64,000 nucleotides of DNA from Bacteroidales bacterium (GTDB taxonomy: Bacteria; Bacteroidota; Bacteroidia; Bacteroidales; UBA3663): positions 2,809-66,808 of the forward strand of contig JAZRVB010000162.1 in assembly GCA_045598885.1 (NCBI GenBank), given 5' to 3'. Below, in pieces: positions 1 through 64,000 of the stretch. Within the stretch, counting starts at the first letter, position 1, and each line of letters opens with the position of its first letter. The notes beneath the pieces were generated by a model. The model had not been told where the DNA came from. It did not search any database and saw nothing but the letters and a program-made list of their open reading frames with translations. The translations under genes were made by a program, and so were the position numbers.

Positions 1-431
1 TCAAGAATCCTAAGCAGTGTGCTACGGCCGACGGCGGCCGTGTAGGCCTCGACGGCACTTTTGTGTGCATGGGCAATCCGCACTTCGTACAGTTCGTCGA
101 GGACTCTTGTGCCATCGATCTGCCAGTCGACGGCAAGAAGCTGGAGTTCGATCCGATGTTCCCTGAGCGCTGCAACATTGAGTACGCTACCTTGCGTCAG
201 GATGGCAGCATCCGCATGAGAGTGTGGGAGCGTGGCAGTGGCATCACCTGGGCCTGCGGTACAGGCGCTTGTGCCACGGCTGTAGCAGCATGTCTCAATG
301 GCCTCACCGGTCGTGAGAGCGACATCGAGATGGATGGCGGCACGTTGCATATCGAGTGGCGCGAGAGTGATAATCATGTTTATATGACGGGACCTGCGGC
401 GATTGCGTTCGAAGGCACCATCGAAGAGTGA
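1..431 (+). CDS. dapF: diaminopimelate epimerase, C-terminal part (5' end lies outside the window)
   Basis: Frame 3 is open from base 3. The translation ...[13 protein letters not shown]...[22 protein letters not shown] carries the second catalytic-Cys motif typical of DapF. dapL lies next door. Confidence 0.9.
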
Positions 432-646
432 ACCTACGCCCAGACAGACCCTCCCCCGGCCCCTCCCTCGCTAAAGCTCGTCTTCTCGCTGAAGGCTTAT
501 CAAGCCTTCTTATCGCTGCGAGGACCACAAGGGAGGGGAGTGGTTAGAACTAGTATATAATTAGCAAATAGGATAACAAAAACCTCAACCCTCCGAGGTA
601 ATTACTCCCCTCCCTTGTGGAGGGGTAGGGGGAGGGTCTTCTTAAT

Positions 647-1894
647 ATGGTATACGTTAACGATAACTTCCTCAAACTTCCTTCCAGCTACCTCTTCTCC
701 ACCATCGCGCAGAAGGTAGCAGCATTCAAGGCCGCACATCCAGAGGCCAACGTCATCCGTCTCGGCATCGGCGACGTCACACAGCCATTGTGTCCAGCCG
801 TCATCGAGGCTCTGCACAAGGCGGTCGATGAGATGGCCAGCGGCGAGACCTTCCGTGGCTACGGTCCTGAGCATGGCTATTCGTTCCTGCAGGACGCCAT
901 CATCGCCAATGACTTCGCGCCACGTGGCATTACCCTCGAGCGTGACGAGGTCTTCATCAACGACGGTGCCAAGAGCGATACCGGCAACATCGGCGATATC
1001 CTCGGCCTCGAGAACACGCTCTGTATGACCGATCCGATCTATCCTGTCTACGTCGATAGCAACGCCATGTGTGGCCGCGCTGGTGACCTCATGGCCGACG
1101 GCAAGTGGACACGCATCGAGTACCTGCCATGCAACGCCGAGAATAACTTCATCCCAAGCCTTCCACAGGGCAACAAGGAGACCGGCGAGGCTCCATCGGT
1201 CATCTATCTCTGCTATCCAAACAATCCTACCGGCACCGTCATCACCCGCGAAGAGCTCAAGAAATGGGTCGACTACGCCCTCGCTCATGACTCATTGATC
1301 ATGTACGATGCCGCCTACGAGGCTTACATTCAGGAGGAGGACATCCCTCATTCTATCTACGAGATCGAAGGTGCTAAGAAGTGCGCTATCGAGTTCCACA
1401 GCTACTCTAAGACCGCTGGCTTCACCGGCGTCCGCTGCGGCTATACCATCGTCCCTAAGGAGGTCACAGCCGTCGCTAAGGATGGCAAGCGCGTCGCTCT
1501 CAATCCGCTCTGGAATCGTCGTCAGTGCACCAAGTTCAATGGCACCAGCTACATTCAGCATCGCGCCGCAGAGGCCATCTATACCCCAGAAGGCAAGCAG
1601 CAGGTCAAGGCGACCATCGACTACTATATGAACAACGCCAAGATCATGCGCGAGTCGCTCACCAAGCTCGGCTATGAGGTCTATGGTGGCGTCAATGCAC
1701 CTTACATCTGGCTTCGTTGTCCTAAGGGTATGACCTCGTGGGAGTTCTTCGACTACCTGCTCAACGGTCCACACATCGTCGGTACCCCAGGTGTCGGCTT
1801 CGGTCCTGCTGGCGAAGGCTACTTCCGCCTCACCGCTTTCGGCAACCGTGAGGATTGCGAGGAGGCTATGCAGCGACTCGCAGCGCTCAAATAA
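647..1894 (+). CDS. dapL: LL-diaminopimelate aminotransferase
   Basis: 415 aa. The N-terminus VNDNFLKLPSSYLF and the PLP-lysine block SYSKTAGFTGVRCGY match the DapL-type class I aminotransferase family. Adjacent to dapF. Confidence 0.9.
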   Translation: MVYVNDNFLKLPSSYLFSTIAQKVAAFKAAHPEANVIRLGIGDVTQPLCPAVIEALHKAVDEMASGETFRGYGPEHGYSFLQDAIIANDFAPRGITLERDEVFINDGAKSDTGNIGDILGLENTLCMTDPIYPVYVDSNAMCGRAGDLMADGKWTRIEYLPCNAENNFIPSLPQGNKETGEAPSVIYLCYPNNPTGTVITREELKKWVDYALAHDSLIMYDAAYEAYIQEEDIPHSIYEIEGAKKCAIEFHSYSKTAGFTGVRCGYTIVPKEVTAVAKDGKRVALNPLWNRRQCTKFNGTSYIQHRAAEAIYTPEGKQQVKATIDYYMNNAKIMRESLTKLGYEVYGGVNAPYIWLRCPKGMTSWEFFDYLLNGPHIVGTPGVGFGPAGEGYFRLTAFGNREDCEEAMQRLAALK

Positions 1895-2057
1895 AGCGTC
1901 AGCAGCGCTCTGAAAAGGCGTCTGCATCGCACTGAATAGAGATTCCTTTTTGTTGTTTTTATTCCCGTTATTCCATCTTTTCGCGAGGAAAGGTGGAATA
2001 ATTGTCTATGCAGTGCGATTTTCGAGATAAAAAGTTGTATGCGATGTGAATAATTCC

Positions 2058-2065
2058 TATCTTTG
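2058..2065 (+). promoter_or_regulatory. Bacteroidetes -7 promoter box (TATCTTTG)
   Basis: Matches TAnnTTTG, 43 nt upstream of the GH43 ATG at 2108. Confidence 0.45.
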
Positions 2066-2107
2066 TGCCGTAGATTAACCAACACACACCGTTACACTAT
2101 TAGAGAC

Positions 2108-3139
2108 ATGAGAAAGCTCTTTACCGCGCTCCTGGCCATGAGCGCCCTGTCGATGGCCACTGCACAGCATCAGTTCGATGCCAACTATCCTGACGTCCAT
2201 GACCCAGTGATGGCTCAAGGCGAGGATGGCCGATACTATATGTTCACCACCGGCTTCGGCGTAGGTGTCATGTCGAGCGCCGACATGAAAGTCTGGCAGC
2301 AGGAGCAGCCGATCTTCGGTCGCGACGAGATCCCTGCTTGGGCCAAAGATACCGTCCCTGGCTATATGGGTCACACCTGGGCACCAGACATCAGCTACCA
2401 GCAGGGACAGTGGCTGTGCTACTACAGCTGCTCCACCTTCGGCAAGAACGGCAGTGCTATTGGCTTGGCAGTCAATAAGACGCTCGATGTCAATTCTCCT
2501 GATTTCAAGTGGCAGGACAAAGGTCTCGTCATCGCCTCACACAAAGGCCGTGACAACTGGAATGCCATCGACCCTAACCTCATCATCGACCAGCAGACAG
2601 GCGCACCTTACCTGACCTACGGCTCGTTCTGGGACGGCATCCAGCTCGTAGCGCTCGACAAGGACTTCCAGACCCCTCTCACAGCCCCTACCACCATCGC
2701 ACGCCGCCTCGACCATCATCGTGACCTCAAGGACATCGAGTTCACCGTCGAGAACGGCCGTGACACCATCGAGGCAGGCGACAACGCCATCGAGGCTCCG
2801 TTCATGATCTATAACGACGGCTACTACTACCTCTTCGTCAGCTGGGATTACTGCTGCCGAGGCAAGAACAGCACCTACAAGACCGTCTACGGCCGCTCAC
2901 GCAGCATCACCGGCCCATTCCTCGATCGCAACGGTCAGGACATGGCCTATGGCGGTGGCACCATGCTCGTAGGTCCTACCGACCGCTATTTCGGCATGGG
3001 TCACAACTCCGCTTATCAGTTCGGCGGCCAGTGGTACTTCATCTGCCACGCCTACGATTCTGAGGTCGGCGCCCGCTCCAAGCTCTATGTCCGTCCGATG
3101 ACGTTCGACGGGGAGGGGTGGATTGCCTTAGGGAAATAG
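2108..3139 (+). CDS. glycoside hydrolase family 43 protein (endo-arabinanase-like five-bladed propeller)
   Basis: Signal peptide MRKLFTALLAMSALSMATAQ. Blocks HDPVM..YYMFTTG, HTWAPDI, NAIDPNLI, NAIEAPF and WYFICHAY fit GH43. Start moved from the ORF-track 2063 to the ATG at 2108. Confidence 0.8.
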   Translation: MRKLFTALLAMSALSMATAQHQFDANYPDVHDPVMAQGEDGRYYMFTTGFGVGVMSSADMKVWQQEQPIFGRDEIPAWAKDTVPGYMGHTWAPDISYQQGQWLCYYSCSTFGKNGSAIGLAVNKTLDVNSPDFKWQDKGLVIASHKGRDNWNAIDPNLIIDQQTGAPYLTYGSFWDGIQLVALDKDFQTPLTAPTTIARRLDHHRDLKDIEFTVENGRDTIEAGDNAIEAPFMIYNDGYYYLFVSWDYCCRGKNSTYKTVYGRSRSITGPFLDRNGQDMAYGGGTMLVGPTDRYFGMGHNSAYQFGGQWYFICHAYDSEVGARSKLYVRPMTFDGEGWIALGK

Positions 3140-3203
3140 TATCAAGAAAAAGACTAACTTAATGATTATAACATCAGATAATAACTAAAACTTATTTATT
3201 CAA

Positions 3204-3935
3204 ATGGAATGTATTAAAGGAAAATGGGCTCTGGTCACCGGAGCCAGTCGTGGCATTGGTGCCTTGGTAGCCGACAGACTCGCTGATTACGGATGTAACC
3301 TCGTGTTGCACAGCCGTAGCATTGCACACCTCGACAAGGTAGCTGAAAAGGCTATGCAGAAGGGTGTCAAGGTCATGACAGTGGCTGCAAACCTTGAAGA
3401 TGAGAACGAGGTACGCGCTATGCTAAAGAAAATTGATGACGAAGGCCTGAACATCGAATATGTGCTCAATAACGCAGGTATTCAGGTGACTTATCGTTCG
3501 GAGATATTCGACACTCCCGCCATTGATTTCGTCGATAGCCTGAAGGTCAATATCATCGCACCTATGATCATCTGCTACCACTACCTGCCTCGCATGATGA
3601 AGGCAGGTTACGGTCGTATCGTCAATACCACAAGCGGTATCGACAAGGAACCACAGCAGGCCGCCTACTCTGCCAGCAAGGCAGGTCTTGACAAGGTGAC
3701 TAAGGATCTTGGCACCCTGGTGGAAGGAACCAACGTCATGATCAATCTGATCGATCCGGGCTGGTGCAGAACGGATCTCGGTGGCCCTAAGGCGCCAAAT
3801 GCACCAGAGAGCGCTGTCACTGGTGCTGTGCTGGGTGTGTTCTTGTCAGACAAGAAGTCTGGGCGTATCATTAGTGCACAGGACTTCGCTAACATGTCTG
3901 TTGAAGACGCTGTCAAGAAGTTCGAAGCGGTGTAA
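3204..3935 (+). CDS. SDR family oxidoreductase
   Basis: TGASRGIG dinucleotide motif, NNAG, and the catalytic YSASKAG (YxxxK). Confidence 0.85.
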   Translation: MECIKGKWALVTGASRGIGALVADRLADYGCNLVLHSRSIAHLDKVAEKAMQKGVKVMTVAANLEDENEVRAMLKKIDDEGLNIEYVLNNAGIQVTYRSEIFDTPAIDFVDSLKVNIIAPMIICYHYLPRMMKAGYGRIVNTTSGIDKEPQQAAYSASKAGLDKVTKDLGTLVEGTNVMINLIDPGWCRTDLGGPKAPNAPESAVTGAVLGVFLSDKKSGRIISAQDFANMSVEDAVKKFEAV

Positions 3936-3961
3936 TGAGCAAGGAATAAGTTATATTTGCA

Positions 3962-3969
3962 GCGCCTAA
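3962..3969 (+). promoter_or_regulatory. -7 promoter box (TATATTTG)
   Basis: TAnnTTTG followed by CAGCGCC, 26 nt upstream of the ATG at 3995. Part of a 27-nt module that recurs at 44993-45019. Confidence 0.45.
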
Positions 3970-3994
3970 GTTGTCATTCAAATTTCAACCTTAT

Positions 3995-5284
3995 ATGTTG
4001 ACCAAACTTTTCGGATTTGATCCAAAGACCATGACGCTCAAGAAGGAGATCATGGGCGGCATCACCACCTTCCTCACCATGGCCTATATTCTGGCTGTGA
4101 ATCCAAGTATTCTGGGCGATGCCGGTATGGATCAGGGTGCAGTCTTTACAGCGTCTGCTGTCTCGGCCGTTGTTGCCACGCTGGTGATGGCTCTCTATGC
4201 CAAACTGCCGTATGTGCTGGCTCCTGGCATGGGTTTGAATGCATTCTTTGCCTATACCATCGTACTTACTATGGGGTATACCTGGCAGTTTGCCTTGACT
4301 GCGGTCTTCATAGAGGGTCTTATCTTTATCCTGCTGACGATCTCTGGTTTACGGCAGAAGATTGTAGAATGCATGCCATTGCTGTTGCGTCGCTCGATCT
4401 CACCAGGTATCGGCCTTTTCATCACCTTCATCGGTCTGAAGAATGCGGGAATCGTTACTGCCAACTCCTCGACATTGATTACCATGGGCAATCTGCATGA
4501 TCCTGCGGTGCTGCTGGCCTGCGGTGGCATCATGCTCTCTGCCATTCTCCTGATCCGCAGAGTGACTGGTGCGCTTCTGATCGGTATTCTGGTCACTACT
4601 ATCGTAGGTATTCCTTTAGGGGTCACCCACTTTACCTCTTTAGTCAGCGCTCCTCCCAGCATTGCTCCGGTCTTCTGTCAGCTTGAGTGGGCGAACATGC
4701 TGAGTATCGATCTGGTGATCTGTGTGCTTACGCTTCTTTTTGTCGATATGTTCGATACCATTGGCACGCTCATCGGCGTGAGCACTCGTGCAGGGATGGT
4801 AGACGAGAAGGGGAGTATTCCTCACCTGAAAGACGCTTTCATGGCCGATGCCATCGGTACTACTTTGGGCGCCGTATTAGGTACGTCTACTGTCACGACT
4901 TTTGTCGAGAGTGCATCGGGTGTCAATGTCGGTGGCCGAAGTGGTTTGACCGCATTTACCTCTGCTATCTGCTTTGCGCTGGCTTTGTTCTTTGCTCCTC
5001 TTTTCCTGGCAATTCCTGGTGAGGCGACAGCTCCGGCGCTGGTAGTGGTAGGAGTGATGATGATGAATGATATCCGTGAGATCGATTTTCGGGATTTGGT
5101 ATCTGCGATTCCATGCTTCATCTGCATTGTTTTCATGCCATTTACTAATTCCATCTCTGATGGCATCCTGATGGGCCTGATATCCTGGGTACTGATCCAT
5201 TTCTGCAACGGTAAGTCTAAGGAACTGAATCTCGGTATGATCATCCTGGCTGTCCTTTTCGTGCTTAAGTACGCTTTCCTTTAA
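3995..5284 (+). CDS. NCS2 family permease (AzgA-like adenine/guanine/hypoxanthine permease)
   Basis: GGITTFLTMAYILAVNPSIL, many hydrophobic spans and a length of about 430 aa. Start taken at ATG 3995 rather than the TTG at 3971. Confidence 0.8.
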   Translation: MLTKLFGFDPKTMTLKKEIMGGITTFLTMAYILAVNPSILGDAGMDQGAVFTASAVSAVVATLVMALYAKLPYVLAPGMGLNAFFAYTIVLTMGYTWQFALTAVFIEGLIFILLTISGLRQKIVECMPLLLRRSISPGIGLFITFIGLKNAGIVTANSSTLITMGNLHDPAVLLACGGIMLSAILLIRRVTGALLIGILVTTIVGIPLGVTHFTSLVSAPPSIAPVFCQLEWANMLSIDLVICVLTLLFVDMFDTIGTLIGVSTRAGMVDEKGSIPHLKDAFMADAIGTTLGAVLGTSTVTTFVESASGVNVGGRSGLTAFTSAICFALALFFAPLFLAIPGEATAPALVVVGVMMMNDIREIDFRDLVSAIPCFICIVFMPFTNSISDGILMGLISWVLIHFCNGKSKELNLGMIILAVLFVLKYAFL

Positions 5285-5335
5285 TAATACGTTCCCTTTA
5301 ATATTTAGCCGTATTATTGATTCTGTACTATTTAC

Positions 5336-5366
5336 AAAATGCCTCTAAATTGGGGCATTTTTTTTT
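5336..5366 (+). terminator. Rho-independent terminator
   Basis: AAAATGCC / GGCATTTT stem around a 10-nt loop, followed by a T-run, 50 nt after the permease stop. Confidence 0.6.
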
Positions 5367-5436
5367 GTTCCTATACTATTAATACTTTATTAAGTACTTT
5401 TTAGACTTAATATTTGGAGATGTCGAGAAAATGCTG

Positions 5437-5444
5437 TATTTTTG
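5437..5444 (+). promoter_or_regulatory. -7 promoter box (TATTTTTG) for the RND operon
   Basis: TAnnTTTG 49 nt upstream of the ATG at 5493. Confidence 0.4.
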
Positions 5445-5492
5445 CCGCGTGCATATATTATTGATAATTGTCATTTATTAATATATTTTTCT

Positions 5493-6566
5493 ATGAAAAG
5501 ACCTTTTGTATTGTCGATGTTGGCCACGGGCTTGTTATCTGCATTGCTATGGTGCAGTTGTAGCCAGGGACAGAAGAATGAGAAGCAGTTGCCGCAGGTG
5601 AGGTTGGCATACGCCGAGCTTTGCGCCGATGAACAGATGAATACCTATCCGGGACGTACACAGGCGTCGGAGACGTCGAACGCGTCGTTCCGTGTGAGCG
5701 GTACGCTGGACAGTGTGCCGGTGAAGGTGGGTGATCACGTCCGTCAGGGACAGGTCATCGCCCGTATGGACAGCCGTGACTATGAGGTGCAGCTTAAGGC
5801 TGTGACTGCAGAATATGAAAGTACCAAGGCAGAGTGCGAGCGTATCATCGCGCTCTATCAGGACAACGGTACGAGTCAGAATAACTATGATAAAGCGCGC
5901 TTCGGTCTGGAGCAAATCACGATGAAGTATCAGCATGCCCAGGATCAGGTGGCCGACTGTGTGCTTCGTGCTCCGTTCGACGGCTATGTGCAGTCGGTCT
6001 TCCATGAGAGTCATGAGACCGTTTCGGCTGGTATGCCGATCGTGGGCCTCTTCGCCTCAAAGGGCGTGGAGGTGGTGATCTATGTGCCAGCGGTGGAGTA
6101 TCTGCGCTCGGCCGACTTCAGCCGTTTCCATGCTTCGTTTGACGCCATGCCAGGCAAGATCTACAACCTGCGCCTCCTTGCCATCGGTCAGAAGGCCAAT
6201 GCCAACCAGCTCTATGAGGTGCGTTTCCTGCTGGAAGATGCCGACAAGCTGATCACTCCGGGTATGACGGCCATGGTGGACATCCTCTACAAGGAGCAGG
6301 ACAACATCCCACTGGAGATTCCTACCAATGCAGTCTTTGCTGAAGGCGAGCAGAGCTATGTCTTCGTATACGATGAGGCCAGTGGTACGATCTGCAAGAC
6401 GGAGGTTCGTATGTCGATCATCGAGAGCAACGGCAAGGTCAAGGTCATCAAGGGCCTCGAACCTGGCCAGAGAGTGGTTACTGCCGGCGTGCATCATCTG
6501 ACCGACGGCCAGCAGGTAGTACCGAGTGCAACCGTAAGTAAAACCAACGTAGGAGGCCTGTTATGA
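5493..6566 (+). CDS. efflux RND transporter periplasmic adaptor subunit
   Basis: Lipoprotein-type signal (...ALLWCSC) and HlyD/MFP-like barrel-sandwich and hairpin regions. 4-nt overlap with the RND pump gene. Start moved to the ATG at 5493. Confidence 0.85.
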   Translation: MKRPFVLSMLATGLLSALLWCSCSQGQKNEKQLPQVRLAYAELCADEQMNTYPGRTQASETSNASFRVSGTLDSVPVKVGDHVRQGQVIARMDSRDYEVQLKAVTAEYESTKAECERIIALYQDNGTSQNNYDKARFGLEQITMKYQHAQDQVADCVLRAPFDGYVQSVFHESHETVSAGMPIVGLFASKGVEVVIYVPAVEYLRSADFSRFHASFDAMPGKIYNLRLLAIGQKANANQLYEVRFLLEDADKLITPGMTAMVDILYKEQDNIPLEIPTNAVFAEGEQSYVFVYDEASGTICKTEVRMSIIESNGKVKVIKGLEPGQRVVTAGVHHLTDGQQVVPSATVSKTNVGGLL

Positions 6567-9500
6567 GTTTCGATTTTGGTAAATGGTCGTTCGACAACAG
6601 TAAGCTCGTCAGCTTCCTGATTGCCGTCCTGATCGTTGGCGGCATGGTGAGCTACTATGTGCTGCCAAAGCTTGAGGATCCTGAGCTGAAGGTGCGACAG
6701 GCGCTGGTCGTAGGCGTCTATCCGGGTGCATCGGCTCATGAGGTGGAACTGCAGCTGGTCGATCCGTTGGAGAAATCTATCCGACAGACGCCGGACGTGA
6801 AGTCGGTAGAGTCGGCCTGCTATGCCGATATGTGTCTGATGACCGTGGAACTGATCAGTACGGTGCCTAACGAGGAACTGGAGCAGCACTGGGACATCAT
6901 GCGTCGCAAGGTGCAGGGTGCCGCGTTGCCAGAGGGTGTGGCTTCGGTGCAGGTCAAGGATGACTTCGGCGATGTATTCGGTATGTTCTATGCCATCACA
7001 GGCGATGGCATGAGTGATAAGGAACTCTCTGACTATGCGGAGTATGTGAAGCGCGAACTTGCGCTGATTGAAGGTGTGAAGCGTATCGATATCTACGGCA
7101 AGCGCTCGGAATGTATCAATGTGACGCTGCGTCAGGACCGTCTGGCCCATCTGGGAGTGTCGCCTATCGAGGTGATACAGACGCTCAACGGACAGAGTGA
7201 GTCGGTCTATGGCGGATACTTCGAGAATGGCAACAACCGCATCCGTGTGTCGGTAGGTAACCGCTCGAATGCTGTAGAGGATATAGAGAACCTCATCGTG
7301 CAAGGCCATGAGAATGACCAGCTGCGACTGAAGGATCTGGCATACGTGCATAATGAATATGACGAGCCGGTTCGCAACTCGATGACCTTCGACGGTGACC
7401 GTTCATTGGGTATCAGCATCTCGGCTTCGTCAGGTGTCGATGTCACCAAATTAGGTGCAGCGGTCGATGAGCGTATGGAGGAGCTGAAGATGGCCATGCC
7501 GGTGGGAGTGGAGTTCCATAAGGTCTTCTACCAGCCGGAGCGTGTCAGCAATGCACTCAATACGTTTATCATCAACCTCATTGAGTCTATTGCCCTGGTG
7601 GTGCTGGTGCTCATTTTCTTCATGGGATGGCGCTCAGGTCTGATCATCGGTTATGCATTGCTCGTCATCGTGCTGGGTTCGATCCTGATCCTCAATGGTC
7701 TGGACGGTACGTTGCAGCGCGTGTCGCTGGCTTCGTTCATCCTGGCCATGGGTATGCTGGTCGATAACGCCATCGTGATCGTCGACGGCATCCTGGTCGA
7801 CAAGAAAAAGGGATTGCCTAAGCTCGAGGCGCTGACCAGCATCGGACAGAAGACAGCCATGCCACTGCTGGGAGCTACATTGATCGCTATCCTGGCCTTC
7901 CTGCCTATCTTCATGAGTCCTGATACGACGGGTCTGTATGTGCGCGATCTCTTCATTGTCATGGCCGTGTCGCTGCTCCTGTCGTGGATCCTGGCATTGA
8001 CACACGTGCCGCTGATGGCATCGCGCCTGCTCTATAGCAAGCGTGCAGAGGCGGCTGAGAAACGTGCAGCAGAAAAAGCAGCGGCCAAGGGCATAGAGTC
8101 ATCAGAAGAGGAATATAACAGCGCTACCTATCAGCGTATGCGCCACATGCTGGATGGCCTGCTCAACCACCGCTGGACATGCGTAGTGACTGCTTTGGTA
8201 CTCTTTGCCATCAGCGCGTTCTGCTATCAGTTCCTGCCACAGGCGTTCTTCCCTGATATGGAGTACGACCAGCTCTACATGGAGTATAAGTTGCCTGAGG
8301 GACGCAACTACAAGCAGGTAGAGGCTGATCTCATCGAGATACAGCGCTATCTGAAGACGCGCTCGGAGGTCAAGCATATTGTGGCATCGACGGGTGGCAC
8401 GCCATCGCGCTACAACCTCGTCAGAAGCATCGCCTCGCCATCTTTGGCCTACGGTGAGCTGATCATCGACTTCGAGTCGCCTAAGGCGCTGGTGAAAAAT
8501 CTCAACGCCATCCAGGATACGGTCTCGCAGATGTTCCCTGACGCTTACGTCAAGTTCAAGCGCTACAACCTCATGTATAAGAAGTACCCGATCGAGGCGC
8601 AGTTTACGGGTCCTGATCCTGCCGTGCTGCACCAGCTGTCGGACAGCTGTCGTGCCATCATGGAGCGTACGGGAGCCGTGCGACTGATCACAACCGACTG
8701 GGAGCCTAAGGTGCCGATGCTCGAGATTGCCTATAACCAGCCGAATGCACGCCGTCAGAACCTCTCGCGCAAGGAGGTGGGTACGTCGGTGCTGGCTGCT
8801 ACCGATGGCATCCCTGTGGGCGTTCTTTATGAAGGTATCCACCAGAAGAAGGTCTATGTGGAGTGTGTCGACAAGAACGGCGAGCCTCTGTCAATGATCG
8901 AGGATGCTTCAGTCTTCGGATTGATCCCTAACCTGGCTTCGGTGGCCAACCAAGAGATGGTGGCCAATGCCATCAGCGGCAGGATCGACCGCAGCGTACT
9001 CATCAGCCAGCTGCTCAGCACCGTGCCACTCCGACAGGTTTCGGACGGCGTAGAGATCGAGTGGGAGGATCCTGTGGTGCTCCGTTACAACGGCCAGCGA
9101 CAGCAGCGTGTACAGGCAACGGCTGCCATCGGCATGGGTACCGAACAGGCGCGTCAGATTGTCGAGAAAGCGCTGCTTGAGGAACTGCAGCTGCCGGCTG
9201 GCTATAAGCTCGACTGGATCGGTGAGCGTGCAGCGTCGAAGGCGTCGATGAAGTATCTCTTCAACAACTATCCGTTGGCCATCATCCTGATGATCGCTAT
9301 CCTGATCATGCTCTTCAAGGACTATAAGGTGCCGACGATGATCTTCTGCTGCATACCGCTCATCCTGGTAGGTGTGATCCCTGCCGTGCTGGTGTCTGGC
9401 AAGGACTTCGGCTTCGTGGCCATCGTAGGTGTCTTAGGACTTGTGGGTATGATGATCAAGAACGGTATCGTGCTGATGGATGAGATCAACCTGCAGCTGA

Positions 9501-9724
9501 GCCTTGGCAAGGCGCCGCGCGAGGCGTTGATCTACTCGTCGTTAAGCCGTCTGCGACCTGTGTCGATGGCGTCGGTGACTACCGTCCTGGGAATGATTCC
9601 GTTGTTGCCAGATGCGATGTTCGGATCGATGGCTGCAACCATCATGGGAGGACTCATTGCGGGTACGATCATCGTACTGCTGTTCATTCCGGTGTTGTAC
9701 GCGTTGTTCTACAAAATTAATTAA
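6563..9724 (+). CDS. efflux RND transporter permease (AcrB/HAE family)
   Basis: 1053 aa with two large periplasmic loops and about 12 TM segments. GMLVDNAIVIVD and GMMIKNGIVLMD are the conserved TM4/TM10 blocks. Confidence 0.9.
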   Translation: MSFDFGKWSFDNSKLVSFLIAVLIVGGMVSYYVLPKLEDPELKVRQALVVGVYPGASAHEVELQLVDPLEKSIRQTPDVKSVESACYADMCLMTVELISTVPNEELEQHWDIMRRKVQGAALPEGVASVQVKDDFGDVFGMFYAITGDGMSDKELSDYAEYVKRELALIEGVKRIDIYGKRSECINVTLRQDRLAHLGVSPIEVIQTLNGQSESVYGGYFENGNNRIRVSVGNRSNAVEDIENLIVQGHENDQLRLKDLAYVHNEYDEPVRNSMTFDGDRSLGISISASSGVDVTKLGAAVDERMEELKMAMPVGVEFHKVFYQPERVSNALNTFIINLIESIALVVLVLIFFMGWRSGLIIGYALLVIVLGSILILNGLDGTLQRVSLASFILAMGMLVDNAIVIVDGILVDKKKGLPKLEALTSIGQKTAMPLLGATLIAILAFLPIFMSPDTTGLYVRDLFIVMAVSLLLSWILALTHVPLMASRLLYSKRAEAAEKRAAEKAAAKGIESSEEEYNSATYQRMRHMLDGLLNHRWTCVVTALVLFAISAFCYQFLPQAFFPDMEYDQLYMEYKLPEGRNYKQVEADLIEIQRYLKTRSEVKHIVASTGGTPSRYNLVRSIASPSLAYGELIIDFESPKALVKNLNAIQDTVSQMFPDAYVKFKRYNLMYKKYPIEAQFTGPDPAVLHQLSDSCRAIMERTGAVRLITTDWEPKVPMLEIAYNQPNARRQNLSRKEVGTSVLAATDGIPVGVLYEGIHQKKVYVECVDKNGEPLSMIEDASVFGLIPNLASVANQEMVANAISGRIDRSVLISQLLSTVPLRQVSDGVEIEWEDPVVLRYNGQRQQRVQATAAIGMGTEQARQIVEKALLEELQLPAGYKLDWIGERAASKASMKYLFNNYPLAIILMIAILIMLFKDYKVPTMIFCCIPLILVGVIPAVLVSGKDFGFVAIVGVLGLVGMMIKNGIVLMDEINLQLSLGKAPREALIYSSLSRLRPVSMASVTTVLGMIPLLPDAMFGSMAATIMGGLIAGTIIVLLFIPVLYALFYKIN

Positions 9725-9727
9725 AAT

Positions 9728-9860
9728 GAAGTTATAAGGGAGTTATAAGGACGATACTTTTGTCAAAACTTTTCTTTGATAACTTCTTTCGAAACAGGAA
9801 CTATTGTCCTTATGACTTCCCTATAACTTCATAACTTCCTTATAACTTCCCTATAACTTC
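9728..9860. repeat. long imperfect inverted repeat built from ATAACTTCC-type words between the RND pump and TolC genes
   Basis: GAAGTTATAAGGGAGTTATAAGGAC (9728-9752) faces GTCCTTATGACTTCCCTATAACTTC... (9806-9860). The right arm contains extra stuttered ATAACTTCC copies. Confidence 0.8.
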
Positions 9861-9865
9861 TATTC

Positions 9866-11272
9866 ATGATTAAAAAATATATAATGTGTGCTGTGGCTGT
9901 TGTCTTGATGGCCACGGCGCAGATGAAGGCGCAGGAGGTCCTGTCGCTCGACAGTTGCGTGCAGATGGCGCTGCGGAGCAACCGAGAGATCAAGACGGCT
10001 GCGATGCAGGCCGAGCAGTACAAGCATACGCAGAAGGCCTATCTGGCCAACTTCTTCCCGAAGTTCTCAGGCCGTGTACTCGATGCACAGAGCTTCGGAG
10101 GTAAGCAGGAGCTGAATGTCGACCTCTCAAAGTTCGTACCAGCAGAGTTACAGCAGGCCATGGCACCCCATTTGCAGAAGCTGCAGCAAGCCTTATTGCA
10201 GTACATGACTCCGCAGGAATTACAGGCTCTGGCGGCGCTCGAACCATCGATCGCCATCGGTTATAAGGTAGGCAATGTCTTCCATGCAGGTGTGAGCCTT
10301 GAGCAGCCGATCTATATGGGAGGCAAAGTCTCAGCTGCATACAATATGAGCAAGCTCGGAGCGCAGATGGCAAAGGCCAACCAGCGTCTCACGGCCGAGC
10401 AGGTGATCGTCTCTACCACCGAGGCCTATTCGTTGCTCCTGCAGGCTTCGCAGATGCATCAGGTGGCTTTGCAGTACGACAGTCTTTTGACGCAGCTGAT
10501 GAGTGACGTGACGGCTGCAGAGCGTCACGGACTCCGTGGTCATAACGATGTACTAAAAGTACAGGTCAAGAAATCCGAGGCCGAACTTCAGGTACGTCAG
10601 GCGCAGAATGCCATCCGTCTGGCACAGATGAACCTCTGCCATTACATCGGTCAGTCTCTGACATCACAGCCTCAGGTAGAGCCTATCACAGCTGAGGTCG
10701 TCCCTGCCAATAATGACGCTACAGTCACTAACCGTGCGGAGTACAATATCCTCGAGCTGAAGAGCCAACTTTCGGCGCAGCAAGTCAAGCTCACTCGCAG
10801 CGACTTCCTGCCACAGCTCGGCCTGATGGCTCACTATGGCTACACGCATGGCCTGGAGGTCATGGATCAATACTTCTTCAAGAAGCCTTCAGCTGCCGTG
10901 ATAGTCAATCTCACCATCCCTCTTTACCATGCCAACGAGGGTTATCACAAGGTGAAGGCTGCCAAGTTGGAACACGAGCGTACCGTCTTGGAGAATGAGG
11001 ATCTCATCGAGAAGATGAACCTCGAACTGCAGCAATCGGCCAATGCACTTGACGAGTCAATCCTCGAGCTCGACTTGACACGTAAGAACGTAGAGCAGGC
11101 TCAGGAGAACCTGCGTGCCAGCCGCAAGTCTTTCGACGTAGGACTGGAGTCGCTCAGCGATCTCCTCGAAGCGCAGACCTTGTGGCAGCAGGCATACGCC
11201 AAGCAGGTGATTGCTCAGGCGCAAGTCATCGTCAATACCGTCAGGTATAAGAAGGCAAGCGGTACGCTTTAA
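9866..11272 (+). CDS. TolC family outer membrane efflux protein
   Basis: Signal peptide ending ATAQMKAQE. 468 aa with duplicated coiled-coil/beta-barrel repeats. Last gene of the RND operon. Confidence 0.85.
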   Translation: MIKKYIMCAVAVVLMATAQMKAQEVLSLDSCVQMALRSNREIKTAAMQAEQYKHTQKAYLANFFPKFSGRVLDAQSFGGKQELNVDLSKFVPAELQQAMAPHLQKLQQALLQYMTPQELQALAALEPSIAIGYKVGNVFHAGVSLEQPIYMGGKVSAAYNMSKLGAQMAKANQRLTAEQVIVSTTEAYSLLLQASQMHQVALQYDSLLTQLMSDVTAAERHGLRGHNDVLKVQVKKSEAELQVRQAQNAIRLAQMNLCHYIGQSLTSQPQVEPITAEVVPANNDATVTNRAEYNILELKSQLSAQQVKLTRSDFLPQLGLMAHYGYTHGLEVMDQYFFKKPSAAVIVNLTIPLYHANEGYHKVKAAKLEHERTVLENEDLIEKMNLELQQSANALDESILELDLTRKNVEQAQENLRASRKSFDVGLESLSDLLEAQTLWQQAYAKQVIAQAQVIVNTVRYKKASGTL

Positions 11273-11319
11273 GCGTCTATATAGTGGAAATATAAGAATT
11301 TTTACTTGAAAAATAAAAG

Positions 11320-11368
11320 AAGTGGCTTTTTATTCCCCAAAATCAGGGATTAAAAGCCACTTTTTTTG
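11320..11368 (+). terminator. Rho-independent terminator
   Basis: AAGTGGCTTTT / AAAAGCCACTT 11-bp stem followed by TTTTTT. Confidence 0.6.
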
Positions 11369-11388
11369 GTAGTTATAGAAAATATTTC

Positions 11389-11396
11389 TATATTTG
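11389..11396 (+). promoter_or_regulatory. -7 promoter box (TATATTTG)
   Basis: TAnnTTTG followed by CAGCG, 26 nt upstream of the ATG at 11422. Confidence 0.45.
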
Positions 11397-11421
11397 CAGC
11401 GTCTAGACATCACTGACCACC

Positions 11422-14400
11422 ATGGGAAAATCAAAAACAACATCAGATCTGGCACAGGAATGCCGTCTGTCTGATTACTTGAAAAACAACCAAATTTCTC
11501 TCGAACTTCTTGACTCGATCAAGGAGGTCTTTACTCGTGCCAATAATATTTCCGTTGAGATTGTCTGCGTACAGAAGGAAGTCGTTCTGCACTTGACAGG
11601 TACATTCCAGGATAATGAACGCCTCAGCAAGGGTGATATGCTCGTCAAGGTCTCAGATTTTGAGCTCTGGCGTAACTCGTTGTCAGATGACTTCGAACTT
11701 GAGTTTGACCGAATGCGATTCCTGCGCCGTACAATGCTTGACAATCTGGTACGTAAGTCCCTCGATCATGAGCGATACTCTTTTATTGCTCCTATCCGAA
11801 AGACAAAGAATGTATGCACGCTACAGTATGACTTCATCAAGCTCGACGCTGAGGCAAACTTTATCCTCTGCATCAGCGAGGAAGTGACCTCATCGCTTGA
11901 ACATGATACGCTGACCGGTGGCCTCAATCGTAAGGGTCTGATGCGTGAGTTGGGTGTCAAATTTTCAACCATCACCGGTCCTGACCAGTATTCGTTGCTC
12001 TTCTTCAACATCCAGAACTTCCACCACATCAACGAGCAGTATGGTACCGAAGTAGGCGATATGGTCCTGAACACGATGTATTCGTCGATGGTCTATTCGG
12101 ACCTGCATCCGATCTCTTATGCCCGCATCGAGTCAGATAAGTTTGTCTGCTTCGTCGACAATAGGAATCTCAATTATGACTGTCTCACCAATCTTTGCCA
12201 TCAGGAGTATGTGGGCGACGATGTCAAGGTCGCCTTTACCTGTCTCTGCGGCATCTATCACATAGCGCGTGCTGATGAGTCGCCCGTCAATGCCTGTGAC
12301 TATGCCAAGACGGCCACGACCTTCATCAAGGATCGCTACCTGCAACCTTGGATGGATTTCGATCCGAGAATGCAGAAGATGGACTTCTCAGACACCGAGA
12401 TCCTCTCGATGTTCGAAGATGCTGTTGCCAACCAGGAGTTCGTCCCATTCTACCAGCCTATCGTCAATGCCAAAACCGGTCACATCGTAATGGCAGAGGC
12501 ACTTGTGCGATGGAAGTCGGCTGCCAAGGGCATGATCTCTCCGGGTGTCTTCATCCCGGTACTTGAGCATCACGGAGGCCTGTCGCGCGTCGACATGCTG
12601 ATGGAGCAGCGTATCTATGACCTGCAGCGGAAGCGTCAGGCAGAAGGTCTGCCAGTGGTCCCAGTAGACATCAACCTCTCATGGGTAGACTTTGCCGACA
12701 CACAGCTCCTGGCCCAGCTCTATGAGCATATTATGGACAAGGCATCGGACAATGACAAGGTGCGCTATGAGATCACAGAGTCGGCCTTGGCAGACATTGC
12801 CGACAACCGATACGACGTGCTAGACTTCTTCAGGGAGCATCAGGTCAAGCTGACGATCGATGACTTCGGACAGGCCTATTCGTTCGGTACGATGAAGGAC
12901 GTCGACTTCTCGATTGTCAAGATCGATAAGTCCATGATCGATCAGATCGGCACCTCGCGCAAGGCTAACCTGCTCATCGAGACCATGATCAGCATGTTCC
13001 ATAAGATGCATGCCAAGGTCGTCGCCGAGGGTGTCGAGACAGAGAAGCAGGCCAACTATCTCAAGCAGGTAGGCTGTGACTACATACAGGGTTACTACTT
13101 CTATCGTCCGATGGATGAGGAAGCCTTTGTCAAGGTCCTTGCCGAGAAGCAGATCGACCAGACGAAGGTCCAGACAGAGGAGGAGCAGGCCGTAGAGGCT
13201 TCTGCTGTCGTAGCAGCGGAGCCGGAGGAAACGACTGGTCTGAAGTCCAGGATCAAACGCGCCTTCCAGTCCATGGGAATGGTCAGGTTCGACGATCTCA
13301 AATCGACGTTCATGATCGTAGGCATCTGCGGCCTTTTGTCGGCAGTGATCTATTTCTCTACCTACCGTCTGGTATCCAATCTCGTGACCGAGAGCTGTGA
13401 CGAACTTACCTCTCGCGATATTGATAAGATCAAGCTGTACATCGACCTGGAGCTTAGTACGGCTCAGGAGGCGCTCAACGCATTCAGCATGGCTGTCTTC
13501 CAGAACGGTCTTGACATCCCTAAGTCCGAAGAGCTGATCTACGAGCAGATGGAGCGCTTCTTGTCTAATACGCCGATACTGTCGGGTGTAGTCGCAGGCT
13601 TTGAGGATGTTGTCTTCCCTGAGTATGCCGACAAGCTCGGCTTCGGTCCGCTGATCCGTCATCAGGGCGATTCGCTCGTCCGCTATCAGGTGGGAGAGAT
13701 CCGTGACTTCCGTAAGACCAAGGAGTGGTATTCTGAGTGTTACATCCAGAAGAAGCCTCGCTGGTCGGCTCCGTTCTTCTCTGAGGAGGGAGACATCATC
13801 ATCGACTATAGTATCCCGCTCATGAATGCCGAGGGAGAAGTGATCGGTGTCGTCGCTGCCGACCTTTCCATCTCACACCTGCGACAGGTCGTCGAGGATA
13901 TCAAGCCTTATCCGGCTTCTATCGTGATGATCATGCAGGAGGATCTTACCTTCGTCATCCATCCAGACAAGGGCTATCCGATGCATAAGTCGCTCCCTGT
14001 TTATCTCAAGGAGCGAGACATCGAGGCCGATCAGAATCTGCTCAATTCGCTGCAGGCAGGTGAGACGGGCAAGATGATCCTGGCACCATTGGGAGAAGAG
14101 CTCTTCCTCTACTACGACGTCATTGACAAGGCCGGATACCGCCTGCTCATCGAGAGTCAGAGTACCGATGTCTATGGTCAGCTCAATGAGATCTCAGGAG
14201 TCATGAAGAAGATCGGCTTCGGAGGCCTCGGCTTCCTCATCCTGACACTCGGCTTCATGATCTATGATAATAAGAAGCGTGAGCGCCGCACTATGGAGCA
14301 TAATATGCGAATCCTCCGTCATACGGCCGATACGGACGGCTTGACAGGCCTGAACAACCGTACTGCCGGTGAGCGCCTGATCACGCAGGCCATTGATGAG

Positions 14401-14805
14401 CGAACGCCTGGCTTCCTGGCAATCCTCGACTGTGACAAGTTCAAGCTCGTCAACGACCACTACGGCCACTCTTTTGGCGACAAGTTGCTACAGAAACTTG
14501 CTGAAGCGCTGAAGTACTGCTTCCCAGACGATATCACCATGCGACTGGGTGGCGATGAGTTTGCTATCTACTGCCTCAGCGTCAAGGATCAGGAGGCTTT
14601 CGAGGAGAAGGTCAAGGTCTTCTTCATCGAGGTCAACAACATCCGCATCGAAGGTATGGGCGACTACTCGCCATCCGTATCAATGGGTGCTGCAGAGTAT
14701 CGCGGTGAGGAAACGCTCAACTTTGATATTCTCTACCGCAGTGCAGACCGCCTGCTCTACAAGAGCAAGAACACCGAGGGCTGCATGCTGACGCTGGATG
14801 AATAA
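11422..14805 (+). CDS. multidomain c-di-GMP signalling protein: N-terminal domain, degenerate GGDEF, EAL, TM, dCache-like periplasmic sensor, TM, GGDEF
   Basis: The first cyclase-like domain has RIESDKF in place of GGDEF (12121-12147). EAL signatures are EALVRW (12495), DINLS, EITES, DDFGQAYS, KIDKS, EGVE and QGYYF. TM segments lie at about 13306-13375 and 14208-14270. The C-terminal domain has DKFKLVNDHYGH and RLGGDEFAIY (14548-14562). Confidence 0.85.
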   Translation: MGKSKTTSDLAQECRLSDYLKNNQISLELLDSIKEVFTRANNISVEIVCVQKEVVLHLTGTFQDNERLSKGDMLVKVSDFELWRNSLSDDFELEFDRMRFLRRTMLDNLVRKSLDHERYSFIAPIRKTKNVCTLQYDFIKLDAEANFILCISEEVTSSLEHDTLTGGLNRKGLMRELGVKFSTITGPDQYSLLFFNIQNFHHINEQYGTEVGDMVLNTMYSSMVYSDLHPISYARIESDKFVCFVDNRNLNYDCLTNLCHQEYVGDDVKVAFTCLCGIYHIARADESPVNACDYAKTATTFIKDRYLQPWMDFDPRMQKMDFSDTEILSMFEDAVANQEFVPFYQPIVNAKTGHIVMAEALVRWKSAAKGMISPGVFIPVLEHHGGLSRVDMLMEQRIYDLQRKRQAEGLPVVPVDINLSWVDFADTQLLAQLYEHIMDKASDNDKVRYEITESALADIADNRYDVLDFFREHQVKLTIDDFGQAYSFGTMKDVDFSIVKIDKSMIDQIGTSRKANLLIETMISMFHKMHAKVVAEGVETEKQANYLKQVGCDYIQGYYFYRPMDEEAFVKVLAEKQIDQTKVQTEEEQAVEASAVVAAEPEETTGLKSRIKRAFQSMGMVRFDDLKSTFMIVGICGLLSAVIYFSTYRLVSNLVTESCDELTSRDIDKIKLYIDLELSTAQEALNAFSMAVFQNGLDIPKSEELIYEQMERFLSNTPILSGVVAGFEDVVFPEYADKLGFGPLIRHQGDSLVRYQVGEIRDFRKTKEWYSECYIQKKPRWSAPFFSEEGDIIIDYSIPLMNAEGEVIGVVAADLSISHLRQVVEDIKPYPASIVMIMQEDLTFVIHPDKGYPMHKSLPVYLKERDIEADQNLLNSLQAGETGKMILAPLGEELFLYYDVIDKAGYRLLIESQSTDVYGQLNEISGVMKKIGFGGLGFLILTLGFMIYDNKKRERRTMEHNMRILRHTADTDGLTGLNNRTAGERLITQAIDERTPGFLAILDCDKFKLVNDHYGHSFGDKLLQKLAEALKYCFPDDITMRLGGDEFAIYCLSVKDQEAFEEKVKVFFIEVNNIRIEGMGDYSPSVSMGAAEYRGEETLNFDILYRSADRLLYKSKNTEGCMLTLDE

Positions 14806-14837
14806 TCTTTACAGAAAAATATCTGCTTCAGATATCT

Positions 14838-15302
14838 ATGGAATATATGTCAAAAGAGTGCTATGATGAGCTCGTAGCCGAATTGCAGGAACTGGTGAAG
14901 GTCGAGTTGCCTAAGGCCAAGGACGAGCTGTCTGAGGCACGTGCCAAGGGTGATTTGAGCGAGAACTTCGAGTATCATGCCGCCAAGCGTGCATTGAGGA
15001 GGGTCATGAGTCAGATCCGATTCAAGACGAACGTGCTACAGAATGCTCAGGTGCTCGACGCTACGATACTCAATTGTGACACGGTGGGATTGTTACGCAA
15101 GGTGGAGTTTACCAATCTCAACAACAATGCCAGGATGTCGTACACTATCGTCAATCCACATGAGGCCAATCTGCGTGAAGGCAAGATCTCGATCAAGTCG
15201 CCTATCGCCGAGGCCATGTTGGGAAAGCAGGTAGGTGACATCGTCGAGGCGCGCGTCCCTGCGGGTATCATGAAACTCCGGATCGAGAGCATCACGGTGT
15301 GA
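14838..15302 (+). CDS. greA: transcription elongation factor GreA
   Basis: The coiled-coil N-terminus with GDLSENFEYHAAK and the C-terminal FKBP-like fold ISIKSPIAEAMLGKQVGD are typical. The start could instead be ATG 14847. Confidence 0.9.
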   Translation: MEYMSKECYDELVAELQELVKVELPKAKDELSEARAKGDLSENFEYHAAKRALRRVMSQIRFKTNVLQNAQVLDATILNCDTVGLLRKVEFTNLNNNARMSYTIVNPHEANLREGKISIKSPIAEAMLGKQVGDIVEARVPAGIMKLRIESITV

Positions 15303-15313
15303 CCGTCTCCCGC

Positions 15314-15982
15314 TTATCCGATGATTCGCAGTATCTGCTTCTCTGTCGCATCGGGGAGGATGGATCTCAGATGAGCCAGTAGACGCTCAAACGATTCCTC
15401 TGGAGTCCTCTCGCATTGGCAGAACTCTTTACCATACAGTTGTTCGGGGGTGGTCAGCAATGACCACCCCCAACCGTATTCTTTCCCATGGCTGTCGTGA
15501 GGGTAGACAAAATCCTCTGTGACAATGCGGCAGGCCATCTCCAGACGTGTGATATAACCGTCAAACTTGCTTCGCATGCCTTTGCCGTCAAAGCCGCATG
15601 CGGCACGCAGCTCGCGTGTGATGAGGCTGCCGGCCTCCTGCAGGTTACACAGGATCATGTCCTCGATGGTTCCTTCTGTCGGCATTGGAAATTTGCTGCG
15701 ACGGTAATTGCAGAAATCCGGCCACCACTCCAGACTGATGAATCCGGCTTTCTTATTGAAGAACTTGCCATACACGCAGGGCATGTCGTTGACAATGGGA
15801 CCTTTCCACTTCCAGAGCGGCCAGTCCCAGCCACCGTCGACGAATGTCACATAGCGGCAGTCATCGGTTACCATCTCTTCGGCAGAGAATCCCTCGATGC
15901 CACTGTCCAGTAAGGGAAGGAATCCGATCTCGCGGATCCGTGCCATCAGGCCTGTGGCGTTATATATTTCACGTTTCATCAT
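15314..15982 (-). CDS. hypothetical protein (possibly an AlkZ/YcaQ-related winged-helix protein)
   Basis: Clean 222-aa ORF with coding-like composition. The family assignment rests only on recalled resemblance to short AlkZ-related proteins of Bacteroidales and is weak. Confidence 0.55.
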   Translation of the reverse strand: MMKREIYNATGLMARIREIGFLPLLDSGIEGFSAEEMVTDDCRYVTFVDGGWDWPLWKWKGPIVNDMPCVYGKFFNKKAGFISLEWWPDFCNYRRSKFPMPTEGTIEDMILCNLQEAGSLITRELRAACGFDGKGMRSKFDGYITRLEMACRIVTEDFVYPHDSHGKEYGWGWSLLTTPEQLYGKEFCQCERTPEESFERLLAHLRSILPDATEKQILRIIG

Positions 15983-15995
15983 ATTTTATTATTAT

Positions 15996-16200
15996 AATGG
16001 ACATCCTGCCCTCACGACGTCCGTTCTTGTTTGCAGGAATGGACATCCTGACCCCACGGCGTCCGTTCTTGTTTGCAGGAATGGACATCCTGACCCCACG
16101 GCGTCCGTTCTTGTTTGCGGGAATGGACATCCTGCCCTCACGACGTCCATTCTTGTTTGCAGGATCGGACAACCTAAAACCGTGGCGTCACATTTTGCAG
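15996..16200. repeat. tandem array A1: 4.9 copies of a 42-bp unit (AATGGAC, 16 nt, GTCCRTT, 12 nt)
   Basis: Units start at 15996, 16038, 16080 and 16122. A decayed fifth unit runs to about 16200. Confidence 0.95.
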
Positions 16201-16212
16201 TAATGATCTCTA

Positions 16213-17178
16213 TTATGATTTCCTCAACAGATAATAGATAATCACAGGTACACCGAATAGCGGTGTGAGTGCGTTGATCGGAAGTATCGCACCGTCGGTC
16301 GGAGTGGTGCTGAGCAAGAGACAGAGGCTGCAGCAGAGCGAACCACAGAGGAGAGAGGCGGGGAGGAGGCGACGATGGTCGTCGGTGCGGCAAAGGAGCC
16401 GTGCGACATGCGGCATCGCCATGCCGACAAACGCAATAGGACCACACCAGGCGGTGGTGATGGCAGAGAGGAGGCCGGTGACGAGGAGGAGCATCCAGCG
16501 TGTGCGGGAGACGTTGATTCCCAGGTTACGCGCTGAGGTCTCGCCTAGCATCCAGCCATTGAGTGACTTGATCAGCAACGCGCTGGCCAACAACCCGATG
16601 AGGGTGAGAGGGACGAAGAGCCAGAGACCTGTCAGGCCTACGCCGTTGAAGTTGCCCATACCCCACAGCATCAGGCTCTGCACACCGTTGGCCGTAGCGT
16701 AGAATCCCATCAGCGTGATGGCTGCCGAGGTGAGATAACTTAAGAGGATGCCGACGATGAGCAGCGTGACGTGATGGCGCACGTATCGGCCTAAGAAAAG
16801 CAATAAGGCCAGGATAGCGAATGATCCGATAAGAGCGGCAAGCACAAGGCTTGTGTTAAAGCCGAAGGAGAGTGCTCCATAGCCGCCAGCTACACTGCCA
16901 CCAGCCAGCGTGACGATGGCTACCATGAGGTTGGCTCCGCTGGTGATACCTAAGATGGATGGACCTGCCAAAGGATTGCGGAAATAACTCTGTAACAACA
17001 ACCCACAGACACCCAATGAAGCGCCAGTCATTGCTGCAGTGATAGCAGCAGGCAAGCGACTCTCGAAGACGATGAAGTGCCAGCGAGCGTCGAGGAGTTC
17101 GCTCCAGGGGATGCTTACCGAACCGAACAGGATGTTGGCAATAAGTGCCAGGAGGTTGAGGAGAAGTAAGATCCACAT
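16213..17178 (-). CDS. FecCD-family ABC transporter permease (BtuC-like)
   Basis: 321 aa, fully hydrophobic, about 9-10 TM segments, with FecCD-type blocks (GPIAFVGMAMPH). Lies in the riboswitch-controlled B12 operon. Confidence 0.85.
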   Translation of the reverse strand: MWILLLLNLLALIANILFGSVSIPWSELLDARWHFIVFESRLPAAITAAMTGASLGVCGLLLQSYFRNPLAGPSILGITSGANLMVAIVTLAGGSVAGGYGALSFGFNTSLVLAALIGSFAILALLLFLGRYVRHHVTLLIVGILLSYLTSAAITLMGFYATANGVQSLMLWGMGNFNGVGLTGLWLFVPLTLIGLLASALLIKSLNGWMLGETSARNLGINVSRTRWMLLLVTGLLSAITTAWCGPIAFVGMAMPHVARLLCRTDDHRRLLPASLLCGSLCCSLCLLLSTTPTDGAILPINALTPLFGVPVIIYYLLRKS

Positions 17179-17181
17179 ACG

Positions 17182-18303
17182 TTATTTCAATTTTTTGAAG
17201 AATCGCTCATCGTCATTGATCAGACTCTCTAAGAGGATGTCCGGACGGAAAGGAGTGACGTCGAAGAAGTCAGAGTAGGCGGTGTTGCATCCCCAGACAT
17301 CGCCATTCTTTGTGGCATTGAACTGGCCGTAGTAAGGATTCCGCTGCACGAAGGTGGAGAGCGTCCAGTCTCCGTCAGGATCCATGTACTTGAAGATCCA
17401 GCGGTCACAGTCGATGGCCTTGGCCAGGACGGCCTCAGGGCTTAGCGAAAGGCTTCCAGCGTGGGAGTCGTTGGCCCAAAGGTAGTCATAGCCAGCGTCC
17501 TGATAGAGCAGGGAAGAGGTGCTGGCTCCGCCTGGGACGTACCAGGTAGGACCGTAGGGAAGTTCGGTCAGCAGTGTGCGACGAGCCTTGAGTGTGTCTG
17601 CATGAGACACGCTGATGAGTGAGTCATAACGTGTCTCGATGCATTGGAAGAGGGAGTCGGCTTCGTGGCCTTTATCGACCAGACGGCCATAGAAGCGCAT
17701 CCACTCGGCGCGGGCTAACGGAGAGGTCTCCATATAGTCGGCGCAATAGATCATGGTTAACGGAAGATGAGAGAGCGTCCCGTAGGAAGCGTTCTCGTAA
17801 GGAGAGATCCACACGGCATCGGTCTGAGCTGCCAGCAGAACCTCGGCGTTAGGTGCCATGCTGCTGCCACCATCAAAGGCAAGTCCATCGTGCATCCAGC
17901 GATGTACGGAAGGAGACATGACGTAGCCGGTATCGCACATTACTGAGACATGATCGAGAGCTCGCAGCTCATCGAGCAGATAAGCGTGGCAGGAGGTGGT
18001 GAGGGTGATACGCTGCAGAGGAGTGCGGAGCAGGGTGAGATTGCCATACTTCTCCTTTGCTTTGTTGGCCTTATCTTCGTTCCATCTTGCATCGTCAGCA
18101 GGGACAAGCAGGTATTGCACCTCCACCTCTGCAGGTTGCCAGGGATTGAAGATCTGCACCAGCATGTAGTCTTCGTCTGTCTCGTAGAGGTTGAGAAGCG
18201 ACGCGTACTGGCAGGTGTGTTGATCGAGGTCCTGCTTCTCCTGCCTCATGCTGTGGCACGAGGAGAGGAGAAGCAGGACGATGAAAAGAAGGAAGCACCT
18301 CAT
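17182..18303 (-). CDS. ABC transporter substrate-binding lipoprotein (BtuF/FhuD-like periplasmic binding protein)
   Basis: Lipobox LLLLSSC, 373 aa, positioned immediately upstream of the FecCD permease. Confidence 0.75.
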   Translation of the reverse strand: MRCFLLFIVLLLLSSCHSMRQEKQDLDQHTCQYASLLNLYETDEDYMLVQIFNPWQPAEVEVQYLLVPADDARWNEDKANKAKEKYGNLTLLRTPLQRITLTTSCHAYLLDELRALDHVSVMCDTGYVMSPSVHRWMHDGLAFDGGSSMAPNAEVLLAAQTDAVWISPYENASYGTLSHLPLTMIYCADYMETSPLARAEWMRFYGRLVDKGHEADSLFQCIETRYDSLISVSHADTLKARRTLLTELPYGPTWYVPGGASTSSLLYQDAGYDYLWANDSHAGSLSLSPEAVLAKAIDCDRWIFKYMDPDGDWTLSTFVQRNPYYGQFNATKNGDVWGCNTAYSDFFDVTPFRPDILLESLINDDERFFKKLK

Positions 18304-18306
18304 TAT

Positions 18307-19062
18307 TTATTTTTTCTGTTCCTGAGGGAAGGTGATTGTCAGATTGTCGAGGCAGAAATAGGTAGGGGTGTTGATACCCCATTCGCCTTTGTCTGACGAA
18401 TCCATCTTGAAGCGGATCTCATCGACCAGACCTAACGAACGAAGATCGGCAGTGGCCCAACCCTCCAGAAATCTGCCATTCTCTGCCATAGGAAGCTTGA
18501 GGCTCTGGGTCTCGTTGCCATTTTTGTAGCCAGTGACGTAGAGGTAGAGATAATCGTTAGCGTCGAACTTCTTGGCGTATGCATCGCCATTCTTCATCGA
18601 AGTGAGCGCGTAGGCTGCATTGGTGACATCGACAGTGAGAGGATAGAACGGACGGTGTGTCTGATCGGTCTTCGATACAGTGGTGTAGATGGTTGGTTCA
18701 CCATTGGCCCAGGCGCTGTAGTAGCCTACCATGAAGACCTTGGAATTGATCGCCGTGGTGCAGCAGTTGTACTGATCGGTGTAATAGTTGTCGGCAGAGA
18801 AAGAGGTGGAAGTGCTGCATGAGAGAGCGAAGCCATCCCATGAACCATATTCTGCATTGTAGTTGTTGGTGTAGACGAAGAAATCGTCCTGCAGCTTGCC
18901 GCTGCCATCTTCGCCATTCCAATAAGTCTTGCCCTTGAAGACACTCTGCATGTCCTCTAAATGAGAGACATAGTAGGTGATAGGATCGACGTCATCATTG
19001 TCGTCAAGACAGCTGCTGAACATTGCGGTAGCTGCAAACAAAAGTGCGAAATACTTTTTCAT
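18307..19062 (-). CDS. DUF4465-like surface lipoprotein
   Basis: Lipobox AMFSSC. The blocks SWDGFALS and YFCLDNL resemble DUF4465 proteins common in Bacteroidetes B12 loci (assignment from memory). Confidence 0.65.
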   Translation of the reverse strand: MKKYFALLFAATAMFSSCLDDNDDVDPITYYVSHLEDMQSVFKGKTYWNGEDGSGKLQDDFFVYTNNYNAEYGSWDGFALSCSTSTSFSADNYYTDQYNCCTTAINSKVFMVGYYSAWANGEPTIYTTVSKTDQTHRPFYPLTVDVTNAAYALTSMKNGDAYAKKFDANDYLYLYVTGYKNGNETQSLKLPMAENGRFLEGWATADLRSLGLVDEIRFKMDSSDKGEWGINTPTYFCLDNLTITFPQEQKK

Positions 19063-19104
19063 TTTGATAATTGATTAAATATTATTGGTTACTATTATTT
19101 TTGC

Positions 19105-21111
19105 TTATTGGTGCAGGAGACGTGCTCCGCTGATCTCTGTACTCGTCTCTCCTAACCAGCCACAGGTCTGCTGCATGGCGCTATAGACACGGATAAAGTG
19201 AACCTTGGAGAGCTTGACAGGTTGTCGTGTAGCAGGATCGACGGCCCAGGAAAGGTCGAAGGAACATCCTGCGACATCCGAGTTAGGGACATTGTCGACA
19301 TAGCCGTATTCGAAAGGATGGAGTTCCCATTGAGAACCATTGCCGCTCTTCTCTACGCTGTTGTCTGGCAGTCGCGTACCTGTGAACGATAGCGGAGAAG
19401 TGAGCCATTGAGGGAAGTAGGGTTGGTCATGAAACTCATTGCGATAGATGAATCCCTGTTGTCCCTGATTGTTGCTCCAAGGGATGTCGGCCAAGCCTGT
19501 GTCCTGATACTCTACCTTATAATTATATATAATAGGAGTAGTCGTGTTGGCACTCTCGGTGGAAGAAGCGCTTCCTGCCAGTTCATACCAGGTGTCATCG
19601 GGGATTCCATTGTCATTCTCATCGACCGAAACCATCACGATACCTGGCTCGCTGCCATTGACGTTGGCATTGCCAAAGATCTGAAGGTCGTATTCTCCTT
19701 CGATGTTCTGTACAGGCTGAACAAAATGGAAGGTGATGAAACCTCCGAAACTGCCGAGCGTCACCAGACCGTTGCGATTCTCTCCTATGGCTTCGAAACA
19801 TTTCTGAGCCATGGTGTTAGCATCATCGCCATCCTCGTAGAGAGGCAAGGTGTTGACGAACTGGCCAGGTGCTGGCACATACTCATCGACACCGGCGATG
19901 AATGGGTCGGAGGGACAGGTACCTTGACCCTGACCAGTCGGGTCAAGGTACCTGTCCCTCTGACCCACAAAGGCTGCGCGTGAAGGTATGTCGCCTGTCC
20001 AGACACGCCAGTCGAAAGAGCCGTCTGCGAGGAAGTGCAGGAGCTCTCCACTTGAGACATAGTTCTTGGCATCCATCAAATAAAAGTCTCTCGTCTCAGG
20101 ATTGGCTATGAGGCCATAGGGATGCACCAGCTTCGGTTCCTGCCATTGTGATGGCGAGGGGAGAGACTCTCCATTGCGCGTATTAATTAATGAAAGGAGC
20201 GGATGGCCTTGATCCGTAGCACAGAGACAGAAGAGCGTATCACCTGCCAAGGAGAAGCTCGTGACGGGAATGTCAAAGGTATGGAGCTTGGTTGGTCCTG
20301 AGGGCTCCAGACAATGCAGCTGAGCGGGTGTCTTGCCGTAGTCGCCACGGCTGGTGATCCAGAGATGACCCTGCTTGTCTGCCACGACATGATGCAGGTT
20401 TGGAGCGATGTCGATGGTCTCAGAGACGCTCATCTTCGGCAGAGAGAGGTCGATGACGCTCATCGTATGATCGTAATCCGGAGCGCGATAACCACCGCTA
20501 TTGGCCACATAGAGGCGGTTCTGGACGACGGCCATCTCCTCTGGCTGATAACCTACGAGGACGGAGTCAACCTTCTGCAGCGAGAGCGTATCGACCTTAT
20601 AGACGCAACCAAGCGGAGCGTCGTTGCCTTGCTGCACGCCACCGACGTAGGAGCTGACATACGCAAAACCGTCATGGAAAGTCACGTAGCGAGCGTTAGG
20701 AATATTGACTTGTCCGATGCGACGTGCATCAGCCGCATGGCAGACCTCCACCTTGTTGGAGCAATTGACTACGATCCAAAGACGACTGCCATAGATCTGG
20801 ATGTCATTGCCGACATCGCCAAGCTCGAATACCGTGGATGGATTCTGCTGTCCGTAGATGTTGCGAAGGTAGTGAATACGCTGATCCTTGCCCGTCCATT
20901 GGCCAGAGAGGTCGAGATAGTCGAGCGTACACTTGTTCGATCCCATATTGCCTTCGCACAGGACATACATACCAGCGATGCTGGAAGACGTGGCAGGAGA
21001 GGAGCCTAACGGAGTATCGATGACATAAGACACATACTCATCCTCCCTGCACGCTGAGAGCGTCAGGAGGCAGAGGAGGATTGTTATGAGATGGTGTCTT
21101 AGAATTCGCAT
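19105..21111 (-). CDS. two-domain surface lipoprotein: YncE/DUF5074-like beta-propeller plus C-terminal beta-sandwich-like domain
   Basis: Lipobox LTLSAC. Propeller-type repeats (YVLCEGNMGSN, LYVANSGGY, HLWITSRGDY), then about 270 aa of C-terminal domain. Overlaps the receptor gene by 13 nt. Confidence 0.7.
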   Translation of the reverse strand: MRILRHHLITILLCLLTLSACREDEYVSYVIDTPLGSSPATSSSIAGMYVLCEGNMGSNKCTLDYLDLSGQWTGKDQRIHYLRNIYGQQNPSTVFELGDVGNDIQIYGSRLWIVVNCSNKVEVCHAADARRIGQVNIPNARYVTFHDGFAYVSSYVGGVQQGNDAPLGCVYKVDTLSLQKVDSVLVGYQPEEMAVVQNRLYVANSGGYRAPDYDHTMSVIDLSLPKMSVSETIDIAPNLHHVVADKQGHLWITSRGDYGKTPAQLHCLEPSGPTKLHTFDIPVTSFSLAGDTLFCLCATDQGHPLLSLINTRNGESLPSPSQWQEPKLVHPYGLIANPETRDFYLMDAKNYVSSGELLHFLADGSFDWRVWTGDIPSRAAFVGQRDRYLDPTGQGQGTCPSDPFIAGVDEYVPAPGQFVNTLPLYEDGDDANTMAQKCFEAIGENRNGLVTLGSFGGFITFHFVQPVQNIEGEYDLQIFGNANVNGSEPGIVMVSVDENDNGIPDDTWYELAGSASSTESANTTTPIIYNYKVEYQDTGLADIPWSNNQGQQGFIYRNEFHDQPYFPQWLTSPLSFTGTRLPDNSVEKSGNGSQWELHPFEYGYVDNVPNSDVAGCSFDLSWAVDPATRQPVKLSKVHFIRVYSAMQQTCGWLGETSTEISGARLLHQ

Positions 21112-23033
21112 TGTAGTGTACAGAAGAATTGCCGACCTGGCATCGGGTAATTGATGATGACGTCGTATTGCTGATCGAAGAGGTTATTGACTTGCAGCGT
21201 AGCTTGCATCGTGGTGGCTCCAAGATGGAATCGTCCAACCAGAGACAGATCGCTCGTATACCACGGCTGTAGGTGATTGTATGCGATATTCTCCTGCTGG
21301 CAGTAGCGTTCGCCGGTATAGACGAAGTTGTAGGTCAAAGACCAGTCGCGCCACGACAGCGAACCTGTAGCAGAACCGCTGTGCCAAGGCGTGTAGGGGA
21401 TCTGATCTCCGTAATAAGAATCCGCTCTGTCCGTCTTGTCACGCGCCTGCTGATAGGTGTATTGCAGATGTGCGAAGAGCTTCAGATCCTGTGTCAGTTG
21501 CCACTCGTCAGAGGCTTGTACATCGATGCCATCGATCACGACATGACCGAGATTCAACATCGTCCAGCGAAACTGCTGACCTTTCGGATAAGCCACGATC
21601 TTATCGTTGACGACGTTGTGATAGGCGTCGATGGTCAGGAACTTATATTTCAAACCGATGGAACTCTGAGTAGCCTTCTCTGGTCGCAGATTCGCATTTC
21701 CAATCTCGGTGTAATACAGGTCATTGAACGTCGGCATGCGGAAGCTCTGCTTGACGAAAGCATGCAGTTGCAGCGACTCATCAGCGAAAGGCTTGACTTT
21801 GAGGAATAAGGCAGGTGTGAGGTGCGAGGTATTGCCAGACGAGGATCCAGCTTTGGTCGCATCGCTGTAATGAGAGCAGACAAGGCTGCCATGCAACTGT
21901 AGCCAGTGCCAGTCAAAGGCGGTGGCAAGACCCAGGAGATGTGACCAGCGGGAAGGGGAGGCGAAGAGGGCTTTGTCTGACCACAGCGTGTTGTATCGGA
22001 TATCGTAGCTGGCAGCCACGTTCCACCACGGCGTGATGGCAAGCAGGTGCGACATGCTGGCGTAGGCTTCCTGCTGTCGGTACTGCTGGTTGACCTGCAT
22101 CGTCGCAGCATCCTTATTGATGTAATGAGTGCCGTAGTAGGCGTATTTGCCTAAGAGTCGCAGGGAATAGCGTTCTGTGACATCAGCCTGCCACTGGCCT
22201 TGAAGGAAGGTATTGCTGTCAGATTGACGCTCACCTCGTCGCCACACGTTATTTACGATGGCACCAGGGATGCCGCGGTTCGACAGGTAGGTGTATGCCT
22301 TGACATGCGCCAGCTGGTTGTTATCTCCACGATACCACAGGTTGGCCTCCGCACGGAGCGACTGGAGGTCCCCGTTGTGACGCGTAGCCGTGGTGTCGTA
22401 GGCCACCGTGTTGTCGTAGTTGAGGCGACGGTAGTTGAAATGATATCGGCCGTCACTGGCCATCCCCTCGGCATTAGCACTTAATAGCCAGTGGTCGGAG
22501 AGACGCTGATCCCAGCTGAGCGAACCGCGTAGCAGTTGGCTGGCACCTGTCTGCAGTTTGGCTTTTCGGTGCGAAGGATGCTGGTCGGAGAGGCGAGGGG
22601 CTTGCGTACGGATGTAGACGCTGCCGGCATTGACCAGATCGCTGGCTGTCTGCATCAGAGCCGATCGTTGACCGTTGTAGACAGAGATTTCCTCGATGTT
22701 GTCCAAAGAGAACTGGCCGAGATCGATCTGCCCATTCTGTGCATTACCCAGCTCGATGCCATCGTAGTAGATGCCGACGTGCTGCGATCCCATGCTGCGT
22801 ATATTGACCGTCTTGAGTCCTCCTATGCCACCATAGTCCTTGACCTGCACACCGCTCATCAGGCGTAGGGCGTCGGCCACAGTGTGTGCACTGACACGCT
22901 GCAGCATCTCTCCGCTGATCTTCTGTGGAGCGATGGTCTCCTGGTGGCGCAACTGACCCTGCACGGTTACTTCATTAACCACGCGTATAGAGTCCAGCAT
23001 GCCAATCAGCACCAGACAAGTAGCAATCATCAA
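21099..23033 (-). CDS. btuB: TonB-dependent receptor, cobalamin-type by context
   Basis: Plug domain (VADALRLMSGVQV, GIYYDGIELGN) and a 22-strand-size barrel ending in the aromatic CEF. Directly downstream of a cobalamin riboswitch. Confidence 0.8.
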   Translation of the reverse strand: MMIATCLVLIGMLDSIRVVNEVTVQGQLRHQETIAPQKISGEMLQRVSAHTVADALRLMSGVQVKDYGGIGGLKTVNIRSMGSQHVGIYYDGIELGNAQNGQIDLGQFSLDNIEEISVYNGQRSALMQTASDLVNAGSVYIRTQAPRLSDQHPSHRKAKLQTGASQLLRGSLSWDQRLSDHWLLSANAEGMASDGRYHFNYRRLNYDNTVAYDTTATRHNGDLQSLRAEANLWYRGDNNQLAHVKAYTYLSNRGIPGAIVNNVWRRGERQSDSNTFLQGQWQADVTERYSLRLLGKYAYYGTHYINKDAATMQVNQQYRQQEAYASMSHLLAITPWWNVAASYDIRYNTLWSDKALFASPSRWSHLLGLATAFDWHWLQLHGSLVCSHYSDATKAGSSSGNTSHLTPALFLKVKPFADESLQLHAFVKQSFRMPTFNDLYYTEIGNANLRPEKATQSSIGLKYKFLTIDAYHNVVNDKIVAYPKGQQFRWTMLNLGHVVIDGIDVQASDEWQLTQDLKLFAHLQYTYQQARDKTDRADSYYGDQIPYTPWHSGSATGSLSWRDWSLTYNFVYTGERYCQQENIAYNHLQPWYTSDLSLVGRFHLGATTMQATLQVNNLFDQQYDVIINYPMPGRQFFCTLQCEF

Positions 23034-23039
23034 AACTCA

Positions 23040-23285
23040 GTTTCTTTGTTAACGTCAATAGAAGTGTCCCGTCCTGTCGATCGCAGGAGTCATGAGTGGG
23101 CGCTCTTTGCAGCAGGTCTTCTGGCTCGTCCTGGCTCGGTGTACTGTCTTCCCGCCTGTTAACATGGGCAGTGACATTCAAGGTACGTCGGCAACTAAGT
23201 AGGACACACAGCAGCGGGACTGTTCCGGATTCGCACCGGATTCCCTTTTGATCCGCACTTGGTCAGGGTGCAGAACTGCAAAGCG
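23040..23285 (-). promoter_or_regulatory. cobalamin (B12) riboswitch
   Basis: The minus strand reads AAAGGGAATCCGGTGCGAATCCGGAACAGTCCCGCTGCTGT (23207-23247) and a B12 box GAGCCAGAAGACCTGCTGCA (about 23108-23127). It lies between a TATCTTTG promoter and the receptor ATG. Confidence 0.9.
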
Positions 23286-23313
23286 AAGTGAAAAATAAGT
23301 TTTTTCAGTGGTG

Positions 23314-23321
23314 CAAAGATA
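23314..23321 (-). promoter_or_regulatory. -7 promoter box (TATCTTTG on the minus strand) for the B12 operon
   Basis: The plus strand reads CAAAGATA. Located about 35 nt upstream of the riboswitch 5' end. Confidence 0.5.
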
Positions 23322-23447
23322 GTTTATTTTCGTGTCATCTGCAATAGTTGCTCGGCAATTGAGACGGATTTCAGTATTTTGTCTTCTTTTTTCGCAATCA
23401 TACTTGTCAAAATGATGGCTTGATTTGGAAAAGACGTAAATTCGGTG

Positions 23448-23455
23448 TATCTTTG
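23448..23455 (+). promoter_or_regulatory. -7 promoter box (TATCTTTG) for radA
   Basis: TAnnTTTG 24 nt upstream of the ATG at 23479. Confidence 0.45.
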
Positions 23456-23478
23456 CACGCGTGTAAATATAAGATTGT

Positions 23479-24900
23479 ATGGCAAAACAGAAGACCTCCT
23501 ATTTCTGTTCATCCTGCGGCTGCGAGGAACCTAAATGGTTCGGTCGTTGTCCGTCGTGTGGCGAATGGGGAACGTGTGTAGAAGAGATCGTCGACACCAA
23601 GTCAGGAGCTATCGGCAAAGCTTCCAAGCGAAGCGGTGGCGTGCAGTGGACTCATGCTGGCGCTTTAGGCCTGCCAGGACAGAAGGAACAGCCGAAGCGA
23701 CTCAATGAGATCGAAGCGCGTGAAGAGCAGCGTATCGATATGCATGACCAGGAACTCAACCGCGTGTTGGGTGGTGGTCTTGTGCCAGGATCGATGGTGC
23801 TGCTGGGTGGTGATCCGGGTATCGGCAAGTCGACGCTAGTGCTCCAGACGGTCATGAACATCACGGATAAGAAGATACTCTATTGCTCTGGCGAGGAGTC
23901 ATCCTACCAGCTCAAACTCCGTGCACTGCGACTGTCGGCAGATCCTGAGGTGGAGCATCAGAATGTCTTCATCGCCTGTGAGACGAACCTCGATGATATC
24001 TTCATCCATGTGGCAAACGTCGAGCCAGACATTGTCATCATCGACTCCATACAGACGATTGCTACCGATGATCTCGAGTCGAGCGCTGGTAGCGTCGGAC
24101 AGGTGCGCGAGTGTGCATCGCGAATCCTGAAGTTTGCCAAGGAGAGTGGCACACCAGTCATCCTCATCGGTCATATCACCAAGGAAGGAAGTCTGGCTGG
24201 TCCTAAAGTTTTGGAGCATATAGTCGATACTGTGTTGCAGTTTGAGGGCGATCAGCACTATATGTACCGCATCCTACGTGCCATCAAGAACCGTTTCGGA
24301 TCAACCTCCGAGCTCGGTATCTATGAGATGTTAGGAACAGGTTTGCGTCAGGTGACCAATCCGTCGGAACTCTTGCTCAATACCGATCATAATGACCTCT
24401 CAGGCGTCGCTATCGCTGCGGCGATCGAAGGTATGCGATCGTTCCTGATCGAGACACAGGCACTCGTCAGTTCATCGGCATACGCCACGCCAATGCGATC
24501 GACGACAGGCTTCGATCAGCGCAGAATGAATATGCTGCTAGCGGTATTGGAGAAGAAAGTCGGCTTCAAACTGGGACAGAAAGATGTCTTCCTCAATATC
24601 GCTGGAGGGCTGAGAGTCAGCGATCCTGCAATGGATCTGGCAGTCATGGCAGCTATACTTTCGTCAAATATGGATATGCCTCTGCCGCCATTGACCTGTA
24701 TGACAGGAGAGGTAGGACTCTCGGGAGAGATCCGTCCTGTCAGCCGTCTCGAACAGCGTATCCGTGAGGCTGAGAAGCTCGGCTTCGAACGTATCCTCAT
24801 CCCGAACGTCGCACTGAAGAGTATCGATAAGAAGTCGCTCAAGATACAGGTCTGTCCGGTATCGCGTGTCGATGAGGCGTTTAGAATGTTATTCAAATAA
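23479..24900 (+). CDS. radA: DNA repair protein RadA/Sms
   Basis: Zinc finger CSSCG..CPSCGEW, Walker A GDPGIGKST, the KNRFG motif and a Lon-protease-like C-terminus. Confidence 0.95.
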   Translation: MAKQKTSYFCSSCGCEEPKWFGRCPSCGEWGTCVEEIVDTKSGAIGKASKRSGGVQWTHAGALGLPGQKEQPKRLNEIEAREEQRIDMHDQELNRVLGGGLVPGSMVLLGGDPGIGKSTLVLQTVMNITDKKILYCSGEESSYQLKLRALRLSADPEVEHQNVFIACETNLDDIFIHVANVEPDIVIIDSIQTIATDDLESSAGSVGQVRECASRILKFAKESGTPVILIGHITKEGSLAGPKVLEHIVDTVLQFEGDQHYMYRILRAIKNRFGSTSELGIYEMLGTGLRQVTNPSELLLNTDHNDLSGVAIAAAIEGMRSFLIETQALVSSSAYATPMRSTTGFDQRRMNMLLAVLEKKVGFKLGQKDVFLNIAGGLRVSDPAMDLAVMAAILSSNMDMPLPPLTCMTGEVGLSGEIRPVSRLEQRIREAEKLGFERILIPNVALKSIDKKSLKIQVCPVSRVDEAFRMLFK

Positions 24901-24902
24901 TC

Positions 24903-26612
24903 ATGATCAAATCTATCCGAACCCGCGTTTTGCCTCAGATATGGGCCGATGCGGAACGACTCGAAGAGCAACTGTGCAAGGAGAATGCCATCAGCCGAAA
25001 AGCGCTGAAAGGTATCCGAATGAAACACACCAGCATCGACGCGCGTCAACGTCAAGTGATGGTGCAGCTCGACGTGGATCTATATATTAATGAGCAGCCA
25101 CCTGTTCTTCAGTTTCAGCCAAAGCTCTATAAGGAACTGCCAGCCGATGCACCACAGGCAATCATCGTAGGTGCAGGTCCTGGTGGATTGTTTGCCGCTC
25201 TTCGCCTCATAGAGTTAGGAGTGAAGCCTATCGTTCTGGAGCGTGGCCGTAACGTCACCGATCGTCGTCGTGATGTAGCCATGATCACCCGTGAACAGAA
25301 AGTCGATCCTGAGTCAAATTTCTGCTTCGGAGAGGGTGGCGCAGGTGCATTCTCCGATGGTAAACTCTTCACGCGCAGCAAGAAGCGTGGCAATGTGCAA
25401 GGAGTCCTCGAAGGTCTCTGCCAGTTCGGTGCAGACACGGGAATCCTTGACGCTTCGCATCCGCATATCGGTACCGACCGCCTGCCTGCCATCATTGCCA
25501 ATATCCGTGAGAAGATCATGGAGTGTGGCGGAGAGATCCATTTCGAGACAGCGGTGGAGGAGCTCATCCTCAAAGGAGATTCTCACTCCTCACTTCCAAT
25601 TCCTCACTCCTCACTCCTCACTCCTCACTCTGTTGTGGGTGTCCGTACCCGCAACGGTCACGAGTTCCTCGGTCCCGTCATCTTAGCCACAGGTCACTCA
25701 GCACGCGACATCTATCGCATGCTGCATCGTCAGCATATTCTCATTGAGGCGAAAGGTCTGGCCATTGGTTGCCGTCTGGAGCATCCACAGTCGCTTATCG
25801 ATCAGATACAGTATCATAGTAAAGAGGGTAGAGGTAAGTACCTGCCAGCCGCAGAATATAGCTTCGTAACGCAAGCTACAGGCAATCTGAATCAGAAAGG
25901 TGCCACCGCAGGTGTGCAGCGTGGCGTCTATTCGTTCTGTATGTGTCCTGGTGGCGTCATCATCCCTTCGGCCACAGGTCCTGAGCAGGTAGTAGTCAAT
26001 GGTATGAGTGCCAGTGCGCGTGGCAGTAAATGGGCCAATGCTGCGATGGTTACGGAGATACGTACAGAAGACCTGCAGGAGCTCGCTACACAGTTGCCTT
26101 TGGCTGAGACTCCTACAGGTCGTATGTTCGAAGGCGAGGAGCTGATGTCTTCACCTCTGGCCATGATGGCCGTACAGGAAGCCATCGAGCAACAGTGTTG
26201 GATGAATGGTAACCGCACCCAGGCGGCTCCTGCTCAGCGTATGACCGACTTTGTGCGAGGTCGTCTCTCTGCTGATCTGCCAGCGTCGAGCTATACGCCT
26301 GGTGTCATTGCCAGTCCTATTCATTTCTGGATGCCACGCTTCATCTCTGCTCGTATGCAGCAGGCGCTCCAGTTCTTTGGACAGCGTGCGCGTGGTTTCC
26401 TGACCGAGGAGGCGTTGCTCGTCGGCGCGGAGACGCGTACCTCTTCGCCTGTCCGAATCCCACGTGACCGAGAGACTTTCTGCCATCCGGTCGTGCAGGG
26501 GCTCTATCCTTGTGGCGAAGGCGCTGGTTTTGCCGGTGGCATCGTCAGTGCAGCGATGGATGGTCAGCGATGTGCTGAAGCGTTGGCTGGTAGTTGCTTC
26601 GGCCGAGTATAG
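24903..26612 (+). CDS. NAD(P)/FAD-dependent oxidoreductase (COG2509-like)
   Basis: GAGPGGLFAALRL dinucleotide-binding motif, ATGHSARD, and the C-terminal GEGAGFAGGI. Carries an in-frame heptamer-repeat insert at 25581-25630. Confidence 0.8.
   Translation: MIKSIRTRVLPQIWADAERLEEQLCKENAISRKALKGIRMKHTSIDARQRQVMVQLDVDLYINEQPPVLQFQPKLYKELPADAPQAIIVGAGPGGLFAALRLIELGVKPIVLERGRNVTDRRRDVAMITREQKVDPESNFCFGEGGAGAFSDGKLFTRSKKRGNVQGVLEGLCQFGADTGILDASHPHIGTDRLPAIIANIREKIMECGGEIHFETAVEELILKGDSHSSLPIPHSSLLTPHSVVGVRTRNGHEFLGPVILATGHSARDIYRMLHRQHILIEAKGLAIGCRLEHPQSLIDQIQYHSKEGRGKYLPAAEYSFVTQATGNLNQKGATAGVQRGVYSFCMCPGGVIIPSATGPEQVVVNGMSASARGSKWANAAMVTEIRTEDLQELATQLPLAETPTGRMFEGEELMSSPLAMMAVQEAIEQQCWMNGNRTQAAPAQRMTDFVRGRLSADLPASSYTPGVIASPIHFWMPRFISARMQQALQFFGQRARGFLTEEALLVGAETRTSSPVRIPRDRETFCHPVVQGLYPCGEGAGFAGGIVSAAMDGQRCAEALAGSCFGRV
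25581..25630 (+). repeat. CTCACTC heptamer tract inside a CDS
   Basis: TCTCACTCCTCACTTCCAATTCCTCACTCCTCACTCCTCACTCCTCACTC, translated as SHSSLPIPHSSLLTPHS. Confidence 0.95.
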
Positions 26613-26615
26613 TTT

Positions 26616-27653
26616 TTATTTATTGAGACATTTGACAAACATCGGACGTGTCATCTGGATGCTTCTGCCGGTATCGTGAAGGAGACCGGTAGAAGCATCC
26701 CTTTCGTATACCTGGATGGCATTGCTGTCTCGACAGGCGACGAGGAGATAGCGGTCATTAGGCGTGATGGCAAAGTTGCGAGGATGGATACCTGTCTTCT
26801 GGTAGCCGATACGCTGTAGGGAACCGTCGGAAGGATTGACCTTATAGATGCTGATACCATCATTCTGGAGGCGGTGTGAGGCGTAGAGGTACTTGCCGTC
26901 GCTTGTCATGTGAATGTCTGCACTGCCACCTGCCTGTACGGTGTCGGCAACAATAGAATCTACTACACGAAGCTGGCCTGCATCGTATGAAAGGGTAAAG
27001 ATTTGACCAGAGAGTTCAGAGATAAGGTATGCATATCGGCCATCAGGTGCAAAACAGAGGTGGCGTGGACCAGCACCTGCATCGAGATGCAACGAATAGC
27101 CACGGTTAGTATCCAAAGGGAATGGATAAACGTGGATCTGATCCAGTCCGAGGTCATTGGCAAGAAGATAATTATGGTCAGGGGAGAAGTTGACTGCATG
27201 GAGATGAGGCTTCTCCTGACGCGCAGTGTTTGGTCCCTGTCCATAGTATTGGATCAAGGTCGGCTCTTGCAGTGAACCGTCTGCATTGAGGTTGAAGACG
27301 GTAAGGCTGCCACCAGTGTAGTTAGCACTGATGAGCTGCTTCTCGTCAGGGCTCAGCGTGATATTACAAGGAGCACCAGAGTGGTTCTGCTGGGTGCTGA
27401 AGAGGGTGAGTGTTCCGCTCTTCTTATCGAGCTGCAATGCATTCATAGTGGCCTTGTCGTCTTCGTCATATTCGCCGACGGCATAGACTTTGTTCTGCGC
27501 TGCATTAGTGCACAGGAAGGTCGGATTGGTTACGCCTTTGACGCCACTTACGTAGGAGAATTGGCCGGTCTCCTGATTGAAACTGTATAACTGGATGGAT
27601 TCCTGGTTGGCGTCATTGTAGCTGCCAAGGAGTAGTAATAGTTCGATGAGCAT
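26616..27653 (-). CDS. lactonase family protein (YbhE/6-phosphogluconolactonase-like beta-propeller)
   Basis: 345 aa. The blocks GAGPRHLCFAPDGRYAYL, HMTSDGKYLYASHR and GIHPRNFAITPNDRYLLVA are typical of the 7-bladed lactonase family. Confidence 0.8.
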   Translation of the reverse strand: MLIELLLLLGSYNDANQESIQLYSFNQETGQFSYVSGVKGVTNPTFLCTNAAQNKVYAVGEYDEDDKATMNALQLDKKSGTLTLFSTQQNHSGAPCNITLSPDEKQLISANYTGGSLTVFNLNADGSLQEPTLIQYYGQGPNTARQEKPHLHAVNFSPDHNYLLANDLGLDQIHVYPFPLDTNRGYSLHLDAGAGPRHLCFAPDGRYAYLISELSGQIFTLSYDAGQLRVVDSIVADTVQAGGSADIHMTSDGKYLYASHRLQNDGISIYKVNPSDGSLQRIGYQKTGIHPRNFAITPNDRYLLVACRDSNAIQVYERDASTGLLHDTGRSIQMTRPMFVKCLNK

Positions 27654-27692
27654 GGGGATTTTTTAGTTAACAGTAAATAGCTAACAATGTTA

Positions 27693-29633
27693 TTAGTTGA
27701 GTGTTATTATATTGTCTTGCAATGTGATTTCTTCGTCGGTCACCATCAGCTGTAAGACATCTGCTACGAGTTCCTGATGCTGCATCTTTGCCAGAACCGT
27801 CTGTACGGCGACAGGCTGCTGTGCGGCTTTCAGATGAGTCAGAATGAGCTGACGGATGGCTTCACGCACCTCATGAATGTTTCCTTCAAGGGATTCACTT
27901 TGGCAGACATCGCAGTGCTGGCAGCGATGGTCGATATCTTCTCCGAAGTAATGCAACAGCTGTACGAGGCGGCATTCCTGATCGTTTTCGACATAATTGA
28001 TCATGGCACGGATACGCTTCTCCTGACGTGCATGACGGTCTTCATAGACGACGTGCGAGATACGCAGCTCCTCGTCCTCCAGTCGAGGCGTGAGGTAGTA
28101 GATGGCAGGCATCTTACGCGCTGGGATATAGTGCAATACGTGGAATCGACTGAGCAGGAGCAGTTTGTCGTAGAGCGTCTGCTGGTCGAGGCCGGTATAT
28201 CGCAAGATTTCGTCTTCGCGGATGAAGACGTAGTCGGCAAAGAGGCCAGTGTAGAGACGTAGCAGCGCCTGCAGGATACGCTGGCACTCTGGATCGAACT
28301 GATTGAGGTGATAGAGCGATTCGCGCGACGTGGTGATCATGAGGCGCGAATGACGATCTGGCTCTTCTATATAGCTGATGTAGCCGGACTGATCGAGCAG
28401 TTTGAGTGCATAATGTACCTGCGTGACACTGAGGTGATAGGCCGAACAGAAACGCATGATATCGAACTCAAACATATTGGCATAACCAGCAGCGATGGCG
28501 ATCTGGTAGAATGATGCCAGTCGGCCATAGACGTGACGGATGAAATCGCGCTGTGGGTATTCATCTTCGAGATGACGGAGCAATTTGAGCTTGTCTCCGC
28601 TCTCGTTGATGATCCAGGCTTGGGCAGGCTTGCCGTCACGACCAGCACGACCGGCTTCCTGGAAATATTCCTCTGGCGAAGGGGGGAGGTCGATGTGGAA
28701 AACGGCTCTTACATTCGGTTTGTCGATACCCATGCCAAAGGCGTTCGTGGCGACGATGACAGCCGGATGTCCCTCCATCCAGTGATCCTGCCGTTCCTGT
28801 TTCTCCTCTGGTTTGAGACCTGCATGGTAGTAGCTGGCATCAATGCCATTGAGCGTCAGATGTTCGGCAATCTCTGCCGTTTTCTTGCGACTGCGGACGT
28901 AGACGATGGCTGATGAACCTTCTTCGCTGGAGCTGAGAATCTGCGAGAGTTTGCGCAGCAGTGTCCCTAATTTGTCTTCGGTATGTATAACGGAATAGAT
29001 GAGGTTAGGACGTTCGAAGGACGCGCGGAAGACATTCGATTCCTTATGGAAATGCAGCTTGTCCTGGATGTCATCCATGACTTCTTTGGTCGCTGTAGCG
29101 GTCAAAGCCATGCAGGGAACTTCTTTCTTTAACTCCTCTAATAGTTTGCGTAGATTCGCTATTTTTAAATAAGGAGGACGGAAATCATATCCCCATTGTG
29201 AGATGCAATGAGCCTCGTCGACGACAAGCAGTCGCACATCCATATATCGCAGCTTCGCCTGGAAAAGCTGTGTCTCCAGTCGCTCAGGAGAGAGATACAG
29301 GAAGCGGTAATCCTCGGAAATGACACGCTCGTACGTCTCCAATACCTCTTTATGCGACATTCCCATAAACACCGCAGCTGCCTTAATGCCACGTTGCACC
29401 AGATGGTCGCATTGGTCTTTCATCAGCGAGATCAATGGCGTCACGACCAATGTCAATCCTCCAAGTGCCAGCGCTGGCACTTGGAAGGTGATACTCTTGC
29501 CACCACCTGTAGGAAGCATGCCGAGAGTATCATGGCCATTAAGCACTGAGGCTATGATGTCTTCCTGCAGTGGTCGGAAGGTATCATAGCCCCAGTATTC
29601 TTTAAGTATCTGGTGGATATCCTGTGTCATCAA
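27693..29633 (-). CDS. recQ: RecQ family ATP-dependent DNA helicase
   Basis: PTGGGKS Walker A, the VVDEAHCISQWGYDFRP DEAH box, ALTATAT, and the QEAGRAGRDG motif VI. Confidence 0.9.
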   Translation of the reverse strand: MMTQDIHQILKEYWGYDTFRPLQEDIIASVLNGHDTLGMLPTGGGKSITFQVPALALGGLTLVVTPLISLMKDQCDHLVQRGIKAAAVFMGMSHKEVLETYERVISEDYRFLYLSPERLETQLFQAKLRYMDVRLLVVDEAHCISQWGYDFRPPYLKIANLRKLLEELKKEVPCMALTATATKEVMDDIQDKLHFHKESNVFRASFERPNLIYSVIHTEDKLGTLLRKLSQILSSSEEGSSAIVYVRSRKKTAEIAEHLTLNGIDASYYHAGLKPEEKQERQDHWMEGHPAVIVATNAFGMGIDKPNVRAVFHIDLPPSPEEYFQEAGRAGRDGKPAQAWIINESGDKLKLLRHLEDEYPQRDFIRHVYGRLASFYQIAIAAGYANMFEFDIMRFCSAYHLSVTQVHYALKLLDQSGYISYIEEPDRHSRLMITTSRESLYHLNQFDPECQRILQALLRLYTGLFADYVFIREDEILRYTGLDQQTLYDKLLLLSRFHVLHYIPARKMPAIYYLTPRLEDEELRISHVVYEDRHARQEKRIRAMINYVENDQECRLVQLLHYFGEDIDHRCQHCDVCQSESLEGNIHEVREAIRQLILTHLKAAQQPVAVQTVLAKMQHQELVADVLQLMVTDEEITLQDNIITLN

Positions 29634-31450
29634 TGTACGCTGGTCAGATTTTCTCCGATTACATCCGCATCGTCTTTAGTGTTCTTAATGAGCAAGCTGA
29701 GGACTGCTGAAATGCTATTGGTCTCACTCTCCTTGATATCTTTGACGAGGAGCTGGATGTTGTTCTGGCTAAAGGTATTCTCTTCAACGCTAAAGATAAT
29801 ATCGAAAGGTTTGCCGCTCTTGACGATGTCAAACTTCTCGGCCTGATTGAATGCGATGCCGTTGTGTGTGAAGCCGGTGACAGGATCGACCATCTCCATG
29901 CGGATATGCTCCATCTCCTTGCCGACGAGACGGCTCTGTCCCTGATCCTTGATGCGGCGAGCCACGAAGAGTGGTTTCTGGTTGCCAGGACCGAAAGGAG
30001 CAAGGGCCTTGAGGCTCTTGAAGAGGCGAGGAGTAACCTCGTTGAACTTCACCTCCATGTCCACATCGAGATGCTGTCGCTGCTGAGCGTCAGTGATATG
30101 ATCCTCTACCCACTGTTCGATACGCTGAGTCAACTCAGGGATATGTTCCTCTTTGAGCGTCAAACCGGCTGCGAAGGTGTGTCCACCAAAGTTCTCGATA
30201 ATGTCGCGACATGAGTTGATGGCCGAGTAGACATCGAAACCCTGGATACTTCTCGCCGAACCACTGGCAAAGCCACAGGCCGAAGTCAGGACGATGGCAG
30301 GGCGATAGTAGTGCTCGGTGAGACGTGATGCCACGATACCGATGACACCCTTATGCCATGAAGGATTGTATACGAGGACCGATTTCTTGTCCTGTATATT
30401 CATCTTGTCGACCTGTTCAATGGCTTCTTCAGTCACACGCTTGTCGAGTTCCTTACGAGTTTCATTATACTCAGAGATCTTGTCTGCACACTGTCGGGCC
30501 GTGACCATATCGCGAGCTACGAGCAGATCCACAGCTTCAACGCCGCACATCATACGTCCAGAGGCGTTGATGCGAGGTCCGATCTTGAAGACGATATCTG
30601 AGTTGGTGAGTTCCTTCTTGTCCTTGAGTCCGCACTGTTCGATGATGGCCTTGATGCCATTGTTGGCGTTCTCATTGAGACGGCGCAGACCATTGTACGA
30701 CAGCACACGGTTCTCGCCTGTGATAGGAACGATGTCGGTAGCGATAGACATGGCACAAAGATCGAGCAATGGATAGATCATCCCCAACTCATTCATGCCA
30801 TTATTACGAGCGAAGGCCTGCATGAACTTAAGACCTACGCCGCACGCTGAGAGGTGAGGGTAAGGATACTCGTCGTCCAGACGCTTCGGATCAAGTACAG
30901 CCACAGCCTCAGGCAGTTCATCGTCTGGCTTATGATGGTCGCAGATGATGAAGTCGATGCCTTTGCTTTTGGCATAGCGTACCATATTGATTGCCTTGAT
31001 GCCGCAATCGAGTGCAATGACCAGTTTAACGCCTGAGTCATAGGCGTAATCTACACCTTTCTCAGAAATACCATATCCGTCGTCATAACGATCTGGGATA
31101 TAGTAATCCAGTGAGGAATAAAAGCTGCGAAGGAAACGATATACAAGTGCAACTGCACTGGTACCATCAACGTCGTAATCTCCGTAGATGAGAATACGTT
31201 CCTTGCGTCCGATGGCCTCGTTCAGACGGGCCACCGCCTTATCCATATCTTTCATCAGGAACGGATCATGCAGTCCTGAGGAAAGCTGCGGACGGAAGAA
31301 GCGACGGGCTTCTTCTCCATTCGTCACGCCACGCTGAACGAGCAGAGAGGCGACGATAGGGTTGAGGTTTTGTTCAGCAATTAGTTCATCCTTGATCTCT
31401 TTCTGTTCGTTGGTTAAGGTGCGACAATTCCATAAATAATTGGTTGTCAT
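29630..31450 (-). CDS. recJ: single-stranded-DNA-specific exonuclease RecJ
   Basis: DHH family motifs YGDYDVDGT, ALDCG and ICDHH, plus the DHHA1 motif FGGHTFAAG. Confidence 0.9.
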   Translation of the reverse strand: MTTNYLWNCRTLTNEQKEIKDELIAEQNLNPIVASLLVQRGVTNGEEARRFFRPQLSSGLHDPFLMKDMDKAVARLNEAIGRKERILIYGDYDVDGTSAVALVYRFLRSFYSSLDYYIPDRYDDGYGISEKGVDYAYDSGVKLVIALDCGIKAINMVRYAKSKGIDFIICDHHKPDDELPEAVAVLDPKRLDDEYPYPHLSACGVGLKFMQAFARNNGMNELGMIYPLLDLCAMSIATDIVPITGENRVLSYNGLRRLNENANNGIKAIIEQCGLKDKKELTNSDIVFKIGPRINASGRMMCGVEAVDLLVARDMVTARQCADKISEYNETRKELDKRVTEEAIEQVDKMNIQDKKSVLVYNPSWHKGVIGIVASRLTEHYYRPAIVLTSACGFASGSARSIQGFDVYSAINSCRDIIENFGGHTFAAGLTLKEEHIPELTQRIEQWVEDHITDAQQRQHLDVDMEVKFNEVTPRLFKSLKALAPFGPGNQKPLFVARRIKDQGQSRLVGKEMEHIRMEMVDPVTGFTHNGIAFNQAEKFDIVKSGKPFDIIFSVEENTFSQNNIQLLVKDIKESETNSISAVLSLLIKNTKDDADVIGENLTSVH

Positions 31451-32561
31451 CGTATGTATTTTTTATAATAGACGAAAGAGATGCTTCGCGGACAGGTAAC
31501 AGCCACGCGCTGCGGAAGCTGTTGTCCTCACGAAGGACTTTAAGGTATGCCTCTGCTTCGGTCTTATCACCGAAACGGTTGATGTAGAGGCGGAAACGGT
31601 CATCGCGCTCCAAGATGCCCACCTCGTCGTGTCCTTGCTTGCGCAGGTTATTGAGGGCGCGGTCAGCGTCCTGCTGGTTAGGGCAACTTGCTACGATGAT
31701 ATAATACATTTTGCCATTAGGAGCTACCGTAATGACTTTCTTTGGTTCTGGAGCAGCAGCTTCAGGCTCTGCTTCTGCAATGGATTCTTCTGCTGCATCG
31801 AGTGTATACGCTGCAACTTCCTCGTCTGACCAGATCTCTTCCTCATCTATACCATAAGCATAGATGTCTCCGAGCTCGTCACCTGCAAAGATGCTGTCTT
31901 CTTCCTCAGTCAGGTCAAAATCCTGGTTCTCCCAGACGTGGTTGCTATTTGTGCCACGCTGCAGGATTGACAGGTCGATGACATTGGCATACTGCTGCTG
32001 TGTCGTCTGATCGTCCAGTCCTAAGAAACTGGCAAAGAAGCATACGGCAATCAGGAGTACCACGGCCACGCGCTGAGCCCAGTAGCGTGGGATGGCGATG
32101 ATATCAGCCTCACGGCGCTTCTTTTCTTCTATGGCAGGATTCTGTTTCTCAGGATGAGCAGCAGCATTGAGGCGGGCCTCGATGTCTCCCCAGGTCTCGA
32201 AAGAAAGTTCGTTATAGCCGAAATTATCCGTGTCGATATGCAGCGAGGCCGAAGTATGGAAATCTTCTGGCAACAGCGACGCCTGACGCTCGATGTAGCG
32301 GCATGCCTCGTCAAATGACATGCCTTCTGCTTCCATCAGCAGGTTGGCCAGCATGCCATCGTCATGATGGTGCAATGGCGAGAAACGGATGACACGACGT
32401 GGCGCCTCCAGCTTGTGTACGCGACGACTGTCTGCGCCGATGCTAGGATGCGTTCCCATGGTTGCAGGCTCTTCGCTCAGCATATACGCTCCCTTTCCCG
32501 GCACATAGCAGTAGTGCTGGGTCATCAGGAGGTATTCTATGTAAGTTGCGAAAGTCCGCAT
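31386..32561 (-). CDS. HU-CCDC81-like N-terminal domain / SPOR C-terminal domain protein
   Basis: One TM segment (VAVVLLIAVCFFASFL). The C-terminal SPOR-like block is YYIIVASCPNQQDADRALNNLRKQGHDEVGILERDDRFRLYINRF. Its 3' tail overlaps recJ by 65 nt. Confidence 0.7.
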   Translation of the reverse strand: MRTFATYIEYLLMTQHYCYVPGKGAYMLSEEPATMGTHPSIGADSRRVHKLEAPRRVIRFSPLHHHDDGMLANLLMEAEGMSFDEACRYIERQASLLPEDFHTSASLHIDTDNFGYNELSFETWGDIEARLNAAAHPEKQNPAIEEKKRREADIIAIPRYWAQRVAVVLLIAVCFFASFLGLDDQTTQQQYANVIDLSILQRGTNSNHVWENQDFDLTEEEDSIFAGDELGDIYAYGIDEEEIWSDEEVAAYTLDAAEESIAEAEPEAAAPEPKKVITVAPNGKMYYIIVASCPNQQDADRALNNLRKQGHDEVGILERDDRFRLYINRFGDKTEAEAYLKVLREDNSFRSAWLLPVREASLSSIIKNTYDDNQLFMELSHLNQRTERDQG

Positions 32562-32607
32562 GGTTATCGTGTTTGCAGAATACTACAAATTAAAAATTAT
32601 TTGGGGA

Positions 32608-32615
32608 CAAAGATA
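32608..32615 (-). promoter_or_regulatory. -7 promoter box (TATCTTTG on the minus strand)
   Basis: The plus strand reads CAAAGATA, 47 nt upstream of the start at 32561. Confidence 0.45.
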
Positions 32616-32662
32616 GCCTTTTTTATAATAGGTTGGACAAAAAAATCTAAAAAAATGCAAAA

Positions 32663-33499
32663 TTACTTCAATTTTAGCAATAAATCTCCTGTTTCTGCCT
32701 CTGGTAGACCCAGTTCTAGTGCTTGATTGAGGTCTCTGCGAGCATATTCCTTGTCTCCTTTTGCATATCTGATCTGGGCGCGAAGGATGTAGGAATAAGG
32801 GTCTCTTGGCCCCATCGATATACTCTTTTCTATGTCTGTCAGCGCCGCTCCCATGCGTCCGCTCAGGTAGTGTACTTCAGCTCTTTCTCTCAGTAGCGAT
32901 GCGCTCTTCGGATTACGATCTATCAGTGCATCGTAGAGCTCTGCCGCCTCTCTCCACATTCGTTGAGCCTTGTAGACATAAGCCATGCCAAGACGGGATT
33001 TGGCACTGTTCGGATTGAACTTATCAATCTGCTCCAGATCCAGCCTTGCACCGATCGTGTCGCTGTTCATCAGTCGGCAGAGGGCGCGCTGATAGTAGGC
33101 GTCCTCATTCTCGGCTTCCTTCACGATGATCGTTGTGTAGTCGTCGATGGCCTTGGCATACTCTGCCATCTCTGCATAGAGCGAGGCGCGGCTGTTGAGC
33201 AACGTGAGGTTTTCTGGCATAAATCCCAGTCCGATGGTATACGACTGTTCCGCCTCCTTCAGTTTTCCCTGCTGGCGCTGTAGGGTTCCCATATTGGCCA
33301 ATACCAGCCCGTTTCCAGGATTTCCTGGCTCTAGCCTCAGTGCACAGCGGAGGGCTTCCTCCGCCTGCGCCAAGCTGTCTTGTTCGATATAATCGAAACT
33401 CATGGTCACGTATTCGTCGTAGGTCTGAGCGTATAAATCTGCTATGTGTGCTGAGAAAAACAACATCATTAACACACAAAAAAAGAATTTCTTAATCAT
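32663..33499 (-). CDS. tetratricopeptide repeat protein
   Basis: Signal/TM segment MIKKFFFCVLMMLFFSAHIADLYAQ, then repeated TPR helices (AEEALRCALRLEPGN, AIDDYTTII, etc.). Start moved to ATG 33499, which leaves a TATCTTTG box at 33517-33524 upstream. Confidence 0.8.
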   Translation of the reverse strand: MIKKFFFCVLMMLFFSAHIADLYAQTYDEYVTMSFDYIEQDSLAQAEEALRCALRLEPGNPGNGLVLANMGTLQRQQGKLKEAEQSYTIGLGFMPENLTLLNSRASLYAEMAEYAKAIDDYTTIIVKEAENEDAYYQRALCRLMNSDTIGARLDLEQIDKFNPNSAKSRLGMAYVYKAQRMWREAAELYDALIDRNPKSASLLRERAEVHYLSGRMGAALTDIEKSISMGPRDPYSYILRAQIRYAKGDKEYARRDLNQALELGLPEAETGDLLLKLK

Positions 33500-33547
33500 A
33501 ATTGTAAAATTTCGATGCAAAGATAGCGCTTTTCTCAAAATAATCTT

Positions 33548-33555
33548 TATCTTTG
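33548..33555 (+). promoter_or_regulatory. -7 promoter box (TATCTTTG)
   Basis: TAnnTTTG followed by CAG, 27 nt upstream of the ATG at 33582. Confidence 0.45.
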
Positions 33556-33581
33556 CAGCACTTTTATATATAATTTTAACA

Positions 33582-34451
33582 ATGAAACGCTTTTTAATAG
33601 CATTTTTCGTAGTTGCGTCCCTGATTCTTCAGTTGGGATTTAATTCTTGCACCACAAAGTCTTCGGACATCACAGTTTTGATCGATAGTGTGTCTGTCGA
33701 TTCCATCTGTCCTCTATTCCATAATTATGAGAAGCCTGCCTGTCACTTCAATCTTCGTATGGAGGTTCCTTATGTAGAGGGTAACAGCGGCCTTTCTCTG
33801 TCATTGCAGCGATTCCTTGTTTCAATCCCTCGTCAGGGAGCTTTTGCAGAGGAATGCGACGGTACCGTCCAGGGCATGGCCAACAGCTATCTCCGTACCT
33901 ATGTCCTTCAGTACTTGCAGGAGGGTAAGGATGCCATCGATAGCTATGGTGAGGATTTGGATGCTGCTGCTACCTGGATGAGCTATGAGGAGCTGGCAGA
34001 AGGTGCTGTAACCTTCCAGGAATCCAACTTCCTCTGCTATCAGTTCAAGGTCTATAGCTATATGGGTGGCGCTCATGGCAACACCATTACAGCCAATCGT
34101 GTGTTTGATCTCTCTGCACAACAAGCCATCACCTTAGGCAACCTTTTCTCAGGAGAGAATATTTCTGAGGTAGGCGTTTTGCTGCGTCAGGCGCTTGCTG
34201 CACTCAATGAGTGTGAGAGCGTAGAGCAGCTGGCACAGTCAGGCATCTTCTTCTCAGCCAATGATATTGAACCGACCGATAACTTCCTGCTCGACGATAA
34301 TGGCCTTACCTGGATCTATGATCCTTATGAGATCGCACCATACGCTTACGGTCCTGTGACCGTTTCTCTCAGCTGGAAGGAACTTGTGGGTCTGATCGAT
34401 CCAGAGTCTCCTGTCAAGGCGTTTGCACAGGCTAAGACTACAGCGCTCTGA
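33582..34451 (+). CDS. DUF3298/DUF4163-like (RsiV-type) lipoprotein
   Basis: Lipobox LGFNSC. The YSYMGGAHGNT block is characteristic of DUF3298. Start moved to the ATG at 33582. Confidence 0.7.
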   Translation: MKRFLIAFFVVASLILQLGFNSCTTKSSDITVLIDSVSVDSICPLFHNYEKPACHFNLRMEVPYVEGNSGLSLSLQRFLVSIPRQGAFAEECDGTVQGMANSYLRTYVLQYLQEGKDAIDSYGEDLDAAATWMSYEELAEGAVTFQESNFLCYQFKVYSYMGGAHGNTITANRVFDLSAQQAITLGNLFSGENISEVGVLLRQALAALNECESVEQLAQSGIFFSANDIEPTDNFLLDDNGLTWIYDPYEIAPYAYGPVTVSLSWKELVGLIDPESPVKAFAQAKTTAL

Positions 34452-34452
34452 T

Positions 34453-35070
34453 ATGGATTTCTTGAAATACTTCCCCGAATTAACCGATGAGCAGCGCACG
34501 CAATTTGCCGCGCTGCTGCCGTTGTATACCGACTGGAACGCCAAGATCAATGTGGTGAGCCGCAAGGATATTGAGCATCTCTACGAGCATCATGTGCAGC
34601 ATTCGCTGGCCATCAGCCGATATGTCGAGAACTCACTCAAAGGCGGTTGGCCTGCAGGAACGCGTATTGTCGATGTCGGTTGCGGCGGTGGCTTCCCTGG
34701 CATCCCGTTGGCTATCCGATATCCTGAGTGCCATTTCCTTTTGGTCGATCGTATCGGTAAAAAGGTTCGTGTCGCACAGGAGGTCGCTACTTCGATCGGT
34801 CTGAAGAACGTCGAGTTTCGGCATGCAGGTATCGAGGAGGTCAAAGAGGAGTTTGACTACGCTGTCAGTCGTGCAGTCATGGTCCTGCCAGACCTCGTCA
34901 AGCTCGTCCGACGTTGCACCAAGACGGGCCTTATCACGCTCAAAGGTGGAGACCTCGAAGAGGAACTCAAGCCACGCCAGTGTCAGGGAACGAAAATCGT
35001 ACCTATCTCGACATATTTCAAGGAGGAGTTCTTTGAAACAAAGAATGTGCTGTATACTCCAATAAAATAA
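34453..35070 (+). CDS. rsmG: 16S rRNA (guanine527-N7)-methyltransferase RsmG
   Basis: YTDWNAKINVVS, the SAM motif VDVGCGGGFPGIPLAI, and about 205 aa. Start at ATG 34453, right after the upstream stop. Confidence 0.9.
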   Translation: MDFLKYFPELTDEQRTQFAALLPLYTDWNAKINVVSRKDIEHLYEHHVQHSLAISRYVENSLKGGWPAGTRIVDVGCGGGFPGIPLAIRYPECHFLLVDRIGKKVRVAQEVATSIGLKNVEFRHAGIEEVKEEFDYAVSRAVMVLPDLVKLVRRCTKTGLITLKGGDLEEELKPRQCQGTKIVPISTYFKEEFFETKNVLYTPIK

Positions 35071-35119
35071 GACAGCTGACAATAAACTATAACTGTTAAC
35101 TATTAACTGTTAACTTTTC

Positions 35120-35788
35120 ATGCTCCAGATCCAAACCTTCGTCTGCAATCCTTTCAGCGAACAGTGCTACATTGCGTGGGACGAGACCTCTCGCCTTGCG
35201 TTTGTCGTCGATCCTGGCATAGGGAGCGACTATGAATGGCAGCGTGTGCATCGCTTCATAGAGGAGAAAGGTCTCAACGTGCAGTTCGTCCTGCAGACAC
35301 ATGGACATACAGATCACTGCATGGGATCGGCTTACGTCGCGCGTACTTATAATATACATATCTATGGCAGCATGGACGAGCAGTCGCACATGCCATCTGT
35401 GCAGGTCCAGAACAACGCTTTTGGCATCGATCTGCCTTTACACTGGCTCCCGATCGATAAGAATCTGGCCGATGGCGATGTCCTCTGGCTCGGCGAACCG
35501 GAAGGAGAGATGTCTCACCGCATCGAAGTCCTCGATTGTCCTGGGCATAGCTTCCATGGCCTCTGTTTCTATTTGCCACAGGATCAGATACTCTTCTCTG
35601 GTGATGTCCTCTTCTGTGGCTCCGTCGGCCGCTCTGACTTCGGTCCTGCCATGGGTGGCAATGGTCCGCTCCTGATCCGCAGTATCGTCGAAAAGCTCCT
35701 GCCGCTCCCTGCCGAAACCAGGGTCTATCCAGGTCATGGCCCAATGACTACCATCGGTTACGAATCGACATATAACCCCTACTTCTAA
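35120..35788 (+). CDS. MBL-fold metallo-hydrolase (glyoxalase II-like)
   Basis: HxHxDH motif LQTHGHTDH, plus later PGHS and PGHG metal ligands. Confidence 0.85.
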   Translation: MLQIQTFVCNPFSEQCYIAWDETSRLAFVVDPGIGSDYEWQRVHRFIEEKGLNVQFVLQTHGHTDHCMGSAYVARTYNIHIYGSMDEQSHMPSVQVQNNAFGIDLPLHWLPIDKNLADGDVLWLGEPEGEMSHRIEVLDCPGHSFHGLCFYLPQDQILFSGDVLFCGSVGRSDFGPAMGGNGPLLIRSIVEKLLPLPAETRVYPGHGPMTTIGYESTYNPYF

Positions 35789-35794
35789 CTCCCT

Positions 35795-37243
35795 ATGTAT
35801 CTTCCACAAGACCCTGACATGCTCTTCAGCATGATCAATATGAAACTACGCGATCAGTATTCCTCGCTCGAAGACCTTTGCGACGAAGAGGACATTGATC
35901 CTGCCATGTTGCTGGTAAAACTTAACGAAGCCGGATATGAGTACGACGAGCAGAACAACTGCTTCCAGTACGCCGAGGTCGTTAAGAAGCCTACCGTCTC
36001 AGAGTTGCTCGATGAGGCTCGTAAGGCCAGCTACTCGTTACTCGACATGACCGAGGAGAAGGTTAATGAGGTGCTTCTGGCTCTCGCCGATGCATTGGAG
36101 GAGCGACAGAAGAACATCATCCAGTCCAATCTGGAAGATCTAAGCCGCATGGATCCTGCCGACTCTCGCTACGACCGCCTCATGCTCAACGAGGAGCGTA
36201 TCAAGGGTATTGCTAATGATACGCGCAACGTCGCCGCCTTGCCATCTCCACTCAATCGCGTCCTTAGCGAGAGCGTCCGTCCTAACGATATGGCCATCCG
36301 TAAGGTCTCCGTCCCATTCGGTGTCATCGGCGTCATCTACGAGGCGCGTCCTAACGTTACCATCGACGTCTTCTCGCTTTGCTTCAAAGCTGGTAGTGCC
36401 GTGATTCTCAAGGGAGGCAAGGAAGCTGCAGACACCAACGCTTGTGAGGTCTCTATCATCCACCGTGTTCTGTCCGATGCAGGCCTGCCAGAGGCGCTCT
36501 GTACGCTTCTCCCGAACGATCGAGAGGCTACCGCCGAGATGTTGTCGGCCGTAGGTAAGGTCGATCTCGTCATCCCTCGTGGCAGCCGTCGCCTCATTGA
36601 TTTCGTCCGTGAGACCGCTCGTGTGCCAGTCATCGAGACAGGCGCAGGTGTCTGCCACACATACGTTGATGAGAAGGCTGACTTGGCCAAAGCCTCCGCC
36701 ATCGTCCATAACGGCAAATGCCGTCGTGTCTCGGTCTGCAACGCGCTCGACTGTCTCGTTCTCCACAGCAGCCATTTAGCTGCTCTTCCAACACTTTGTG
36801 AGCCATTGGCTACAAACACTACACCTGTAGAGATCTTCGCTGACAAGCGTTCTTATGCAGCATTAGAGGGTAAGTATCCTGCAGAGCTCCTCAACCCAGC
36901 GCAGCCGGAGCATTTTGGCATGGAGACCTTGTCTTATCGCATGGTCATCCGCACGGTCGACAGCGCTGATGAGGCCATCGACTTCATCCAGAGTCACACC
37001 AGCCATCACTCTGAGAGCATCGTCAGCGAAGATGAGGCTGTCTGCCGACGCTTCACCCGTATCATCGATGCTGCTTGTGTCTATCAGAACCTTCCGACTT
37101 CATGGACCGACGGCGCTCAGTTCGGTTTCGGTGCTGAGATCGGCATCTCTACGCAGAAGCTCCATGCACGTGGCCCGATGGCATTGCCAGAGATCACTAC
37201 TTATAAATATATAGTGGTGGGAGAGGGACAGATTAGAAAGTGA
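35795..37243 (+). CDS. proA: glutamate-5-semialdehyde dehydrogenase with an N-terminal DUF4250-like extension
   Basis: Residues about 8-60 (MLFSMINMKLRDQYSSLEDLCDEEDIDPAMLLVKLNEAGYEYDEQNNCF) look like a stand-alone DUF4250 protein. The rest is ProA (VIYEARPNVT, ILKGGKEA, CNALDCLVLH). Confidence 0.85.
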   Translation: MYLPQDPDMLFSMINMKLRDQYSSLEDLCDEEDIDPAMLLVKLNEAGYEYDEQNNCFQYAEVVKKPTVSELLDEARKASYSLLDMTEEKVNEVLLALADALEERQKNIIQSNLEDLSRMDPADSRYDRLMLNEERIKGIANDTRNVAALPSPLNRVLSESVRPNDMAIRKVSVPFGVIGVIYEARPNVTIDVFSLCFKAGSAVILKGGKEAADTNACEVSIIHRVLSDAGLPEALCTLLPNDREATAEMLSAVGKVDLVIPRGSRRLIDFVRETARVPVIETGAGVCHTYVDEKADLAKASAIVHNGKCRRVSVCNALDCLVLHSSHLAALPTLCEPLATNTTPVEIFADKRSYAALEGKYPAELLNPAQPEHFGMETLSYRMVIRTVDSADEAIDFIQSHTSHHSESIVSEDEAVCRRFTRIIDAACVYQNLPTSWTDGAQFGFGAEIGISTQKLHARGPMALPEITTYKYIVVGEGQIRK

Positions 37244-37260
37244 AAAGTTAAAAGTTAAAA

Positions 37261-37824
37261 ATGAAAAATATGAAAGTATACGCGATGTTAGCCAACGGCT
37301 TTGAGATTGCCGAGGCTACCCTTCCAATTGATATCCTCCGTCGTGCAGGCATCCAGACTATCACCGTCAGCATCACCGATGAGGATGTAGTTACTGCCAG
37401 CAATGGCATTCCAGTGATAGCCGATCAGGTACTTCCTGCTTCTGATCTCTCTGACGGCGATATGATCTTTCTGCCAGGCGGTATGCCAGGCTCAAGCAAC
37501 CTGTCGCAGTGTGCAGCACTGGCAGAGTACATCAATGAGTACAACGCCGCAGGCAAGTACCTTGCCGCTGTCTGTGCAGCTCCGATGGTCTATGGCCTTA
37601 TGGGTCTCCTCCAGGGTAAGAAGGCTACCTGCTACCCTGGCTTCGAGGAGAAGCTCCTGGGTGCCGACTTCCAGAAGAAGTCTTGTGTCCTCGATGGCAA
37701 CATCATCACTGCCTGTGGTGCAGGTGTCGGCTATCAGCTCGGTCATCAGATGGTCACCGTCCTCGCTGGCAAGGAGGTTGCAGATAGCGTCCTCCAGAAG
37801 ATGATGTATCAGGTCTACGAGTAA
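37261..37824 (+). CDS. DJ-1/PfpI family protein
   Basis: Nucleophile-elbow AAVCAAP and a length of 187 aa. Confidence 0.85.
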   Translation: MKNMKVYAMLANGFEIAEATLPIDILRRAGIQTITVSITDEDVVTASNGIPVIADQVLPASDLSDGDMIFLPGGMPGSSNLSQCAALAEYINEYNAAGKYLAAVCAAPMVYGLMGLLQGKKATCYPGFEEKLLGADFQKKSCVLDGNIITACGAGVGYQLGHQMVTVLAGKEVADSVLQKMMYQVYE

Positions 37825-38029
37825 ATGCTCGATTTTCTGCCAATTTCTACGCCGAAAAGCTTTAAAATCTTCCATTTGCCTGTCTTTTGGCTGTTTTTAG
37901 AGGGCCGAAAATATGTTTTATAACATGTTTTTTGCATCCCCAAAATAGCAAAATACTATTAAAATGGCTCATGTTTAAGGAAAATGCGCGTTTTCTATCC
38001 AATTTCTTGCACATTCTCCAAAAACGCCG

Positions 38030-38037
38030 TACCTTTG
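38030..38037 (+). promoter_or_regulatory. -7 promoter box (TACCTTTG) with upstream TTG
   Basis: TTCTTGCACATTCTCCAAAAACGCCGTACCTTTGCAG matches the Bacteroidetes -33 TTG / -7 TAnnTTTG spacing. Confidence 0.5.
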
Positions 38038-38173
38038 CAGCGCAAAACAAAAGGAAAAACCCCTGACGCGGTCTTCTACGAATTTCCAGACCGGTCGAAA
38101 GGCATTCCTCAAAGAAACATTTATAAATTGCTGCGTTATTTAAAGGTATTTTTAATTTTAAGGTATTTTTATT

Positions 38174-38269
38174 ATGGAACAGTTATTTAAGAACAAGCAT
38201 TTTCAGTTAGCAATGATTGCAGCTTATATGATTGCAATGTGCTACATCGCATTGGAGGTAGTTCGTTAA
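38174..38269 (+). CDS. candidate 31-aa hydrophobic small ORF (MEQLFKNKHFQLAMIAAYMIAMCYIALEVVR)
   Basis: ATG..TAA read by eye (below the ORF-track cutoff), with one predicted TM helix. It lies between a good promoter and a terminator-like hairpin. There is no homology evidence. Confidence 0.25.
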   Translation: MEQLFKNKHFQLAMIAAYMIAMCYIALEVVR

Positions 38270-38318
38270 TGGCTTCTCCAATTTTATTAAAAGATTTTTA
38301 TTACTAAAAGCAAATATC

Positions 38319-38356
38319 GGGTCGTGTAGAGATGGTTCTTTACACGATCTTTTTCT
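38319..38356 (+). terminator. terminator/attenuator-like hairpin immediately upstream of the channel gene
   Basis: TCGTGTA / TACACGA stem (extendable by G-C and G-U pairs), a 12-nt loop, then TCTTTTTC. It ends 4 nt before the ATG at 38360. Confidence 0.4.
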
Positions 38357-38359
38357 ATT

Positions 38360-39022
38360 ATGGACATTACCTTTGTAGACATTGTAGATTATACCGGAAC
38401 CTTCGCTTTCGCCATCTCCGGCCTTCGCCTTGCTTCAGCTAAGCAGTTCGACCTGTTTGGCGCCTTCATTGTCGGCATGGCCACCGCTGTAGGAGGAGGT
38501 ACATTACGTGACCTGATGCTGGGCCTCAGTCCTTTCTGGATGACACAGTGGATCTATCTGGTCATCGTAGGCGTGGCCCTTCTGGCCTTCCTTTTCTTCC
38601 ACCGTTTCATCGAGCGTATCTCCAATACCATCTTCCTGTTCGATACCATCGGTCTGGGCCTCTTCACCATTGTAGGTTTCCAGAAGACGCTTGACGCTGG
38701 CTTCTCCTTCTGGGCCGCCAACATCATGGGCATGTGTACCGGTGCAGGAGGTGGTGTGATCCGTGACATCCTGATCAATGAAGTTCCGCTCATCTTCCGT
38801 CGCGATATCTATGCGCTGGCTTGCATGGTCGGAGGCATCTTCTATACCGTTGCCATCATGATGGGAGCCCCGGTTATCGTCACTCAGCTCGGCTGTGCAG
38901 TCACGGTCATGCTGATACGCTTTCTTGCTGTCCGATACCACTGGCAGTTGCCACTTTTGCAGGAATATAGGCTCACCAATCGCCCTGGCAAGCCATCAAC
39001 GCGCGGAAAACGCATTCACTGA
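38360..39022 (+). CDS. trimeric intracellular cation channel family protein (UPF0126/YadS-like)
   Basis: Two internal repeats, each with the Gly-rich motif (GGGTLRD and GGGVIRD), and seven hydrophobic segments. Confidence 0.8.
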   Translation: MDITFVDIVDYTGTFAFAISGLRLASAKQFDLFGAFIVGMATAVGGGTLRDLMLGLSPFWMTQWIYLVIVGVALLAFLFFHRFIERISNTIFLFDTIGLGLFTIVGFQKTLDAGFSFWAANIMGMCTGAGGGVIRDILINEVPLIFRRDIYALACMVGGIFYTVAIMMGAPVIVTQLGCAVTVMLIRFLAVRYHWQLPLLQEYRLTNRPGKPSTRGKRIH

Positions 39023-39069
39023 TTAAACCTTGGGAGCGTTCAGGTATCTTAGAAATAAACTTTCTGCTT

Positions 39070-42000
39070 ATGAAAAATCTATTATTAACCATCTTATTTC
39101 TCCTGACTATGTTATTTCCGTTCAAATCCTTCGGTCAGAACCGCAACGAACTCCCAGATTTCCGCTATCCTGAGACGGTAGCCAAGAATGCACAGAAGCA
39201 GCTCGACAGCGCCATTGCCAGTCGCGATGGTCATCTCATCGTGCAGTCGCTCGTGCAGCTCGGTCTCTCTCGTACCGCCGTCTCACGCCACAACGGCCAG
39301 GAGGTGTGCGATAAGATCGAAGAAGTTTTGGATAAACCTAATCTCCTGACACCAGACATCCGCTCGATCCTTTATCTCCTTGAGGCAAAGATCGTAAGTG
39401 CTGCGCCTCATGATACAGAGATTTCGCAGAATTCGTCGCTCCTCCTGAACATGGCGCTCGATCCTATGGGCAATGGCGATGTCTCCAGCCTCCTACGTCC
39501 GCTCTCAGAGTACGCTGATCTCATCACGCCTGGTTCGGAGTGGGGTAGTCGTGCCATTCCTACGCTCCTCGACTTCATCACCTTGCACGTCGCCACCGAT
39601 TCTTATCTTCCTTACGAGAAGCGTCAGGAGTGGCTCTCTCGCCATCTGATCGACGAGGACATCTTGCCACGTCTCTTCATCGAGCAGTATATTGCGCACG
39701 GCTCATTCTATAATATTTGGTCGCACTACAGCCTCCGCACGGAGAGTATCCAGCTCTACCAGAAATACATTGATCATCCGGAGTCTGCGCTCTTCCTGCT
39801 GGTCGAATCTCCTGACGACGAGCATTATCCGCTCCTCCAGGACTATCTCAAGCGCTATCCTTCTTCGGTCTTCTCAGCACAGATCCAGAATCTGGTGGCA
39901 CGCCTTGAGGATGCCGATGTCCGTCTCTCTTATCCGTCAGTGCTGCAGAGCACCGACTGTCTCACTGTGACTGCTCATTCGCGCAACGTCAACGATATCA
40001 CCCTTACCCTCTATCGCCTCCACAAGACACCAGAGAACCGTTCTATCCAGAAGATGGACGTCAAGGACTTCAAGGCCATGCAGAGCGTCACCGTGCATGC
40101 AGATGGTAAGATTCCTTTCGATGCCACTGATCTCACCGCCACCTTCGATCCTGTGCCATTCGGCCAATATATTGTCCTGGCTTCCTATCCGACAAAGACT
40201 GGAATCCAGAAGGAGGAGCAGCTTCGTGAGACCGATGTCTGTGGATCTATGGTAAGCGTCTCTGACATTCGTACTTTCCAGATTCGTCCAATGGCCATCA
40301 GACAGCGCGATGGCTATGACTATTATGAGTCGTTGCCAATCCATGTCTTTGCCGTCAACAGCCAGACAGGCAAGCCATTGCCAAAAGCCACCGTCAGCGT
40401 CACACCAGATCGTCGCTATAACAAGGACGCGACAGCCAAGGACTATCAGACCGATCAAGACGGTCGTGCCATCGTCGATCTCCGCTATCAGTCGCGCTAT
40501 ACCATTGCACAGGGCGATGACCACTACCTGCCTGAGGTCTCAGAGTATTATTCCGACTATAGTTCACGCCTCTTTCAGTGTGGCCTTTCTGCACAGACCG
40601 ACCTGGGCATCTACCGTCCGGGCGAGGAGCTCCGTCTCTCTGTCGTAGCGTGGAATGTCGGCTTCACCAAGCGCCAGCCATCGGCTAAGGTCAAGCTCCA
40701 GGTTGCCTTCCGCGATGCTTCTGGTACCGAAATCGAGAAGAAGGATGTCGTCACCGACGAGATGGGACAGGTCGTCACCTCGTTCCAGATCCCTACCGAC
40801 CGCATGAACGGCCGCTTTACCCTTCGCATCTACTCGCTCGAAGGTAGCAACCAGTATAATCTCTATAAGTATGTAGAAGTCAGCGAGTACAAGACGCCTA
40901 CCTTCATGGTCGATTTTTCTGACACCGACCCGCATCAGCTCGATGGCGAACCCGTCAAGCTCAAAGGCCGTGTCATGACCTATTCGGGCATGCCAGTGGC
41001 CGACGCTGAGGTGCAGTGCCGCCTCTCTGCACGTGCCTGGATGTGGTGGTACGACGCCGACTTCACATCCCGTACATTCACTGCGAAGACCGATAAGGAC
41101 GGTCGCTTCGAGTACACCTGTCCGAAGGAGTGGACTGCTCTTGAGCCTCAGGCCAATGGTAGACGTCCTTACTTGACTTATACTATCTCTGGCACCTGCA
41201 CCAACGCTGCCGGTGAGACCCATTCCGGCCAGCGTGAGTTCTGGATCGGCAATAGCCGTGGACTCTCGGCCTACGATGCCACCCTTCGCCTCACTGCAGG
41301 TCAGCCAGCATCTTACAGCATCGGCTTCGTCAGCTCCGATGAGAACGAGAAGTCGGTTCGTTGTCACTACGACCTCCTCCGCATCGGTCAGAATGACACC
41401 GTTACCGTTAAGTCTGAGGACTTCCTCTCTGACCAGCAGCAGTACCTCTGGGATAAAGTGCCATCTGGAGAATATCTCCTTCGCGCCTATATTATAGGAG
41501 ATGAGGACGCTGAGAAGGCCGAGGCTAAGCTCGTGATCTATCGAGAGAGCGACGCCATGCCACCACTCGCCACTTCGCTCTGGGTGCCAATGGAGAGCCA
41601 GCAGATGGACGAAGAGGGCCATATCCGCGTCCTTGTTGGCACCAGCACCGGCAGCCACATCTACTACGTCGTCAGCAGCCGTGGCCGTCAGGAATCGGCT
41701 GGCTGGATCTATTACGCTCCAGGCCTTCACTGGTTCACCGCACAGATGCCTAAGGAACTTGACGAGACCATCCACATTGACTTCTACACCATTCGCGACG
41801 GCAAGTCATCGCACGCCAACGCCTACTTCCGTTCCGCTTGGCGCGACGAAGTGCGTCTCACTGCCGTCACCTTCCGAGACAAGATCATTCCTGGCAGCCA
41901 CGAACACTGGACCTTCCGTCTCACCGACCAGCAGGGACAGCCTGTCCGTGACGTCCGCATGATGCTCGACCTCTATAACGACGCACTCAACGCGCTGGCT

Positions 42001-44694
42001 TCCAACCCATGGTCGCTCGATGCCACCACATACGGCCATTCGATGCACAGTCACCATGAGCCACGCTACGGCAATTCGTCTTACGACCTGCGCTACACCT
42101 TGCCACGTGTCACCGCCAAGAAATTCGACTTCACCCTGCCTGAAGCCAACTACTACGGACAGGACTTCTACTCACAGCGTATCTCTCGCGGTAAAGTGAA
42201 AATAGCAGGTTACTCTTATGCCACGAGTCCGATGGTCGAAGGCCTTGCTATGGTCGAGGAAGAGGTAGCAGTTCCTCAGGTCATGATGGCTAAGGCTTCG
42301 ATGAACCGCGCCATGATGACCGAAGACAGTGTCGAGGCCGAAGAGTCTGCTGCACCTGACATGAGCAGCGTCGCCGTCCGTGACGAGGAGGTCAAGGTTG
42401 CCGTCTGGCAGCCACAGCTCACCGCTGACGAGGATGGTTATTTCCACGTGGAGTTCGACGTCCCTAACTTCAACACCACCTACTTCCTCCAGGCCCTGGC
42501 CTATACGCCGACCTTGCAGACCGATAAGTTCCAGAAGAAGGTTCTCGCACAGCGTCCTGTCATGGTGCAGGCCTCGCTGCCTCGCTTCCTTCGTGCTGGC
42601 GACAGCCTCGAGCTGGCAGCCAATGTCATGAATGCTACCGATGACCACCTTGAGGTCGATGCGCTCATCGAGCTCTTCGATCCTCGTACTGAGGCCGTCG
42701 TGCAGACGCTCACCCGTCACCTCCAGCTCAAAGGTCATGCCACTGAGGTCGTCCGCATCCAGTATGAGGCTCCGATGGATGCCGCCTATATTGGCTTCCG
42801 TGTCAAGGCCTTGGCTACTGACGGCAATGGCGATGGCGAGCAGCAGTTGCTCCCTATCCTCACAGACATTACGCCTGTCATCGAGACGCAGCCTTTCTAT
42901 CTACAGCCACAGACCCCACAGTTCGGCCTCGACGTCCTGGCTCCAAGTTCGGCTACCGGCTCACGCCTCACGCTTGAGTACTGTAACAATCCTACCTGGT
43001 ACTGTGTTACCGCCTTGCCATCGATCATCGATGTCGACGCTATCACAAGCCCGGCACTGGCACACAACCTCTTTGCCATCGCTCTGGTAGGCAAACTCAT
43101 CGCCGAGAATCCACTTCTCGCCGAAGCTGTCTCCTCATGGAAGCAGCGTCAGGGCAAGGAGGGTGACGTCCTCGTCTCACTGCTGCAGCAGAACGCTGAC
43201 CTCAAGATCAGTCCGCTCCTCGCTTCGCCATGGCTCCCTGACGCTGAGCGCCAGACCCTCCGCATGCAGGCGCTCGACCAGCTCTTCGATGCCAAGCGCA
43301 ACGCGTCGCTCACCCAGCAGCTCATCACCTCACTGCAGAAGCTGCAGGCCAAGGATGGCGGCTTCCTGTGGCTCGATTTCGGCGATCGCTCAGAGGCTTC
43401 CTATTGGGCCACCTCGCAGGTCCTCGAACTCCTCGGCGAGATCCAACACCTCGGTTGCCTTCCTGACGATGCTACGCTCCGCAACCTCATCGCAGATGCC
43501 TCACATTATTATGACAAGGAGACACTCAAGGAGGAGCAGGAGATGCTGACCGATGCCAAGAAATATGGCTACAAGCCTTCATATCTCCGCTTCTGGTCGT
43601 ATGTATACACTCGTCAGTTGCTTCTCGATGTGGCTGGCTATCAGAGCAAGTCTTTGGACAAGGATCTCATGAAACTGATCAACAAGACTCTCGACGAGCT
43701 TGAGAAGGAGTGGGGTACGCTCGATATGACTTCACGCGCTCAGGCTGCCGTCATCCTTCATCGCTACGGTCGTAAGACCAAGGCTGAGGGCGTCATGGAG
43801 AGTGTCCGTCAGTTCGCATTACACGACCCGCACAAGGGTATGTACTGGGAGTCGCTCGACCGCTACAGCTGGTTCTCACCGGTAGCCTGCACCTCGTCCA
43901 TGCTCCAGGCCTTTGCCGAAGTCTCACCACATCAGGACGAGATCGACGAGATGCGAGAGTGGCTCCTGCTGGAGAAGCAGACCTCAGACTGGGGATCATC
44001 GAGCCTTGCTGCCGACGCTGTCTACGCCCTGCTGTCTACGGGCTCCGACTGGCTCCACGCTTCGGTCGACAGTGTCCCACAGTTCGAGATCCTGGTCGAT
44101 GGCAAGCCGCTCGATGTGGCTGATAGCGATCGTCATCTCGGCTACGTCCGCGTGACCTTGCCAACCGATACCAAGCGTGTCGAAGTCTCTCGCACAGGTG
44201 TCAATCCTGCTTGGGGCTCGCTCTACCACCAGTATCAGTCCAAGATGGCAGAGGTGCGTGAGCAGCGTGTCGACGAGCTGGGTGTCACCAAGCAGTTCAC
44301 CCGTGTCGACCTTGAAGGCAAGGTCTCTGCTCTCGCTGAAGGCGATACTCTCCGTGTGGGCGATCGTGTCCGCATCACGCTTAAGATCCACGCTGCCAAG
44401 GACCTCGAGTACGTCACCCTTGTCGACCAGCGTCCAGCCTTCCTCGAGCCAGTCGATCAGAAGTCGCACTATACCCGTGCCGACCGTTTCTACTACTATC
44501 TCGAGACCAAGGACGCCGTAACCAACGCCTTCATCACCCGTCTGCCTGAGGGGCATCACACCCTCTCATACGACTGCTTCGTCACCGCTCCTGGCACCTT
44601 CACCTCCGGCATCGCCACCATCCAGAGCCAGTACGCTCCGCAGTTCGTAGCGCATTCGGCAGGAGAGGTGCTGTCGACAGGAGAGAAGAAATAA
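39070..44694 (+). CDS. alpha-2-macroglobulin family protein, thioester-less type
   Basis: 1874 aa with a signal peptide and a long series of MG-like beta-sandwich repeats, followed by a helical TED-like region and a C-terminal receptor-binding-like domain. None of the cysteines forms CxEQ. Confidence 0.75.
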   Translation: MKNLLLTILFLLTMLFPFKSFGQNRNELPDFRYPETVAKNAQKQLDSAIASRDGHLIVQSLVQLGLSRTAVSRHNGQEVCDKIEEVLDKPNLLTPDIRSILYLLEAKIVSAAPHDTEISQNSSLLLNMALDPMGNGDVSSLLRPLSEYADLITPGSEWGSRAIPTLLDFITLHVATDSYLPYEKRQEWLSRHLIDEDILPRLFIEQYIAHGSFYNIWSHYSLRTESIQLYQKYIDHPESALFLLVESPDDEHYPLLQDYLKRYPSSVFSAQIQNLVARLEDADVRLSYPSVLQSTDCLTVTAHSRNVNDITLTLYRLHKTPENRSIQKMDVKDFKAMQSVTVHADGKIPFDATDLTATFDPVPFGQYIVLASYPTKTGIQKEEQLRETDVCGSMVSVSDIRTFQIRPMAIRQRDGYDYYESLPIHVFAVNSQTGKPLPKATVSVTPDRRYNKDATAKDYQTDQDGRAIVDLRYQSRYTIAQGDDHYLPEVSEYYSDYSSRLFQCGLSAQTDLGIYRPGEELRLSVVAWNVGFTKRQPSAKVKLQVAFRDASGTEIEKKDVVTDEMGQVVTSFQIPTDRMNGRFTLRIYSLEGSNQYNLYKYVEVSEYKTPTFMVDFSDTDPHQLDGEPVKLKGRVMTYSGMPVADAEVQCRLSARAWMWWYDADFTSRTFTAKTDKDGRFEYTCPKEWTALEPQANGRRPYLTYTISGTCTNAAGETHSGQREFWIGNSRGLSAYDATLRLTAGQPASYSIGFVSSDENEKSVRCHYDLLRIGQNDTVTVKSEDFLSDQQQYLWDKVPSGEYLLRAYIIGDEDAEKAEAKLVIYRESDAMPPLATSLWVPMESQQMDEEGHIRVLVGTSTGSHIYYVVSSRGRQESAGWIYYAPGLHWFTAQMPKELDETIHIDFYTIRDGKSSHANAYFRSAWRDEVRLTAVTFRDKIIPGSHEHWTFRLTDQQGQPVRDVRMMLDLYNDALNALASNPWSLDATTYGHSMHSHHEPRYGNSSYDLRYTLPRVTAKKFDFTLPEANYYGQDFYSQRISRGKVKIAGYSYATSPMVEGLAMVEEEVAVPQVMMAKASMNRAMMTEDSVEAEESAAPDMSSVAVRDEEVKVAVWQPQLTADEDGYFHVEFDVPNFNTTYFLQALAYTPTLQTDKFQKKVLAQRPVMVQASLPRFLRAGDSLELAANVMNATDDHLEVDALIELFDPRTEAVVQTLTRHLQLKGHATEVVRIQYEAPMDAAYIGFRVKALATDGNGDGEQQLLPILTDITPVIETQPFYLQPQTPQFGLDVLAPSSATGSRLTLEYCNNPTWYCVTALPSIIDVDAITSPALAHNLFAIALVGKLIAENPLLAEAVSSWKQRQGKEGDVLVSLLQQNADLKISPLLASPWLPDAERQTLRMQALDQLFDAKRNASLTQQLITSLQKLQAKDGGFLWLDFGDRSEASYWATSQVLELLGEIQHLGCLPDDATLRNLIADASHYYDKETLKEEQEMLTDAKKYGYKPSYLRFWSYVYTRQLLLDVAGYQSKSLDKDLMKLINKTLDELEKEWGTLDMTSRAQAAVILHRYGRKTKAEGVMESVRQFALHDPHKGMYWESLDRYSWFSPVACTSSMLQAFAEVSPHQDEIDEMREWLLLEKQTSDWGSSSLAADAVYALLSTGSDWLHASVDSVPQFEILVDGKPLDVADSDRHLGYVRVTLPTDTKRVEVSRTGVNPAWGSLYHQYQSKMAEVREQRVDELGVTKQFTRVDLEGKVSALAEGDTLRVGDRVRITLKIHAAKDLEYVTLVDQRPAFLEPVDQKSHYTRADRFYYYLETKDAVTNAFITRLPEGHHTLSYDCFVTAPGTFTSGIATIQSQYAPQFVAHSAGEVLSTGEKK

Positions 44695-44734
44695 AAGGTA
44701 TCCCGAGGCCTTGCAGTCCCTTCCTGTAACAAGT

Positions 44735-44897
44735 AACATCCATCCTGCACGCAAGACGTCCATTCTCGTAACAAGGAATGGACGTCTTGCGTTCAAAATG
44801 TCCATTCCCGCAACAAGGAATGGACGTCCTGCGTTCAAAATGTCCATTCCTGCAATAAGGAACGGACGTCCTGAAAGCAGAACGTCCATTATTATCT
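44735..44897. repeat. tandem array A2: 3.9 copies of the 42-bp unit (AATGGAC, 16 nt, GTCCATT, 12 nt)
   Basis: Units start at 44735, 44777, 44819 and 44861. Same 7-mers and spacing as array A1. Confidence 0.95.
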
Positions 44898-45032
44898 TCA
44901 GAAAACAAAACCGCTAAAATAATCCAATACAGGCACAAAGATGAAGAGTTTGAGACAAATTTTCAAATATGTGTCTGTAATTTGGAGTTTGGAAGGAATA
45001 AGTTATAATTGCAGCGCCTGTATGCAATTATC

Positions 45033-45665
45033 TCATATTGATATCAATAACATTCGCTTGACGATCACGCCATAGACCCATCGGACGATCTGGAAGCTCA
45101 GCCATCCGATGAGGAGGCCGCCGAGGATGTCGCCGGGGTAGTGGACGCCGAGGTAGATGCGGCTGTAGCAGTTGAGGAGCGCCCAGATGACGAGCAGGGT
45201 GCGGAAGAGCGTCGCATGACGGGTAGGCAGGGAAAATGCCTTGGCCTTGCTCCAGAGAAGCCAGCCGAGCCAGAGGGCGATGGCGAGGCTATTGGATGCA
45301 TGGCTGGAGACGAATCCGTACATGCCGCCATGGTAGTCATTGACGTAGTGCAGCTGCTCCATGAGTCCAGGCTCGTGGCTGGGGCGTGGACGGCAGACGA
45401 GAGGCTTGATGAGGCCGCTGGCCAGTTGGTCGGATAGGACGATGAGCAGGACGGTGCAGAAGACGCAGATCGAGAGATGGCGCCAGAAGTCGAGGCGCTT
45501 GTCTTTTTGGCAATAGACGACCATCTGCCAGAGCAGAAGGGCGTAGAGAGGGATCCAGGTGAACTTGCCGGAGTAAATGTACCAGAGCTGGTCCCAGAAT
45601 ACGCCGCCATCACCATTCATGAGCAGCATCAGCTGCTGATCCAAAGCATCTAAGGTCTCAATCAT
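45033..45665 (-). CDS. phosphatase PAP2 family protein
   Basis: The three PAP2 motifs KPLVCRPRP, SSHASN and SRIYLGVHYPGD, plus multiple TM segments. Confidence 0.85.
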   Translation of the reverse strand: MIETLDALDQQLMLLMNGDGGVFWDQLWYIYSGKFTWIPLYALLLWQMVVYCQKDKRLDFWRHLSICVFCTVLLIVLSDQLASGLIKPLVCRPRPSHEPGLMEQLHYVNDYHGGMYGFVSSHASNSLAIALWLGWLLWSKAKAFSLPTRHATLFRTLLVIWALLNCYSRIYLGVHYPGDILGGLLIGWLSFQIVRWVYGVIVKRMLLISI

Positions 45666-45677
45666 AATACGAAATTA

Positions 45678-46661
45678 TCACTTATCTACAATCCAATTCT
45701 TATTATATACCTCAAATGGCTTTGAGGCATCGTAGTAGAGATCCTCGTCGAGAGGAATCTCTATTTCGTAGGTGCGTGTCTGCCCCTTGCGGAAGGTGAG
45801 CTTGCTGTCACGCAGCCATGGGTTGAACTCCTTGACCTGCAGATAAGTAGTGTTGTGACTCTGAGCAAAGCTGGCGAGGTCGGAGATAGTGTTGCCCACC
45901 TTGACAGAACGGGTGCGGATAGGACGATAGAGCTGGTCGCTGTAGAGGACGAAGCCGTAGCGGTAAGGATCGCGCATCAGCTCTTTATAGGCCATGATGC
46001 GGAACATGTAGCGGGAGGTCTCTTCGACGAGAAATAGGTCGATGGCGCGTGTCTCGTGCTGGCTGTTGAGGCGGCGTGAGATACCTGCCTGACCGGCGTT
46101 GTAGGAGGCGGCTACGTTCATCCAGTCGCCGAATTTCTTGTAGGCATCCTTGAGGTACTGGCAGGCGGCGTGAGTAGCCTTGACGGTGTGATAGCGCTCA
46201 TCGACCTCATCATTGACCACAAGGCCATACTGGCGTGCTGTCTCGGCCATGAACTGCCATAGGCCGGCGGCTCCTGCGGGACTCTTGGCGCGCTGGTTGA
46301 GGTTCGACTCGATGCAGCAGAGATAGATGAAGTCTGCTGGGACGCCTTCTTCCTTGAGGATCGGCTCAATGATGGGGAGGAGGCGATTGGCGCGCTTGAT
46401 GGTCAGGATGGTGCTGTTGTGAGTATAGCAGATGTTGGTGAGCTCACGCTCGAAACGCTCGTGCAGGTCGTAACGGCTGAGGTCGATCTTCTGGTCGAAG
46501 ATGGTCTGGACGTTCTCGAAGCGTGGCGTGGCTGAAAAGCTCTGCATGATGGGCAGCTCAGGCTTGATTTCGGAACTCTGCGAGGAGCTCATAAACATCA
46601 CGGCGGATGCGGTGAGCAGGGAGGTGCAGAGGAGGGAGGCTATGAATGTGAGGGGACGCAT
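45678..46661 (-). CDS. lytic transglycosylase domain-containing protein with a LysM-like C-terminal region
   Basis: SLT motifs CIESNLN, AGLWQFM and SYNAG, then a LysM-like GNTISDLASFAQSHNTTYLQVKEFNPWL. Confidence 0.8.
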   Translation of the reverse strand: MRPLTFIASLLCTSLLTASAVMFMSSSQSSEIKPELPIMQSFSATPRFENVQTIFDQKIDLSRYDLHERFERELTNICYTHNSTILTIKRANRLLPIIEPILKEEGVPADFIYLCCIESNLNQRAKSPAGAAGLWQFMAETARQYGLVVNDEVDERYHTVKATHAACQYLKDAYKKFGDWMNVAASYNAGQAGISRRLNSQHETRAIDLFLVEETSRYMFRIMAYKELMRDPYRYGFVLYSDQLYRPIRTRSVKVGNTISDLASFAQSHNTTYLQVKEFNPWLRDSKLTFRKGQTRTYEIEIPLDEDLYYDASKPFEVYNKNWIVDK

Positions 46662-46725
46662 TGAAATGAAAAAATGATAAAATGAAATAATGAAAGAATG
46701 ACAGCGGGTAGAAAACTCTTAATTA

Positions 46726-47457
46726 TTATCGCTTCTGGGAGTCTCTAGTCCTGAGGACATTGAGACTTCCTTTCTTATTATAGCTGATGCCATCGGTGCC
46801 TTCAGCCTTGATAAGGTAGTAGTAGGCGCCGGTAGGAACGGTGCTGCCGTTGAAGCGGCCATCCCATCCGTCTTCGGGGTTGGTGGAGTGGTAGAGCTCC
46901 TGGCCCCAGCGGTTGACGATCCAGATCTCGTAGCTGACGAGCGACTTGTAGCGGACGTGGAAGACACTGTTCCTGCTGTCGGGCGAGTCGGGTGTGATGA
47001 GGTTGGGTACTTCCAGGAGCGACTCAGTGATCTGTATCTGATAAGGTACGGAGGTCTGGTAGGTAGCGGTGGCTCCCTCTCCGAGCTCTGTTGGCGTCAG
47101 ATAGCTATTGAAATCGGCCACGAAGCGTACATAGTAGGTGCCGGACTCGTCGAAGTCGTAGTCGAGCTGCGAGGTGACGCCGTCAGGTCCGAGGACGCGT
47201 AGCTGGTCGATGATCTCCTCAAACTGATTGTCTGACGCCAGTTCCCAACTGCAGTAGTCCGGCTGCTGCGACATCTCTGCCCTAAAAGTGATTTTAAGGG
47301 GGCCAGGACCAACGAACGTATGGCCGTTGACCTTCACTGAGTCCGCGCGGTTTGCGACGTATCCTGAGGGCGCGGTGTAGGCGGTGTCGGCGACGACAAA
47401 GTCGGGAGTGAGGAGTGATGAGTTAGGAGTGAGGAATAGGAGGAGGGGAAGGAGCAT
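46726..47457 (-). CDS. T9SS type B sorting domain (gliding-motility CHU_C) protein
   Basis: The C-terminal VFHVRYKSLVSYEIWIVNRWGQELYH...GWDGRFNG...GAYYYLIKA is the type B sorting domain. The N-terminal signal region is encoded by heptamer-repeat DNA. Confidence 0.75.
   Translation of the reverse strand: MLLPLLLFLTPNSSLLTPDFVVADTAYTAPSGYVANRADSVKVNGHTFVGPGPLKITFRAEMSQQPDYCSWELASDNQFEEIIDQLRVLGPDGVTSQLDYDFDESGTYYVRFVADFNSYLTPTELGEGATATYQTSVPYQIQITESLLEVPNLITPDSPDSRNSVFHVRYKSLVSYEIWIVNRWGQELYHSTNPEDGWDGRFNGSTVPTGAYYYLIKAEGTDGISYNKKGSLNVLRTRDSQKR
47404..47446 (-). repeat. degenerate CTCACTC heptamer tract (reverse complement) forming the 5' end of a CDS
   Basis: The plus strand reads GGGAGTGAGGAGTGATGAGTTAGGAGTGAGGAATAGGAGGAGG, translated on the minus strand as LLLFLTPNSSLLTP. 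Confidence 0.85.
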
Positions 47458-47459
47458 AT

Positions 47460-48497
47460 TTAGAACTTATCTGTGACGCGAGCAAAAGCCGGTGCATCGA
47501 ATGGACAGAAATCCTGATCCTGATACTTGTAGAGGCCGACGATTCCGATCATGGCAGCATTGTCGGTAGTGAACTTGAACGGTGGGAGGAAGACTTTCCA
47601 GCCGTATTTCTTGCCGAGCTCGGTTAGACCGTCACGGACGCCGCTGTTGGCGCTCACGCCACCGCTGACGGCTACGGTCTTGATGCCGGTCTCCTTGACG
47701 GCTTTCTTTACCTTGTCCATCAGGATGTCTACGATAGTCTTCTGGAGCGATGCGCAGAGGTCGGCCTTGTTCTGCTCGATGAAATCAGGGTTCTCCTTGA
47801 CAGCGTCACGGAGGGTATAGAGGAATGAGGTCTTAAGTCCTGAGAAAGAATAGTTAAGACCAGGAATATGAGGCTTGGCAAACTGGAACTTCTTAGGATC
47901 GCCCTCATTGGCAAAACGGTTGATGACCGGACCACCCGGATAGCCCATGCCCATGACCTTAGCACACTTGTCGAAGGCCTCGCCAGCCGCATCGTCGATG
48001 GTCTGTCCGATAACCTCCATGTCCTTATACGAATTGACCTTGATGATCTGTGAATTGCCACCAGAGACGAGGAGACAGAGGAATGGGAATTCGGGCGACT
48101 GACCGATAACCTCGCCTGCCTCATTCTGCTCCTTGACGAAATGAGCCATCACATGGCCCTGGAGGTGATTGACCTCGATCATCGGGATGTGAAGGGCAGA
48201 GGCAAGTCCTTTGGCGAAACTGAGTCCCACGAGGAGCGAGCCCATAAGACCCGGGCCACGGGTGAAGGCGATGGCGGTGAGGTCTTCTGGCTTGAGACCT
48301 GCACGACGGATGGCCTCGCTGACGACTGGGACGATATTCTGCTGGTGGGCGCGGCTGGCCAGCTCGGGCACAACGCCACCGTAAGACTCATGGACAGCCT
48401 GACTGGCAATGACATTGCTCAGCATGATGCCGTCACGGATGATGGCTGCTGAGGTGTCATCGCAAGAAGACTCGATACCTAGGATTATTGTTGACAT
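47460..48497 (-). CDS. tsaD: tRNA N6-adenosine threonylcarbamoyltransferase
   Basis: ILGIESSCDDTSAA, the NHLQGHVMAHF metal site and SGGVSANS. Confidence 0.95.
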   Translation of the reverse strand: MSTIILGIESSCDDTSAAIIRDGIMLSNVIASQAVHESYGGVVPELASRAHQQNIVPVVSEAIRRAGLKPEDLTAIAFTRGPGLMGSLLVGLSFAKGLASALHIPMIEVNHLQGHVMAHFVKEQNEAGEVIGQSPEFPFLCLLVSGGNSQIIKVNSYKDMEVIGQTIDDAAGEAFDKCAKVMGMGYPGGPVINRFANEGDPKKFQFAKPHIPGLNYSFSGLKTSFLYTLRDAVKENPDFIEQNKADLCASLQKTIVDILMDKVKKAVKETGIKTVAVSGGVSANSGVRDGLTELGKKYGWKVFLPPFKFTTDNAAMIGIVGLYKYQDQDFCPFDAPAFARVTDKF

Positions 48498-48547
48498 AGT
48501 AGGATTGTTTTCGCATTATGCGTGTACATATACGTACACATCGGCGG

Positions 48548-48555
48548 CAAAGATA
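48548..48555 (-). promoter_or_regulatory. -7 promoter box (TATCTTTG on the minus strand) for tsaD
   Basis: The plus strand reads CAAAGATA, 51 nt upstream of the start at 48497. Confidence 0.45.
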
Positions 48556-48649
48556 CATAAAAAAAATGAAATCGCCAAGCAAAATCTGAAAAAATCTTAG
48601 CAGATGTAATAAATCACACAATTTGTTTGGCGATGTCGAGAATAAATCG

Positions 48650-48657
48650 TACCTTTG
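48650..48657 (+). promoter_or_regulatory. -7 promoter box (TACCTTTG)
   Basis: TAnnTTTG 19 nt upstream of the ATG at 48676. Confidence 0.4.
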
Positions 48658-48675
48658 TCCCAAAAATGTGCATAT

Positions 48676-50199
48676 ATGAGTATTCTGCGTAAAATATTTC
48701 TCTTTTTCGTCTTCTGCCTTTTGGCAGGATCAATGATGTTGGCTGCAGCCAATAAGGAGCATGTGGTACGTCCTGGTGATACGCTCTATAGCATCGCCAA
48801 GCGCTATGGCGTGACGGTGGAGGCCATCCAGGCGGCCAATCCGAGTATCGAGGGTACGAATATCCCGACGGGTATGACGCTGGTGATCCCTGAGGCTGCG
48901 ACTGAGACAAAGTCGCCACTGAACTTCTCGAACAAGAAGGACGACAAGAAGGACGTTAAGAAGGAGGCGCAAGGCAATAAGCCGACGACGTCTCAGATAC
49001 CATCGGTCACCTTCGCCAATAAGCCGACCTTGCCGACCTATAACGTGCTGGGCAATGGACACTGGACGGACGGCACGCTGACTTTGGCTGTGATCCTGCC
49101 TTTCAACCTCAACGCCACGACGGCTGAGGAGCAGAAGGTGCAGATGCGATCGGTAGAATTCTATGAGGGCGTGCTGATGGCTGTGGATGAGGTGCAGCAG
49201 CTGGGCCGACGCGTGTCAGTGTTGGCCTACGACCTGGGGTCGGAGTCGATCTTCTCGATCCTGAATAACCAGAACCTCCTGTCGGCCGACTTCATCATCG
49301 GTCCGATGGATGAGCAGTCGCTCAAGCAGGTGGCTGATTGGGGTGAGATGCATGGCACACCGGTGGTGAGCCCGTTCGTCTTCAATGCCAGCTACCTGGA
49401 AGAGTATGAGCATCTCTTCCAGATCAATACGCAGAAGTCGATGCTCTATCCGCAGCTGACCGAGGAGCTGATGAACCGGTTTAAGGACTATACGGTGGTC
49501 TTCCTGACCGACAGTGCCAACGTGAAGAAGGCCGATCCGTATCCTGCATTGCTCAAGAAAGAACTCCGGACGCTGAACGTACAGTATAAGGAGATGTCAT
49601 TCCGTAGGCCTGAGGTGCTGATGGCGTGTGACTCGATCCTGGGTATCATGGATAAGAATATTCTCTTCGTGCCGGTCACGCCGCAGCAGGAGTCGTTGCG
49701 CCGTATGTTCAGCGGCCTGCAGCATGTCAAGATCCTACGTGATGCACGCTTCCAGGATGCATTGCTCAATGGTACAGCCACCAAGGCGCAGCCTAAGATG
49801 GCCGTACTAGGCTATCCGGAGTGGGTGCTCTATACGAGCGACTTCATCGACTACTACTATGACCTGAATGTCTATATGTTCAGCAAGGTGTATGTCAATC
49901 CGTTCGATCCGTTGGTAAAGCGTTTCTACGATAACTTCAAGGCGTGGTATAACAAGGATCTGATGGCGCTGATGCCGAAGTATGGTATCCTTGGCTATGA
50001 CGTCACGCGCTTCTTCCTGCGTTCGCTCTCGCGTCATGGACAGCACATCGAGGAACGATTGATCGGACAGGAGGAAGAGTGCCTGCAGAATGTCTTCTGT
50101 TTCGAGAAGAGCGAGAGCGGCAAGGGCATCTATAACCATGGCCTGTATCTGGTACACTTCACGCCAGAATCGACCATCGATAAAATCATCATCAAATGA
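48676..50199 (+). CDS. LysM domain protein fused to a periplasmic-binding-protein (type 1) like domain
   Basis: Signal peptide, then LysM (HVVRPGDTLYSIAKRYGVTVEAIQAANP), a Lys/Asp-rich linker, and about 380 aa of PBP1-like fold. Start moved to the ATG at 48676. Confidence 0.75.
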   Translation: MSILRKIFLFFVFCLLAGSMMLAAANKEHVVRPGDTLYSIAKRYGVTVEAIQAANPSIEGTNIPTGMTLVIPEAATETKSPLNFSNKKDDKKDVKKEAQGNKPTTSQIPSVTFANKPTLPTYNVLGNGHWTDGTLTLAVILPFNLNATTAEEQKVQMRSVEFYEGVLMAVDEVQQLGRRVSVLAYDLGSESIFSILNNQNLLSADFIIGPMDEQSLKQVADWGEMHGTPVVSPFVFNASYLEEYEHLFQINTQKSMLYPQLTEELMNRFKDYTVVFLTDSANVKKADPYPALLKKELRTLNVQYKEMSFRRPEVLMACDSILGIMDKNILFVPVTPQQESLRRMFSGLQHVKILRDARFQDALLNGTATKAQPKMAVLGYPEWVLYTSDFIDYYYDLNVYMFSKVYVNPFDPLVKRFYDNFKAWYNKDLMALMPKYGILGYDVTRFFLRSLSRHGQHIEERLIGQEEECLQNVFCFEKSESGKGIYNHGLYLVHFTPESTIDKIIIK

Positions 50200-50210
50200 T
50201 CTGTGACTTC

Positions 50211-50942
50211 ATGATGAGCCGTATATTATTTAGAAAGGTCATGTGTGCCGTCTTCCTGCTGCTCGCCGTGGCAGGTACTGGCAGGCTGGCTGCTCAGGAG
50301 CGTATCCCTCGTGAGATACACCTGGGTGTGGTAGGCGGTGCCAATCTTAGCGAGTACACCTTCCATCCGACCATCACACAGCGCTTCACTGGCAGCTATA
50401 CGATGGGCGTGGCTGCTCGTTATATCGAGGAGGAGTACTTCGGCCTGCAGATGGAACTGCTGCTGACAGAGCGCGGCTATGCCGACCTGTGGGAACCGAA
50501 TCCGGAGGAATGGCTCTTCGAACGTAAGCTGCTTTATGTGGAGCTTCCGGTGATGGCGCATGTATACTTCAACCTGGGCAAGCGCAATCAGGTGGCTATC
50601 GACTTGGGTCCGAAACTGGCATGGTTCCTGTCCGACCGTACGAACAGCAACCTGCCGGAGAACTACGGCCAGTCGGGTACGTCGTATGGCAATCAGACGT
50701 TGCACCATGAGCTGCCTATCGAAAAGAAGTTCGACTATGGTCTGCAGTTCGGCCTGGGTTATGAGTTCAATATCAACCAGCGGCTGAGCGCTCAGCTCAC
50801 TGGTCGCTACTACTTCGGTCTCGGCAACCTCTGGCCTGACTCCAAGGCCGATCACTTTGAGCAGTCGAGCAACGGTTCGATCCAGATCTCGCTGGGTGTC
50901 TGGTGGCACCATGTCATCAAAGGCAAGAAGATGAAGAAATGA
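50211..50942 (+). CDS. outer membrane beta-barrel (porin family) protein
   Basis: Signal peptide ...GRLAAQE, alternating-hydrophobicity strands and an aromatic-rich C-terminus (ISLGVWWHHV). The start could instead be 50196. Confidence 0.7.
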   Translation: MMSRILFRKVMCAVFLLLAVAGTGRLAAQERIPREIHLGVVGGANLSEYTFHPTITQRFTGSYTMGVAARYIEEEYFGLQMELLLTERGYADLWEPNPEEWLFERKLLYVELPVMAHVYFNLGKRNQVAIDLGPKLAWFLSDRTNSNLPENYGQSGTSYGNQTLHHELPIEKKFDYGLQFGLGYEFNINQRLSAQLTGRYYFGLGNLWPDSKADHFEQSSNGSIQISLGVWWHHVIKGKKMKK

Positions 50943-51005
50943 GACTGATATATTATCATTCTTTCATTTTTTAATTTTTTCATTTTTTAATTATATCATT
51001 TCTAC

Positions 51006-52499
51006 GTGGGCGTAGTCATTCGTCAGTCCCTCAAGGGAACCGTCGTTAATTATATCGGTGTGGTGCTGGGTATTTTTGTCCAGTTCTATATCGTCGCTAA
51101 ATATCTCGATCCGGAAGTCATCGGCCTCTCGAAGGTGGTCTATGAGGTGGCATTCCTGCTTTCGACTCTGGCATTGCTGGGTTCGGGAAGTACGGGAATG
51201 CGCTTTTTCCCTTATTTCAAGGATGAGCAGAAGGGTAATAATGGCTTCTTATATTATTATCTGCTCTTCCCGGTTGTTGGCGTCGTGCTGATGACGCTGA
51301 TCTATCTGGTTTTGCGAGAACCGATTGAATCCTATTTCGGAGCGAAGAGTCCGCTCTTCAATGAGCATTTCTATTATGTCATCCCGATGATGGTGGTGCT
51401 GGCCTTCTGGGTCTGGTCAGAAAACTATGCCAACATCAACATGCGTATCGCCCTGCCAAAGGCTGTACGTGAGGTGGGAATGCGAGTGATGATGCTGGGC
51501 ATCTACCTGGCTTACGGCTTCGGCTATATCGGAGTCACAGGCCTGATCGTCGGTTTCATCCTCTGCTATGGCCTCTGTATGCTCATTGCGGGTGTCTATT
51601 CTCTGCATATCGGTAATCGTTCGCTGAAGCATGACTGGAGTTTTATCACGCCCGATTTGCGCTCAAAGGTACTCAAGTATGCAGGTTTCCTGATGCTCTC
51701 TACGATCTCAGGCAATGTCATCCAGCAGATGGATATCTTCATGCTCTCTGGCGTCAAAGGCCTCTACAGCGCAGGTATCTACGCCATCGTAGTCTATATG
51801 GCAGAGATCGTCAACATGCCATCGCGTAACATCACGCCGATCAGTACGCCATTGGCTGCCGAGGCCATGAAGGAAGGCAATACGGCCAAGGCGCAGGATC
51901 TCTATAAGCAGGTCTCTATCCATCAGATGCTGGCATCGACCGTGCTGCTGCTCATCGTGTGGATCAACCTCGATAATATCTTCGCGGTCATTCCGAACGG
52001 AGAGAAGTTCGCCGAGGGACGCTGGGCTGTCCTTTTCCTGGGACTCTCGAAGGTGGTGTATGGTACGCTCAATTTCGGTAATACGCTGATCTCTTTCAGC
52101 AAATATTATTACTGGACGTTGTTCTTTACCTTCATCCTGATGGGTATCAGCATCGCCACCAATCTGTACTTCATCCCGATCTTCGGACTGAGTGGTGCGG
52201 CGCTGGCATCGCTCATTACCGTATTGCTCAGCTATGCCTATCAGCAGTATATTGTGCAGGTCAAGATCAAGACCAACCCATTCACCTGGGCGCATCTGCG
52301 TATCGTCATCATCCTCTGCACGCTGTTCGCTATCAACTTTATCATCCCATCCTTTGCAGGTTATTCGCCTTGGATCGATATTGCGATCCGTACGGTGATC
52401 ATCCTGGGTATTGCGGGCGGATTGATCTATGCGATGCGCATCTCGCCACAGATCACGTGGTTTATTGAAAAATATGTGCTGAGGAAGAATGTTGAGTAA
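51006..52499 (+). CDS. oligosaccharide/polysaccharide flippase (Wzx/MOP superfamily)
   Basis: 497 aa with about 12-14 TM segments. GTG start. First gene of the glycan cluster. Confidence 0.75.
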   Translation: MGVVIRQSLKGTVVNYIGVVLGIFVQFYIVAKYLDPEVIGLSKVVYEVAFLLSTLALLGSGSTGMRFFPYFKDEQKGNNGFLYYYLLFPVVGVVLMTLIYLVLREPIESYFGAKSPLFNEHFYYVIPMMVVLAFWVWSENYANINMRIALPKAVREVGMRVMMLGIYLAYGFGYIGVTGLIVGFILCYGLCMLIAGVYSLHIGNRSLKHDWSFITPDLRSKVLKYAGFLMLSTISGNVIQQMDIFMLSGVKGLYSAGIYAIVVYMAEIVNMPSRNITPISTPLAAEAMKEGNTAKAQDLYKQVSIHQMLASTVLLLIVWINLDNIFAVIPNGEKFAEGRWAVLFLGLSKVVYGTLNFGNTLISFSKYYYWTLFFTFILMGISIATNLYFIPIFGLSGAALASLITVLLSYAYQQYIVQVKIKTNPFTWAHLRIVIILCTLFAINFIIPSFAGYSPWIDIAIRTVIILGIAGGLIYAMRISPQITWFIEKYVLRKNVE

Positions 52500-52580
52500 T
52501 TTGAAATAATTTACGAATGGACAATTTACGATTTACGATTGGGGATTGTCCTGATAAGTAAAAAACAATTATAGAAAAAT

Positions 52581-53372
52581 ATGGCAAAACCAATCATTAT
52601 AGCAGGTCCATGCGTCATTGAGTCACAGGAGTGTCTTGATACCGTCGCTCAGGAGCTGGTACGTATCAACGAGTCGCTCGGAGTGGACATCATCTTCAAG
52701 GCTTCGTTTGACAAGGCCAATCGTACGAGTATCACCTCCTATCGTGGCCCAGGCATGGAGAAAGGTCTGCAGATGCTGGCAGACATCAAGTCGAAATATG
52801 GCCTGCGCCTGCTGACCGATATCCATGAGAGCTATCAGGCTGCTCCTGTGGCTGAGGTAGTGGATGTACTGCAGATTCCTGCGTTCCTCTGCCGTCAGAC
52901 CGATCTGCTCGTTGCAGCTGCCAAGACCGGCAAGACGGTCAACATCAAGAAAGCGCAGTTCCTGAGCGGATTGGATATGCAGTATCCTGCACAGAAGGTG
53001 CGCGACACCTGGAGCCAGGAAGGGATCGTCCCTGCGTCGATCGGCGGTCGTGACGGCCTCTGGCTGACAGAACGCGGCAATTCGTTCGGCTATAACAATT
53101 TCGTCGTTGACTTCCGTAATGTGGCTGATATGAAACAGTTCACGCCGACGGTGGTGATGGACTGTACGCACGCCGTACAACGTCCTGGCGCGGCTGGAGG
53201 TAAGTCTGGCGGCAACCGTGAGTTCGTTCCAGCCATGGCGTTGGCAGCAAAGGCTTTCGGCGCTACAGGCTATTTCTTCGAGACGCATCCTGATCCAGAG
53301 AAGGCGCTGAGCGATGGCCCTAATATGCTCTATCTGAACGAGCTGGAGAAGGTGGTCAAATCATTGTTGTAA
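52581..53372 (+). CDS. kdsA: 3-deoxy-8-phosphooctulonate (Kdo-8-P) synthase
   Basis: IIAGPCVIES, KASFDKANRTS, QIPAFLCRQTDL and DCTHAVQ. Confidence 0.95.
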   Translation: MAKPIIIAGPCVIESQECLDTVAQELVRINESLGVDIIFKASFDKANRTSITSYRGPGMEKGLQMLADIKSKYGLRLLTDIHESYQAAPVAEVVDVLQIPAFLCRQTDLLVAAAKTGKTVNIKKAQFLSGLDMQYPAQKVRDTWSQEGIVPASIGGRDGLWLTERGNSFGYNNFVVDFRNVADMKQFTPTVVMDCTHAVQRPGAAGGKSGGNREFVPAMALAAKAFGATGYFFETHPDPEKALSDGPNMLYLNELEKVVKSLL

Positions 53373-53430
53373 TTCATAATTCATAATTGATTACAATAGT
53401 AATTCGTAATTAGTAATTCATATTTCATAT

Positions 53431-54387
53431 ATGAGTGAAATCATAGAAACAGGAATCAATTGCCTTCGTGATGAGGCGCAGGCCATCCTCGATCTTATCC
53501 CTCGCATGGGGGAGGAGTTCGAGCAGGCTGTCCATCTCATTAAGGATTGCCAAGGCAAGGTCATCGTGACGGGTGTCGGCAAGTCCGGCCATGTCGGCAG
53601 CAAGATCGCTGCTACGCTGGCCAGCACAGGTACGCCGTCGTTCTATCTCAATCCGCTCGACGCCTATCATGGCGACCTGGGAATGATTGCGACAGGCGAC
53701 GTTGTCATGGCCATCTCTTACAGCGGTAATACCGATGAGCTGCTCCGCTTCATCCCATTGATCATCGAGCGTAACATCCCGATCATCGGCATCTCTGGCA
53801 ATCCGGATTCTCTGCTCGGCAAATACAGCACCTGCCATATCAATACCGCGGTCAGCCATGAGGCCGACCCGCTCAATCTGGCTCCTACATCGTCTACAAC
53901 TGCAGCGATGGCGATAGGCGATGCATTGGCTTGTGCATTGGTCAAGGTGCGTCATTTCCAGGATTCTGACTTTGCCCGCTTCCATCCTGGTGGCAGTCTC
54001 GGCAAGCGCCTGCTCGGCAAGGTATCGGATCTGATGAATACCGAAGGCCTGGCTACCTGGACCGTCTCGCCTCAGGACATGCTCAGCGATGTGATTATCC
54101 GCATCAGCCAGGGCAAGAAAGGCCTTGTCGTGGCGCTCAACGAAGCCCAGCAGGTCGTAGGTATCATTACCGATGGTGACGTGCGTCGTGCAATGCAGAA
54201 GCACCGTGAGGCCTTTTTCTCGCTGAAGGTGGAGGATGTGATGAGCCGTAATCCGAAGAAGATCCGTCAGGATGCCAAGATCAGCGCCGCTGCCGACCTG
54301 ATGCTCAGCAACAGCATCCACGCCCTGATCGTTCTCGACGAGAAGGATCACTTTTGTGGCATCATCGATTATTTTGCCTGTGTCTGA
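53431..54387 (+). CDS. kpsF: KpsF/GutQ family arabinose-5-phosphate isomerase
   Basis: SIS domain GVGKSGHVGSKIAATLASTGTPSF, plus a tandem CBS pair at the C-terminus. Confidence 0.9.
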   Translation: MSEIIETGINCLRDEAQAILDLIPRMGEEFEQAVHLIKDCQGKVIVTGVGKSGHVGSKIAATLASTGTPSFYLNPLDAYHGDLGMIATGDVVMAISYSGNTDELLRFIPLIIERNIPIIGISGNPDSLLGKYSTCHINTAVSHEADPLNLAPTSSTTAAMAIGDALACALVKVRHFQDSDFARFHPGGSLGKRLLGKVSDLMNTEGLATWTVSPQDMLSDVIIRISQGKKGLVVALNEAQQVVGIITDGDVRRAMQKHREAFFSLKVEDVMSRNPKKIRQDAKISAAADLMLSNSIHALIVLDEKDHFCGIIDYFACV

Positions 54388-54404
54388 CCTTTTCGTGAGA
54401 AGTA

Positions 54405-55226
54405 ATGGAAGATCTATATCAATATGGCCGTGAAGGATCAAACCTTCGTAAGGTACAGCTGAGAGCCATTGAGATGCTGGCAGAGGTCGATCGTATCTGT
54501 CGCAAGCATCATCTGCGCTACTGGATCGACTATGGCACGCTCCTCGGCTATAAGCGTCATGAGGGCAAGTTCATCCCTTGGGACGATGACCTGGACGTCG
54601 ATATGCCGAGCGAGGATTATCGTCGCTTCATCGAGATTGCGAAGACCGAGCTGAGCAAGGATTATTTCCTGCAGACGCGTGAGAGTGATCCGATGTCTGA
54701 GGTCGGAAGTGGAAACCTGCGTATCCGTGACAACCATTCGCTCTTTATCTTCAACTTCCAGGACTTCCGCAAGCCTTGCCACAAGGGCATCTTCATCGAT
54801 ATCTTTGAGTTCGTTGAGCAGCCGAAGATGGCATATAAGCCTTGGCGATATATCATGCGCCGCGTGTCGTTTGCCTATAACTTCTTCAAGTACAATCCGC
54901 AGCTCAACTTCCACAATATCGTCTGCTACTTCTGGTATCCTGTGCAGTACGTGCTTTTCAAAGGTCTTTGGCATTGCCTGCCCAAGAACAAGAAGCGACT
55001 GAGTCCGACACCTGAGACTTATGGCAATGGTAAACCCTACGACACCGACTATCTCTATCCGTTGCAGGAGGTAGAGTTTGAGGGGCTCAAGGTTCTCGCG
55101 CCAAAGGACATCCACAAGCGTCTGACGGACATCTATGGCGACTATATGAAGCTCCCCAACGAGAAGCAACGTCGCCAGCATGTGCAGTATGCCGCGGTCA
55201 ATCTTGAAGATGTCAAGTGCTTCTGA
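54405..55226 (+). CDS. LicD family (phosphocholine/phospho-alditol transferase) protein
   Basis: YWIDYGTLLGYKRH and the WDDDLDVDM motifs of the LicD nucleotidyltransferase fold. Confidence 0.8.
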   Translation: MEDLYQYGREGSNLRKVQLRAIEMLAEVDRICRKHHLRYWIDYGTLLGYKRHEGKFIPWDDDLDVDMPSEDYRRFIEIAKTELSKDYFLQTRESDPMSEVGSGNLRIRDNHSLFIFNFQDFRKPCHKGIFIDIFEFVEQPKMAYKPWRYIMRRVSFAYNFFKYNPQLNFHNIVCYFWYPVQYVLFKGLWHCLPKNKKRLSPTPETYGNGKPYDTDYLYPLQEVEFEGLKVLAPKDIHKRLTDIYGDYMKLPNEKQRRQHVQYAAVNLEDVKCF

Positions 55227-55288
55227 GGCATAGTAGCTCTTCTTTAGCCAATAACTTTTTAGCTCTTTCACTTTTTAACTTATTCATC

Positions 55289-56467
55289 GTGCGAGCGTTA
55301 ATCATAGGTCCCAAGTTCCATTACTTCAACCTGAGCGTTGAACGGGCTTTCCGTGCCCTTGGCTATGAGACGCTCATTCTGGCCTATGACAATCCGGTGC
55401 ATCCCTATACGCTCGATAATAAGATCCGTTATAAGTTTGCCGGCGATCAACTGGCCTTGAAGAAAGAGTCAAGAGCCCTGTTTCATCTGGAGGCCGAACT
55501 AGCCTTCGAAGAGTTCTTGCCCGATGTCGTCTTCGTCATGAATGGCGATATGCTGCTGTCCGATACGATCCTGCATTGGCGCGGACAACTTGAAGATGAT
55601 CCGGCTCCCGTGGAGAAACCTGCGAAGGTGGCCTTGTGGTTCTTCGATAGCATGACGCATATTCCTTTGTGCGAAGAGTGCATATCTGTCGTCGATGCCG
55701 TTTTCTGCTACGAACAGACAGATATTCCGATCATCAAGGAGAGATTTGGAGTCGATGCGCATTTCTTGCCTCAGGCGGTAGATACGGAGATCTACTATCC
55801 TATATCTTCTACCGAAGGAAAACTCCTCACTCCTCACTCTATCGAGCCCTCGGCTGAAGCCTCGTCTTCTCGCCAAGAGCATAAAAATGCTCTTTCTTCG
55901 GCTGCGAGGACCTCACTCCTCACTAAAAAATACGACATCGTCTTTGCCGGCGACATCTTCCATAGCCAGAAGCGCCGCCAGGTCATTCAAGCCGTCGTGG
56001 CTCATTATCCAAGCCTTCGAATAAAAGTCTGGGGCGAATACAAACCCTGGTATAAGAATCCATGGAAGTGGCTGACACGTGAGCGCAAGGATATCTATAT
56101 GAACCGCAACGCCAGCGGCAAGCAGCTCAATGAGGACTATAATCAGGCGCGTATCGTACTCAATATCCATCACGAGCAGCAGAAGGATGGCGCCAATCCC
56201 AAGGTTTACGAGATCGCTGCGACGTGCGCTTATCAGATCTGCGATGCCAACCCCTATATTGAGCAGCTTTTCCCAGACGGAGAGATCGGTCTCTACACCG
56301 TCGATCTGCAAGCAGGGGAGGAGCATCGTTACGACTCGCTCTTCGCATGCATCGACTACGCTCTGCAGCACGATATGACCGCTCAGGCAAAAGCGGCTTA
56401 TGAGAAGATTGTGACAAAACATACATTTATCCAACGCATCCAGCAATGTCTCGACACACTCGCATAA
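55289..56467 (+). CDS. CgeB/DUF3880-like glycosyltransferase family protein
   Basis: ALIIGPKFHYF..., YDIVFAGD and NPKVYEIAATCAYQICD resemble CgeB-type GT-B proteins. Probable GTG start at 55289. Contains a ~105-nt in-frame repeat insertion at 55821-55927. Confidence 0.65.
   Translation: MRALIIGPKFHYFNLSVERAFRALGYETLILAYDNPVHPYTLDNKIRYKFAGDQLALKKESRALFHLEAELAFEEFLPDVVFVMNGDMLLSDTILHWRGQLEDDPAPVEKPAKVALWFFDSMTHIPLCEECISVVDAVFCYEQTDIPIIKERFGVDAHFLPQAVDTEIYYPISSTEGKLLTPHSIEPSAEASSSRQEHKNALSSAARTSLLTKKYDIVFAGDIFHSQKRRQVIQAVVAHYPSLRIKVWGEYKPWYKNPWKWLTRERKDIYMNRNASGKQLNEDYNQARIVLNIHHEQQKDGANPKVYEIAATCAYQICDANPYIEQLFPDGEIGLYTVDLQAGEEHRYDSLFACIDYALQHDMTAQAKAAYEKIVTKHTFIQRIQQCLDTLA
55821..55927 (+). 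repeat. composite in-frame insertion: heptamer flanks plus a 64-bp palindromic core
   Basis: CTCCTCACTCCTCACTC (55824-55840), a core at 55847-55910 homologous to 467-524, then CCTCACTCCTCACT (55911-55924). Confidence 0.85.
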
Positions 56468-57243
56468 AATTCTACTGCCGGTCGTTCAATAAGGAACTCT
56501 ATCTGCTCAGTCGCGGACTCTACGAGCAGGCAGGCTATCCTTGCGTCCGACTGACCGATCAGACGGCCGATGGCTATTTCTTTACCATGCTGGCCGATGA
56601 GGAATGCGATATTGCCATCAACGTCGATGAAGACTGTTTCATCACCGATCTTGATGCCGTCTTGGCGCTTGCGAAGAGGGTAGAGGAGGAAGGCTGGGTC
56701 AACGCAGGTTGCAGCGATGCCGGTGCTGGCGTACCTCGCAAGGGAGATCCGACGGTGACCAATCCGTTCTTCAATGTCTTCAATCTCCATGAGATCCGTA
56801 AGTCCTGGAATGCGTATCGCCTGATCCCAGAGTTGAAGAAAGATGCGCTCAAGGGTATCGAACCCTATTATAACTTCTTCCACTGGATGGTCCGTACCTT
56901 CCCTGACCGCACGTTGTATCTCGAGAATACTCGTCATGCCGACACCATCACCACGCAGCTTTACAGCGACCAGTCTCAGATCTGCCTGCACACCTGGTTT
57001 GCGCGTCTCTTCAAGGTTTCGCTCTTTACGCGACTCTTCGAAGGCAATGACCGCAAGGACGTCGATCATCGTCAGCGTATCAATGCCATCATCGATGCAG
57101 CATATACAGCAAGAGGTCTCAGAAGGCCTGTATTCGGTCCTCTGGCGCGTCTTGGTTTCTCGGTGGACGAAATCCTCCGCTGGAGCATCAAAGTGCCACA
57201 GCGCATCGCTAATTGGCCGAAGAAGCTAATGGCAAAAATATAG
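56446..57243 (+). CDS. hypothetical protein (possibly GT-A-like; VDED acidic motif)
   Basis: 265-aa ORF overlapping the upstream stop by 22 nt, with coding-like composition. No family recognised. Confidence 0.6.
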   Translation: MSRHTRIKFYCRSFNKELYLLSRGLYEQAGYPCVRLTDQTADGYFFTMLADEECDIAINVDEDCFITDLDAVLALAKRVEEEGWVNAGCSDAGAGVPRKGDPTVTNPFFNVFNLHEIRKSWNAYRLIPELKKDALKGIEPYYNFFHWMVRTFPDRTLYLENTRHADTITTQLYSDQSQICLHTWFARLFKVSLFTRLFEGNDRKDVDHRQRINAIIDAAYTARGLRRPVFGPLARLGFSVDEILRWSIKVPQRIANWPKKLMAKI

Positions 57244-57262
57244 AGTTCATAGCAACCATATA

Positions 57263-58123
57263 ATGAAAGTAAGTGTCATCATCCCTGTCTATAACGCTGC
57301 TCCTTACATCGCAGAGACCCTGCGTAGTGTGCAGCACCAGACCATGAGCGACTTTGAGGTGATCCTCGTCGACGATCATGGTCAGGATGACAGCATGTCT
57401 GTGGCTCAGACAGTCGTAGGCGATGATCCTCGCTTCCGTTTTATTGAGACACCAGAGAATGCGGGCCCTGGAGTGGCTCGAAACTTCGGTATCAAGGCTG
57501 CAAAGGGAGAGTATATCGCTTTCCTCGACAGCGATGATCTTTGGGAAGAGAAGTTTCTGGAGAATCTTTTCTCGGCGGCTGAGAATACTCCTCACTCCTC
57601 ACTCCTCACTCCTCACTCTTTCGATTTGACTTATTGCCAGCTCAAATATCGTGGAGGCGGTAAGGATGGCCAGGTGCATCGTAATCCTGTCATGCAGAAT
57701 GGTGTCATTGCTCCTGCGGCTCGAAAGCATTTCTTGCAGCACTTCGTTACCTTCTCGGTATGTTTTCTCTACCGACGTGATTTCCTGCTCAGCAACGAGC
57801 TGTTCTTTCCGGCTAAGCGTAACAGCGAGGATACCAACTTCCTGACGCGCTGTCTCCTGCTGGCCGATACCATTGCCTGCGTCGACGAGCCTTTATATAT
57901 ATATAATGTGCGAGAAGAGTCGCTCACCACGGGTCACAATCCGCAGCGTTATAAGGAGCGGCTGCAGAGCCTCAATGCGCTGATGCGAGACTTTAAGGCA
58001 ATGAAACAGGATTCGCGCTATAAAGAAAAGCGTCTAAGCCAGTATAATCTCGTCATGGGATGGATCTGGCTCAAGAAGGGATTGGCTCAAGCTATCAAGG
58101 AAATTGCGCTAGCGCGGTGCTGA
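57263..58123 (+). CDS. glycosyltransferase family 2 protein
   Basis: VSVIIPVYNAAPYI, VDDHGQD and the FLDSDD (DxD) motif. Carries the heptamer tract at 57588-57618. Confidence 0.9.
   Translation: MKVSVIIPVYNAAPYIAETLRSVQHQTMSDFEVILVDDHGQDDSMSVAQTVVGDDPRFRFIETPENAGPGVARNFGIKAAKGEYIAFLDSDDLWEEKFLENLFSAAENTPHSSLLTPHSFDLTYCQLKYRGGGKDGQVHRNPVMQNGVIAPAARKHFLQHFVTFSVCFLYRRDFLLSNELFFPAKRNSEDTNFLTRCLLLADTIACVDEPLYIYNVREESLTTGHNPQRYKERLQSLNALMRDFKAMKQDSRYKEKRLSQYNLVMGWIWLKKGLAQAIKEIALARC
57588..57618 (+). repeat. (CTCACTC) x about 4.4 perfect heptamer tract inside the GT2 CDS
   Basis: CTCCTCACTCCTCACTCCTCACTCCTCACTC, translated as TPHSSLLTPHS. Confidence 0.95.
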
Positions 58124-58163
58124 AAAACTATAAAAACAGATAAAAACTATAAAAACATACATT

Positions 58164-60668
58164 GTGAATTACATCAAGAAACTCTGGCCCTATCTTGTGG
58201 CCCTCATCGTCTTCACTGCGGTGGCATGTATCTACATGTCGCCAGTCCTCGATGGCAAGGTTATCGCTACCTCTGACGGTATTCAGGGACGTGCAGCCGT
58301 GCAGGAGGCGGTGTCTTATTATCAGGAGACTGGCAATCGTACGTGGTGGACAGGCTCCATGTTCTCAGGCATGCCAAACTACCAGATCGGTGGTGGCCGA
58401 TTCACAGCGCAGAACTGGATGCAGCCGATCCGCGAATTGCTCCTCTGGGGACACAGCAATGTCATTGCCATTGTCCTGCTTTATTGCTTAGGCTTCTTCG
58501 CACTGCTTCGCAGCATGAAGGTAGATAAGTGGCTGAGCATCGTCGGCGCGTTGGCCATCGCGTTCTCATCTTATTTCTTTATCATCATCGGTGCCAATCA
58601 CCACAGCAAGACTTCTACGCTTGCCTTGATGGCTGCGGTGATAGCCGGCTTCTATCTGATCTTCCATGGTCATCGTAAGACCGGTATCTGCATGACGATG
58701 ATCTGCTCGGCTGTCGGTTTCTTCCCGCATCCGCAGATGTCGTACTATATGTGTTTTATTATCGGATTCTTCTGGTTGGCAGAATTGTGGGATGCAATTA
58801 AGGATAAGGCCTGGAAAGCCTTTGGTATTAGTACTTTGTTCTTCGTCGCCGCCTTCGGCATCGGTCTTGGCACCGGCACAGGCGCCACCTTCACCAACCT
58901 TGAGTACGCTCAGGAGACCATGCGTGGCGGAGGTTCAGACCTTGCCAAGGACAATGACAATGAGAATAAGACCGATGGCCTCGATCTCGATTATGCCACT
59001 GCCTGGAGCTATGGCATCGATGAGTGCTGGACGTTCCTGATTCCTGACTACATGGGAGGATCGTCGAACTATAACGTCGGTAGCGACAGCGAGCTCTGTA
59101 AGCTGATGGTGCAGCAAGGTGTGCAGCGCAAGCAGGCCGAACAGTTCTGCCAGAGCCTGCCAACCTATTGGGGCGATCAGCCATTCACAGCAGGTCCTGT
59201 CTATATGGGCGCCATCGTCTGCCTGCTCTTTGTCCTCGGTTTGCTGATTGTCAAAGGTCCATACAAGTGGGCGCTCTTAGGCGTGACCATCCTCTCCGTG
59301 ATGCTGTCATGGGGTCACAACTGGATGGGTCTGACCAAATTCTTCTTCGATGTTGTGCCGATGTATAACAAGTTCCGTGCCGTATCATCGATCCTCGTCA
59401 TTGCCGAAGTCACCATGCCATTGCTCGGCTTCCTGGCTCTCAAGCGCCTCTGTGAGGTCAAGCAGCTGGCTGTTGAGGCCGCTAATGGTTCGGTAGAGAA
59501 ATATAATGCCGATGCTTCGATCCAGCAGATGATCCGTCAGTTGACGATTGCCGCTACGGTCATAGCATGCTTGCTTATGATCGCATTCCTTACCACTTCA
59601 GGCTTCACCGGAGCAAACGATGCCAATATGTTCTCACAGTTGCCAGAGTGGCTCAGTGATGGTCTTATCATGCAGCGTGAGGCGATGTTCAAGGCCGACT
59701 GGGCTCGTACGCTCGGCTTCGTCCTCTGCGCCTTTGTCTTCCTTTTCGTCTATCTTAAGATGTACAAGATGCAGGGTACAGCGCTGGTGGCTCTCGTCAT
59801 GGGCGCTTTGATCCTGTGCGATATGTGGCCGGTCGACAAGCGTTATATGAACGATGGCATGTTCTCTAAGGGCAACAGCTTCGAGCAGGCCTTCAAGATG
59901 CAGCCATGGGAGAAGCAGATCCTCGATAACGACAAGGATCCGAACTTCCGCGTCATGAACCTTGCTGCCAGCACCTTCAATGACGCTCGCACCTCTTACC
60001 GCCTCAAGTCCATCGGTGGCTACAGCGCTGCCAAGCTGCGCCGCTACCAGGACCTCATCGACGAGCATCTCAGCAAGATGCACTGGCCTGTCATCGATAT
60101 GCTCAATGCCAAGTATATCATTTTTGCCGACAAGGAGTCTGGCCAGACGGGCGTGCAGCTCAATCCGAATGCCATGGGCAACGCTTGGTATGTCGATACG
60201 CTCATCGTGGTCGATACTCCAAATCAGGAGTGCGACGCCTTGATGCAGTATGACCTGCATACTACCGCCATCCTCGATAAGGAATTTGCTGGGCAGCTCA
60301 AGGGTTATCCTGAGTATGCACAGATCGTCAATCCTTCAGACAGCACGGCTTCGGTACAGCTCACCAAGTATACGCCAGAGTATATCGAGTATGACGCACA
60401 ATCTTCGCAGGATGGTACGATCGTCTTCAGTGAGATCTATTACCCTCATGGCTGGAAAGCCACGATCGATGGCGAGCCTGCCGAGCATTTCCGTGTCAAC
60501 TACCTGCTACGAGCTCTCAATGTCCCAGCAGGTCAGCATCACATCCGCTTCGAGTTCCGTCCTGAGTCGGTCGAGAAGGGTAATATGCTCTCCATGGCGT
60601 TTGTCATTGCGATGTATCTGATCATTGCAGGATGCGTGTTCTTGGGATTCCGCAAAAGCAACTGTTAA
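58164..60668 (+). CDS. YfhO family membrane glycosyltransferase-like protein
   Basis: 834 aa with about 13 N-terminal TM segments, a large extracytoplasmic C-terminal domain and a final TM segment. GTG start. Confidence 0.75.
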   Translation: MNYIKKLWPYLVALIVFTAVACIYMSPVLDGKVIATSDGIQGRAAVQEAVSYYQETGNRTWWTGSMFSGMPNYQIGGGRFTAQNWMQPIRELLLWGHSNVIAIVLLYCLGFFALLRSMKVDKWLSIVGALAIAFSSYFFIIIGANHHSKTSTLALMAAVIAGFYLIFHGHRKTGICMTMICSAVGFFPHPQMSYYMCFIIGFFWLAELWDAIKDKAWKAFGISTLFFVAAFGIGLGTGTGATFTNLEYAQETMRGGGSDLAKDNDNENKTDGLDLDYATAWSYGIDECWTFLIPDYMGGSSNYNVGSDSELCKLMVQQGVQRKQAEQFCQSLPTYWGDQPFTAGPVYMGAIVCLLFVLGLLIVKGPYKWALLGVTILSVMLSWGHNWMGLTKFFFDVVPMYNKFRAVSSILVIAEVTMPLLGFLALKRLCEVKQLAVEAANGSVEKYNADASIQQMIRQLTIAATVIACLLMIAFLTTSGFTGANDANMFSQLPEWLSDGLIMQREAMFKADWARTLGFVLCAFVFLFVYLKMYKMQGTALVALVMGALILCDMWPVDKRYMNDGMFSKGNSFEQAFKMQPWEKQILDNDKDPNFRVMNLAASTFNDARTSYRLKSIGGYSAAKLRRYQDLIDEHLSKMHWPVIDMLNAKYIIFADKESGQTGVQLNPNAMGNAWYVDTLIVVDTPNQECDALMQYDLHTTAILDKEFAGQLKGYPEYAQIVNPSDSTASVQLTKYTPEYIEYDAQSSQDGTIVFSEIYYPHGWKATIDGEPAEHFRVNYLLRALNVPAGQHHIRFEFRPESVEKGNMLSMAFVIAMYLIIAGCVFLGFRKSNC

Positions 60669-60694
60669 CTGTTCATTGTTAACTGTTAACTGAA

Positions 60695-61828
60695 ATGAAA
60701 ATTTCAATACTCGGTCCCTGTTGGCCCTACCGTGGTGGCATTGCAGCCTTTAACGAACGACTTGCTCATCAGCTGCAAGCCGAAGGTCATCAAGTGTCGC
60801 TCTATACATTTACGCTTCAGTATCCAGGATTCCTTTTTCCAGGAAAAACTCAATTTAGTGAAGAATCTGCACCCTCAGATCTCCTTATTGAGCGAAAACT
60901 GTCATCGGTCAATCCTTTTACTTGGCTCTCATTAGGTCGCAAAATAAACAGCGAATGCCCTGATCTTCTCATCATTGCTTATTGGTTGCCATTCATGGCT
61001 CCAGCTTTAGGTTCGGTAGCTCGTTTGGCCAAAAAGAATGGAAAGACCAAGGTGATAGGCCTCCTGCATAATCTGATTCCTCATGAGCATCGTATTGGCG
61101 ATAAGCAGTTCAGCCGCTACTTCATCCAATCCATTGATGCTGCGCTTTCGTTGTCGAAATCGGTGCTCGATGAAATATCACTCTTCAATACCCAACTGCC
61201 TAAGGTATTTTCCCCGCATCCGCTCTATGATAATTTCGGAGAACCTGCCGATAGGGAAGAGGCTTGCAAGAAACTGAGGCTCGATCCTTCTGTCCGATAC
61301 CTGCTGTTCTTTGGTTTGATCAGGAGTTATAAGGGTTTGGATTGGTTAATCGAAGCTTGTTCAAAGAGTGAAGCTATTCTGTCTGGTAGATATAAGTTGC
61401 TCGTTGCTGGCGAGTTTTATGGCAATGAGTCTGTCTATCACGAGCTTGAGAATCGCTTGTCGCTGAATAATCATATCGAATGGCATTCTGTTTTTGTTCC
61501 TGATAGCGAAGTGCGTTACTATTTTAGCGTTGCCGATCTGATTGTTCAACCTTATAAGACAGCTTCACAGTCAGGTGTTACTCAAATAGCCTATCATTTT
61601 CAGAAGCCAATGCTTGTTACCAGGGTGGGAGGATTGCCTGAGATTGTTCCCGATGGCAAGGTCGGTTATGTTGTAGATCCTGATCCGTCTGCAATAGCTT
61701 CAGGAATTGATCGCTTTGATAAAGAAACGCCAGACTTTACCGAGGGACTTTTGTCTCAAAAGCAAAAATACAGCTGGTCGGTGATGACATCTAACTTGCA
61801 AACTCTCTATAAGAATCTTCAGAAGTAA
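60695..61828 (+). CDS. glycosyltransferase family 4 protein
   Basis: GT-B fold with the E(x7)E region GGLPEIVPDGKVGYVVD. Confidence 0.85.
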   Translation: MKISILGPCWPYRGGIAAFNERLAHQLQAEGHQVSLYTFTLQYPGFLFPGKTQFSEESAPSDLLIERKLSSVNPFTWLSLGRKINSECPDLLIIAYWLPFMAPALGSVARLAKKNGKTKVIGLLHNLIPHEHRIGDKQFSRYFIQSIDAALSLSKSVLDEISLFNTQLPKVFSPHPLYDNFGEPADREEACKKLRLDPSVRYLLFFGLIRSYKGLDWLIEACSKSEAILSGRYKLLVAGEFYGNESVYHELENRLSLNNHIEWHSVFVPDSEVRYYFSVADLIVQPYKTASQSGVTQIAYHFQKPMLVTRVGGLPEIVPDGKVGYVVDPDPSAIASGIDRFDKETPDFTEGLLSQKQKYSWSVMTSNLQTLYKNLQK

Positions 61829-61852
61829 TATTTGCTGAAAATAGTTCCGGAT

Positions 61853-62047
61853 GTCATACTTCGCGCGCATTATATGACAAAAACACTTCCGTGGTGTCAT
61901 ACTTCGCGCGCATTGTATGACAAAAACATTTCGGGGTGTCATACTTCGCGCGCATTGTATGACAAAAACATTTCGGGGTGTCATACTTCGCGCGCATTAT
62001 ATGACAAAAACATTTCGGGGTGTCATACTTCGCGCGCATTATATGAC
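61853..62047. repeat. tandem array A3: 4.6 copies of a 42-bp unit (GTCATAC, 12 nt, RTATGAC, 16 nt)
   Basis: GTCATAC occurs at 61853, 61896, 61938, 61980 and 62022. Same 7/12/7/16 geometry as arrays A1 and A2, with different 7-mers. Confidence 0.95.
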
Positions 62048-62085
62048 AAACATAAATTGAAATATAAATCTTAAAATATTGAATC

Positions 62086-62871
62086 GTGTCAGATAACACA
62101 AAACCACTTCGATCACTCGCAGACTGCGATGACGAGCATGTAAAGATACAAAGAGAGAAACTCAAATTCAATCGTACGGTCAACTGGTACGCCTGCTATG
62201 TGCATCCCCAGCACGAATTGCAGTTGCATGACTACCTCATGGGCATCGAGGTAGAGAGGAAAGGCGTACGTCGTGGCAAGGCTAAGAAAGAAGACTTGTT
62301 CGTTGAGGTCGACCCTGCCAAGATGCTCATGGAATGCTATGTCCCCGTGCAGCGCATCCGCGTCAAGCTCTCTGACCGCATGGTCTGGAAGGAGAAGGTC
62401 GTCATCCCTGGCGTCATCTTCGTTCATTGCTCGATCGATAGCCGCGAGCCTTTGTTCTATGGTAAGTATAAGGAATATGTCGTCGGCTTTATGAGCGATA
62501 AAGTTCGTCATCGTCCGCAGCCTATCCCAGATTCCGAGATGGCTACCTTCCGCGCTTTGACCGAATCGGAATATGCCTATCAGATGGAGGCACCGGAGTT
62601 CAAGCCAGGCCAGTCGGTCCTGATCCTTGCCGGTCAGCTCAAGGGTCATGTCGCTGAGCTCGTCAGCAAGAAGGAGGAGATCAGCAAGACGGAGTTCCAG
62701 ACCGATCGATATGGCAAGCCGGTGCTCGATAGCGAGGGCAATCCGATCCCTAAGCATAAGATCACGCTCTGCGTCCGCCTCACAGATATGCTTTGTGCTA
62801 AGTTCGAGGTCGATTCTGACCAGGTCAGCGTTGTGCCGAAGGGTACGAAGACGAAGATTAGTTTTGAATGA
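62086..62871 (+). CDS. NusG-like transcription antitermination protein (UpxY family)
   Basis: NGN-type WYACYVHPQHELQLHDYL and VIPGVIFV. KOW-type GQSVLILAGQLKGHVAELV followed by an insertion of about 45 aa. GTG start. Confidence 0.75.
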   Translation: MSDNTKPLRSLADCDDEHVKIQREKLKFNRTVNWYACYVHPQHELQLHDYLMGIEVERKGVRRGKAKKEDLFVEVDPAKMLMECYVPVQRIRVKLSDRMVWKEKVVIPGVIFVHCSIDSREPLFYGKYKEYVVGFMSDKVRHRPQPIPDSEMATFRALTESEYAYQMEAPEFKPGQSVLILAGQLKGHVAELVSKKEEISKTEFQTDRYGKPVLDSEGNPIPKHKITLCVRLTDMLCAKFEVDSDQVSVVPKGTKTKISFE

Positions 62872-62900
62872 TTTTATAAGATTCTTCCTTGTCAGGAAGT

Positions 62901-63222
62901 GGGGGCTCTTTTGGAGACTCTTTCCAGAGGGGGCTCTTTCCAGAGGGGACTCCTCCCAGAGGGGGCTCCTGCTCGGAGGGAGCTCCATTTCTTTGCCTTG
63001 ATGCAAAGAAGTGGAGGAAAGAAAAATCAAGGCTACGTTCCAGGAGGTTGCTCAGATTGGTCTGACTGGCAAGGAAACAAACGCAGCCTTCGGCTTTGAA
63101 CGGTGTTTCCTTGCTGGCGTCATCCTCAATCTTCGCTTTCAACCTCCTTTCACTATGCCTTTTCAACTCCCCTCGTGTCGCTCCGCTTATGCTACGCTCC
63201 TCGTCCCCTCATTCTTGAGGGG
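62901..63222 (+). repeat. element L: G-rich 16-17-bp tandem repeats, a ~225-bp structured core, and a terminal CCCCTCA/TGAGGGG hairpin
   Basis: Alignable along its whole length to the reverse complement of 63305-63672. Confidence 0.85.
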
Positions 63223-63304
63223 GTTACTATCAGCCGAAACATACTTGAGGGGGTTACTATCAGCTGAAACATACTTGAGGGGGGGGACTATCAGCTGAAA
63301 CATA
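63214..63304. repeat. three tandem 30-bp repeats (CTTGAGGGGGTTACTATCAGCYGAAACATA) at the junction of elements L and R
   Basis: Copies start at 63214, 63244 and 63274. The third copy has one extra G. Confidence 0.9.
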
Positions 63305-63672
63305 CCCCCTCAAAGATTGAGGGGACGAGGAGCGTAGCATAAGCGGAGCGACATGAGGGGAGTTGAAAGGCCATAATGCAGCAAGGCGTGAAGCAGCGCA
63401 TGGAGGATGGCGTCAGGAGCAGGCACCGTCCAAAGCCCGTAGGGCTGCGTTTGCCTGCGAGTAGTCAGACACCGTGCGATGTAGCCTTGCGGAATGTAGG
63501 CCCGACTTTTTCTCCCTCTACTCTTTTGTGTCATGGACAAAAGAGTGGAGCCCCCTCCGGGTAGGAGTCCCCTCTGGAAAGAGTCCCCTCCGGGTAGGAG
63601 TCCCCTCTGGAAAGAGCCCCTCCGGGTAGGAGCCCCCTCTGGAAAGAGCCCCTCCGGGTAGGAGAGAGTATC
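63305..63672 (-). repeat. element R: inverted, diverged copy of element L
   Basis: The 53-nt block 63318-63370 is nearly identical to the reverse complement of 63161-63213. The rest is diverged but collinear. Confidence 0.85.
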
Positions 63673-63795
63673 ATTATGCCAACTACCCATCGATAAAATA
63701 TGTTATACAACATAATTGCAATTTGTGCAACCGATTGAATTGCCGTGATAAGATAAAAAAGTGTCAAAAAATTTTGATGCTTGGCGAATTTCAAT

Positions 63796-63803
63796 TATCT
63801 TTG
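63796..63803 (+). promoter_or_regulatory. -7 promoter box (TATCTTTG) for ppdK
   Basis: TAnnTTTG about 130 nt upstream of the ATG at 63933. Confidence 0.45.
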
Positions 63804-63932
63804 CGCTCCGTAACACAAGACCATATAAATAGCATTTATATATTAATGAAGAAGCGTCAGGACTCTCCCTGGCGGCCAATCATAGTGATGAATTATACAT
63901 AACTTAAATCAATCAAACACTGTTTTTTCACT

Positions 63933-64000
63933 ATGGCAGAAAACAAAAAACGCGTTTATACCTTTGGTAACGGTAAGGCTGAAGGTAATGCAAACATGCG
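63933..64000 (+). CDS. ppdK: pyruvate, phosphate dikinase, first 22 codons (continues beyond the window)
   Basis: MAENKKRVYTFGNGKAEGNANM matches the conserved PPDK N-terminus (KRVYxFGxGKAEGN). Confidence 0.7.
   Translation, partial: MAENKKRVYTFGNGKAEGNANM

Follow-up and report, generated by a model that had tools for sequence, protein, structure and literature searches.

The spacer between dapF (diaminopimelate epimerase) and dapL (LL-diaminopimelate aminotransferase) lies near the start of the window, that is, the whole stretch of 64,000 nucleotides analyzed here (contig JAZRVB010000162.1, positions 2,809 to 66,808 of the forward strand, assembly GCA_045598885.1). The genome (hereafter G000) is a 3.35-Mb, 235-contig MAG (82% complete, 48.5% GC) of an uncultured genus of gut Bacteroidales. 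The spacer is 215 nt long and is filled by a G/C-rich palindrome of roughly 200 nt, with two inverted 35-nt arms around an AT-rich center. The left arm is interrupted by a second hairpin of 58 nt, with CC on each side, whereas the right arm is contiguous (Table 1). As single-stranded DNA, the stretch 440–646 folds into one long branched hairpin at −56.6 kcal/mol, against −26.2 ± 3.4 for shuffled sequences (z = −9), with the 58-nt piece as a side branch between the outer and inner parts of the main stem. A preliminary description of the window, made from the sequence alone, had pointed to this composite palindrome and to a homologous piece inside a glycosyltransferase frame; everything that it described is present in the sequence. 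The homology between the two pieces extends further 5′ than it had noted and includes CCCTC(N)GCTAAAGC, a second small covarying hairpin.

Table 1. Coordinates in the window of the genes, arms, and hairpins discussed in the text
Position	Strand	Feature	Basis
3–431	+	3′ part of dapF, stop TGA 429–431	TIGR00652, 130 bits; in relatives the gene ends GAAGAATAA, here it ends GAAGAGTGA
432–446	+	ACCTACGCCCAGACA, outer extension of the inserted block	Absent from relatives' spacers (2–12 nt between stop and start); a non-orthologous composite at locus C237 of relative G017 has ...TAAACCTACA before GACCC
447–466	+	Left (upstream) arm, outer half, GACCCTCCCCC-GG-CCCCT(CC); 447–464 is GACCCTCCCCCGGCCCCT	Pairs with 619–639; belongs to the genome-wide 35-nt arm family
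446–466 / 619–639		Inverted repeat, outer	21 nt, 90% complementary
467–524	+	Nested 58-nt hairpin module, subfamily A, bracketed by CC (465–466 and 525–526)	Covariance model R1, 66.5 bits, E 3.6e-13 on 465–526; covariation; orthologous uninterrupted arm at another locus
470–471 / 476–477		Module, hairpin 1 (predicted)	
480–482 / 523–525; 485–487 / 520–522; 488–489 / 515–516		Module, closing stem (predicted)	
491–498 / 502–509		Module, hairpin 2 (predicted), inner stem GAAGGCTT/AAGCCTTC	Perfectly complementary
525–541	+	Left arm, inner half, CCACAAGGGAGGGGAGT	Exact complement of 604–620
525–546 / 599–620		Inverted repeat, inner	22 nt, 91% complementary
542–603	+	Copy-specific AT-rich center (34% GC)	No other copy of this center in the genome; C-rich motif at the gene-sense 3′ end typical of the family
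583–586 / 595–598		Small hairpin with a C-rich loop near the 3′ end of the center, CCTC-AACCCTCC-GAGG	
558–637		About 45 nt of the center's 3′ end plus the right arm	84% identical to an element just upstream of dapF in relative G007
604–638	+	Right (downstream) arm, uninterrupted, ACTCCCCTCCCTTGTGGAGGGG-TA-GGGGGAGGGTC	0 mismatches to the family consensus
639–646	+	TTCTTAAT, T-rich outer flank before the dapL start codon	Outer flank is T at +1 in 59 of 78 arms
647–1894	+	dapL	TIGR03542, 612 bits; start aligned with relatives
55847–55912	+	Second copy of the module (subfamily B), flanked by CTCACTC heptamers, in frame in a glycosyltransferase gene; shares the flanks TCGTCTTCTCGC and GCTGCGAGGACC, different but complementary stem AAGAGCAT/ATGCTCTT	R1, 84.1 bits

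The host palindrome belongs to a large family. The right arm, with a free dinucleotide NN between its two halves (ACTCCCCTCCCTTGTGGAGGGG-NN-GGGGGAGGGTC), recurs throughout the genome, with 66 full-length BLAST hits, 82 arms in a search for the inner half, and 67 matches to a 32-nt pattern with three or fewer mismatches (the reversed control pattern gives 0). The same pattern gives 38 matches in G017, 29 in G022, and 10 in G018, again with 0 for the reversed controls. Apart from the NN dinucleotide, which is not matched between the two arms of a pair, the arms are almost invariant, with a mean of 0.5 mismatch to the consensus. Each arm has an internal 7-bp hairpin (CCCCTCC-CTTGT-GGAGGGG). The 82 arms form 29 inverted pairs, all in the same tail-to-tail orientation (GACCC...GGGGAGT [center] ACTCCCC...GGGTC), and 24 singles. 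The centers are 51–148 nt long (one is 282 nt), AT-rich, and unrelated to one another by BLAST, with only short end motifs in common.

Nearly all arms are intergenic and copies fill very short gene junctions, with outer ends 0–15 nt from the neighboring reading frames. Of 23 scorable pairs, 17 leave 25 nt or less of other DNA in the spacer; by a crude open-frame gene call, spacers of 30 nt or less hold about 2% of intergenic bases and make up 29% of spacers. Single arms almost always lie with their GACCC end 0–6 nt behind a stop codon. The center is polar: read in the sense of the flanking genes, its 3′ part carries a small hairpin with a C-rich loop (for example, CCGC-ATCCTCCC-GCGG). The last 30 nt have more C than G in 20 of 22 co-directional cases (sign test, about 1e-4). 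The flanks of the 29 pairs show no direct repeat, and hence no target duplication, but simply continue the inverted symmetry, A-rich on the left and T-rich on the right. Arms also occur in frame inside genes, for example as a pair within a 1063-codon helicase-like frame (locus C51).

The whole 215-nt spacer is a recent gain. In the nearest relative, G018 (dapL 97% identical), the junction reads GAAGAATAAAATAATGG, a 4-nt spacer; in G022 it is 2 nt, and in G007, a further MAG, and G023 it is 7, 7, and 12 nt. Among 80 species examined, dapF lies directly upstream of dapL in 71, and most of those spacers are well under 100 nt. The inserted block includes the 15 nt before the left arm and a new stop codon. 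The composite at C237 of G017 has the same architecture, with a module nested in the left arm and the same outer flank (AACCTAC...ACA). The 15 nt therefore belong to a sub-lineage of the element, and, since at dapF–dapL itself all relatives lack the whole composite, the nesting there may have been inherited from a donor copy that was already composite.

The flanks of 12 other loci were searched in five relatives and the hits aligned. Whole elements or single arms present in G000 are absent from G018 and/or G022 at seven loci. At the rpmA junction, the center is a native, conserved, terminator-like hairpin, present without arms in G018 and G023; in G000, G022, and G007, it is bracketed by arms of three different sequence subfamilies. 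Arms can therefore be added separately on the stop-codon and start-codon sides, which explains the copy-specific centers and argues against a classical MITE. At locus C67, the G017 orthologue has a related center, but its arms come from another subfamily (GACCCACCCC...GGGGTGGGTC), and the two arms differ from those of G000 by paired changes that keep them complementary.

Uninterrupted arms are the norm (62 of 82 in G000). Eight arms carry a 58–69-nt hairpin module, of subfamily A at C162, C43, C120, and C27 and of subfamily C at C149, C152, C216, and C67. Six carry an unrelated 46-nt insert at the same place. All lie after CTTGTGG(AGG) and in one orientation. The decisive case is the glnB–amtB junction: G022 has no element, G018 has the same host as G000, with the same center and the arm CCCTTGTGGAGGGGCAGGGGGAGGGTC intact, and G000 reads CCCTTGT[GG]TCCTCGC...AGCGAG[GG]AGGGGCAGGGGGAGGGTC, that is, the 58/60-nt piece with GG (CC on the other strand) on both sides. 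Intact orthologous arms opposite interrupted ones are found also at C149 (intact in G018, subfamily C in G000), C216 (intact in G022, subfamily C in G000), and C70 (intact in G022, the 46-nt insert in G000). The junctions of subfamily C and of two A copies are not clean, with GAAT or AAATGG in place of AGGGG. The preliminary description had proposed a pre-existing palindromic element, a small piece inserted into one arm, and a structure-constrained, apparently mobile family, and these three proposals are supported by the comparisons. The 2-bp target duplication that it suggested fits the data, but every copy begins CC and ends CC, so that a duplication cannot be told apart from CC/GG belonging to the element. 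We looked for an unambiguous empty site in coding DNA, but the coding hosts are RHS-core paralogues that all carry the module and have no orthologue in G000.

The module is 58–67 nt long and has 14 copies in G000. A hand-made alignment of these copies gives a small hairpin (3 bp, loop TAAA), an invariant closing stem (GTC..CTC / GAG GAC), a 3-bp stem with one covarying pair, and a 7–8-bp central hairpin; 98.5% of cells pair, 10 of 20 pairs change on both sides, and none changes on one side only. A covariance model built from it (R1) found copies in 18 of 39 genomes of the genus. For 32 copies from 17 genomes, 98.2% of cells pair, 12 of 20 pairs have changes on both sides, there is one one-sided change, and 0 of 500 shuffles reach the observed score, whereas slid controls give 33–56% paired. 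That alignment was fitted to the model, which favors pairing, but the hand alignment and the raw sequences show the same result. At least ten central stems occur, AAGAGCAT, AGGAGATT, GGAAGGTT, GAAGGATT, GAAAGATT, GGAGGGTT, GAAGGGTT, GAAGATT, GAACGATT, and GAAGGCTT, each with its exact complement. With respect to transcription, the module lies in either orientation, sense at dapF–dapL and antisense at glnB–amtB; the constraint is therefore more likely on DNA, or on either strand, than on one RNA.

Copy number in the genus ranges from 0 to 62 per genome, with 14 in G000, 1 in G018, 15 in G017, 18 in G053, 39 in G042, 62 in G052, and 0 in 21 others; all genomes are incomplete MAGs (63–96% complete), and counts across related genomes are not independent. 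A search at the family level returned the same 39 genomes. Outside the genus, the module was not found in 149 genomes of 147 other genera of the order, nor the arm pattern in 397 genomes of 235 other genera; these are samples, and many are MAGs. In G042, G052, G014, G047, G053, and G005, the module sits in arms of other sequence families, again between the C-rich and G-rich strands of the arm's own hairpin, that is, at its loop, and in all 13 arm-borne copies inspected the orientation relative to the arm is the same. Copies of subfamily B are flanked by CTCACTC/CTAACTC heptamer arrays. The module lies in frame in RHS-core genes of at least seven species and occurs twice in one 48.6-kb IMG/VR viral contig.

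No enzyme could be linked to either family. G000 has a single Y1 transposase gene (151 aa; contig C148, L180:1486–1941), which scores as IS200 (NF033573, 86.7 bits) and falls below the cut-off for the REP-associated family REP_Tyr_transpos (30.6 against 80 bits). It is flanked by its own hairpin repeat (four copies, all on C148), which is unrelated to the arms and modules. Neither arms nor modules lie near it or near its homologues in seven relatives, whose flanking repeats are likewise only local. A search of G000 for an autonomous parent, with module ends separated by up to 6 kb, recognized no separated ends flanking a gene, but the short end patterns gave only coding-sequence noise.

The best explanation, in which we have good though not full confidence, is two layers of small, non-coding, apparently mobile DNA. 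In this view, the host entered what used to be a 2–12-nt junction, with a preference for very short gene junctions, without target duplication, and in one polarity relative to the flanking genes. The module sits in the left arm, at the loop side of the arm's own small hairpin (CCCCTCC-loop-GGAGGGG), with the host still able to fold. Family membership, the recent gain of the whole block, nested insertion at orthologous loci, site and orientation specificity, covariation, and patchy copy number rest directly on the comparisons. The single-stranded intermediate, the class of enzyme (an IS200/IS605-like Y1 transposase is the best guess), and any effect on dapF–dapL expression are inferences; for the last, an mRNA hairpin acting like REP/BIME or Correia elements is likely, because the junction was intracistronic. 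Both layers would probably move as single-stranded hairpin DNA, recognized by an enzyme encoded elsewhere and inserted at hairpin loops; the invariant stem of the module (GTCTTCTCG / CGAGGAC) would be the recognition site, while its freely covarying stems would matter only as structure. This mechanism, which we hold only tentatively, rests on the hairpin constraint, the site and orientation specificity, the lack of a clear duplication, and the analogy with IS200/IS605, REPINs (PMC3116915), and cyanobacterial SDRs. The unrelated centers of the host copies do not fit simple copy-and-paste of a whole element, and, as at rpmA, the unit that actually moves may be a single arm, with or without a short tail.

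A true REPIN–RAYT system, with the arms as REP sequences, the pairs as REPINs, and the module as a second REP-like client of a domesticated single-copy Y1 transposase, is unlikely. The arms are short, G/C-rich, imperfect palindromes, extragenic and mostly in inverted doublets, without target duplication, and a single-copy Y1 gene exists. Y1 hits above the cut-off occur in 7 of the 9 genomes with eight or more module copies, against 5 of the 21 with none, but the genomes are related and incomplete and this is only a lead. On the other hand, the Y1 gene is not flanked by arms or modules and scores as IS200. GTAG is not conserved, appearing only in arms whose variable dinucleotide happens to be TA. 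The spacers between arms are 51–148 nt and differ from copy to copy, and paired arms are not better conserved than singles (0.51 against 0.67 mismatches), whereas better conservation of paired arms is a hallmark of REPINs.

Equally unlikely is a cis-acting RNA or DNA signal kept by selection (an mRNA stabilizer, attenuator, terminator, or insulator, or a portable start-site context), with the module as a structured RNA domain. The polarity of the centers, the arms abutting stop and start codons, the strong covariation, and the paired changes at C67 would agree with it, and on the antisense strand 599–582 is a hairpin followed by a T run. A scan for sigma-70-type promoters and terminators gave one weak hit of each kind, both on the minus strand, which we do not treat as evidence. 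However, the module lies in either orientation relative to transcription and occurs also in frame inside genes and in a phage, its copy number varies from 0 to 62 among close relatives, and essential junctions such as dapF–dapL do without it in sister species. An Rfam search of 300–800 at permissive thresholds gave only sub-threshold chance hits (best whalefall-1, 18.6 bits against a gathering score of 37).

Spread of the module from arm to arm by gene conversion between the dispersed arms is more doubtful still. The arm-borne copies share place and orientation, the four C-type arms share the same imperfect junction (GGGAAnn), as if a whole composite arm had been copied, and the C237 composite shares an outer flank with the window copy. 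But the homology on either side of the insert is only 17–18 nt, and the module sits also in arms of unrelated sequence families (in G042, G052, G014, G047, and G053), in heptamer arrays, and in coding sequence where there is no arm homology. An invertible switch, although Bacteroidales are rich in invertible promoters and the architecture (inverted repeats around a short AT-rich segment next to gene starts) resembles one, is very improbable, since the center keeps its orientation relative to the genes in 20 of 22 assembled copies, many arms are single, some pairs lie in frame inside genes, and no Bacteroidetes-type promoter motif (TAnnTTTG) is evident in the center.

Among known repeats, the REP/BIME/REPIN elements of Proteobacteria (PMC3116915) are likewise short G/C-rich imperfect palindromes in extragenic, probably transcribed DNA, mostly inverted doublets forming long hairpins together with some singlets, without target duplication, and REPINs are reported to insert into or next to other REPINs. 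The present family differs, beyond the absence of a repeat-flanked RAYT gene and of GTAG, in its long and variable spacers (short and conserved in REPINs), its strong preference for stop/start junctions, the polarity of its center, and its lineage. The Correia/NEMIS elements of Neisseria and similar bacterial MITEs (reviewed in PMC3184786) are elements of 100–200 bp with terminal inverted repeats of about 26–35 bp, close to genes, co-transcribed as hairpins, in many copies, and variably present between strains. MITEs have a conserved interior and a target-site duplication (TA for Correia). Here, terminal inverted repeats are present, but the interiors are unrelated and no duplication is seen.

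The small dispersed repeats (SDR) of Nostoc punctiforme and other cyanobacteria (Elhai et al. 2008; named in PMC3116915) are reportedly tiny non-coding units of about 21–27 nt that insert at fixed points into one another and into heptamer tandem repeats, keep the hairpin potential of the host, and have no known enzyme. The module shares the clean insertion at a fixed point, with uninterrupted hosts available, and the association with heptamers; it is 58–67 nt long, with two covarying hairpins and an invariant closing stem, and comes from a different phylum. Rickettsia palindromic elements (RPE) likewise survive in frame inside protein genes as well as between genes, as do both the arms and the module, but this is a shared behavior only: sequences and lineage are unrelated, most copies here are intergenic and fill gene junctions, and nesting is the rule rather than the exception. 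The IS200/IS605-derived miniature elements (PATE-type), moved as single-stranded hairpins by Y1 transposases, share hairpin ends and orientation-specific insertion next to a short fixed sequence without an obvious duplication, and a Y1 gene is present in G000, but no IS with matching ends was recognized in G000, where the short end patterns gave only noise, and the Y1 gene shows no link with either family. Literature searches for such repeats in Prevotella or Bacteroidales returned nothing relevant. What is new here is the host family with its junction targeting and polarity, the three-state orthologous series, the three or more subfamilies of the module with full covariation, and the genus-wide copy numbers.

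A more far-reaching possibility, which we consider improbable, is that the genus harbors a hierarchical, structure-directed integration system of a kind not yet described. Very small hairpin modules (58–67 nt, 46 nt, and smaller) would be inserted by an unknown enzyme into the loop side of other hairpins in a fixed orientation, and their hosts, the 35-nt arms, would be placed specifically at stop-codon and start-codon junctions with a polarity that follows transcription. The enzyme would then read DNA or RNA shape plus a 7–9-nt invariant stem, and the arms would act as portable intercistronic signals rather than as junk.

How bacterial miniature repeats (REPs, SDRs, RPEs) move, and whether they do anything, is largely unknown outside Proteobacteria. 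Here, three successive states (empty junction, host element, and host plus nested module) are preserved at one orthologous locus in three sister species, and the module has ten or more compensated stem variants and an invariant stem that marks a likely recognition site. The spread of copy numbers among close relatives makes a comparative search for the responsible enzyme feasible once closed genomes exist. In practical terms, these repeats break MAG assemblies, since several arms lie at contig ends, and they add in-frame peptides to proteins. The targeting of junctions and the gene-sense polarity of the host also suggest an effect on operon expression in abundant gut Bacteroidales.

The junction upstream of dapF, just upstream of the window, holds another palindromic element that belongs to a different arm subfamily (GACCCTCTCC...GGAGAGGGTC). 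In this element, different small hairpins are nested at the position that corresponds to the free NN dinucleotide in the main family, and dapF appears to start at a later ATG than in the relative G007. Within the dapF-dapL element itself, the small hairpin of the centre is followed, on the antisense strand, by a T run and looks like an intrinsic terminator facing against the flanking genes. In the other copies, an A-rich stretch often precedes the hairpin in gene sense.

In the genome under study (G000), a third kind of nested insert (46 nt, ATTTCTGCCCCCGCTGTTCGGGGGATAGAGGGGGTGCGG..., with its own hairpin) occupies the same point of the arm in six copies, whereas the relative G022 has the intact arm at the locus on contig C70. 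At the junction after rpmA, a native, conserved, terminator-like hairpin is present without arms in the relatives G018 and G023. In G000, G022, and G007, on the other hand, that hairpin is bracketed by arms of three different subfamilies, which suggests independent or repeated arming of the same junction.

The elements are also found in frame within reading frames. Outside the window, a complete arm pair with a 282-nt centre lies in frame inside a 1063-codon helicase-like reading frame (…GPSPYPSTREGSG…TPLPCGGAGGGS…), and a possibly orthologous pair on contig C101 of the relative G017 additionally carries a nested A-type module in one arm. The module sits in frame (22 residues) in RHS/YD-repeat core genes, just before the conserved ...DYYD..AR.Y motif, and it occurs at the same site in at least seven species but with different compensated stems. 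Subfamily B modules are flanked by CTCACTC/CTAACTC heptamer arrays, which are scattered through the genome. The only IS200-type Y1 transposase gene of G000 is bracketed by repeats of about 140 nt containing CGTCTGGAAGACG hairpins, in direct and inverted orientation, and these repeats occur nowhere else in the assembly.

Locations of the additional elements, inserts, and flanking features (C, contig of the genome under study, G000, unless another genome is named; L, retrieved sequence stretch)
Feature	Location
Palindromic element upstream of dapF	L001:960-1132 (G000 C162:2268-2440)
Antisense terminator-like hairpin of the dapF-dapL centre	window 582-599, minus strand
46-nt nested insert, six copies	G000 C106:56289-56362, C106:73815-73888, C147:27761-27834, C201:7155-7228, C61:12810-12883, C70:1897-1970
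Junction after rpmA	G000 C152:18530-18809 and L034, L038, L044, L045
In-frame arm pair in helicase-like frame	G000 C51:21829-22180
In-frame module in RHS/YD-repeat core genes	L155:709-1938 and L153, L156, L158, L170, L171, L177, L178
Heptamer arrays flanking subfamily B modules	window 55827-55840 and 55913-55925; many other contigs
Y1 transposase gene with its bracketing repeats	L180:1186-2350 (G000 C148:14791-15955)
Y1 transposase gene	L180:1486-1941
Module copies in a viral contig (IMGVR_UViG_3300028454_000589)	L191:866-914 and L192:7487-7535
Unrelated palindromes in dapF-dapL spacers of other Bacteroidales	L074, L122, L142

One viral contig of 48.6 kb carries two module copies, one nested in a G/C-rich hairpin and the other next to CCCTTTT-type short repeats. 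This phage or prophage could be a vehicle between species. In addition, a few distant species of Bacteroidales have, in the same dapF-dapL junction, their own unrelated G/C-rich palindromes, and similar junction-filling repeats may therefore have arisen repeatedly.

Follow-up and report, generated by a model that had tools for sequence, protein, structure and literature searches.

The three short repeat arrays in the 64,000-nucleotide stretch of DNA analysed here (the window) belong to a genome-wide class of tandem repeats that are built from palindromic modules and held to an exact spacing of 42 bp. We tentatively read these repeats as DNA-level, helix-phased docking arrays for a putative multimerising protein, an interpretation that we put forward as possible rather than probable. 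The preliminary description of the window had allowed that its arrays, A1 to A3, might prove to be the only instances. Instead, at least 102 arrays with about 408 modules are present in the genome (G000), and both counts are lower bounds. The original observation is confirmed, and it was understated.

Array A1 was described as a 7+16+7+12 layout of two reverse-complementary 7-mers, repeated in four exact units and a decayed fifth, and direct reading and TRF bear this out. Each module reads (G/T)AATGGAC-N16-GTCC(G/A)TTC, with the 10-nt linker TTGTTTGC(A/G)G behind it, and the proposal that every 7-mer can pair with its neighbour on either side is supported. On the window, TRF places A1 at 15996-16175 with period 42, 4.3 copies, 91% matches, 0% indels and a score of 283. 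The array starts 19 bp past the stop codon of a FecCD-family ABC permease gene (stop at 16213), within a gap that does measure 230 bp and whose other edge is the start of an AlkZ-related gene (15982); both genes are on the minus strand. The suggestion that an ATPase gene would normally occupy the gap is not supported; in the related genomes G004 and G018, the coding DNA beyond the array matches none of the AlkZ-related gene. The gene run that closes with the FecCD gene and A1 is preceded, on its own strand, by a cobalamin riboswitch (23094-23295, minus strand, 106 bits). This riboswitch is the sole Rfam 15 match in the window, with nothing credible over A1.

The same layout was said to recur at A2 with the same 7-mers and at A3 with unrelated ones, and reading and TRF again agree. 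Array A2 occupies a convergent gap, 40 bp past the stop of a 1874-aa gene. Array A3 is flanked by a 377-aa gene for a putative glycosyltransferase and a 261-aa gene for a putatively NusG-like protein. Its first spacing is 43 bp and all others are 42 bp. TRF reports A2 at 44758-44873 and A3 at 61838-62050 (5.0 copies), both with period 42, and indels amount to 0-1% across A1 to A3. The coordinates of these features are collected in Table 1, together with the main module families.

Table 1. Arrays and neighbouring genes in the window, and principal module families of the genome.
Feature	Position	Strand	Description
Array A1	15995..16194	.	five 42-bp family-0 units
A1 modules	15995-16026, 16037-16068, 16079-16110, 16121-16152; fifth, decayed, 16163-16194		direct reading
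AlkZ-related gene	15314..15982	minus	downstream of A1; Pfam PF24741, E = 2e-68
FecCD-family ABC permease gene	16213..17178	minus	Pfam PF01032, E = 1.4e-70
Array A2	44734..44891	.	four family-0 modules, same 7-mers as A1
A2 modules	44734-44765 (decayed), 44776-44807, 44818-44849, 44860-44891
Array A3	61850..62050	.	five family-7 units, TGTCATAC-N12-GTATGACA
A3 unit starts	61852, 61895, 61937, 61979, 62021
Family 0			GAATGGAC-N16-GTCCATTC; A1 and A2
Family 1			GCAT-N6-CACGGTACCGTG-N6-ATGC
Family 2			GATAGTCCGAC-N10-GTCGGACTATC
Family 3			GGAGTCAACAC..GTGTTGACTCC
Family 6			GATTTCAACGTT..AACGTTGAAATC
Family 7			TGTCATA..GCGCGC..TATGACA; A3
Family 12			GAAGCTGACAT..ATGTCAGCTTC

The genome of the window is a 3.35-Mb assembly of 235 contigs (GC 48.5%, 82% complete) from a gut or rumen Bacteroidales. 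When TRF was run on it with a score of at least 100, 106 rows had period 42 and 11 had the multiple 84, whereas no other period had more than eight. The 106 rows merge into 96 arrays that fall into 18 sequence clusters. Palindrome centres located without TRF, whether as perfect hairpins or as scored palindromes, are spaced only 21, 42, 63, 84, 105 and 126 bp apart, and 32-nt palindromic windows form 414 pairs at a spacing of 42, compared with 21-30 at neighbouring spacings within 38-46. Chaining of these windows yields 102 reliable arrays with 408 modules, which together span 16.1 kb and take up about 3.3% of the non-coding DNA. Because 19 of the 102 arrays have a contig end no more than 300 bp away, where 4.3 would be expected to, the true number must be higher. 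Arrays of this kind evidently disrupt short-read assemblies. The exactness of the period is also apparent from the probe GTAC-N38-GTAC-N38-GTAC, which has 90 matches at 41 loci, as against zero when the spacing is set to N37, N39 or N40.

Printed in a 42-column register, each unit resolves into a 32-nt palindromic module, which can form a hairpin with a 16-nt loop, and a 10-nt linker, with whole modules at both ends of an array. The palindrome of a unit is imperfect and 26-37 nt long. Linkers are often palindromic themselves (CTTGATCAAG, CATGATCATG, CACGATCGTG) and are often centred on GATC. About 12 arm families can be distinguished in the genome, with further smaller families beside those of Table 1, and over 306 non-redundant units they have one backbone in common, GAA-N7-C-N2-GGTACC-N2-G-N7-TTC. 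Since this symmetric backbone is common to all, the families look like one superfamily. The claim that geometry is conserved, and not only sequence, thus holds well beyond the window: a length of 42 (or 21) bp is common to the arm families of this genome, to the different ones of the congener G045 and to unrelated units elsewhere in the order. Modules and linkers both recur within and between arrays and there are no unique spacers, a repeat structure that rules out CRISPR, as was originally judged. Some arrays end in a family-3-like module set between an A-run and a T-run (AAAAAATATCAACAC..GTGTTGATATTTTT; C107:26825-26856 and the end of the array on C218). These terminal modules resemble two-way intrinsic terminators and could be a bridge between the repeats and terminators of the ordinary kind.

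Self-complementarity of the arms is a general property of the repeats. Of the 96 TRF arrays, which for this purpose were picked by period alone, 83% include a stretch of 32 nt in which 10 or more of 16 pairs are complementary, as opposed to 6.9% of shuffled units. Over 14 stem pairs, a gap-free alignment of 108 distinct units has 82.8% standard pairs, a value that is inflated because the units were pre-selected at 10 or more of 16 pairs; shuffled units reach 49.5%, and sliding the partner gives 33-41%. In the same alignment, 535 cells are changed on both sides, versus 209 in shuffles, and two-sided changes between families are real. The terminal module at the orthologous A1 locus reads TAAAGGAC..GTCCTTTA in G004 and TAACGGAC..GTCCGTTA in G018, with compensatory changes in the arms. 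Such co-variation needs intra-strand pairing at some stage, which could occur in extruded cruciforms, in replication hairpins that are corrected by template switching, or in RNA.

The last of these possibilities would make the arrays RNA-level elements, in which stacked hairpins in the 3′ untranslated region stop transcription, block 3′ exonucleases or are cut into small RNAs. Blocking of 3′ exonucleases is a property of REP sequences in E. coli. The genomic distribution is compatible with such a role, as arrays are found preferentially at gene 3′ ends and in convergent gaps: 25 are in convergent, 46 in tandem and 11 in divergent gaps, against an intergenic baseline of 159, 851 and 216 (chi-square p = 5.7e-5), and in tandem gaps the arrays lie a median of 50 bp from the stop codon upstream and 156 bp from the next start codon. 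At the A2 locus, the sister species G004 and G022 carry an ordinary terminator-like hairpin and no array. A1 to A3 themselves are not plain terminators, in line with the preliminary description, since scans of the relevant strand for a GC-rich hairpin plus T-run flag none in them. The sense strand of A1 folds as RNA with -83.2 kcal/mol (z = -4.5) and as single-stranded DNA with z = -2.2, and transcription has been reported for 52-nt repeats of Bacillus coagulans (PMC8625621).

However, several features of the arrays are at odds with an RNA-level role. Outer-stem mismatches on the sense strand comprise 116 G:T and 98 A:C, so there is no strand signature, and A1 carries its A:C mismatches on the sense strand; strand-specific RNA pairing is therefore not supported. 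U-tracts are absent, no Rfam family matches, 11 arrays lie in divergent gaps, and arrays occur in both orientations relative to genes. Moreover, hairpin function would explain neither the exact 42-nt period nor the non-palindromic 21-bp arrays that occur in related genomes. The GUCCY-hairpin and Flavo-1 motifs (Weinberg 2010) show only a loose resemblance to the modules. We thus consider an RNA-level function unlikely, although it keeps real weight because the arrays sit just behind stop codons and replace terminator hairpins at A2.

A coding function is rejected. The arrays are non-coding and lie between called genes, and open frames that run over them are a trivial result of a period divisible by 3, which produces long spurious frames and false 5′ extensions of genes. 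Examples are found at 15844-16203 (plus strand) and 15992-16447 (minus strand) of the window and on contigs C228, C110, C71 and C59. The arrays are consequently a trap for gene callers, and the apparent coding cases are artefacts of gene calling, save for C179:11495-11744. There, a 42-bp (14-residue) tandem repeat that has no palindrome and stands outside the family is apparently protein-coding, within a long gene according to a crude gene caller.

Mixed arrays, which make up 61 of the 102, keep the 42-bp register across changes of family. The module order 6-12-3-1-2-0 recurs at dispersed loci (C155, C81, C49, C201 and C33), in either orientation relative to the adjoining genes, and linkers at matching junctions are alike. 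This recurrence of order and linkers suggests that blocks of modules are copied. It is thus conceivable that the arrays are selfish mobile hairpins akin to REP or BIME, wherein a single-stranded 42-nt hairpin or a multi-module block would be copied by a structure-specific enzyme and then amplified locally. Candidate enzymes would be a RAYT/IS200-like HUH transposase, a tyrosine recombinase or a small nuclease. Short imperfect palindromes that are extragenic, abundant and lean towards 3′ ends would be expected of such elements, as would the presence or absence of arrays at orthologous spacers described below. In addition, the lone Y1 transposase gene of the genome, on C148, has a mixed array 400 bp downstream.

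The partner that this scenario requires does not emerge from our comparisons. The Y1 gene is of IS200 type (86.7 bits) and reaches only 30.6 with the RAYT model, below the cut-off of 80. No homologue was found in the array-bearing sisters G004, G017 and G018, and the best one is in G003, where searches with families 0 and 1 found no array. Across the order, Y1 genes occur in four of five array-free Bacteroidales and were not found in the array-rich G241 and G045, so that a RAYT or IS200 partner is rejected. Small nucleases of the GIY-YIG (Ssn or COG2827-like) and PDDEXK_3 types fare no better, as none is encoded near an array; judging by open-frame sizes, the match on C201 probably represents the tail end of a broken AAA plus PD-(D/E)XK gene. 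The arrays of G000 have no GTAG head, target-site duplication or conserved flanks, and neither phage nor plasmid sequences matched a mixed array, which speaks against an origin in either. Selfish mobility therefore seems improbable to us, yet it keeps some weight because multi-module blocks recur at dispersed sites.

The surroundings of the Y1 gene have a repeat content of their own. At C148:14690-16220, the gene lies amid CGTCTGGARGACG-type hairpins in both orientations, with direct copies of about 110 nt on either side. The nearby mixed array runs in the order family 1, family-3-like, family 12 and then family 0 in 3.5 copies.

A search within the genus, which covered family 1 in 24 genomes and family 0 in all 38 others, recovered both families at the same spacing in four further genomes (G004, G017, G018 and G022). 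At the A1 locus, family-0 modules directly follow the FecCD stop, with five in G004 and four in G018. Beyond the array the DNA differs in these two genomes, whose AlkZ-related gene is on other contigs, and no array was found at this locus in G022 or in more distant species. At the A3 locus, an array is absent in G022, G004 (heptamer repeats) and G017 (plain hairpin). Hence A1 has been kept after FecCD in two sister species, whereas A2 and A3 are lineage-specific. Arrays can thus persist in species with coding DNA only 75-79% identical, as A1 does, and they also turn over. The congener G045 has 42-bp arrays made from other palindromic units. For comparison among strains, exact-protein look-ups gave no match and the family-1 pattern was absent from JGI metagenome contigs; a metagenome scan for three GGTACC motifs, run without a period control, shows that such repeats exist.

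The heptamer repeats at the A3 locus are of the CTAACTC and TAACTCT types and lie directly upstream of the start codon of the orthologue of 62086-62871 in the window. The spacer that corresponds to 61828-62086 of the window (G022:C52:47900-48350 and G004:C58:29650-30400) holds a different repeat class in each species.

Turnover of this kind might also be expected of neutral minisatellites. One ancestral 42-bp unit could have spread and diversified, with slippage and unequal crossing-over copying whole units so that the period is simply inherited, and with template-switch correction of quasi-palindromes keeping the arms complementary. The shared backbone makes a single origin in the clade likely. 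Furthermore, adjoining units are the most alike, super-periods of 84 and 126 bp point to block duplication, and the excess of arrays at contig ends is as expected of unstable repeats. Nevertheless, indels in loops or linkers would not harm pairing, and yet arrays with a period of 41 or 43 are almost absent. Unrelated units in other genera, families and phyla keep to 21, 42 or 63 bp (PMC8161180 included), and the persistence of A1 in three species is likewise not what neutrality would predict. Pure neutrality is highly improbable and the least likely of these explanations, given the lack of indels even at sites where they would leave pairing intact.

The restriction of period extends across the order. 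With the GTAC probe at period 42, at least five matches are found in 30 of 401 Bacteroidales genomes, compared with three genomes at period 40 and none at period 36. The matches in other genomes are unrelated 42- or 21-bp arrays, past which open frames hardly reach. In 400 kb taken without selection from the complete genome G271, TRF gives 12 rows at period 21, 12 at 42, four at 63 and five at 41, and one row each at 20, 22, 30, 36, 40, 43 and 44. The first 400 kb of another complete genome, G241, have four rows at period 42 with 10.5 to 20.9 copies, and most of the long repeats there belong to these rows, to a single long array of 41 bp or to the multiples 84 and 126. An array of 7.5 copies of 42 bp with the core GCACGGTACCGTGC is present in a Tannerellaceae MAG (JAISWO010000069.1).

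Some of these distant arrays have features that are peculiar to them. G241 belongs to another Bacteroidales family, and its arrays (C1:33254-33847, 223327-223766 and 246691-248245), with up to about 37 units of 42 bp and in one case a 41-bp period, have unrelated units and one flank in common (GGAGAGTGTRCA.AAAAGTGTG). The Tannerellaceae array (304-617 of the extracted locus) has an 84-bp super-period and a second dyad centred on GGATCC.

The period lock over unrelated sequences and lineages, the two-fold symmetry and the lack of a strand or orientation signature together argue that a constraint acts on duplex DNA. Four turns of B-DNA would correspond to 42 bp, composed of a 32-bp dyad-symmetric module and a 10-bp linker, and because all axes are 21 bp apart, every dyad points to the same helix face. 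That a dimeric protein binds there cooperatively, as the preliminary description envisaged, is plausible and is our leading reading. The putative dimeric or multimerising DNA-binding or nucleoid-type protein would line up along the array and would read its shape and the sparse backbone GAA-N7-C-N2-GGTACC-N2-G-N7-TTC rather than the variable arms. Arrays may be tolerated or useful mainly at gene 3′ ends and between convergent genes. Slipped-strand or unequal recombination would add or remove whole units, and modules could be exchanged by recombination in shared linkers, while selection for hairpins or cruciforms, or hairpin-templated correction of quasi-palindromes, might keep the arms self-complementary. 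The unit anatomy, copy number, families, exact period, arm co-variation, positional bias, retention and turnover at orthologous loci and taxonomic spread are direct observations. Protein docking, the mode of array expansion and the reason for the 42-bp rule are the parts of this reading that we infer.

Not all evidence favours protein docking. No candidate protein was found among the partners sought, binding to duplex DNA does not require the arms to co-vary, and the bias towards 3′ ends and convergent gaps could reflect harmless insertion sites or an RNA role. The common period within this genome could also partly be inherited by descent, since the backbone is shared. In a wedge model, bends add in phase at 42 bp and not at 37, 40, 44 or 47 bp. 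However, the predicted bend of real units does not exceed that of shuffled units, and whole arrays hardly surpass random genomic DNA in curvature (p = 0.06). The model hence does not support unit-level selection for intrinsic curvature, and curvature alone is not what is selected.

In favour of helix-phased docking, the lengths of 42 and 63 in Bacteroidales and of 20-21 and 52 in published repeats (PMC8161180) would all be close to whole numbers of helical turns at 10.4-10.5 bp per turn. A repeat length that is fixed while its sequence is free implies that something in the cell measures length. One could speculate, although we find it rather doubtful, that Bacteroidales, and by extension other bacteria with 20-21- or 52-nt repeats, have a putative protein or a replication-linked process by which DNA length is counted off in whole helical turns. 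The dozen or so interchangeable 42-bp palindromic bricks, with their preferred order 6-12-3-1-2-0, would then form a combinatorial chromosomal architecture or code, not junk. This genome is unusually informative for such questions, as it combines a clear unit anatomy, a dozen modules that can be swapped in register and one locus conserved across species, and there are related complete genomes in which bench tests are possible.

Tandem repeats of related appearance are found in several known systems. BrickBuilt, a minisatellite MITE of Porphyromonas gingivalis, is reportedly intergenic, with a 23-nt unit and terminal inverted repeats. The arrays described here are likewise intergenic tandem repeats from the same phylum, and the conserved flank in G241 recalls the leader and tail of BrickBuilt; those of G000, in contrast, are without conserved flanks. 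Iteron- or centromere-like arrays of plasmids, such as those of R6K, RK2 and F sopC, are direct repeats at whole helical turns to which proteins bind cooperatively. They are confined to one or a few loci per replicon, lie beside the gene for their binder and are conserved in sequence. Unlike these, the arrays of G000 occupy more than 100 dispersed chromosomal loci with unrelated neighbours and no partner gene, and the mixed array compared with plasmids matched none.

The REP and BIME elements of Enterobacteria and Pseudomonas are extragenic imperfect palindromes of 20-40 nt, present in hundreds of copies and associated with RAYT transposases (PMC3733652). Like them, the modules of G000 are short, imperfect, extragenic palindromes in high copy that form mosaic clusters with set linkers and are biased towards 3′ ends. 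They differ in their direct tandem order and single fixed period of 42 bp, where REP and BIME alternate in orientation and use several linker types. Their ends are GAA...TTC or GCAT...ATGC instead of a GTAG head, with CGTC only inside family-0 arms, and the genome encodes no cognate RAYT.

The closest relatives are the constant-size repeats of Subirana and Messeguer, in which one genome holds several non-coding tandem-repeat families of equal unit length and different sequence (PMC8161180). Their sizes are 20-21 nt in many phyla and 52 nt in Firmicutes; they are species-specific and share a few characteristic short words, often with the reverse complement. Their cause is unexplained, and a protein that polymerises on DNA or small RNAs have been proposed (PMC8161180). 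It is the 52-nt class that is reported to be transcribed in Bacillus coagulans (PMC8625621). The arrays of G000 share both defining properties, being numerous, non-coding and alike in unit length but not in sequence. Nevertheless, their unit is 42 nt (with 21, 42 and 63 in other Bacteroidales) and not 20-21 or 52, and it is strongly dyad-symmetric, with arms that co-vary and with families mixed in register and in a preferred order. The texts open to searching make no mention of a 42-nt class, of Bacteroidetes, of palindromic modules or of mixed arrays. We therefore regard the 42-nt palindromic mosaic as a new form of a class that is known but unexplained.

Follow-up and report, generated by a model that had tools for sequence, protein, structure and literature searches.

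We showed that the gene for a CgeB-like glycosyltransferase of a Bacteroidales bacterium is interrupted, at positions 55840-55911 of the window (the whole stretch of 64,000 nucleotides that was analysed), by what is very probably (a probability of about 0.8) a copy of an element from a non-autonomous, multi-copy DNA repeat family that belongs to the REP/RPE/MITE kind. The hairpins of this element are kept through compensatory change, and the presence of its core differs among lineages at orthologous sites. As far as sampled, the family is confined to an uncultured lineage of gut and rumen Bacteroidales. The earlier note on this DNA knew of no description of such an element in Bacteroidales; no description of this family was found in the literature searched, but the concept is less new than that note supposed, as in-frame REP-type repeats have been reported outside Rickettsia in several phyla (PMC3733652).

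The insertion in the glycosyltransferase gene

The host gene (PF13524; 55289..56467, + strand) encodes a protein of 392 aa including the insert (P0001); the GTG at 55289 is the inferred start, with which the called protein is consistent. The translation of the open reading frame 55217..56467(+) runs ...YYPISSTEG KLLTPHSIEPSAEASSSRQEHKNALSSAARTSLLT KKYDIVFAGD. At the DNA level, the region 55823-55924 consists of two halves of a heptamer array placed around a 72-nt insert. The left half, (CTCCTCA)2.4 or CTCCTCACTCCTCACTC (55823-55839, +), stops at phase CTC^, and the right half, (CCTCACT)2 or CCTCACTCCTCACT (55911-55924, +), picks up at phase ^CTCA. The array is joined to the core by the linker TATCGAG (55840..55846, +), which reads TTCGAG or TTCGGAG in other copies of the heptamer subfamily. 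Deletion of 55840-55911 (72 nt, 24 codons) in silico yields a perfect (CTCCTCA)4.4 array with no duplication. The insert is stop-free and lies in the frame of the glycosyltransferase, and the earlier note had correctly located the insert, the in-frame ORF without a stop codon and this layout.

The site of insertion is a variable linker between two subdomains of the enzyme. The homologues examined (the best 120 of 318) are mostly 330-360 aa in length, and in an alignment of 21 sequences about 35 extra residues were unique to the window protein. Four orthologues (L001, L002, L003 and L005) have only the heptamer array, without the core, in the same linker, while another (L008) has neither array nor core there; the alignment of orthologues therefore provides the core-free sites (array only, or nothing) expected of a true insertion. 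It could be argued that the segment is an ordinary, lineage-specific coding linker, whose likeness to the sequence at 467-524 of the window is coincidental. The length of this linker is naturally variable, and protein P0017 carries an unrelated insert of 18 residues at the same position of the alignment. This reading is refuted by the covariance-model score of the segment (E = 1.6e-15), by the existence of more than 100 homologous copies, mostly non-coding, and by the other orthologues, all of which lack it. Neither of the two outcomes named beforehand as fatal to an inserted element was encountered: the orthologues do not have the segment in common as coding sequence, and both additional copies and empty sites exist. 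An intron, an intein and translational bypass were also ruled out, the inserted stretch being 72-105 nt long, open in frame and without a matching RNA family.

In the AlphaFold model, pLDDT falls below 50 at residues 175-210 and the remainder of the protein is confidently predicted and well folded, which puts the insert in a predicted disordered interdomain loop of about 35 residues. As none of the three sense frames of the array contains a stop codon and the insert is stop-free too, the gene should read through the element and thereby gain this loop. Such translation is predicted from MAGs and contigs, and peptides resulting from it would include SAEASSSRQEHK and PSAKASSSR. Two metagenome scans for presence or absence of the element within the species, with the left flank in the glycosyltransferase gene and with the subfamily-specific core, returned 0 matches, and P0001 was without a record.

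Two hairpins maintained by compensatory changes

By sequence inspection, a 64-nt core had been delimited at 55847-55910 (+). This core is present, but its extent was drawn too short: the conserved palindromic core occupies 55847..55912 (+), the covariance-model match spans 55841-55913, and homology reaches farther 5', across CCCTCG-GCTRAAGC, a second small covarying hairpin. The whole unit (about 66-72 nt) is composed of CCCCTC, a mini-hairpin of 3-4 bp, TCGTCTTCTCGC, an 8-bp hairpin, 5-7 nt and GCTGCGAGGACC. Its 5' boundary is ambiguous, as CCCCTC may be part of the element itself or of the shell or target around it.

In the glycosyltransferase copy, the 5' mini-hairpin (helix 1, GGCTGAAGCC, 55852..55861, +; 3/3 pairs covary across copies) leads into the invariant block CTCGTCTTCTCGC (55861..55873, +), which contains a CGTC motif and forms the 5' strand of a bulged outer stem (GTC..CTCGC). 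The central hairpin (helix 3, AAGAGCAT-AAAA-ATGCTCTT, 55875..55894, +) follows, with a stem variant that is found almost only beside CTCACTC/CTAACTC arrays, and the outer stem is closed by the second invariant block, GCTGCGAGGACC (55901..55912, +), which forms its 3' strand (GCGAG.GAC) with a GCT bulge. Across copies, the main stem hardly varies in its foot and bulges; part of the invariance of the two conserved blocks comes from the search itself, as the copies were gathered with a 22-nt exact pattern.

A second copy of the core (459..527, +) is intergenic and lies within a G/C-rich palindromic shell, 30 nt past the stop codon of the ORF preceding it. The stretch 467-524 of this copy contains CTCGTCTTCTCGC and GCTGCGAGGACC in a form identical to that of the glycosyltransferase copy, and the exact 13-mer occurs at only two sites in the whole window, both being copies of the element. 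The covariance model recognised these two copies with E = 6e-18 and 1.6e-15 (the latter for the glycosyltransferase copy), and the next match in the window had E = 0.28. The homology of the two cores, originally claimed by comparison of the shared blocks, was thus confirmed. The 8-bp stem differs between them and yet stays complementary (GAAGGCTT/AAGCCTTC in the 467-524 copy versus AAGAGCAT/ATGCTCTT), although the description of the stem as “completely swapped” was an exaggeration, about half of the positions being different. The intergenic copy is part of a nested palindromic mosaic (447..640, +), in which GACCCTCCCCC...core...CCACAAGGGAGGGGAGT is separated by a 60-nt spacer from a shell-only palindrome, ACTCCCCTCCCTTGTGGAGGGGTAGGGGGAGGGTC. 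As single-stranded DNA, this mosaic folds with -55.9 kcal/mol (z = -8.4).

The compensatory change of the stem, which the earlier note had inferred from two copies, was found to be general: among 104 distinct copies, 7/8 pairs of the central stem covary. The 65 distinct central segments are nearly all perfect hairpins of 7-9 bp, representing at least 13 stem sequences. Paired cells amounted to 98.6%, compared with 87.6% for shuffled and 41-51% for slid partners, compensatory changes were recorded at 12 pairs, and the covariation score was 0.309 against 0.107. In one divergent copy (n=1), two pairs of the outer stem have also changed in a compensatory way. G·T and A·C mismatches are equally frequent across copies (14:14), without the signal of a one-strand RNA, which points to a hairpin of DNA rather than of one-strand RNA.

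Distribution and residence in genes

At least 111 stretches match the core pattern; among the matches listed, 108 lie in at least 17 species-level MAGs of uncultured Bacteroidales and 3 are chance matches in GC-rich Actinomycetota. Applied to 724 kb of these loci, the covariance model identified 107 copies, 6 of them missed by the exact pattern, and two further copies are located on one myovirus-like contig. The expectation that additional copies exist was therefore borne out by both the model and the pattern scan (over 110 copies, spread over 17 or more related MAGs, and two in a phage contig). The copies are mostly singletons, with a few tandem (L076) or distant inverted pairs (L109). The 5' module continues into a full core in 100/104 occurrences, and entire shell-plus-core units of some 100 nt, which are 87-91% identical, turn up again at sites that are not orthologous. 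This recurrence and the two copies on the phage contig speak for mobility.

Most copies are intergenic and are either nested in G/C-rich palindromes just past stop codons (these shell-type copies begin 13-35 nt past the upstream stop codon) or placed beside tandem arrays of 7-11-nt units, directly upstream of start codons. Between co-directional genes, 40 copies are in the sense and 17 in the antisense orientation (about 30% antisense), and intragenic copies occur in both orientations. The preponderance of sense copies, the positions just past stops (shell-type) and just before starts (array-type), and the strong covariation of both hairpins would all be expected of a functional structured RNA (a cis-regulatory motif, a terminator, an mRNA stabiliser or a small RNA), whose usefulness would account for its many copies. 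We regard this as very unlikely in view of the antisense fraction, the two orientations within genes, the equal numbers of G·T and A·C mismatches, the lack of a U-tract, and the occurrence of copies in unrelated housekeeping genes and in a phage. Moreover, a search of the whole window against Rfam gave no family match at the gathering threshold, and for both copies only chance-level matches at E up to 10.

Convincingly intragenic are about 10 of the approximately 105 unique copies (about 10%, with about 90% extragenic). Among 22 long ORFs spanning a copy, those of L034, L037, L047, L060, L071, L014 and L067 were judged spurious or to correspond to a 5'-UTR, and were left out of this count. In-frame copies elsewhere were found in genes encoding AroC, UvrD, an SF1 helicase, an ArsP permease and a DUF6371 protein, and in all of these, as in the glycosyltransferase, Pfam domains run across the insert or lie on both sides of it. 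These genes justify the analogy with the Rickettsia palindromic elements (RPEs) that had been drawn initially. The proposal that the element tolerates, or is selected for, residence in frame held in its first part, as several real genes contain it, but not in its second, given the low intragenic fraction. Genomes of Bacteroidales are typically about 90% coding. That only about 10% of the copies are intragenic therefore means that genes are avoided, and that residence in them is tolerated rather than favoured. The frame-preserving copies in permissive loops are the survivors in genes. Selection would act here as a filter, by which insertions that shift the frame, introduce a stop codon or fall into structured regions are lost, and the in-frame state remains.

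Heptamer arrays and the order of events

In the whole window, 13 heptamer-array matches were found against 0.74 expected. The heptamers had been taken for private flanks of the element. This view had to be abandoned, because solo 4-unit arrays are present in three other ORFs of the window. The first (25581..25629, +; 2 + 4 units, the 4-unit array at 25602-25629) lies in frame in ORF 24903..26612 and encodes ...SHSSLPIPHSSLLTPHS...; the second (47407..47434, -) is situated in the sense orientation at the N-terminus of ORF 46726..47457(-); and the third (57590..57617, +) lies in frame in the neighbouring GT2 gene (57263..58123), where it encodes TPHSSLLTPHS. The GT2 array has a counterpart at the same codon in L001 and none in L008; it is identical to that of L001 at 30/32 positions, compared with about 65% (estimated by eye) for the flanking DNA.

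The heptamer arrays, which might conceivably be phase-variable contingency loci that switch genes on or off through changes in unit number, vary between species, and a loop of AroC contains arrays of 7-, 8- and 9-nt units in sister species. At both the glycosyltransferase and the AroC site, the core is confined to one lineage each, and core-free arrays occur in several species. In eight copies of the heptamer subfamily with arrays on both sides, the core interrupts the same phase of the heptamer. We lean slightly towards an order of events in which the gene contained the array before the core arrived.

Another conceivable order is that the whole array-linker-core-array block entered the gene at once, and that the solo 4-unit arrays are footprints left by deletion of the core through recombination or slippage between the flanking direct repeats, which would make its precise loss easy. 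The coupling of core and array fits such a composite well: where the CAAGAGCAT stem variant accompanies an array (about 10 independent sites), the array is always of the CTCACTC/CTAACTC type, and this pairing of stem variants with array types suits a unit moving as a whole as well as it suits our reading. In addition, the left and right units usually total 3.5-4.9, which is the size of a solo array, and L121 retains TTCGAGCCCCTC (the linker and the 5' end of the core) without the core. We nevertheless consider this order possible rather than probable. The position of the core in the array varies (0|3.9, 1.5|3.4, 2.4|2, 3|0.9), which resembles insertion into an array that already existed, and the same core is also partnered with shells and 11-mer arrays. 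Solo arrays outnumber those bearing a core by 3:1 in the window and by 14:2 in related loci, and core-free arrays are widespread at the glycosyltransferase and AroC sites in several species, with the core in one lineage per site.

Possible mechanisms of spread

For the movement of the element we tentatively prefer a mechanism in which a folded single strand is cut and joined by a structure-specific enzyme of the HUH or Y1 type (RAYT, the TnpA of IS200, or an analogue). Mobilisation would occur in trans, and the targets would be single-stranded hairpin loops and a fixed phase of the array (CTC^CTCA). Among the 4760 ORFs (70 aa or longer) drawn from 910 kb of sequence surrounding the copies (8-kb pieces of MAGs), phmmer searches with the TnpA proteins of IS200 and IS608 and RayT of E. 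coli, together with a scan for the HUH motif, revealed no IS200- or RAYT-like ORF, nor was a transposase of another kind encountered; as a test for such an enzyme, this search is a weak one. Cleavage of hairpins in the IS200/IS605 manner should also leave a lagging-strand bias; in contrast, the orientation of the copies showed no relation to local GC skew (55:50), which in 8-kb windows is dominated by the strand of the genes. Inspection by eye of the flanks of all copies listed disclosed no consistent 5' target tetranucleotide, and a comparison by eye of the variable stem or the 5-nt bulge with the type of flank, by analogy with the guides of IS608 and with bridge RNAs, gave no consistent mapping of guide to target. 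No target-site duplication was seen by eye at the window site or in the flanks of the listed shell-type and unique-context copies; within arrays, duplication of one unit is possible.

If no dedicated enzyme is involved, the core might have spread without transposition, by template switching at replication or by gene conversion between palindromes or arrays through microhomology (such as CCTC or CCCC). The transposase and the target-site duplication that were not found would then be accounted for, and the host repeats (shell palindromes and arrays) supply the microhomology. Concerted evolution of the arrays, as in the GT2 array compared with that of L001 (30/32) and in the 7-/8-/9-nt arrays of the AroC loop, is of the same nature. 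Against this stand the copies in some unique coding contexts with no evident microhomology on the left side (the helicase gene of L062 and the Rhs genes of L031/L033), those in a phage genome, and the movement of the core intact in over 98% of cases (reported with the 100/104 continuing 5' modules). We think this explanation improbable.

We rate a little lower still the chance that the element is a classical MITE, i.e. derived by deletion from an insertion sequence and mobilised by a DDE transposase which recognises terminal inverted repeats. The shell-type copies do end in imperfect inverted repeats of about 11 bp (GACCCTCCCCC / GGGAGGGGAGT) and form units of about 100 nt at different sites, and in MAG RUI194 the core is part of a larger composite (about 290 nt) whose terminal inverted repeats, likewise imperfect, measure about 28 bp. 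However, the ends of the bare core (CCTCG/CGAGG) are complementary over 5 bp only, the window site and the shell-type copies lack a target-site duplication, no parent insertion sequence was found near any copy, and the covariation preserves base pairing, not a sequence to be bound by a protein. The core as a part of a larger MITE was rejected as a general structure, as it holds for L055 and L073, and the terminal-repeat motif is near about 4-6/113 copies.

A bolder possibility, of which we are doubtful, is that the core, the G-poor arrays of 7-11-nt units and the G/C-rich shells constitute a still-active repeat system, which would be moved by a non-RAYT enzyme, carried between species by phages, and would keep writing new disordered loops into the surface linkers of housekeeping proteins (such as AroC, UvrD and glycosyltransferases) throughout this uncultured lineage. 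The arrays might then be preferred landing pads, or even products, of the element. If so, the system would be a tractable model for the movement of palindromic repeats, a question that also concerns RPEs and CGTC-type repeats.

Relation to known repeats and implications

Elements of the REP, RPE and MITE kinds are already known as a concept, and how the present family moves is inferred. In behaviour, it resembles RPE-1 to RPE-8 of Rickettsia, which are also small, palindromic, multi-copy repeats for which no transposase is known. Some of their copies likewise reside in frame in housekeeping genes unrelated to one another, where a short peptide is added and the protein is not destroyed. The likeness is limited to behaviour, and a relationship in sequence is not expected: the hosts belong to another phylum, the core described here measures about 66-72 nt as opposed to about 100-150 nt for RPE-1, and it contains two hairpins with a bulged outer stem, is partnered with 7-11-nt arrays or G/C-rich shells, and is intragenic in about 10% of cases.

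REPs that lie within genes or are nested in target palindromes have been described previously, as have CGTC-type repeats that lack a dedicated transposase (PMC3733652). Like REPs and BIMEs (PMC3733652), the element lies close to the upstream stop codon, keeps its stem-loop while the sequence of the stem varies, forms mosaics with other motifs, is nested in target palindromes, and has occasional in-frame copies, including some in repair genes of the uvrD type. It also shares with REPs a high copy number (over 110 copies across 17 or more MAGs) and a mostly extragenic location near the 3' ends of genes. In contrast, a REP consists of one hairpin of 20-40 nt, whose terminal tag is unpaired and which has a CCA tail and a stem beginning with A-T pairs; REPs usually form inverted doublets. 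Our element is 66-72 nt long, has two hairpins and occurs mostly as singletons, and no RAYT was found in the 910 kb around its copies. As in CGTC-type repeats, which have no dedicated transposase, a CGTC motif is found here, at the foot of the main stem. In CGTC-tagged REPs, the terminal tag is unpaired and directly precedes the stem of 8-9 bp, which starts with two A-T pairs; the loop has 4-5 nt and the tail is CCA. An 8-bp stem is also present in our element, but the CGTC lies in TCGTCTTCTCGC, where GTC is base-paired to GAC in the 3' block, and the covarying stem of 8 bp begins 8 nt farther on, past TTCTCGC-N. Moreover, its A-T pairs adjoin the loop (..ATT-ATC-AAT..), which has 3-4 nt, and the tail is GGACC(C/T/A).

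The NIME/dRS3 and Correia elements of Neisseria and the pneumococcal BOX elements are similar in being intergenic modular mosaics of few short modules, sometimes in tandem, which cause breaks in assemblies. They differ in sequence and host and are not typically in frame in housekeeping genes; furthermore, Correia elements end in inverted repeats and are accompanied by a TA duplication, and BOX modules are 45-59 nt long. Prokaryotic MITEs are likewise small, non-autonomous and multi-copy, and the short imperfect terminal inverted repeats of the shell-type copies recall them, but here a target-site duplication and a parent insertion sequence were not found, and base pairing is conserved instead of a terminal protein-binding sequence.

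The STRR heptamers of cyanobacteria are short tandem arrays comparable to those observed in this study. TAACTGA heptamer repeats are known in Beggiatoaceae, Cyanobacteria and some Bacteroidetes (PMC4679880). Both resemble our arrays in having 7-nt tandem units of unexplained origin that are sporadically abundant depending on the lineage and often lie directly upstream of start codons in the forward orientation. The units identified here (CCTCACT, CCTTTTACTCC and others) are different, being G-poor and open in three sense frames, and the arrays are often intragenic, typically comprise 4 units, and are coupled to a conserved hairpin core.

Palindromic insertions in frame, of the type known from Rickettsia, therefore also occur in a lineage of free-living, host-associated Bacteroidales, in genes of core metabolism and repair. 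A family so large and so homogeneous (more than 100 copies in at least 17 species and one phage) offers a handle on how hairpin repeats lacking a transposase move. The findings also matter to annotators and in comparative analyses, as the elements lengthen proteins by 7-40 residues and mimic lineage-specific inserts, and the frameshift-prone heptamer arrays are placed within essential genes. The elements also break the assemblies of MAGs; in many cases, the end of a contig falls inside a copy.

Insertion in the glycosyltransferase gene

The CgeB-like glycosyltransferase gene of the window (ORF 55217..56467, + strand; protein P0001) encodes the peptide ...YYPISSTEG-KLLTPHSIEPSAEASSSRQEHKNALSSAARTSLLT-KKYDIVFAGD. 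Within it, on the + strand, lie the left part of a heptamer array, CTCCTCACTCCTCACTC (55823-55839), a 64-nt core (55847-55910) and the right part of the array, CCTCACTCCTCACT (55911-55924). The sequence bears out the peptide, the array halves and the core as the earlier note had described them, and its claim of an in-frame insertion agrees with an alignment of 21 homologous sequences, in which ~35 extra residues are present in P0001 only. PF13524 was found in all of the best 120 of 318 homologues in a protein search; P0001, at 392 aa, exceeds all others in length, most of the 120 having 330-360 aa. The extra residues are located in a linker of variable length with a conserved block on each side. 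At the same position four orthologues (P0002, P0004, P0015 and P0019) have short inserts (IPHSTFLTPH, TPHSSLLTPHS and similar), whose DNA is a heptamer array without the core.

Sites lacking the core, as expected of the mobile element proposed in the note, occur in relatives and contain either the array only (e.g. locus L001, linker array ACTCCTCATTCCTCACTCCTCACTCCTCACTC) or neither array nor core (L008). In silico deletion of 55840-55911 (72 nt, 24 codons) left an unbroken (CTCCTCA)4.4, of the size found in L001, and comparison of the filled with the restored array revealed no target-site duplication at this position. In an AlphaFold model of P0001 (alignment supplied), two confident subdomains (mean pLDDT 84.6) are joined by residues 175-210, the insert, which have pLDDT <50 and no secondary structure; the insert is therefore predicted to be a tolerated disordered loop.

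Structure of the core

The window contains two copies of the core and no more according to a covariance model (E = 6e-18 and 1.6e-15; next match E = 0.28). The second, at 467-524, has CTCGTCTTCTCGC and GCTGCGAGGACC identical to those of the glycosyltransferase copy and a different 8-bp stem in which complementarity is kept, which confirms the homology claimed previously. The exact 13-mer occurs at these two sites only within the window, and for the heptamer array 13 matches were counted where 0.74 would be expected. The match between the two sites is far beyond chance.

The core consists, in order, of CCCCTC, a mini-hairpin (GGCT-AA-AGCC and variants), TCGTCTTCTCGC, N, an 8-bp hairpin, 5-7 nt and GCTGCGAGGACC. 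Nearly all of 65 distinct central segments are perfect 7-9-bp hairpins, with at least 13 different stem sequences; the 5' arm is purine-rich in all, and the loop sequence is ATC (AAAA in the subfamily of the window). Among 104 distinct copies 98.6% of cells were paired (versus 87.6% when shuffled and 41-51% with slid partners), changes on both sides were seen in 12 of 19 pairs, and covariation affected 3/3 pairs of the mini-hairpin and 7/8 of the central stem, values somewhat favoured by the fitting of this alignment to the model itself. The outer stem (GTC..CTCGC / GCGAG.GAC, bulges TT and GCT) is nearly invariant, which is partly built in by the way in which copies were found; a divergent copy (L039:690-759) has two compensatory pairs in it. 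Judging from the equal numbers of G·T and A·C mismatches (14:14) and the lack of an Rfam family matching the core, the constraint looks like one on DNA base pairing on either strand, not on RNA read from a single strand, and we regard a functional RNA as very improbable.

At two related loci (L053, 6064-6150; L076, 4627-4720) two truncated 5' modules (CCCCTCGGCTAAAGCCTCGTCTT), with a purine-rich array directly after TCGTCTT, precede a full core. The break beside the CGTC motif hints at a point of recombination or cleavage.

Distribution of the family

Further copies were found elsewhere. A scan of species-representative genomes with the pattern CGTCTTCTCGC-N12-40-GCTGCGAGGAC yielded at least 111 stretches, at least 108 of them, among the matches listed, in MAGs of uncultured “Bacteroidales bacterium” that came from gut samples (rumen, buffalo, reindeer and others); three stretches, in GC-rich Actinomycetota, were rejected as chance matches. 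Among the matches listed, at least 17 species-level Bacteroidales genomes bear the core, some with dozens of copies (~48 in RUG12191, ~27 in SRR873602_bin.50). The covariance model detected 107 copies in 724 kb of these loci, all but 6 of which the exact pattern had already picked up, so that the family is very homogeneous. The copy counts are lower bounds, because the repeats cause assembly breaks: several contigs or stretches start or end within an element (L010, L056, L078, L079, L083, L098 and L111). Identical element and flank sequences were also seen on several contigs of one MAG.

Genomic contexts

Core copies occur in three settings, i.e. shell palindromes, short-unit tandem arrays and gene interiors. 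The shell is a G/C-rich palindrome (GACCCCCTCCC...CGAGGGGAGGGGGTC), and a core of this type, exemplified by the window copy at 459-527, typically begins 13-35 nt past the stop codon of the upstream gene. Shells without the core are also common, and whole units of shell plus core, ~100 nt long and 87-91% identical, are found again at sites that are not orthologous. In the array type, the core is joined to tandem G-poor units (CCTCACT, CCTTTTACTCC, CCTGTCACTTC and others), often reaching right to the next start codon. Between co-directional genes 40 copies are in sense and 17 in antisense orientation.

Long ORFs spanning a copy numbered 22, of which ~10 are convincing; several were dropped as spurious or 5'-UTR cases. 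In AroC (P0121/L118), an SF1 helicase (L062), UvrD (L040), an ArsP permease (L087) and DUF6371 (L024), the Pfam domain continues across, or on both sides of, the in-frame copy. Rhs genes of L033 and L102 contain antisense in-frame copies within a conserved KYKF..ELDRTFGL motif; a related copy is present in L031/L106, intragenic placement being established for L033 and L102. The main core variant is stop-free in 4/6 frames, and that of the window was confirmed open only in its occupied frame. Since ~10% of copies are intragenic, while Bacteroidales genomes are typically ~90% coding (a background figure), genes seem to tolerate the core and not to be preferred sites for it. The earlier note had left a choice between toleration and selection for in-frame residence; only the former is supported.

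Heptamer arrays

The arrays are more than flanks of the core. Solo arrays of four units were found in sense orientation in ORF 24903..26612, ORF 46726..47457(-) and the GT2 gene 57263..58123, all within the window. Related loci (222 kb) contain 17 arrays; 14 of them are solo and 11 consist of exactly four units. All three sense frames of the CTCCTCA array are open and TGA closes each of the three antisense frames, which accounts for the way in which arrays inside genes are oriented. Within the CAAGAGCAT subfamily, cores occur almost solely beside CTCACTC/CTAACTC arrays; where these lie on both sides, the unit is cut at the same phase (CTC^CTCA), the position in the array being variable and left and right units together numbering ~3.5-4.9.

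The GT2 array is shared by the window and L001 at the same codon (30/32 identical), in flanking DNA that is ~65% identical by eye. In AroC (chorismate synthase), a comparison of sister species showed the loop that follows GSEMIDTF to be a hot spot for arrays and core. Among related MAGs and contigs, L118 has array+core+array at this point and L122 the four-unit (ACTCCAC)3(ACTCCTC). In L120 the 8-mer CTCACAAC is repeated ~18 times, and in L121 TTCGAGCCCCTC precedes ~9 repeats of the 9-mer TCAAACCTT. Neither these arrays nor the core are present in more distant AroC proteins, of 356-357 aa. The arrays thus resemble microsatellites that evolve fast, are homogenised in concert and lie in permissive loops. 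In L121 the linker and first core bases (TTCGAGCCCCTC) are kept and the core is absent. We slightly favour an order of events in which the array came first and the core later; a composite that subsequently lost its core appears less likely.

Two inverted 11-mer arrays without the core are present in the intergenic region 9727-9860, as (AGTTATAAGGG)x2-GGACGATAC, a 55-nt spacer and GTCC-(CCTATAACTTC)x5. The core-bearing loci L055 and L109 match this layout (reverse-complement array, GGAC, spacer, GTCC, array).

Mobility and mechanism

Presence of the core at orthologous sites (glycosyltransferase, AroC) is lineage-specific. Two copies were identified in a 48.6-kb contig, IMG/VR UViG_3300028454_000589 (L123 865-933, - strand; L124 7467-7536, + strand), whose L124 stretch has PHROGs matches to terminase large subunit, major head protein, tail sheath and tail (tube) protein. 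Together with units recurring at unrelated sites, these data provide evidence for mobility of the core. One phage-contig copy lies directly past the stop codon of a tail-protein ORF, and L123 holds an additional, internally deleted copy.

As to the mechanism, we infer that a folded single strand may be cleaved and joined by a structure-specific HUH-type enzyme. We tentatively prefer this model (probability about 0.35) because pairing is constrained, with near-invariant positions at the foot of the main stem and in the bulges, including CGTC, and because insertion would occur without duplication, at a fixed array phase and into palindrome loops; no target-site duplication was seen at the copies. 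Pairing constraint, duplication-free insertion and targeting of palindromes or fixed sites are known for REP and IS200-type elements (PMC3733652). No IS200- or RAYT-like ORF was found in 910 kb around the copies (a weak test), and core orientation had no bias relative to local GC skew. Generation of the copies by template switching or gene conversion is, in our opinion, unlikely. Mobilisation as a MITE by a DDE transposase would fit one MAG, RUI194 (L055 3400-3900, L073), in which the core lies inside a ~290-nt composite with imperfect ~28-bp terminal inverted repeats (ACTCAACTTTCGCAAGCTTCAGTTGAG / ...CAAGTTGAAGACTTGCGAAACTTGAAT) and sharp boundaries in both copies; however, the core is rarely found in such a MITE-like carrier. 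We regard this explanation as quite improbable.

Comparison with known repeats

The core behaves like the Rickettsia RPEs, the analogy drawn in the note, and like the intragenic REPs of several phyla described by Di Nocera et al. (PMC3733652), who also reported REPs nested in target palindromes, and CGTC-type repeats in Bacteroidetes, with no dedicated transposase. It nevertheless lacks the features defining REPs and CGTC-REPs (a single 20-40-nt hairpin, unpaired terminal tag, A-T-starting stem, CCA tail, doublets) and the target-site duplication that, together with terminal inverted repeats, defines MITEs. Short heptamer arrays before start codons, so far unexplained, are known from Beggiatoaceae, Cyanobacteria and a few Bacteroidetes including Paludibacter (PMC4679880); unlike the arrays analysed here, they are built from other units and are not coupled to a hairpin core. 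We found no description of this core family in the literature, of which our coverage was incomplete, so that an earlier one is possible. The core is a small palindromic repeat of a known general kind, and the family itself appears to be new. What makes it of moderate to good interest is that it is large and homogeneous, is coupled to tandem arrays and occurs in essential genes and in a phage.

Other repeats and RNAs in the window

Tandem repeats of 7 nt are unusually abundant in the genome of the window, with further heptamer arrays at 35085-35115 (AACTATT/AACTGTT), 37237-37267 (AAAGTGA), 53370-53429 (TAATTCA x8) and 60660-60692 (AACTGTT). Arrays of 42-nt tandem repeats (2.8-5 copies; 15996-16175, 44758-44873 and 61838-62050) represent additional repeat families with no sequence relationship to the core, and the units of at least the second and third each contain an internal palindrome (e.g. 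GTCCATTCC..GGAATGGAC). A large nested inverted repeat spans 62913-63664. Its arms, 16/32-nt tandem arrays (CTCTTTCCAGAGGGGG) 540-640 nt apart, enclose a palindrome with 76-nt arms (63151-63378) containing a 30-nt tandem repeat (x3.2), and the whole may represent a further mosaic repeat or a segment capable of inversion. The sole Rfam match in the window at the gathering threshold was a cobalamin riboswitch (RF00174; 23094-23295, - strand; 106 bits).

Follow-up and report, generated by a model that had tools for sequence, protein, structure and literature searches.

Array A3, the tandem repeat that separates a GT4-family glycosyltransferase gene from a UpxY-like NusG paralog, is probably a recent acquisition of five modules that belong to a genus-specific superfamily. 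The modules of this superfamily are non-coding, dyad-symmetric and 42 bp long, and each is composed of a 24–36-bp palindrome and a linker. The modules occur singly, as homogeneous arrays, and as mixed arrays in exact register. Whole 42-bp units are gained or lost with breakpoints in the linker, units are homogenised within an array by concerted evolution, and the modules are located for the most part immediately 3′ of genes, in either orientation. A3 is an ordinary and recent member of this class, and it is the class that deserves the attention.

The window, by which we mean the whole 64,000-nt stretch of Bacteroidales DNA analysed here, contains five copies of the heptamer GTCATAC at the positions reported in the initial annotation; these are confirmed, as are the stop codon of the GT4 gene (TAA, starting at 61826) and the GTG start of the UpxY-like gene (Table 1). 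Each unit of A3 consists of GTCATAC, TTCGCGCGCATT, (G/A)TATGAC, and the 16-nt linker AAAAACATTTCGGGGT. Unit 1 measures 43 bp because its linker, of 17 nt, has one extra base. The 26-nt hairpin GTCATACTTCGCGCGCATTRTATGAC occurs five times with zero mismatches, compared with 0.00 occurrences expected from 100 shuffles. TRF reports the array with a period of 42, 5.0 copies, 93% matches and a score of 361, and with its degenerate, linker-like ends A3 covers approximately 61836–62056. The GT4 stop lies 9 nt ahead of the array, and the entire gap between the GT4 and UpxY-like genes spans 257 nt. The UpxY-like gene scores 80.3 bits against NCBIfam antiterm_UpxY, under the cut-off of 100, and the N-terminus of its protein aligns with those of the orthologues. 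A CRISPR array is ruled out for A3, as the 16-nt interval itself repeats in every unit and there are no unique spacers.

Table 1 Features of the A3 locus, related arrays in the window and in relatives, and array families of the genome. Plain numbers are window positions.
Feature	Position, or number of arrays	Strand	Basis or remark
GT4-family glycosyltransferase gene	60695..61828	+	Pfam Glyco_trans_1_4, Glycos_transf_1, Glyco_transf_4
Array A3, family f5: five head-to-tail 42-bp modules (first 43 bp)	61838..62050		TRF and register print beside four other f5 arrays
A3 module 1 hairpin, GTCATAC-TTCGCGCGCATT-ATATGAC	61853..61878		exact pattern match
A3 module 2 hairpin, GTCATAC-TTCGCGCGCATT-GTATGAC	61896..61921		exact pattern match
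A3 module 3 hairpin	61938..61963		exact pattern match
A3 module 4 hairpin	61980..62005		exact pattern match
A3 module 5 hairpin, then decayed linker AAACATAAATTG	62022..62047		exact pattern match and sequence
UpxY-like NusG paralog, GTG start at 62086	62086..62871	+	Pfam NusG E=2.7e-9
Array A1, family f0 (AATGGACG..CGTCCATT modules)	15996..16175		TRF and sequence; just beyond FecCD permease gene 3′ end
Array A2, family f0	44758..44873		TRF, sequence, Pfam; convergent gap of A2M-like and PAP2 genes
Alternating arrays, G010	L090 18560-18860		
Alternating arrays, G383	L097 10720-11080; L099 10340-10760		
Family f0 (AATGGACG..CGTCCATT)	28 arrays		A1 and A2 among them
Family f1 (CACGGTACCGTG core)	21 arrays		
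Family f2 (AGTCCGAC)	7 arrays		
Family f3 (GTCAACAC)	6 arrays		
Family f4	6 arrays		
Family f5	5 arrays		A3, C106:14078, C152:704, C67:12202, C224:11496
Family f6 (TCAACGTT)	5 arrays		
Further clusters	several, smaller		

Repeats of other kinds are also present in the window. Tandem heptamers (ACTCCTC, CTCACTC, AACTGTT, TAATTCA, and TAACTCC) recur in and between the genes of the polysaccharide cluster, with heptamer repeats at 25582–25630, 47405–47446, 53370–53429, 55822–55839, 57587–57618, and 60660–60692; the run at 57587–57618 lies inside a GT2 ORF. Beyond the UpxY-like gene, tandem repeats of 16, 30, and 32 bp on CCCCTCTGGAAAGAG and GGGGG motifs, in an inverted arrangement (62918–63664), fill the stretch of about 1 kb before the next gene (63933 onward). 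Similar 17-bp repeats occupy the equivalent place in G022 (L015 2312–2362 and 3036–3092).

The initial annotation had taken a 42-bp geometry shared by unrelated sequences as a sign of a common mechanism of origin or a common structural function, and the genome-wide distribution of such arrays bears out a shared origin or mechanism. The assembly that holds the window is an 82%-complete MAG of 3.35 Mb in 235 contigs, an incompleteness that may have collapsed copy numbers or hidden a cognate gene. Among whole-genome TRF rows with at least 2.5 copies, 89 have a period of 42, compared with 17 for the next most common period of at least 15 bp and one each for periods 41 and 43, which places the equal period of the window's arrays far beyond chance. 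Merging leaves 96 period-42 arrays, about 93 of them non-coding. Left out of the non-coding class are two arrays that form a coding repeat in a 799-aa ORF, together with one 41-bp and one 43-bp array that look unrelated; the former, at G000:C179:11495–11744, are two 42-bp-period repeats devoid of palindromes that correspond to a 14-residue protein repeat. The 42-bp arrays fall into 16 sequence clusters and at least ten families (Table 1), and 16 arrays are located at contig ends. A BLAST search with all consensus units extends the class to about 169 module-containing regions, 15 kb in total, nearly all intergenic and many of them solo units. Its members, which are imperfect palindromes of short length, extragenic, and numerous in the genome, show the features by which REP and BIME sequences are recognised. 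A3 has what defines the class, namely the period of 42, a central palindrome of 26–28 bp, the head-to-tail arrangement, the intergenic position, and family members elsewhere, and its linker is only half-symmetric, unlike that of most families.

The palindrome at the center of a module takes 24–36 bp and the linker takes the remainder, so that their sum is constant at 42, and this ruler also holds between families. When palindromes were sought de novo, with arms of 7 or more, a span of 20–36, and no family definitions, pairs of them lay 42.0 bp apart 161 times, compared with 1–9 times in the adjacent half-base bins and a random expectation of about 3.4. Pairs with dissimilar arms obey the same spacing, with 39 at 42.0 bp, 25 at 84, and 16 at 126 against about 3 per bin otherwise. 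Mixed chains, of which 17 were printed, make the register directly visible: in rows of 42, the chain at C33:24080–24330 displays six different families in succession and in exact register. In a family-weighted logo, position 6 of the module is weakly shared as G and position 37 as C, and across families there are AA/TT at positions 7–8 and 35–36 and a center that tends to GTAC/GGTACC or GGCC. Many modules are palindromic across the whole 42 bp, as in tcatggCATCC...GGATGccatga. Within one family the loop is found in flip as well as flop orientation, at times in neighbouring modules, as illustrated by CTGGTACTCA and TGAGTACCAA of f2 and by AACTTTTCTT and AAGAAAAGTT of f3.

Four paralogous composite clusters at contig ends (C26:12560–12914, C125:1–360, C149:18150–18560, and C229:8850–9180) reveal how the arrays change. 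Their right sides are 98–99% identical (84% for C229), and the clusters differ by gaps of exactly 42 columns, one comprising an f2 module and one an f1 module, with the indel breakpoints in the linker between ...TGA and (T/A)GCAGG. Because these gaps equal exactly one 42-bp module, modules are gained and lost as discrete units. The four clusters also end their contigs beside a shared sequence (GATGCTACAAACCAATTATAAATGTGACAACG...), and they probably mark the edge of a multi-copy element whose presence interrupted the assembly.

A comparison of A3 with A1 and A2, which had been described as identical in geometry, helps to define where the rule resides. The 42-bp period is shared, and A1 and A2 can be read as 7/12/7/16 like A3; the agreement of the four segments is partly coincidental because loop and linker play different roles in the two families. 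A tandem array of palindromes has two alternating symmetry centers, and the center of the module was picked from the array termini and the mixed chains. Arrays of f0 have AATGGAC at the start and GTCCATT at the end, and the in-phase center of f0 in mixed chains is AATGGAC(G)-14/16-(C)GTCCATT. This places the AATGGAC..GTCCATT hairpin centrally, and therefore the 12-nt piece of A1 and A2 is the linker. Four f5 arrays (A3, C106, C152, and C67) start with GTC(A/C)TA(C/T) and end with ATA(G/T)GAC, and one f5 unit is a perfect 26-bp palindrome, GTCCTATTTCGCGCGCGAAATAGGAC; as such, the 12 nt of A3 are the loop and the 16 nt are the linker. The general rule is the total of 42, with a hairpin span that varies across families.

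The same rule is found in relatives. At the 3′ end of the FecCD gene, the site of A1, f0 arrays are present in G000, G004, and G018 and there is none in G022. Loop sequence and copy number differ among the species and the loops are homogenised within each array, and therefore arrays persist at a site across species while evolving in concert. Sequence sampled without bias from further genomes extends this picture. In G004, which belongs to the same genus, 244 kb contain nine period-42 arrays of the same families, and palindrome spacings peak at 21, 42, 63, and 84 as they do in this genome. The more distant G010 and G383, also of the genus, have fewer arrays with quite different, GGCC-centred palindromes, ACCAATCTTGGCCAAGATTGGT and AGTACTCTGTCGGCCGACAGAGTGCT, which alternate in an A-B-A-B fashion at 42 bp (a super-period of 84 bp) and are joined by a conserved TCCGATAG linker. 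Since the period is the same and the palindromes are different, the 42-bp rule spans the genus and outlives full replacement of the palindrome. No 42-bp array is present in 120 kb of G425, of the same genus, or in 123 kb and 114 kb of G025 and G027, which come from two further families of the same order; the arrays seen in G027 are of 22, 25, 43, and 48 bp. An order-wide BLAST search with a six-module composite, insensitive in that only two candidates were scored per genome, gave no match outside this genome and is given no weight as to absence.

Changes in copy number and the shuffling of modules may arise by in-register slippage or unequal recombination via the semi-conserved linkers. Palindromy could be kept by hairpin-dependent processes on ssDNA, namely the templated correction of quasi-palindromes, or alternatively by a candidate hairpin-specific enzyme that would also seed new sites, and the places downstream of genes might tolerate such insertions or find them mildly useful. 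Some length constraint must act, because neutral descent from one founder would collect indels, and the half-base precision of 42.0 argues against simple helical-phase selection. A more far-reaching version would see in the arrays an undescribed kind of modular DNA, in which a putative dedicated hairpin-measuring machinery, independent of RAYT, would insert, duplicate, flip, and delete exact 42-bp dyad modules while keeping their register, with related 22- and 51-bp rulers in other Bacteroidales; we offer it tentatively, and on balance it is doubtful.

The position of A3 between the GT4 and UpxY-like genes had suggested a promoter or 5′ leader, and the relatives speak against this. In relatives, too, a GT4 orthologue sits 5′ of the UpxY-like gene. 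With the UpxY-like protein as query, a search recovers the same synteny at 78–87% protein identity in L001, L002, and L011, and a genus DNA search adds syntenic copies in G017, G022, G007, G023, G021, G015, G024, G010, G013, and G005. Across about 12 syntenic relatives of the same genus the GT4–UpxY gap holds no 42-bp array: the loci that were fetched have none, and in the remaining syntenic DNA matches the gap is too short for one. The gap measures about 44–51 nt in the three relatives that were read; in L001 it is 44 nt, and the difference of 213 nt from the gap in this genome equals the TRF length of A3. The L002 gap holds TAACTCC heptamers instead (heptamer runs at L002 2500–2535 and 2958–2990), and G023 has a long gap with no array. 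As the syntenic relatives are without the array and the 213-nt difference corresponds to it, A3 is a recent insertion into a short intercistronic gap, and the idea that it serves the antiterminator-like gene as a conserved promoter or leader is rejected.

The closest copy of the A3 unit in this genome is found in the C152 array (87% identity), and f5-related arrays exist at other loci of G004, G018, and G022. The diverged f5 array on C224 has a neighbouring gene whose orthologue in G004 lies beside an array (C138:13737–13976); the loop of that G004 array is TTCGCGCGCATT as in A3 and its linker is reverse-complemented, which constitutes another flip. A strain look-up by exact protein returned no match, and a metagenome scan returned only relatives at 51–54% identity.

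It is unlikely, though arguable from their placement, that the arrays are functional RNA, that is, stacks of stem-loops that stabilise the upstream mRNA, attenuate read-through, or set an expression ratio, with A3 tuning the UpxY-like gene. With home-made gene calls (codon-usage-scored ORFs, by which the UpxY-like gene was recovered correctly), an array is present in 27 of the 217 convergent gaps, in 5 of the 226 divergent ones, and in 41 of the 1597 co-directional ones (Fisher, p=3e-5 for convergent vs divergent and p=2e-9 for convergent vs co-directional). In the co-directional gaps the array lies a median of 63 nt from the upstream stop and 109 nt from the downstream start, and it is nearer to the upstream stop in 26 of the 41. 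This enrichment just 3′ of genes, with depletion in divergent (promoter) gaps, could mean function and not tolerance, and the RNA explanation also draws on the arrays kept at the FecCD 3′ end in three species and on the A3 region, which folds at −76.6 kcal/mol (z=−4.4). The absence of A3 from all syntenic relatives is at odds with it, and so is the behaviour of the two strands. Within families there is no bias of orientation with respect to transcription (f0 9:7, f1 4:3) or to local GC skew (f0 11:8, f1 9:5), both orientations being equally frequent. Stem positions are 91% Watson–Crick, and the sense strand shows no excess of G·U-type over A·C-type mismatches (47 vs 33, p=0.15, at the low power of 80 informative mismatches). 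Transversions are as frequent as transitions among the stem mismatches, and the majority of units in two of the f5 arrays are mismatched at mid-stem, as A·G or C·A (GTCATAC against ATAGGAC). Taken with the flipped loops, this lack of asymmetry indicates a strand-neutral element at the level of DNA rather than an RNA selected on one strand.

Searches for RNA signals at the locus agree with this. No terminator-like site or T-run is present in 61829–62085, where AAAAAC follows the A3 hairpins and leaves no U-tract, and A3 does not qualify as an intrinsic terminator, which combines a GC-rich hairpin with a U-tract. Rfam 15 gives no covariance-model match at E<=1 in 61700–62200 and, at gathering score over the whole window, nothing except a cobalamin riboswitch away from A3 (RF00174, 106 bits; 23094–23295 on the minus strand, upstream of the minus-strand genes at 21099–23033). 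Around A3, a sigma-70 scan, whose model is not one for Bacteroidetes promoters, yields promoter-like matches that are only repeats of the A3 unit. As a recently acquired copy of a DNA module situated in an intercistronic gap of originally about 44 nt, A3 is therefore probably carried on a read-through transcript. Its five stem-loops could act there as a REP-like barrier to 3′ exonucleases or as a partial decoupler of the two genes, and any such influence would be incidental rather than a conserved feature of regulation.

Mobilisation by a RAYT/Y1 HUH transposase, which would make the arrays true REPs whose ssDNA hairpin is recognised and cut at module boundaries, is likewise improbable. The genome has a single Y1/HUH gene (C148:15091–15546, Y1_Tnp 97 bits, 151 aa), and it is accompanied by a mixed in-phase chain and an f0 array that start about 420 bp downstream. 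A 42-bp array likewise lies about 1.1 kb from the closest orthologue of this gene (G003, 72% identity), and more distant orthologues have none. Palindromy with compensatory arm changes and the strand-neutral mismatches would also fit recognition of a DNA hairpin. Against these stands the identity of the protein, which resembles IS200/IS605 (86.7 bits, above cut-off) and falls far under the cut-off for REP_Tyr_transpos (30.6 bits, cut-off 80). Its motifs, DHIH and YIIRQKEHH, match subclass 1.2, a low-copy group of Bacteroidetes and Cyanobacteria without IS ends or REPs (Quentin et al. 2018, PMC6006769). The gene is flanked not by modules but by private 146-bp direct repeats (L012, G000:C148:14206–16065), with 2.6 tandem copies upstream and 2 downstream, that are absent from the rest of the genome. 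Y1 homologues were found in only 11 of 39 genus genomes, and none was found in G004 despite its nine arrays. Moreover, one enzyme would have to serve more than ten stem families, GTAG, CTAC, CGTC, and GACG are all missing from the A3 unit, and this genome, an incomplete MAG, has neither a gene bracketed by arrays nor a second Y1 gene. As the sole Y1 gene is of the IS200 type and the array-bearing G004 yielded no homologue, the RAYT link is unproven, and RAYT-type mobilisation is possible and unsupported in this incomplete MAG assembly.

There is little to recommend the idea that the arrays are dsDNA platforms for a dimeric or oligomeric chromosomal protein (nucleoid-associated protein, gyrase, or partition-like), with 42 bp providing four helical turns and the dyads displayed on one face. 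The exact dyad symmetry, the indifference to orientation, and the semi-conserved positions common to the families (G6/C37, AA/TT, and the GTAC or GGCC center) would suit such a platform, and the sopC centromere of the F plasmid is built of 43-bp repeats with 7-bp inverted arms. A protein that reads the shared positions, however, needs no family-specific complementary arms, and about 90 loci at gene 3′ ends are unlike a centromere. Helical phasing would in addition allow 41–43 bp and other whole turns, whereas only 42.0 is seen, and a period exact to half a base weakens the idea. Finally, that A3 is an unrelated local minisatellite matching the period of A1 and A2 by chance, for which one could cite the lack of sequence similarity beyond geometry, is refuted by the genome-wide period distribution and merits practically no credence in view of the four further f5 arrays here, those in three relatives, and the mutual register of different families.

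If the assignment of A3 to a superfamily of 42-bp modules is correct, a length rule exact to the base, and robust to full sequence turnover, shapes the intergenic DNA of an entire genus of uncultured gut Bacteroidales. Behind the constraint would stand either a putative enzyme or structure able to measure 42 bp, or some unrecognised mechanism by which the length of palindromic tandem DNA is preserved. In practice, the arrays break assemblies and yield spurious ORFs, can be mistaken for regulatory leaders (as with A3) or for CRISPR-like arrays, are candidate strain-typing loci, and may perturb gene expression in polysaccharide loci.

Several known systems share part of this behaviour. The BOX elements of S. 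pneumoniae (boxA-boxB(n)-boxC) and the mycobacterial MIRUs are tandem units of 40–55 bp with variable copy number in intergenic or intercistronic positions, and both can alter the expression of neighbouring genes. BOX has fixed end modules, and MIRUs are non-palindromic and point in the direction of transcription; to our knowledge, neither places many unrelated palindromes on one exact period. In E. coli, the REP stem-loops between malE and malF are 3′ stabilisers of mRNA. Like them, A3 lies between co-oriented genes and has predicted stable stem-loops if transcribed. It differs in that it is not conserved at its site and belongs to a class that carries no RNA-strand signature.

Within the Bacteroidales, the nearest counterparts are BrickBuilt (a 23-nt repeat) and 464/PgRS (a 41-nt tandem repeat) of P. 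gingivalis, which are MITE-like elements (PMC4596501). They resemble the arrays as intergenic direct repeats of variable copy number at about 20 loci, and the 41-nt period of 464/PgRS is close to 42 (PMC4596501). Their repeats sit between a conserved leader and tail with terminal inverted repeats (PMC4596501), whereas the five f5 arrays have no conserved leader or tail flanks and only partial linkers in common, which rules out a MITE with an internal minisatellite for A3. Phase-locked mixing of different palindromes is not described for BrickBuilt or 464/PgRS (PMC4596501). In the literature searched, 42-bp arrays are not described for Prevotella or Bacteroidales, nor is a base-exact length rule of this kind.

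The closest likeness is to the REP, BIME, and REPIN sequences of Enterobacteria and Pseudomonas (PMC3733652, PMC6006769). These too are short, imperfect, extragenic palindromes in many copies, with several families per genome that occur singly or in clusters, including head-to-tail ones, and they share the preference for gene 3′ ends and the fast turnover between species (PMC3733652, PMC6006769). The modules described here differ from REP and BIME sequences in being exactly 42 bp long and in having families that are phase-locked to each other, and the arrays run head to tail at a fixed 42 bp in place of the alternating inverted REPs of BIMEs and REPINs. A3 is without the GTAG or CGTC tag at the foot of the REP hairpin, and in place of the REPtron, in which RAYT/TnpA-REP is flanked by its repeats, the only Y1 gene found here is the IS200-like one of subclass 1.2. 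The best reading of the class is accordingly a REP/BIME-like, DNA-level modular repeat with a 42-bp ruler, and what is new here is the register between heterologous modules, the indels of exact modules, and the conservation of the period across the genus.
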